DNA of 16,706 nucleotides, from assembly GCA_043804695.1 (NCBI GenBank), contig JAZDIV010000091.1, forward strand, positions 1 to 16,706, written 5' to 3'. The stretch comes from PVC group bacterium. GTDB lineage: Bacteria; Auribacterota; Erginobacteria; Erginobacterales; Erginobacteraceae. The notes under the pieces are model-generated. The model saw nothing but the letters and a program-made list of their open reading frames with translations, ran no database searches and was not told where the DNA came from. Made by a program: the position numbers and the translations under genes. Below, one piece after another: positions 1 to 16,706 of this stretch. The number at the start of each line of letters is the position of its first letter. Position 1 is the first letter of the stretch.

Positions 1-371
<371 letters not shown>

Positions 372-372
<1 letters not shown>

Positions 373-498
373 TTTATTTTCCTCCCGTCATCTTCCGCCT
401 ATTTTAAAATTAAACTGATTTTACCCATTTATTAAAACTATCTATCATACTCACATCACAACCAAGAGCCGGCGGAACATGACGGGAGGAAAATAAAA
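372..498. repeat. 28-bp inverted repeat (27/28 match) with 71-nt AT-rich spacer, overlapping the tuf SD and the A of its ATG
   Basis: 372-399 TTTTATTTTCCTCCCGTCATCTTCCGCC versus reverse complement of 471-498 TTTTATTTTCCTCCCGTCATGTTCCGCC. Confidence 0.95.
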
Positions 499-585
499 AC
501 GATAGTGATTCTCATATCTCCCCTCATCTCACCGTCCTTCCCTATGCCATCGCCTCGCGGTTAGTTGTTTGATCAACTGTCATTA

Positions 586-608
586 CTATTTTTCCGCAGG
601 AAAAATAG
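586..608. repeat. 10-bp perfect hairpin with c(GCA)g triloop
   Basis: CTATTTTTCC-GCA-GGAAAAATAG. Confidence 0.85.
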
Positions 609-614
609 CAGCAT

Positions 615-659
615 TTAAAATTCCCTGAGCCGGATTTTATCCGGCTCAGGGAATTTTAA
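615..659. repeat. 21-bp perfect hairpin overlapping the fusA stop codon
   Basis: TTAAAATTCCCTGAGCCGGAT-TTT-ATCCGGCTCAGGGAATTTTAA. No clear U-tract follows on the minus strand, so terminator function is uncertain. Confidence 0.9.
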
Positions 660-2682
660 TATCGAAGTACGCCGGCTCCATGGTGTAGCTGCCGCGGCCC
701 TGGGTCAGAGACCTGAGCACGGTCGCGTATCCGAAAAGCTCCGCCAGGGGAACCAGGCTCCGAATGACCACCCGTTTCGGGTTCTTCACCGTCTCGCAAA
801 TCTTCCCGCGCCGCGCTCCGGTATCCGCGATAACCCCTCCGATGCACTCCGGCGGGATGATTGCCTGCAGCCTCATGATCGGCTCCAACAGGATCGGTCC
901 CGCTCTTCTCACCGCGTTCTTGAACGCGATCGCCGCGGCGGCCGTGAAAGCGAGCTCCGTCGAGTCGGTTTCGTGAAAACTTCCCCCGGTCACGGTGACG
1001 ATGATATCGGTCATCGGGTAGCCGGCGATGTAGCCGGTCCGGGCGGCATCCTCAATCCCCTCCCGCACGGCGGGGATGAAATCCGCCGGAATCTCGGAGC
1101 TTTTCACCGCTTCCTTGATCACGAAACCGCTGCCGCGGGGCGCCGGGTTAACATCCAGAATCACGTGGCCGTACTGCGTCTTGCCTCCGGTCTGACGGAC
1201 AAACTTGCTCTCTCCCCGCTTGCGCTCCTCGATCGTTTCCCGGTAGGCGACGCTGGGGATCCCCATCCTGATCCGGATCGAGAACTCCCGGAACGCCCGC
1301 TCGCCCAGAACCTGCAGATGCAGTTCCCCCATCCCCGAGATAATGGTCTGGCCCGTCTCTTCATCCCGGCGCACCTTGAAGGTCGGGTCTTCCGCGGCGA
1401 GCTTGTTCAGGACATCCTCCATCTTCTCCGATTCCGCCGGACTGTGCGGCTCGACCGCCATCGAGATGACCGGCTCGGCAAACCGCATCCCTTCCAGGAG
1501 GTCCGAACATCCCATTTCCGAGAGCGTATCGCCGGTGGCGACGCGCTCGAGGCCGACCACCGCCGCAATGTCTCCGGGGCCGATTTCCTGGCACTCCTCC
1601 CGCCGGTTGGCGTGCATCTCCAGGATCCGGCTGATCCGCTCTTTCCGGCGGTTGGAAGCGTTAAAAACCTTCTGGCCTTTCTTCATCAAACCGCAGTACA
1701 TCCTGACATAAACAAGCTTTCCGCAATAATCGTCGCTCATGATTTTGAAAACCAGGGCGGTCAGGGGCCCGTTCGGGTCCGGGGGGCGCGCTGTCTCCTT
1801 TCCTTCCCGGTTAAAAACCCGCACCGGCGGCACGTCCGCGGGCGAGGGAAGAAAGTCAACGATCGCGTCAAGCAACGACCGGGCGCCGATGTTCCGGAGC
1901 GCCGCACCGCAGAGGACGGGAACGATCTTCCCCGCCAGGGTGCACCGCCGCAGCACTTCTTGTATCCTAGTTCCGCCCACCTTCTTGCCGTCCAAATAAT
2001 CCGTCAACAGCCCATCGTCGTGTTCCGCCAGCGCTTCCAGAAGTACATTGCGGGCTCTCTCGGCCGGCTCCTTGAGATCGTCCGGCAGCGGGGAGCGCTC
2101 GGGCTCCCCTCCCTGCTCCGTGGAGGGAAAGCTGATCGCCTGGTTGTTGATCAGGTCGATCACCCCCCGGAAGGTCTCCTCGGATCCCCAGGGGATCTGG
2201 ATCGGGACCGCGGCCGCGCCCAGTTTATTTTTCATCGCGTCCACCACGGCCGGGAAATCGGCCCCGGTGCGGTCCATCTTGTTCACAAAAGCGATCCGGG
2301 GTATCCCGTACCGGTCGGCCTGATGCCAGACCGTCTCCGACTGCGGCTCGACCCCGCCGACGGCGCAGAAAACCGCCACCACGCCGTCCAGGACCCGGAG
2401 GCAGCGCTCGACTTCAGCGGTGAAGTCAACATGACCCGGGGTGTCGATGATGGTGATCCGGTGGTTCTTCCAGTAGCAGCAGGTCGCCGCCGAGGTGATG
2501 GTGATTCCCCGCTCCTGCTCCTGCTCCATCCAGTCCATGCTGGCGGTTCCTTCGTCCACCTCCCCGATTCGATAGACCTTGCCGGTGTAGAAGAGAATCC
2601 TTTCGGTGGTGGTGGTCTTCCCGGCGTCGATGTGAGCCATGATGCCGATGTTTCTGATTTTATTGTGCGGGACGCCGTTCAT
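646..2682 (-). CDS. fusA: Elongation factor G (divergent, EF-G2-like features)
   Basis: [57 protein letters not shown] motifs; position between rpsG and tuf; 678 aa. Confidence 0.97.
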
Positions 2683-2783
2683 GACGGATGCCTGAAATAC
2701 TTAAGTAACGGAAGATTGTAGTGGCGGTGTCCGCGGCGGGAGGGCGGCCCGGAATTCCAGGCCGGCGAGCTGGTTTTAAAAAA

Positions 2784-2824
2784 AACACATCAACACATCA
2801 ACACTTCCAATGTTCCATTCCTCC
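2784..2824. repeat. Degenerate 8-mer tandem repeat
   Basis: AACACATC AACACATC AACACTTC CAATGTTC CATTCCTC. Confidence 0.6.
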
Positions 2825-2852
2825 GTTTTATAACATATTGAGCGGCAGATGA

Positions 2853-2903
2853 TAACCAGGATTATTCATGATAATTTTCAATTTTCATGAATAATCCGGG
2901 TTA
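2853..2903. repeat. 24-bp hairpin (2 mismatches) including the rpsG stop codon
   Basis: TAACCAGGATTATTCATGATAATT-TTC-AATTTTCATGAATAATCCGGGTTA. Confidence 0.85.
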
Positions 2904-3371
2904 CCACTTGTAATGGGCGAAGGCCTTGTTGGCTTCCGCCATCTTATGGGTATTCTGTTTTTTCTTGACGGCGGCGCCCTGATTCTGATAGGCGTCCATC
3001 AGTTCCGCCGCCAGCTTCTGGCTGAAGGGAATCCCCTTTCGGGCCCGGCTGAAACTCAATATCCACCGGATCGCCAGCGCCGTCCGGCGGTCCTGCGAAA
3101 CCTCGACCGGAATCTGGTAGGTCGCCCCGCCGACCCGCCGGGAACGGACCTCCAGAAAAGGTTTGACATTCTCAAGCGCTTTCTGGAACACCTCCAGCGG
3201 TTCCTGGCCGCTGCGCTCCTCGACGATGTCCATCGCCTGATAGAACATGCGCTCGGCCACGTTTTTCTCCCCGGCCACCATGGAATTATTGATAAAACGC
3301 GCCACCAGTTCGCTGTGGAAGCGCGGGTCGGGCGTGAGATCGCGCTGGATGGATTTTTTCTTGCGCCCCAT
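2901..3371 (-). CDS. rpsG: 30S ribosomal protein S7
   Basis: PDPRFHSELVARFIN, EVRSRRVGGATYQIPVEV, HKMAEANKAFAHY; SD AAGGAGG. Confidence 0.99.
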   Translation of the reverse strand: MGRKKKSIQRDLTPDPRFHSELVARFINNSMVAGEKNVAERMFYQAMDIVEERSGQEPLEVFQKALENVKPFLEVRSRRVGGATYQIPVEVSQDRRTALAIRWILSFSRARKGIPFSQKLAAELMDAYQNQGAAVKKKQNTHKMAEANKAFAHYKW

Positions 3372-3413
3372 TATGTGTATCCTCCTTATAAATTAGCGCC
3401 TCCGGCGCAACTT

Positions 3414-3530
3414 GGTGACGGTTACGGTGACGAGGCCCGTTTCGTCTGCCGGTTACGGTTACGTGCGCCCAGCGAGGCGGCCGTTACCGTTACCCTCACC
3501 GATACGGGCATCGTTACCCTTACCGTTACC
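3414..3530. repeat. ~117-bp imperfect foldback built from hexamer repeats (GGTKAC on the left, CGTTAC/GTTACC on the right)
   Basis: Hexamer arrays flank an internal stem CGAGGCCCGTTTCG (3431-3444) / CGATACGGGCATCG (3500-3513), 12/14 complementary. Confidence 0.8.
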
Positions 3531-3579
3531 GTTTATTGAAATTACGAAGCAGTAAATTATCGATGAAAGCGCTCATTTA

Positions 3580-3972
3580 TTACTTCTTGGGCCTCTTGAC
3601 CCCATAGAGGGAACGGCTCCGGGCCCGGGGACGTCCTTCTTTGTCGCCCTCCACCCCCATGCAGTCAAGGGCGCCGCGGACGATGTGATAACGGACACCG
3701 GGCAGGTCTTTGACCCGCCCCCCCCGCACCAGCACCAGGGAGTGCTCCTGGAGATTATGGCCGACGCCGGGGATATAGGCGGTTATCTCCATGTTGTTCG
3801 TCAGCCGGACCCGGGCGATTTTTCGCAGAGCCGAGTTCGGCTTCTTGGGCGTGGCGGTCTTTACCATCAGGCAAACACCCCGCCGCTGCGGGCATTTTTC
3901 CAGCGCCGGCGCTTTCCTCTTCTTCACCGCGCATCTTCGGCCCCGGCGCACCAGTTGATTGATTGTCGGCAT
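3580..3972 (-). CDS. rpsL: 30S ribosomal protein S12
   Basis: [50 protein letters not shown]. Confidence 0.99.
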
Positions 3973-4006
3973 AGCTGTGATTCCCCTTTGAAGGTTATAA
4001 ATTTGC

Positions 4007-4037
4007 TTCGCCTGCCTGCCTTCGGCAGGCAGGCGAA
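4007..4037. repeat. 14-bp perfect hairpin with c(GAA)g loop on the minus strand, between rpoC and rpsL
   Basis: TTCGCCTGCCTGCC-TTC-GGCAGGCAGGCGAA. Confidence 0.85.
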
Positions 4038-4044
4038 AATCGGG

Positions 4045-7000
4045 TTACTCGGCAATCTCCTTCGTCTCTTCGCCGTTTTCTCTCGCCATCAAGCGCTGTT
4101 TCTTCAGCTCCGGCAAGCCGTCGCCGCCGGGGATCAGGTGGCCCATGATCACGTTCTCCTTGAACCCCTTGAGCGAATCAACCTTGGAGCCGGCAGCGGC
4201 ATCGGTCAGGATCCGGGTGGTCTCCTGGAAGGAGGCGGCGGAGATGAAACTCTCGGTGGCCAGAGAGGCCTTGGTGATGCCGAGCAGAAGATTCTTCGAC
4301 CGGGCCGTCCCCGACAGCCCCTTGGCTTTGATCCGCTCGTTCTCCTTAAAAAACGTGAACCGGTCCACCTGCTCATCGTAGAGGAAATCGGTATCGCCCG
4401 GATCGGTCACCTGCACCTTGCTTACCATCTGCCGGACGATGGTCTCGATGTGCTTGTCGTTGATCTTGACCCCCTGCAGGCTGTACACCTTCTGGACTTC
4501 GTTGATCAGATACTCCTGAAGTCCCTCCATGCCGCTGACCTCGAGCATCTCCTGAAGAACGATCGGTCCGTCGGTCAGCTTCTGTCCTTTCTGCACCTTC
4601 TCGCCGTCATGAACGATGATGTGGGTCCCCAGGGGGATCAGGTGCTCCTCCGCCCGCTTGGTCTTGGGGTCTTTGACCAGGAGCGTGAGCTTTCCCCGTT
4701 TCCGCGGACCGAATTCCACTTCGCCGCTGATCTGGGCGATCGTGGCGGCGTCCTTGGGCCGGCGGGCCTCGAAAAGCTCGGCCACCCGGGAGAGCCCGCC
4801 GGTAATGTCCGCCGTCTTGGTCATCTTGCGCGGGGTCCGGGCTATTCTCGCTCCCGCCTCGACTTCGGCGCCGTTTTCGACTTCGACGATCGCGCCCGAG
4901 GGGATCAGGTGCGGCTCCCGGATGCGGTCGGGGTTTTTCGCGTCCACGATGTTGATCTGGGGATGGAGCTCGTGCCCCGTCATCGACTGGATGATCCGTT
5001 CGATCCTGTTCTTCGACCGCTGGACCTTCATCGTCTCGCCTTCGATGATGTCCACGTACTGAACGCGGCCGCCCGATCCGCTCAGGATGGGCGTGCTGTG
5101 CGGATCCCAGCGGACCAGCAGCTTCCCCTGCTTCACCTTCTCCCCGTCGGTCGCGAAGAGCTCGGAGCCGACCTCGATCTTGTAGCGCGCCTGTTCCCGG
5201 CCGTCCTTTCCCGCGGAGTCAAACAGGGAGATGGATCCCCCGGACTTCAGAACCAGATAGCGCCCCTCTTCTCCCTTGACCGTCTCCAGATGCTGATCAT
5301 ACCGGACAACCCCATCCTGTCCGGCCAGAATCTCAGGCTGCCGGGTGAAGATGCTGGCCGTGCCCCCGATATGGAAGGTGCGCATGGTGAGCTGGGTCCC
5401 CGGCTCGCCGATGGACTGGGCGGAGATGATCCCCACCGCGTCGCCCAGGCTGCTCATCCGCTGGTTGGCCAGATTCCGGCCGTAGCAGAAGGAGCAGACC
5501 CCTTCCGGGGCCTCGCAGGTCAGGATGGAACGGATCCGGACCTCCTCCACCCCGTTGTCTTCGATCTCCCGGGCCAGCTCGGAGGTGATCTCCTGTCCCC
5601 GCCTGACGATGACCTTCCCGTCCCGCCCCTTCACCGTCTCCTGGCTGACCCTTCCCTTAATCCTCTCGCTGATCGGGATGACCACGTCTCCCTCCTCCAC
5701 CAGGGACCTGACCCGGCGACCTTTGAAGGTACCGCAGTCTTCCATGCTGATGATGACGTCCTGGGCGACATCGACCAGACGGCGGGTTAAATATCCTGAA
5801 TCCGCCGTCTTCAGGGCGGTGTCGGCCAGTCCTTTCCGGGCGCCGTGGGTCGAGATAAAATATTCCAGAACGCTCAGCCCGTCCCGGAAGTTGGAAATGA
5901 TGGGATACTCAATGATCTCCCCCGAGGGCTTGGCCATCAAGCCCCTCATACCCGCGATCTGCTGGATCTGTTCCATGCTGCCCCGGGCGCCGGAGTCCAT
6001 CATCATGTACAGGGGATTCAGCCCCGGTTCGCCGTCCGCCTGGAGATCCTCGAAAACCCGGACCGAGAGGTCGCGGGACGCCCGGGACCAGATGTCCAGC
6101 TTCCGGTTGTAATTTTCCTGGGCGGTCAGCTTCCCCGCATCGTATGAACGTTGGGCGGCGGCCACCTCCCGGCCCGCCCGGCGGATGATGTCTTCCTTGT
6201 CCTTCGGCTGGACCATGTCCTTCATGCCCAGCGAGAGCCCGGACCAGGTCGCGCTCTCGAACCCCATGTCCTTGATCCGGTCGAGAACGTGAACCGTCTC
6301 CTCGTGCCCCACGATTGCGTAGCAGCGGGCGACGATCTCGCTGAGGTCTTTCTTTCCCACCTGCTGATTGATGAAAGGGATCTCGGGGGGGAAGATCTGG
6401 TTGAAGATCACCCGGCCGGCGGTGGTGCAGTCCTTCCACTCGGAAGAGGGAAGGGCATTGCCTTTGGCATCGGTTTCGGCCAGCTGTTTCGTGATCCCCT
6501 GAATTTTGATCGGCTGGTGAAGAGTGATCGCTTTCTCGGCCAGGGCGAGCAGGACTTCATTTTCATCGGTAAAAGGCTTCAGCGCCGTTTCGTCTCCCGG
6601 GGCGGACCGGGTCAGGTAATAACACCCCAGCGCGATGTCCTGGGTCGGGTTCGCGATCGGTTCTCCGCTGGCCGGCGAAAAGATGTTATTGGGCGCGTAC
6701 ATCAGGAGCCGGGCTTCCAGCTGGGCTTCATTGGAAAGCGGGACGTGGACCGCCATCTGGTCTCCGTCAAAATCGGCGTTGAAGGCGGTGCAGACCAGTG
6801 GGTGGATCCGGATCGCTTTTCCCTCGACGAGGATCGGATCAAAGGCCTGGATCCCCAGCCGGTGCAGGGTCGGGGCGCGATTGAGAAGAACGGGATGATT
6901 CTGGATGACTTCATCGAGAACGTCCCAGACCTGCTTCTCCTGCTTTTCAATCATCTTCTTGGCGGAGCGGATCGTGTGGACGTATCCCAGTTCCTTCAGC

Positions 7001-8631
7001 CGGTGGATGATGAACGGCTCGAAAAGCTCGAGCGCCATCTCCTTGGGCAGACCGCACTGATTGAGCTTGAGCTCGGGGCCGACGACGATCACCGAGCGGC
7101 CCGAGTAATCGACCCGTTTCCCGAGCAGGTTCTGGCGGAAGCGTCCCTGCTTCCCTTTCAGGTTGTCGCTGAGCGACTTCAGGGGGCGGTTGCCGGCGCC
7201 CAGCACCGCCCGGCCCTGGCGGCCGTTGTCGAAGAGAGCGTCGACCGCCTCCTGGAGCATCCTCTTTTCGTTGCGGACGATGACATCCGGGGTCTTGAGC
7301 TGGAGAATGCTCTTCAGCCGGTTGTTCCGGTTGATGACGCGACGATAGAGATCATTGAGATCGGAAGTGGCGAAGCGGCCACCCTCCAGCGGCACCAGGG
7401 GCCGGAGATCGGGCGGGATGACCGGGATCACATCCAGAATCATCCACTCCGGCCGGGTCTGGGAGATGAGAAAGTTGTTCACGATCCGGAGACGCTTGGC
7501 CAACTTCTTCTTCATCTGGATTGACCTGGTCTGCTGGAGCTGCTTCTTTAAAAGCGAAGCCAGCCGGTCCAGGTCCTCGCCGACCGGAACCTTCAGCTTT
7601 TCCAGCGCCCCGATCATCTGCCCGGCGAGCACGGACGAATAGACATCGAGGTACTCCGCCTTCATGGTTTCCAGGTCTTTCTGGGCGGCCGCCAGTTTTT
7701 TGGGCGGCAGTTTCTCGTAGTCCCGGTAGGCGGACGCGTATTCGACCGCCGACCGCCCGATCTCCTTGTCCCCGACGGTCTGCTGACAGATCACTTCCGG
7801 AGTCACTTCGTCCCGGGGGGAGGACCAGCTGAGCCCGTCCAGATATTCTTTCGCCGCTTCGCCGCACAGGACCTCCAGCTCCTCGGGCTTGAAAACACCG
7901 CCCGTTTTCAGATTTTTCTTGTAGTCCCGGGCGATCAGAGCGGCCAGCGTCTCTTTCTCGCCGTCATCCGGCGGGATGTCCCGGATCATCTCCTTGCCGC
8001 AGCTCAGCAGTTTTTGCACCGCCTCCGCCCCGATCAACGCCTCGAATTCATCGTCATACTTGCTGACAGAGGAGTGATATTCCTCCTCCGTCATGAGCTG
8101 TTTCGCGGAAACCCCTCCGTTCAGGCCGCTGGTTTTTATCCCGGTCTTGACGTAATCGTACTTATCCCGCAGGTTCATCTTCCCGGGGTTGACGACGATG
8201 TAATTCTCGTAATAGATCACGCTTTCCAGCAGCCGGGTCGAGAGGTTGAGGACATTCCCGATCCGGCTGGGCGCGCTCTTCAGAAACCAGATGTGGGAGA
8301 CGGGAACAGCGAGATCGATCACCCCCATCCGCTCCCTCCGGACGCTGGAGAGGGTGACCTCCACGCCGCAGCGGTCGCAGACCACCCCTTTGTGCTTGAT
8401 CCGCTTGTATTTCCCGCAGGCGCACTCCCAGTCCTTGGTCGGGCCGAAAATCTTCTCACAGAAGAGACCGTCTTTTTCGGGCTTGAAAGTCCGGTAGTTG
8501 ATAGTCTCGGGAGTTTTGACCTCCCCGTATGACCAAGACCGGATGGCCTCGGGAGAGGCGATGCGGATGGTGACCTGATCGAAGATGTTTTCGCTCTCGA
8601 CTCCGAACAGATGAACTGCTTTGGTATCCAT
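4045..8631 (-). CDS. rpoC: DNA-directed RNA polymerase beta' subunit (with a lineage-specific N-terminal insert and an SI3-type insert)
   Basis: Zn finger CACGK...[15 protein letters not shown], catalytic [43 protein letters not shown]; 1528 aa. Confidence 0.99.
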
Positions 8632-8664
8632 TTAACTATGACCTCTTATGGAACGTAGCTTCAC

Positions 8665-8733
8665 AATGTACGGGCGAATCTTGTATTCGCCCACCGATGG
8701 CATTTGGGCGATCACAAGGATCGCCCCTACATT
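8665..8733. repeat. Inverted doublet of GTAG-type REP sequences (REPIN-like)
   Basis: GTACGGGCGAATCTTGTATTCGCCC (8668-8692, plus) and GTAGGGGCGATCCTTGTGATCGCCC (8706-8730, minus); outer flanks AATGTA/TACATT. Confidence 0.8.
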
Positions 8734-8759
8734 TATATATCTATTACCTGAACAGGCAA

Positions 8760-11700
8760 TTACTCAGTCAAAGCGGGTACCGCCTTCTCGGTCCGGACAT
8801 CCAGGCACAGGCTTCGCAGTTCCTTGATCAGGACATTGAACGACTCGGGAGTGCCCGCCTCCAGAGTATTGCTGCCCTTGACGATGGACTCATAGATCCT
8901 GGTCCGCCCCATGATGTCGTCGCTCTTCACCGTGAGCATCTCCTGGAGAGCGTACGCGGCGCCGTAGGCTTCCAGAGCCCAGACTTCCATCTCCCCGAAC
9001 CGCTGGCCGCCGAACTGAGCCTTCCCGCCCAGCGGCTGCTGGGTCACCAGGGAATACGGCCCGATCGCCCGAGCGTGGATCTTGGCGGCAACCAGGTGAT
9101 GGAGTTTCATCATGTAGATGTACCCGACCACAATCGGGGCTCCGAACGGCTCCCCGGTCCGGCCGTCGCAGAGAACCGTTTTCCCGCTTTCCGGCAGGTT
9201 CGCCATTTTCAACAGCTCGACGATCTCGTGTTCCTTGACGCCGTCAAAGACAGGGGTGGCGAAGGTCAGGCCGAGCACCCGGGCCGCCCATCCCAGATGG
9301 GTCTCCAGAACCTGGCCGACGTTCATCCGGGAAGGCACGCCCAGCGGATTGAGGACAATGTCTACCGGCGTGCCGTCGGCCATGAAGGGCAGGTCTTCCT
9401 CGGGGAGAATCTTGGCGATAACGCCCTTGTTCCCGTGCCGGCCGGCCATCTTGTCGCCCACGGACAGCTTTCTCTTGGTGGCGATATAGACCTGGACTTT
9501 CTTGATCACCCCCGGCTCCAGTTCATCCCCCCCCTTGATCTGTTCCAGTTCCTGATTCCGGTTCAGATCAAGTTCGTCCAGCTTGTCCTCGCTCTCCATC
9601 ACGATCTTTTTCAGCTGCTTGATCAGCGGGTCATCCCCCTCGATCTCGATATCCTGGAAATCGTGTTCTTCCAGTTTCTGGAGCATGCCCAAGGTGATCT
9701 TTTGGTGGTTGGGGATGATCACCAAACCGGTATCTTCAGCGATGATCGCGCCGTCGATCTTCTTCTTGTGGAGAAGGTTTCTTATCTTCTGCTGCCGTTT
9801 GCCCTTGATTTCCTGGATCTGCTGCTTGTAGCGGCGGTTGATGTCCCTGACCTGGGATTTTTCCGCCTGCTGCTCATCGGCCTCGTCGGAGGAATCTTTC
9901 CGGGAGAAGACCCGGACATCCATCACGATCCCCTCGACGCCGGACGCCGCCCGCAGGGAGGTGTCTTTGACGTCGGCGGCCTTCTCCCCGAAGATGGCCC
10001 GGAGCAGCCGTTCCTCGGGAAGCAGTTCCGTCTCGCTCTTGGGCGTGATCTTGCCGACCAGGATGTCCTTGGGCTTCACCTCGGCGCCGATCCGGATCAC
10101 CCCCTCGGCATCCAGATTCATCAGGGCTTCGTCGCCGATACCGGGGATATCCCGGGTTATCTCTTCCCGCCCCAGCTTGGTGTCGCGGGAACCGATCTCG
10201 TATTTCTCGATATGAATGGACGTGTAGGCATCTTCCTTGACCAGCCGTTCGTTGATGACGATCGCGTCTTCAAAGTTATAGCCCCGCCAGGGCATGAAGG
10301 CGACCAGGACATTTTTCCCCAGGGCCAGTTCTCCCCCGGCCGTCGCGGCGCCGTCGGCGATCACCTGGCCTTTCTTGACCTTCTGGCCGATCGTGACGAT
10401 CGGACGCTGGTTGTTGCAGGTGCCCGCATTGGAGCGGGCAAACTTCCGGAGATGATAGACGTGTTTATCGATCGTGATGCTGCCCGCGTCAACTTTCTTG
10501 ACGATGCCGTCTTCTTCGGCGATGAGAATAACCCGGCTGTCCCGGGCGACTTTCTTCTCCATTCCGGTGGCCACCAGGGGTGCCTCCGTGGTCAGAAGCG
10601 GGACGGCCTGCCGCTGCATGTTGGATCCCATCAGGGCCCGGTTGGCGTCGTCGTGTTCCAGAAACGGGATCAATCCAGCGGCCACGCTCACCAGCTGCTT
10701 GGGGGAAACGTCGACGAACTCGACGGTTTTGGGATCGGCCATCATCGTATCCCCGCCCTTCCTCACCTTGACCAGATCATCGATCATCCGGCCCTCTTCA
10801 TCCACGCGCACGTTGGCCTGGGCGATGACGTACTGCTCCTCTTCATCAGCCGTTAGGGATTTTATCCGGTTGGTTATCCTGCCGGCTTCAACTCTCCGGT
10901 AGGGCGTCACGAGAAAGCCCAGTTCATTCACGCGGGCGTAGGTGCTGAGCGATGCGATCAGTCCGATGTTCGGTCCTTCCGGCGATTCGATCGGGCAGAT
11001 CCGGCCGTAATGGCTGGGCTGGACGTCCCGGACCTCGAAGCCGGCGCGTTTGCGGGAAAGGCCGCCCGGACCGAGGGCGGTCAGGCGCCGCTTGTGGGCA
11101 AGCTCGGCCAGGGGATTGGTCTGGTCCATGAACTGAGAAAGCTGGGAACGGCCGAAGAAATCCCGGAAAACGCCGTTCATCGCCTTCGGATTGATGAGCT
11201 TGTGAGGGGTGAGGCTGTCTGAACTCACCTCATACACGCCCATCTTGTCTTTGACCATACGCTCCAGGCGGGCCAGCGCCATCCGGCATTGCTCCTCCAG
11301 AAGTTCCCCGACCATCGCGATCCGCCGCATCCCCAGGTGGTCGATATCGTCGATCGCGGCCCCCGGGTCGCCGGCGTTAAGCTCCATCAAGTATTTAAGG
11401 GCCAGGGCGATATCCTTCTTGCGCAGGGTGACTTTCTTCAGCTCTTCCCGGTTGGTCGGCAGCCTGAATTTCTGGTTGATCTTGAACCTGCCCACCGCCC
11501 CCAGATCAAACCGCCGGCGATCGAAAAATTTCCGGTCGATCAGACTGCTGGCCTTCGCTTCCGTGGGAGGATCGCCCGGGCGCAGCTTTTTATAAATATG
11601 TTTCTCGGCCTCTTTCTTGCTCTTGGTCGGATCGATCCGCAGCATACTGACCAGATATTCAACACAGGGGTTCGGCTTGAAGACCTCGACCTGCTTGATC

Positions 11701-12518
11701 TTGGCCTTCTTGAGGATGTCCATCTCCTCTTCATCGATCCGGGCATAGGCCTTGATCAATATGGTATCCTGTTGATCGACCACCGGGGAACTCAGGAAAC
11801 GGCCCTCGAGGGCATTCATCCGGGCGGATTTGCCGAGCGAAACTTCCTCCACGTCGGTGAAAAGCTTGATGATGGCCTTATCGGTTCCATAGCCGAGCGC
11901 CCGGAGCAGTGTCGTCGCCAGCAGCTTGCGGCGCGTCCGCTTCTTGTCCAGATAAAAGTGGATCTGTCCTTTCCGGTTGAACTCCGCCTCCAGCCAGGAT
12001 CCCCGGTTGGGGATGATCCGGAACATGAAAAGCCGCGTACTGCCGGACCGTTTGATCTGCTCGAAGCATATCCCCGGCGTCCGGTGCAGCTGGCTGACGA
12101 TCACCCGCTCGGCGCCATTGATGATGAATGACCCCTGGGGAGTCATCCGAGGGAGGTTACCGACGAAAACGGTCTCTTCCTTGACCCAGTCGTTCCGTTT
12201 CAGGCGCAGAACCAGCCGGAGCGGAGCGGCGTAGGTCAGCCCCCGATTCTGGCACTCGTCGATCCCGTACTTCGGGGCTCCCAGGCTGTAGCTGACAAAT
12301 TCAAGACAGGTATTGCCGTCATAGCTGTAAACCGGGAAGATTTCTTCCAAAACCCCCTGCAGTCCGTGAGGCTGCCGGGGAGCGGGCGAAACGTTCTCCT
12401 GCAGGAATTCATCGTAAGATTTGTTCTGGATCTCCAGGAAATCCGGCATCGGCACGGAATCGGGGAGCCGGGAAAAACTGTTGCGGACATTCTTTCGTAA
12501 ATTGGAGATGGGATTCAT
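8760..12518 (-). CDS. rpoB: DNA-directed RNA polymerase beta subunit
   Basis: [77 protein letters not shown]; 1252 aa. Confidence 0.99.
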
Positions 12519-12602
12519 ACTCTCTCCTTAATCTGAATTATCGGGAACATTTTCAATGCTCCTAATAACTCAGATCTTTTAATCTTCGTCATTGTTCAAA
12601 AC

Positions 12603-12650
12603 TATCCCGATCCCCGGCTGCCTGTTAACAGGCAGCCGGGGATCGGGATA
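12603..12650. repeat. Perfect 48-bp palindrome with no spacer
   Basis: TATCCCGATCCCCGGCTGCCTGTT|AACAGGCAGCCGGGGATCGGGATA. Confidence 0.95.
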
Positions 12651-12791
12651 ACAGGCAGCTGCCGAAACCGGGCCGGCGGACTCGCCTGCCCATTCCGGCA
12701 TTCATCTGCGGGCCCGTTACACGCCCGGGAATCTCTCCCGCAGTCGGCATTGATTTTTCAGCATCATCTGACGGTCATCGCGAGATCACAC

Positions 12792-12832
12792 CTCCGTTCC
12801 CGGAGGGAAACGGAGAATCGGGGGACCGATTC
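12792..12832. repeat. Two adjacent hairpins just downstream of the rplL stop
   Basis: CTCCGTTCCC-GGA-GGGAAACGGAG (one bulge) and GAATCGG-GGGA-CCGATTC. Confidence 0.65.
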
Positions 12833-12836
12833 GATA

Positions 12837-13304
12837 CTACTTCAGCTCTACGGTCGCGCCGGCGCTTTCCAGCTTCGCCTTGATCGCCTCGGCTTCTTCT
12901 TTGCTCACGTTCTCTTTCACGGCGCCCGGAGCGGACTCCACCAGGTCCTTGGCTTCCTTGAGGCCGAGATCGGTCACCGCTCTTACCTCCTTGATGACCT
13001 GGATCTTCTTGGCCCCGATGGCGGTCAGCATCACGGTAAACTCGGTCTTCTCTTCCTGGGCCGGGGCGGCGGCCTGCCCGGGAAGGGCGAGCGCCGCCAC
13101 CGGGGCGGCTGCCGTCACGCCGAAGGTCTTTTCCAGAGCCTTCACCAGCTCGGAGAGCTCGAGCACCGTCAGCGCCGATATCTGGTCGATGATCTTCTGC
13201 AGTTTCGAGAAAACGGCCCCGTCGGCTTTGACGCCGTCCGCCGGTTTCTCCCCGTCCGTTTCCTTCTGCTCCTGAATGGTCTGCTCCATAACTTCTTCTG
13301 CCAT
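12837..13304 (-). CDS. rplL: 50S ribosomal protein L7/L12 with acidic N-terminal extension
   Basis: [46 protein letters not shown]. Start moved from 13343 to ATG 13304, which has SD AAGGAGG; 155 aa. Confidence 0.97.
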
Positions 13305-13316
13305 TGCTTCCTCCTT

Positions 13317-13349
13317 TATAAAATGAACGGCAACGCCGTTCATTTTATA
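13317..13349. repeat. 15-bp perfect hairpin abutting the rplL SD
   Basis: TATAAAATGAACGGC-AAC-GCCGTTCATTTTATA. Confidence 0.9.
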
Positions 13350-13386
13350 TTGATCACTTACTCAATTTATAATTATTCTAACGCGA

Positions 13387-13902
13387 TTACGACGATCGCC
13401 GGTCATGAATTGCCTGGATTGTCCTCACCAGACCGGAGACGGCGGCGTTCAGCACGCCGACCAGGCCGCTCACGGGGGCCTGGATCCCGGCCAATACCCG
13501 GGAGAGAAGCTCGTCTCTCGATGGTAATACCGCCAGTTTTTTCAGATCGCTGCCGTCGAAAAACGTGCCCAGCCAGAAAGCTCCTTTGAGGCGGGGGGAT
13601 CCCACTTCCTCTTCGTACTTGATGATCATTCTCAGCAGTGGCGGCAGTTCCCGGTCGGTGATGACAACCGCGGTCTGCCCCTGAAAGCAGGGATCGAGAG
13701 ATTCCATGCCGATGTCTTTGAGAATTCGCTTGATAATACGGTTCTTCACCACCAGGCAATCGGCGTCCTGGCGGGCCAGATCGCTCCGGAGCCGGTTGAA
13801 TGTCTCCGATGACAGGCCCCGGTATTCGGTCACCACCACCCCGCGGCCGGCCCGGATCCGATTGGCGTACTCTCTTTTTATGAATTCTTTTTCCGGTCTC
13901 AT
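13387..13902 (-). CDS. rplJ: 50S ribosomal protein L10
   Basis: MRPEK, EYRGLS, VVKNRI, LAVLPSRDELL; position between rplA and rplL. Confidence 0.96.
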   Translation of the reverse strand: MRPEKEFIKREYANRIRAGRGVVVTEYRGLSSETFNRLRSDLARQDADCLVVKNRIIKRILKDIGMESLDPCFQGQTAVVITDRELPPLLRMIIKYEEEVGSPRLKGAFWLGTFFDGSDLKKLAVLPSRDELLSRVLAGIQAPVSGLVGVLNAAVSGLVRTIQAIHDRRSS

Positions 13903-13944
13903 ATATAAATTTCGAAGAAAAAATAAGAATTTCGAAGCAGTATA

Positions 13945-14655
13945 TTATTCCGATTTAGCCGCCGCGGCCAGCACCAGGGGATCCAGCCACACGGACGGGC
14001 TCATGGTGGTGCAGAGAACGACTTTTTTGATGTACTTGCCCTTGACGGCGGGCGGGCGGAGCCGGTCGATCTCCTGCGTCAGGCAGATGATGTTCTCTAT
14101 CAGCTGTTCCGGCGTGAAGGATATCTTGCCCACGGCTACCTGGACATCTCCGTACTTGTTGACCTTGAACTCTATCTTGCCCGCCTTCAGCTCGCTGATG
14201 GCCCGGGGAATGTCTTCGGTCACGGTTCCCGCCTTCGGGCTGGGCATCAGTCCGCGCGGCCCCAGGATCTTGCCCAGCGGGCTGATCTCCCGCATCATGG
14301 ATTTCTCCGCCACCGCGACATCGAAATCCAGCCAGCCGCCCTTGATTTTCTCAACCAGGTCTCCCGATCCCGCGTAGTCGGCGCCGGCCTCCAGGGCTTC
14401 TTTTTCCTGCTCGGGCTTACAGAAAGCCAGCAACCTGATTGTCTTGCCGGTGCCGTGGGGAAGAGAAACCGTCCCCCGGATCATCTGATCCGAGCGCTTG
14501 GGGTCGATCCCCAGGCTGGCCACGAACTCGACGGTCTCATTGAAACGGGCGAAGACCATCTCTTTCAAGAGCTTTACGGCTTCTTCCAGCGTGTACAGCC
14601 GGGACGGTTCGATGCGCTCCCGGGCGCTCCGGTATTTTTTACCTGGTTTCCCCAT
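13945..14655 (-). CDS. rplA: 50S ribosomal protein L1
   Basis: FNETVE, DQMIRGTVSLPHGTGK, LGKILGPRGLMPSPKAGTVT. Confidence 0.99.
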   Translation of the reverse strand: MGKPGKKYRSARERIEPSRLYTLEEAVKLLKEMVFARFNETVEFVASLGIDPKRSDQMIRGTVSLPHGTGKTIRLLAFCKPEQEKEALEAGADYAGSGDLVEKIKGGWLDFDVAVAEKSMMREISPLGKILGPRGLMPSPKAGTVTEDIPRAISELKAGKIEFKVNKYGDVQVAVGKISFTPEQLIENIICLTQEIDRLRPPAVKGKYIKKVVLCTTMSPSVWLDPLVLAAAAKSE

Positions 14656-14763
14656 ATTAATTAGCGCCTCCGGCGCTACTTAATAAAGATTATATTATTT
14701 GATTAGCGCCCCCGATTTCATCCCGATTAAGGCTTCGGGACGGAGGCGGGGTAGCCTGTGGCG

Positions 14764-15189
14764 CTAATCTACTATGTCGATGCCCATGGACCGGGCGGTG
14801 CCGATGATAATCCGTTCCGCGGCTTCTTCTGAATCCGTGTTCAGGTCGACGATTTTCTGCCGGGCGATTTCCCGGACCTGTGCCCTGGTCACCGTCCCCA
14901 CCTTTTCCCGGTTGGGAACCCCTGACGCCACCGCCACTCCCGCCGCCCGTTTCAGGAGATTGGCGGCCGGCGGCGTCTTGGTGATGAATGTGAATGTGCG
15001 GTCGCTGTGGACGGTGATCACGACCGGGATGACAAACCCGCCCTTGTCCTTGGTCTCCGCGTTGAAGGCGTTGCAGAACTCCATGATGTTGACACCGTGA
15101 GCTCCCAAGGCCGGCCCGACCGGCGGCGCCGGATTGGCCTGCCCGGCCGGGATTTGAAGCTTGATCGTTGCTATCACTGGTTTGGCCAT
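14764..15189 (-). CDS. rplK: 50S ribosomal protein L11
   Basis: [38 protein letters not shown]. Likely start ATG 15189 (MAKPV) overlaps the nusG stop as TGATG. Confidence 0.98.
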
Positions 15190-15719
15190 CAGCTTTTCTC
15201 CACCTGCCAATACTCCAGTTCAACCGGGGTTTCCCTCCCGAAGATGGACACCCTGACCGTCATCTTTCCCTTATCGGGATCGACGTTCTCCACCAGCCCG
15301 GTCATGCTGGCGAAGGGACCGTCGGTGATTTTTACCGCTTCTCCGGTGGTAAAGAGCACCTTCGGCTTCACCTTTTCCTTCTTTTCTTCAATCTGGGAGA
15401 GGACGGCGGCGATCTCGCTTTCCGCGACCGGGTACGGCGGCATCCTGGTCCCGATAAAGCCGATTACGCCCGAGGTTTCGTTGATCGCGTAAAAAGTCCT
15501 GTCCATGTATTCCATCTTGATAAAGACGTACCCGGGCCAGAACTTGCGGTGACTGATGATCTTCTTCCCGCCCTTGACTTCGGAGACCTTCTCGTAGGGG
15601 ATCATCACCCGGGAGATCTTTTCTTCCAGGTTATCCAGGGCAATCCTCCGCTCCAGGGCCTCTTTCACCTTCTGCTCCTGTCCGGAGAGCGTGTGAATGA
15701 CATACCATTGATGGCTCAT
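15189..15719 (-). CDS. nusG: Transcription termination/antitermination factor NusG
   Basis: [23 protein letters not shown] motif [23 protein letters not shown]. Confidence 0.99.
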
Positions 15720-15722
15720 GGC

Positions 15723-15905
15723 TCAACCTAATAAAGCGTTAATCAGATGGGACAACAGGAAATCGATCAGGCCGATAAAGGCAGCGAGAAGGAACGAGGT
15801 GGCCAGCACTACCTTGGTGGAGTCGATCAACTCCTTGCGGGTGGGCCAGTTCACCTTCTTCAGTTCGGCCCGCGCTTCCCTGATGAACTTAATGATCTTA
15901 TTCAT
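15723..15905 (-). CDS. secE: Preprotein translocase subunit SecE (single-TM type)
   Basis: ELKKVNWPTRKE motif followed by one hydrophobic segment; between tRNA-Trp and nusG. Confidence 0.97.
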   Translation of the reverse strand: MNKIIKFIREARAELKKVNWPTRKELIDSTKVVLATSFLLAAFIGLIDFLLSHLINALLG

Positions 15906-15942
15906 TTATAAATTAGCTCGCTCCGCTCGCTACTTTATATCG

Positions 15943-15969
15943 GCTCCCCGATTGAATCAATCGGGGAGC
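15943..15969. repeat. 12-bp hairpin with CCCGAT/ATCGGG core
   Basis: GCTCCCCGATTG-AAT-CAATCGGGGAGC. Confidence 0.8.
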
Positions 15970-16083
15970 TGTTGGTTAAACTGAAATATTTTCATCGAGG
16001 CAACGCTGTCAAACGGCCTTATAACCTCAGCCGATATTTGCCTCATGGAATATAATTTATCCGTCGAATAAATGCCTTTTAAC

Positions 16084-16110
16084 TATTATTTTTGCGAAGC
16101 AAAAATAATA
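16084..16110. repeat. 12-bp perfect hairpin with GCGAAGC core, just 3' of tRNA-Trp
   Basis: TATTATTTTTGC-GAA-GCAAAAATAATA. Confidence 0.85.
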
Positions 16111-16113
16111 TAA

Positions 16114-16188
16114 CAGGCCAGGAGGGACTCGAACCCCCAACTTCCGGTTTTGGAGACCGGCACTCTAACCAATTAGAGTTACTGGCCT
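16114..16188 (-). tRNA. tRNA-Trp (anticodon CCA); 3' CCA end not encoded
   Basis: Minus strand folds as a cloverleaf: acceptor AGGCCAG/CTGGCCT + G, D stem ACTC/GAGT, anticodon arm CCGGT-CTCCAAA-ACCGG, T loop TTCGAGT; canonical position before secE. Confidence 0.97.
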
Positions 16189-16213
16189 AAAATTTTTACG
16201 GCGTAAAAATTTT
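16189..16213. repeat. 11-bp AT-rich hairpin directly 5' of tRNA-Trp
   Basis: AAAATTTTTAC-GGC-GTAAAAATTTT. Confidence 0.8.
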
Positions 16214-16265
16214 ATCATCGAAGCCGGGGCGCCGAACGATCCGGGCCGGCAGAACCAGCTGTCTC

Positions 16266-16412
16266 TTACTTGGTTTGTTTATGCTCGGTGTGCTTACGGC
16301 AAAACCGGCAGTATTTCTTCAGGGACAGCTTCCCCGCCGACTTGTTGTAAAAGAACGTGTAGTTCCTCCGCTTGCATTCACCGCACGCCAAAATGATATG
16401 TTCCCGGGGCAT
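16266..16412 (-). CDS. rpmG: 50S ribosomal protein L33, zinc-binding (C+) form, 48 aa
   Basis: Manual translation [48 protein letters not shown]; two CxxC motifs; absent from the ORF track, presumably because it is short. Confidence 0.97.
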
Positions 16413-16433
16413 TCTGTCTCGCTCCGCTCAACG

Positions 16434-16512
16434 GTGTAAAGTTGAAAGAGTAAGGTATAAAGACGCCGAATACGGCGGCGCCTTTCCACTTTCCACTTTA
16501 CACATTACACTT
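16434..16512. repeat. Imperfect foldback of heptamer arrays between tuf and rpmG
   Basis: GTGTAAA GTTGAAA GAGTAAG GTATAAA ... CGCCG-AATA-CGGCG ... CTTTCCA CTTTCCA CTTTACA CATTACA. Confidence 0.7.
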
Positions 16513-16706
16513 ATTCAATGATCTCGGTTACGGTTCCGGCGCCGACGGTGTGGCCGCCCTCCCGAATGGCGAACCGCAGGCCCTTCTCCATCGCGATCGG
16601 CGTGATCAGTTCCACCGTCATCGCCACGTTGTCCCCCGGCATCACCATCTCCACGCCCTCCGGCAGCTGTACCGTCCCCGTCACGTCCGTCGTCCGGAAG
16701 TAAAAC
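16511..16706 (-). CDS. tuf: Elongation factor Tu, C-terminal part of a second copy (runs off the window end)
   Basis: Manual translation [26 protein letters not shown]...[26 protein letters not shown]. Confidence 0.98.

Follow-up and report, generated by a model that had tools for sequence, protein, structure and literature searches.

A long leader helix over the tuf ribosome-binding site, a probable translational lock in the family Erginobacteraceae

The window analysed here is the whole 16,706-nt stretch of contig JAZDIV010000091.1 (C91) of assembly GCA_043804695.1, from a PVC group bacterium of the family Erginobacteraceae. The assembly has 155 contigs and represents a 2.97-Mb genome that is 88% complete. 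On the minus strand, the gene for EF-G, fusA (positions 2682-646; TIGR00484, E 1.2e-270), is followed by a 273-nt spacer and then by tuf, the gene for EF-Tu, which runs from its ATG at 372-370 to the contig end, where it is truncated (positions 1-372; ORF list; NCBIfam TIGR00485, E 2.9e-71, profile positions 1-123). The 3' end of the other tuf copy lies on the same strand at 16511-16705 (positions 331-394 of the 394 of the EF-Tu profile), so that the contig has a tuf repeat at both ends. Between the two copies are tRNA-Trp, secE, nusG, rplA, rplJ, rplL, rpoB, rpoC, rpsL, rpsG and fusA. The 5' part of the second copy was located on contig C64, after tRNA-Thr(UGU), tRNA-Tyr, tRNA-Gly and tRNA-Thr(GGU), a gene order which we take to be that of the E. 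coli tufB operon.

The stretch before tuf in the window (minus strand, 607-360) was duplicated before the second copy, with 98% identity to C64:4237-4484. The duplicated stretch takes in both arms of the helix described below, and the second tuf copy therefore shares the leader, with one mismatch more than the window copy in its 5' arm. The leader common to both copies opens with an A/U-rich mini hairpin with a 10-bp stem (586-608, minus strand), which belongs to a dispersed family with 55 copies in the genome. Across the fusA stop codon, repeat search and folding revealed a perfect 21-bp hairpin followed by UUUUAAAU (615-659, minus strand). This hairpin is terminator-like by eye and was absent from the output of the site scan.

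The start region of tuf is preceded on the mRNA by its own complement. The 3' arm (372-399, minus strand) consists of GGCGGAAGAUGAC, the Shine-Dalgarno (SD) sequence GGGAGG (386-381), the spacer AAAAUAAA and the A of the AUG, and the 5' or anti-SD arm (471-498, minus strand) is UUUUAUUUUCCUCCCGUCAUGUUCCGCC. A preliminary description of this locus, made from the sequence alone, had reported 28-bp antisense arms with one G-G mismatch that take in the SD, the A of the AUG and the spacer in between; the repeat search agreed in every respect, with 27 of the 28 positions (96%) complementary and G478 opposite G392 as the single mismatch. The 71-nt loop between the arms (400-470, minus strand) is as AT-rich as had been stated (27% G+C), with the hexamers TATGAT and TAAAAT on the minus strand and no well-spaced -35. 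When folded, as that description had proposed, the 135-nt hairpin (368-502, minus strand) reached -52.3 kcal/mol compared to -26.2 ± 3.4 kcal/mol for 200 shuffles, none of which was as good (z = -7.8). The fold of a 321-nt spacer segment gave z = -8.6, with none of 100 shuffles as good.

Across the genome, 2844 candidate starts with an SD were scanned for a sequence upstream that complements the start region with at most one mismatch, and the two tuf leaders ranked first (28 nt) and joint third (20 nt) by length. A complement of at least 16 nt was found at 18 of these starts, and the reversed, non-complemented control never exceeded 15 nt. The complementarity of the arms is far beyond chance. 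Other start-proximal hairpin families were present in the same scan. Within their own genome, the arms and loop matched the two tuf leaders only; a MITE or dispersed hairpin repeat was therefore rejected, the mini hairpin at 586-608 being the only dispersed element. At gathering score, only tRNA passed in a search of the whole window against Rfam 15, and when the cut-off was relaxed to E = 1 for positions 300-720, nothing but generic models of long hairpins (microRNA precursors) appeared, with 17-30 bits against cut-offs of 60-171. An antisense gene using the inverted SD copy was also rejected, as no suitably placed start codon was seen by eye in the source genome, G001b, G003 or G006. None of 24 public sequencing runs screened for the leader contained more than 0.10 of the sampled words, and reads mapped from four of the runs covered only the conserved coding part of tuf (300-383), came from other organisms and gave zero coverage of 384-700.

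The tuf upstream regions of the order, represented by 14 species genomes, were compared by an ungapped pairing search, and the helix was present in close relatives. In G001, which belongs to the same genus, both tuf copies had it (24/24 and 25/25 bp), with distal sequences that differed between the copies (GUCAUCUCC/GGAGAUGAC versus GGAAUGUUCU/AGAACAUUCC). G003 had a 29-bp helix, with CCUCCUGAAAUG/CAUUUCAGGAGG in place of CCUCCCGUCAUG/GAUGACGGGAGG; G006 paired at 23/24 bp, with UUUUCUUUU/AAAAGAAAA in place of UUUUAUUUU/AAAAUAAAA; G007 had a 15-bp core; and in G005 and G002 the helix was degenerate and weaker. Pairing was limited to 10-11 bp in G013, from another family, and no helix was found in the tuf upstream regions of G004 (fusA-tuf with a short spacer), G010, G012 and G011. 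In minimum free energy folds, the SD lay within the helix in all leaders of the order that were folded, except G004 and G013b. An exact-pattern scan added four distinct metagenome leaders, L133, L134 (= L138), L135 and L136 (= L137). Among 185,579 species genomes, a set to which the source genome possibly does not belong, the same pattern matched only G001 (twice), G003, G006, G007 and one Lactobacillus sequence, the last being a chance match that lies between divergent genes.

Beyond the order, 57 tuf upstream regions from 38 genomes in 17 other families of the phylum scored at most 14, compared to 15-29 in the family; 60 regions, a subset of the listed tuf places, had been fetched and three were too short. 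Seven further tuf upstream regions scored at most 13. Based on these BLAST-type, pattern and ungapped-pairing scans, the helix appears to be restricted to the family Erginobacteraceae, where it occurs in three genera. The loop was 68-74 nt long in all leaders, if about seven diverged arm bases per side are discounted from the 88 nt of G007, whereas its sequence defied alignment between genera and also between the two G001 copies. On the evidence of the sequences compared, the leader is not an assembly artefact, since the second tuf copy, relatives from three genera and four metagenome contigs carry it.

Only one tuf was found in each of G002, G003, G005, G006 and G007, and the helix sits on each of them; in these genomes fusA is followed by rpsJ and rplC (NCBIfam for G005, by eye for the other four). 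A structure on the only detectable tuf of five relatives is not a device for one of two copies. The dosage control of one of two tuf genes that had been suggested is thus contradicted by the single-copy relatives, as well as by the source genome and G001, in which both copies carry the helix.

Covariation, which had been proposed as a check in the relatives, was evident in the aligned leaders. In a set of 11 leaders, 87.2% of cells paired and 12 of the 28 pairs had changed on both sides, and the covariation score was reached by none of 500 shuffles. With 13 leaders, 90.4% of cells paired, 13 of the 28 pairs had changed on both sides, and the covariation score was 0.330 compared to 0.145 ± 0.018 in shuffles, again with 0 of 500 reaching it; these shuffle counts overstate the significance, as the sequences are few and related, and the structure was derived from one of the aligned sequences. 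When the partner was offset by 1-3 columns, 49-62% of cells paired. The arms also form a DNA palindrome, in which template switching can yield apparently compensatory changes.

Three details of the alignment bear on the level at which the helix is maintained. The paralogous leaders of G001 have different distal stems, yet each is perfect. A U.G wobble is retained in G003, L133, L134 and L136 despite their diverged loops. L135 represents a one-sided intermediate (A opposite G) of the change from UUUUAUUUU/AAAAUAAAA to UUUUCUUUU/AAAAGAAAA, which is complete in G006. Together, these details speak for selection acting on the RNA of the tuf strand. With a conserved helix over the SD and start, and compensatory changes among orthologues, the leader is, as far as sequence comparison can tell, an SD-sequestering one.

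The helix, its conservation and its covariation are observations, from which we infer repression, and we consider it probable, at roughly 60%, that the leader helix is a functional RNA lock on the translation of tuf. The pyrimidine-rich upstream arm, with a CCUCC core as in the tail of 16S rRNA, would pair over 24-29 bp with the SD, continuing through the A-rich spacer to the A of the start codon. As the SD and start would be buried in this helix, transcripts with both arms are proposed to be closed to the 30S subunit. Of the first model put forward in the preliminary description, the masking of the ribosome-binding site by the transcript fold is supported by conservation and covariation, while cleavage by RNase III, a transcript start in the loop and dosage control of one copy are not.

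Locked transcripts would probably be the normal ones, with tuf located behind tRNA-Thr(GGU) and its promoter upstream of the tRNA. No sigma-70-like site was detected on the tuf strand between 300 and 720, and a scan of 14 leaders for a loop promoter yielded nothing strong or positionally conserved, which tells against the earlier suggestion that transcripts start inside the loop. The best loop candidates matched 8-10 of 12 positions with a weak -35 and spacers of mostly 15, 18 or 19 nt, only G001a having 17, and there was no candidate in G001b, G005, G006 or G007. Conspicuous promoters were found elsewhere: TTGACA/TTGACG-16-TACCAT/TAAGAT with TG upstream of tRNA-Thr in G010 and G012, TTGCCA-17-TACATT before rpsJ (by eye), and, on C64, TTGACA-16-TAGTAT with TG, 270 nt upstream of tRNA-Thr(GGU), the last tRNA before tuf. 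With no convincing promoter in the loop and conspicuous ones elsewhere, tuf is probably co-transcribed mainly with tRNA-Thr, and its normal transcript would therefore contain both arms. The fusA-linked copy, behind the 21-bp hairpin and UUUUAAAU, may depend on read-through.

These data also bear on the best surviving alternative, in which the working tuf mRNA starts within the loop, from a promoter or through endonuclease cleavage and an exonuclease, and the arm silences only read-through transcripts from the tRNA genes or fusA. In the variant with cleavage, the A/U-rich loop is cut and a 3' exonuclease then removes the 5' arm. The base composition of the source loop (27% G+C), its TAAAAT ending 45 nt before the ATG, the hexamers TAAAAT, TAAACT and TAAATT at -44, -42 and -53 in G001a, G002 and G003, and the TTGACG and TTGACC boxes in the loops of G006 and G007 are all compatible with such a start, and the strong hairpin after fusA could mean that the fusA-linked copy needs one of its own. 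Against this, the promoter scan of 300-720 found no site on the tuf strand and the loop candidates are weak and missing from four leaders, whereas the genuine promoters nearby, such as TTGACA-16-TACCAT, TTGCCA-17-TACATT and TTGACA-16-TAGTAT, are obvious. Loops that cannot be aligned between genera, or between the G001 copies, would be unexpected for the promoter of a top-expressed gene, and selection for 24-29 bp merely to silence read-through seems weak. A start within the loop is thus considered unlikely.

Slightly less likely still is the absence of any regulatory function, with the helix as a by-product of the dynamics of intergenic hairpins and palindromes, kept symmetrical by DNA template switching. 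The genome does contain other start-proximal hairpin families and 55 copies of the mini hairpin, and the loss of RNase III (see below) would lift a cost of long RNA duplexes. The helix nevertheless occupies the orthologous site in three genera and in metagenome relatives, while flanks and loops have diverged beyond alignment, and its arms are found nowhere else in the genome. The individually perfect but different distal stems of the G001 paralogues are also difficult to reconcile with a by-product, and the retained U.G and the one-sided intermediate argue against frequent arm-to-arm correction.

Invertible promoters, such as fimS, hin and other invertons, have inverted repeats around a short A/T-rich segment upstream of a gene, an arrangement that the tuf leader resembles and that underlies the second model of the preliminary description, in which the two arms serve as recombination sites for flipping the 71-bp core. 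Recombination sites, too, would be expected to show covarying arms. Contrary to this model, the 16.7-kb window contains genes of translation and transcription only, with no recombinase gene, and the core is very short, with no promoter detected in it. All comparable assemblies have one orientation: the five loop pairs that could be significantly aligned (G000a-b, G006-G007, G006-G005, G007-G005 and G007-G002) were all forward, and the loops of G003, L133 and L134 were co-linear. Moreover, the U.G wobble is retained, and the structure sits on the only tuf found in five relatives. Inversion therefore appears very improbable.

RNase III (TIGR02191) was detected in none of the 14 genomes of the order, eight of which are at least 90% complete, nor in any of nine genomes of family f7, compared to 52 of 79 genomes of the phylum, equivalent to 52 of the 56 outside the order and f7, mostly at E near 1e-70. 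The profiles PF14622 and PF00636 had no match in the source genome (88% complete), and the control genomes of the search gave the expected response. Incompleteness cannot account for 14 misses, and a very divergent enzyme is conceivable. A processing site at which RNase III releases or destroys tuf mRNA, for which a 27/28-bp duplex would be a textbook substrate, is thus as improbable as inversion, given the contrast between 0/14 in the order and 52/56 elsewhere and the two Pfam misses, and the same result leaves the earlier proposal of RNase III cleavage as a means of release with no detectable enzyme. With RNase III undetected in the order, the duplex is probably stable in the cell, and the loss of the enzyme may have let such helices persist.

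If the lock is functional, the absence of detectable RNase III implies that the duplex is not cut, and it would have to be opened or outrun. A helix of about -50 kcal/mol on the start of one of the most abundant proteins is counter-intuitive unless release is efficient. In a first possible route, the helix would be melted by a ribosome as it translates a short upstream ORF that extends through the 5' arm, and tuf initiation would scale with the ribosome occupancy of the arm and rise when elongation is slow. In a second, the nascent 5' arm would first pair with a purine-rich tract upstream, and ribosomes would have a limited period of access until the stronger lock is in place. By either route, EF-Tu synthesis would depend on ribosome traffic, the same logic as in the autoregulation of Salmonella tufB.

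For the first route, a putative ORF at 456-527 (minus strand; ATG 527-525, 23 codons, TGA 458-456) spans the whole 5' arm, with GGAAGGA before its ATG and a second in-frame ATG at 515-513. Of 13 leaders, 10 have an ORF with an ATG start that runs across the CCUCC core, and the other three (G006, G005 and G002) have GTG or TTG starts only. Seven leaders read the core as CCU-CCN, that is Pro-Pro, and the peptides consequently contain FYFPP. When an SD-like site was required (duplex of -6 kcal/mol or lower), the ORF was recovered in G000, G003 and G007, compared to 6-17% of shuffles per leader; with the requirement dropped, about half of the shuffles (50%) had an ATG ORF entering the arm. From genus to genus the frame is not the same, both copies in G001, of the same genus, have poor SD-like sites (-3 kcal/mol), and the differences between the upstream peptides of close relatives are mostly non-synonymous (by eye). 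The ribosome-binding site of the ORF had an unpaired probability of 0.31-0.59, about the leader average. The conserved ATG sits in the stem of a small hairpin, and this stem could explain its conservation. Considering the variable frame, the weak SD-like sites of G001 and the three leaders that have no ATG, the upstream ORF is not convincing.

For the second route, the candidate anti-anti-SD is a purine-rich tract (511-544, minus strand), which also provides the SD of the upstream ORF and could pair with the 5' arm as long as the 3' arm is still to be transcribed. When eight leaders were folded only as far as the base preceding the 3' arm, the 5' arm was predicted in all of them to pair through 12-22 nt with the purine-rich tract upstream, and through none with the loop, and the duplex between the tract and the 5' arm was better than in shuffles at p < 0.05 in four of eight leaders. 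A cross-genome control revealed no lineage-specific pairing of the tract with the variable portion of the 5' arm, the own partner ranking 4, 2, 7, 6, 3, 1 and 1 out of 7. The idea that the tract descends from a direct repeat of the SD region by divergence was rejected, as local alignments were no better than those of shuffles, of which a fraction of 0.10-0.69 scored equally high or higher.

A more specific form of the lock is doubtful. It would be an elongation-speed sensor for EF-Tu homeostasis, in which the Pro-Pro encoded in the CCUCC core slows the ribosome while it is on the strand that masks the SD. A shortage of ternary complex (or of EF-P activity) would make the ribosome dwell on the arm, and the ribosome-binding site of tuf would stay open, and such a 28-bp feedback device could have evolved only because the lineage lost RNase III.

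To our knowledge, enterobacterial tufB is the only case in which it is understood how EF-Tu is matched to the number of ribosomes. The leader described here would be an independent and far more drastic design in the corresponding place of the operon, from a phylum of the PVC group that has hardly been studied, with covariation sufficient to define a candidate RNA motif. It also joins the absence of RNase III across an order with the occurrence, on essential mRNAs, of perfect RNA duplexes of great length. Should the model of ribosome traffic be true, the leader would represent a simple translational sensor with two arms that synthetic biology could use.

Among known regulators, repression by pairing of the SD is common to RNA thermometers and translational riboswitches. 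The tuf helix, at about -50 kcal/mol, cannot melt with temperature as thermometers do, and unlike riboswitches the leader has no conserved loop resembling a ligand pocket and no Rfam match. In translational attenuation of the ermC/cat type, the SD downstream is masked by a strand that a leader ORF overlaps, and it is freed when a ribosome occupies that strand. The candidate short ORF before tuf likewise overlaps the masking strand, but the attenuators have four segments and a conserved stalling peptide, whereas here there are two arms and neither peptide, frame nor start is conserved.

The statement in the preliminary description that no tuf regulator of this form has been described held for the literature searched on tufB autoregulation and on anti-Shine-Dalgarno leaders of tuf/EF-Tu, where no such helix was found, the Salmonella tufB leader being a related precedent. 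In the available excerpt of PMC12360218, that leader is classed as 'uORF-like' and senses EF-Tu through the movement of the ribosome; the autoregulation of tufB in Salmonella and E. coli is attributed to Brandis, Bergman and Hughes (2016) in the excerpts of PMC12360218 and PMC10882980. The likeness is one of layout and logic, and a sequence relationship is not claimed: the same gene follows four tRNA genes ending with tRNA-Thr(GGU) and, in those excerpts, the region bound by the ribosome is closed by an mRNA structure close to the start, with the balance of open and closed forms proposed to sense EF-Tu. As far as the excerpts go, tufB differs in its short competing stem-loops, in the involvement of early tufB codons and in the implication of Rho, whereas the helix here has 24-29 bp, brings in an arm from about 100 nt upstream, is confined to the leader, and guards every tuf copy, whether there are two or only one.

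The maturation gene of phage MS2 provides a second precedent, since its SD is paired to an upstream complementary sequence and this pairing is delayed by a metastable hairpin, according to the excerpt of PMC4615214. The tuf leader resembles the Levivirus leader of that excerpt in the long-distance pairing of the SD across a structured insert of similar size, and an earlier partner for the upstream arm is predicted here as well, one that covariation does not support. In the same excerpt, only 7 nt of SD are paired in a viral RNA whose gene has to be expressed at a very low level; the tuf helix has four times that length and sits on one of the most expressed cellular genes. The tuf lock would work like these known SD-masking leaders, and compared to the leader of tufB its distinguishing features are a long-range helix of 24-29 bp, the guarding of all tuf copies, and a setting in a lineage with no detectable RNase III.

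The copy of tuf downstream of fusA (EF-G gene; minus strand, 646–2682) differed in its distribution within the order. In G002, G003, G005, G006 and G007, five other genomes of the order (regions L127–L131), fusA was followed by rpsJ-rplC and not by tuf, and a clear promoter-like sequence, TTGCCA-17-TGnTACATT, with an A/T-rich upstream tract, was found upstream of rpsJ. This gene order indicates that the fusA-tuf copy of the window's genome, G000, and of its congener G001 is a lineage-specific duplication, leader included. The loop of the leader (400–470) and its counterparts in relatives were kept within 68–74 nt in length, and their sequences could not be aligned across genera, nor between the two copies of G001. 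Both ends of the contig (positions 1 and 16,706) lay inside tuf, and C64, the contig carrying the second tuf copy, ended at the same tuf position at which the window's contig starts. The tuf repeat is where the assembly broke.

Further sequence elements surrounded the two copies. A mini hairpin, ATTTTTCC-N3/4-GGAAAAAT, located at 586–608 of the window and at position 4238 of C64, marked the start of both G000 tuf leaders, and was found 3′ of tRNA-Thr in relatives. There were 55 sites with this hairpin in the G000 genome versus none for the reversed control. It is not a classical terminator, as on either strand a U-run lies 5′ of the stem and an A-run 3′ of it. The fusA stop codon lay within a perfect hairpin at 615–659, which had a 21-bp stem and a loop of 3 nt and was followed by UUUUAAAU; similar hairpins occurred downstream of fusA in G001 (copy b), G004 and G013 (copy a). 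On C64, a promoter-like TTGACA-16-TAGTAT with a TG was located in the ∼520-nt gap from tRNA-Gly to tRNA-Thr(GGU) (positions 1127–1154 of the C64 stretch L002).

Neither the window's order (14 genomes) nor f7, another family of Auribacterota (nine genomes), yielded any RNase III gene in searches with TIGR02191, while 52 of the 56 remaining genomes of the phylum encoded one. PF14622 and PF00636 likewise gave no RNase III match in the G000 genome. For a nearly universal enzyme, this pattern of profile matches looks like a loss across the whole lineage.

Hairpins near start codons were also observed elsewhere. In five genomes of genus g11 (L120–L124), the tuf SD was covered by a 14-bp A-U/G-U hairpin with a loop of 19–20 nt; these hosts belong to f7, the other family without RNase III. 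On contig C32 of G000 (∼6528–6567), a perfect 18-bp hairpin, UUUUAUUUUCCUCUCCUC / GAGGAGAGGAAAAUAAAA, lay between the end of a putative ABC-ATPase-like gene and the RBS of a putative hpf-like gene (both named by eye), and was similar to the tuf arms.
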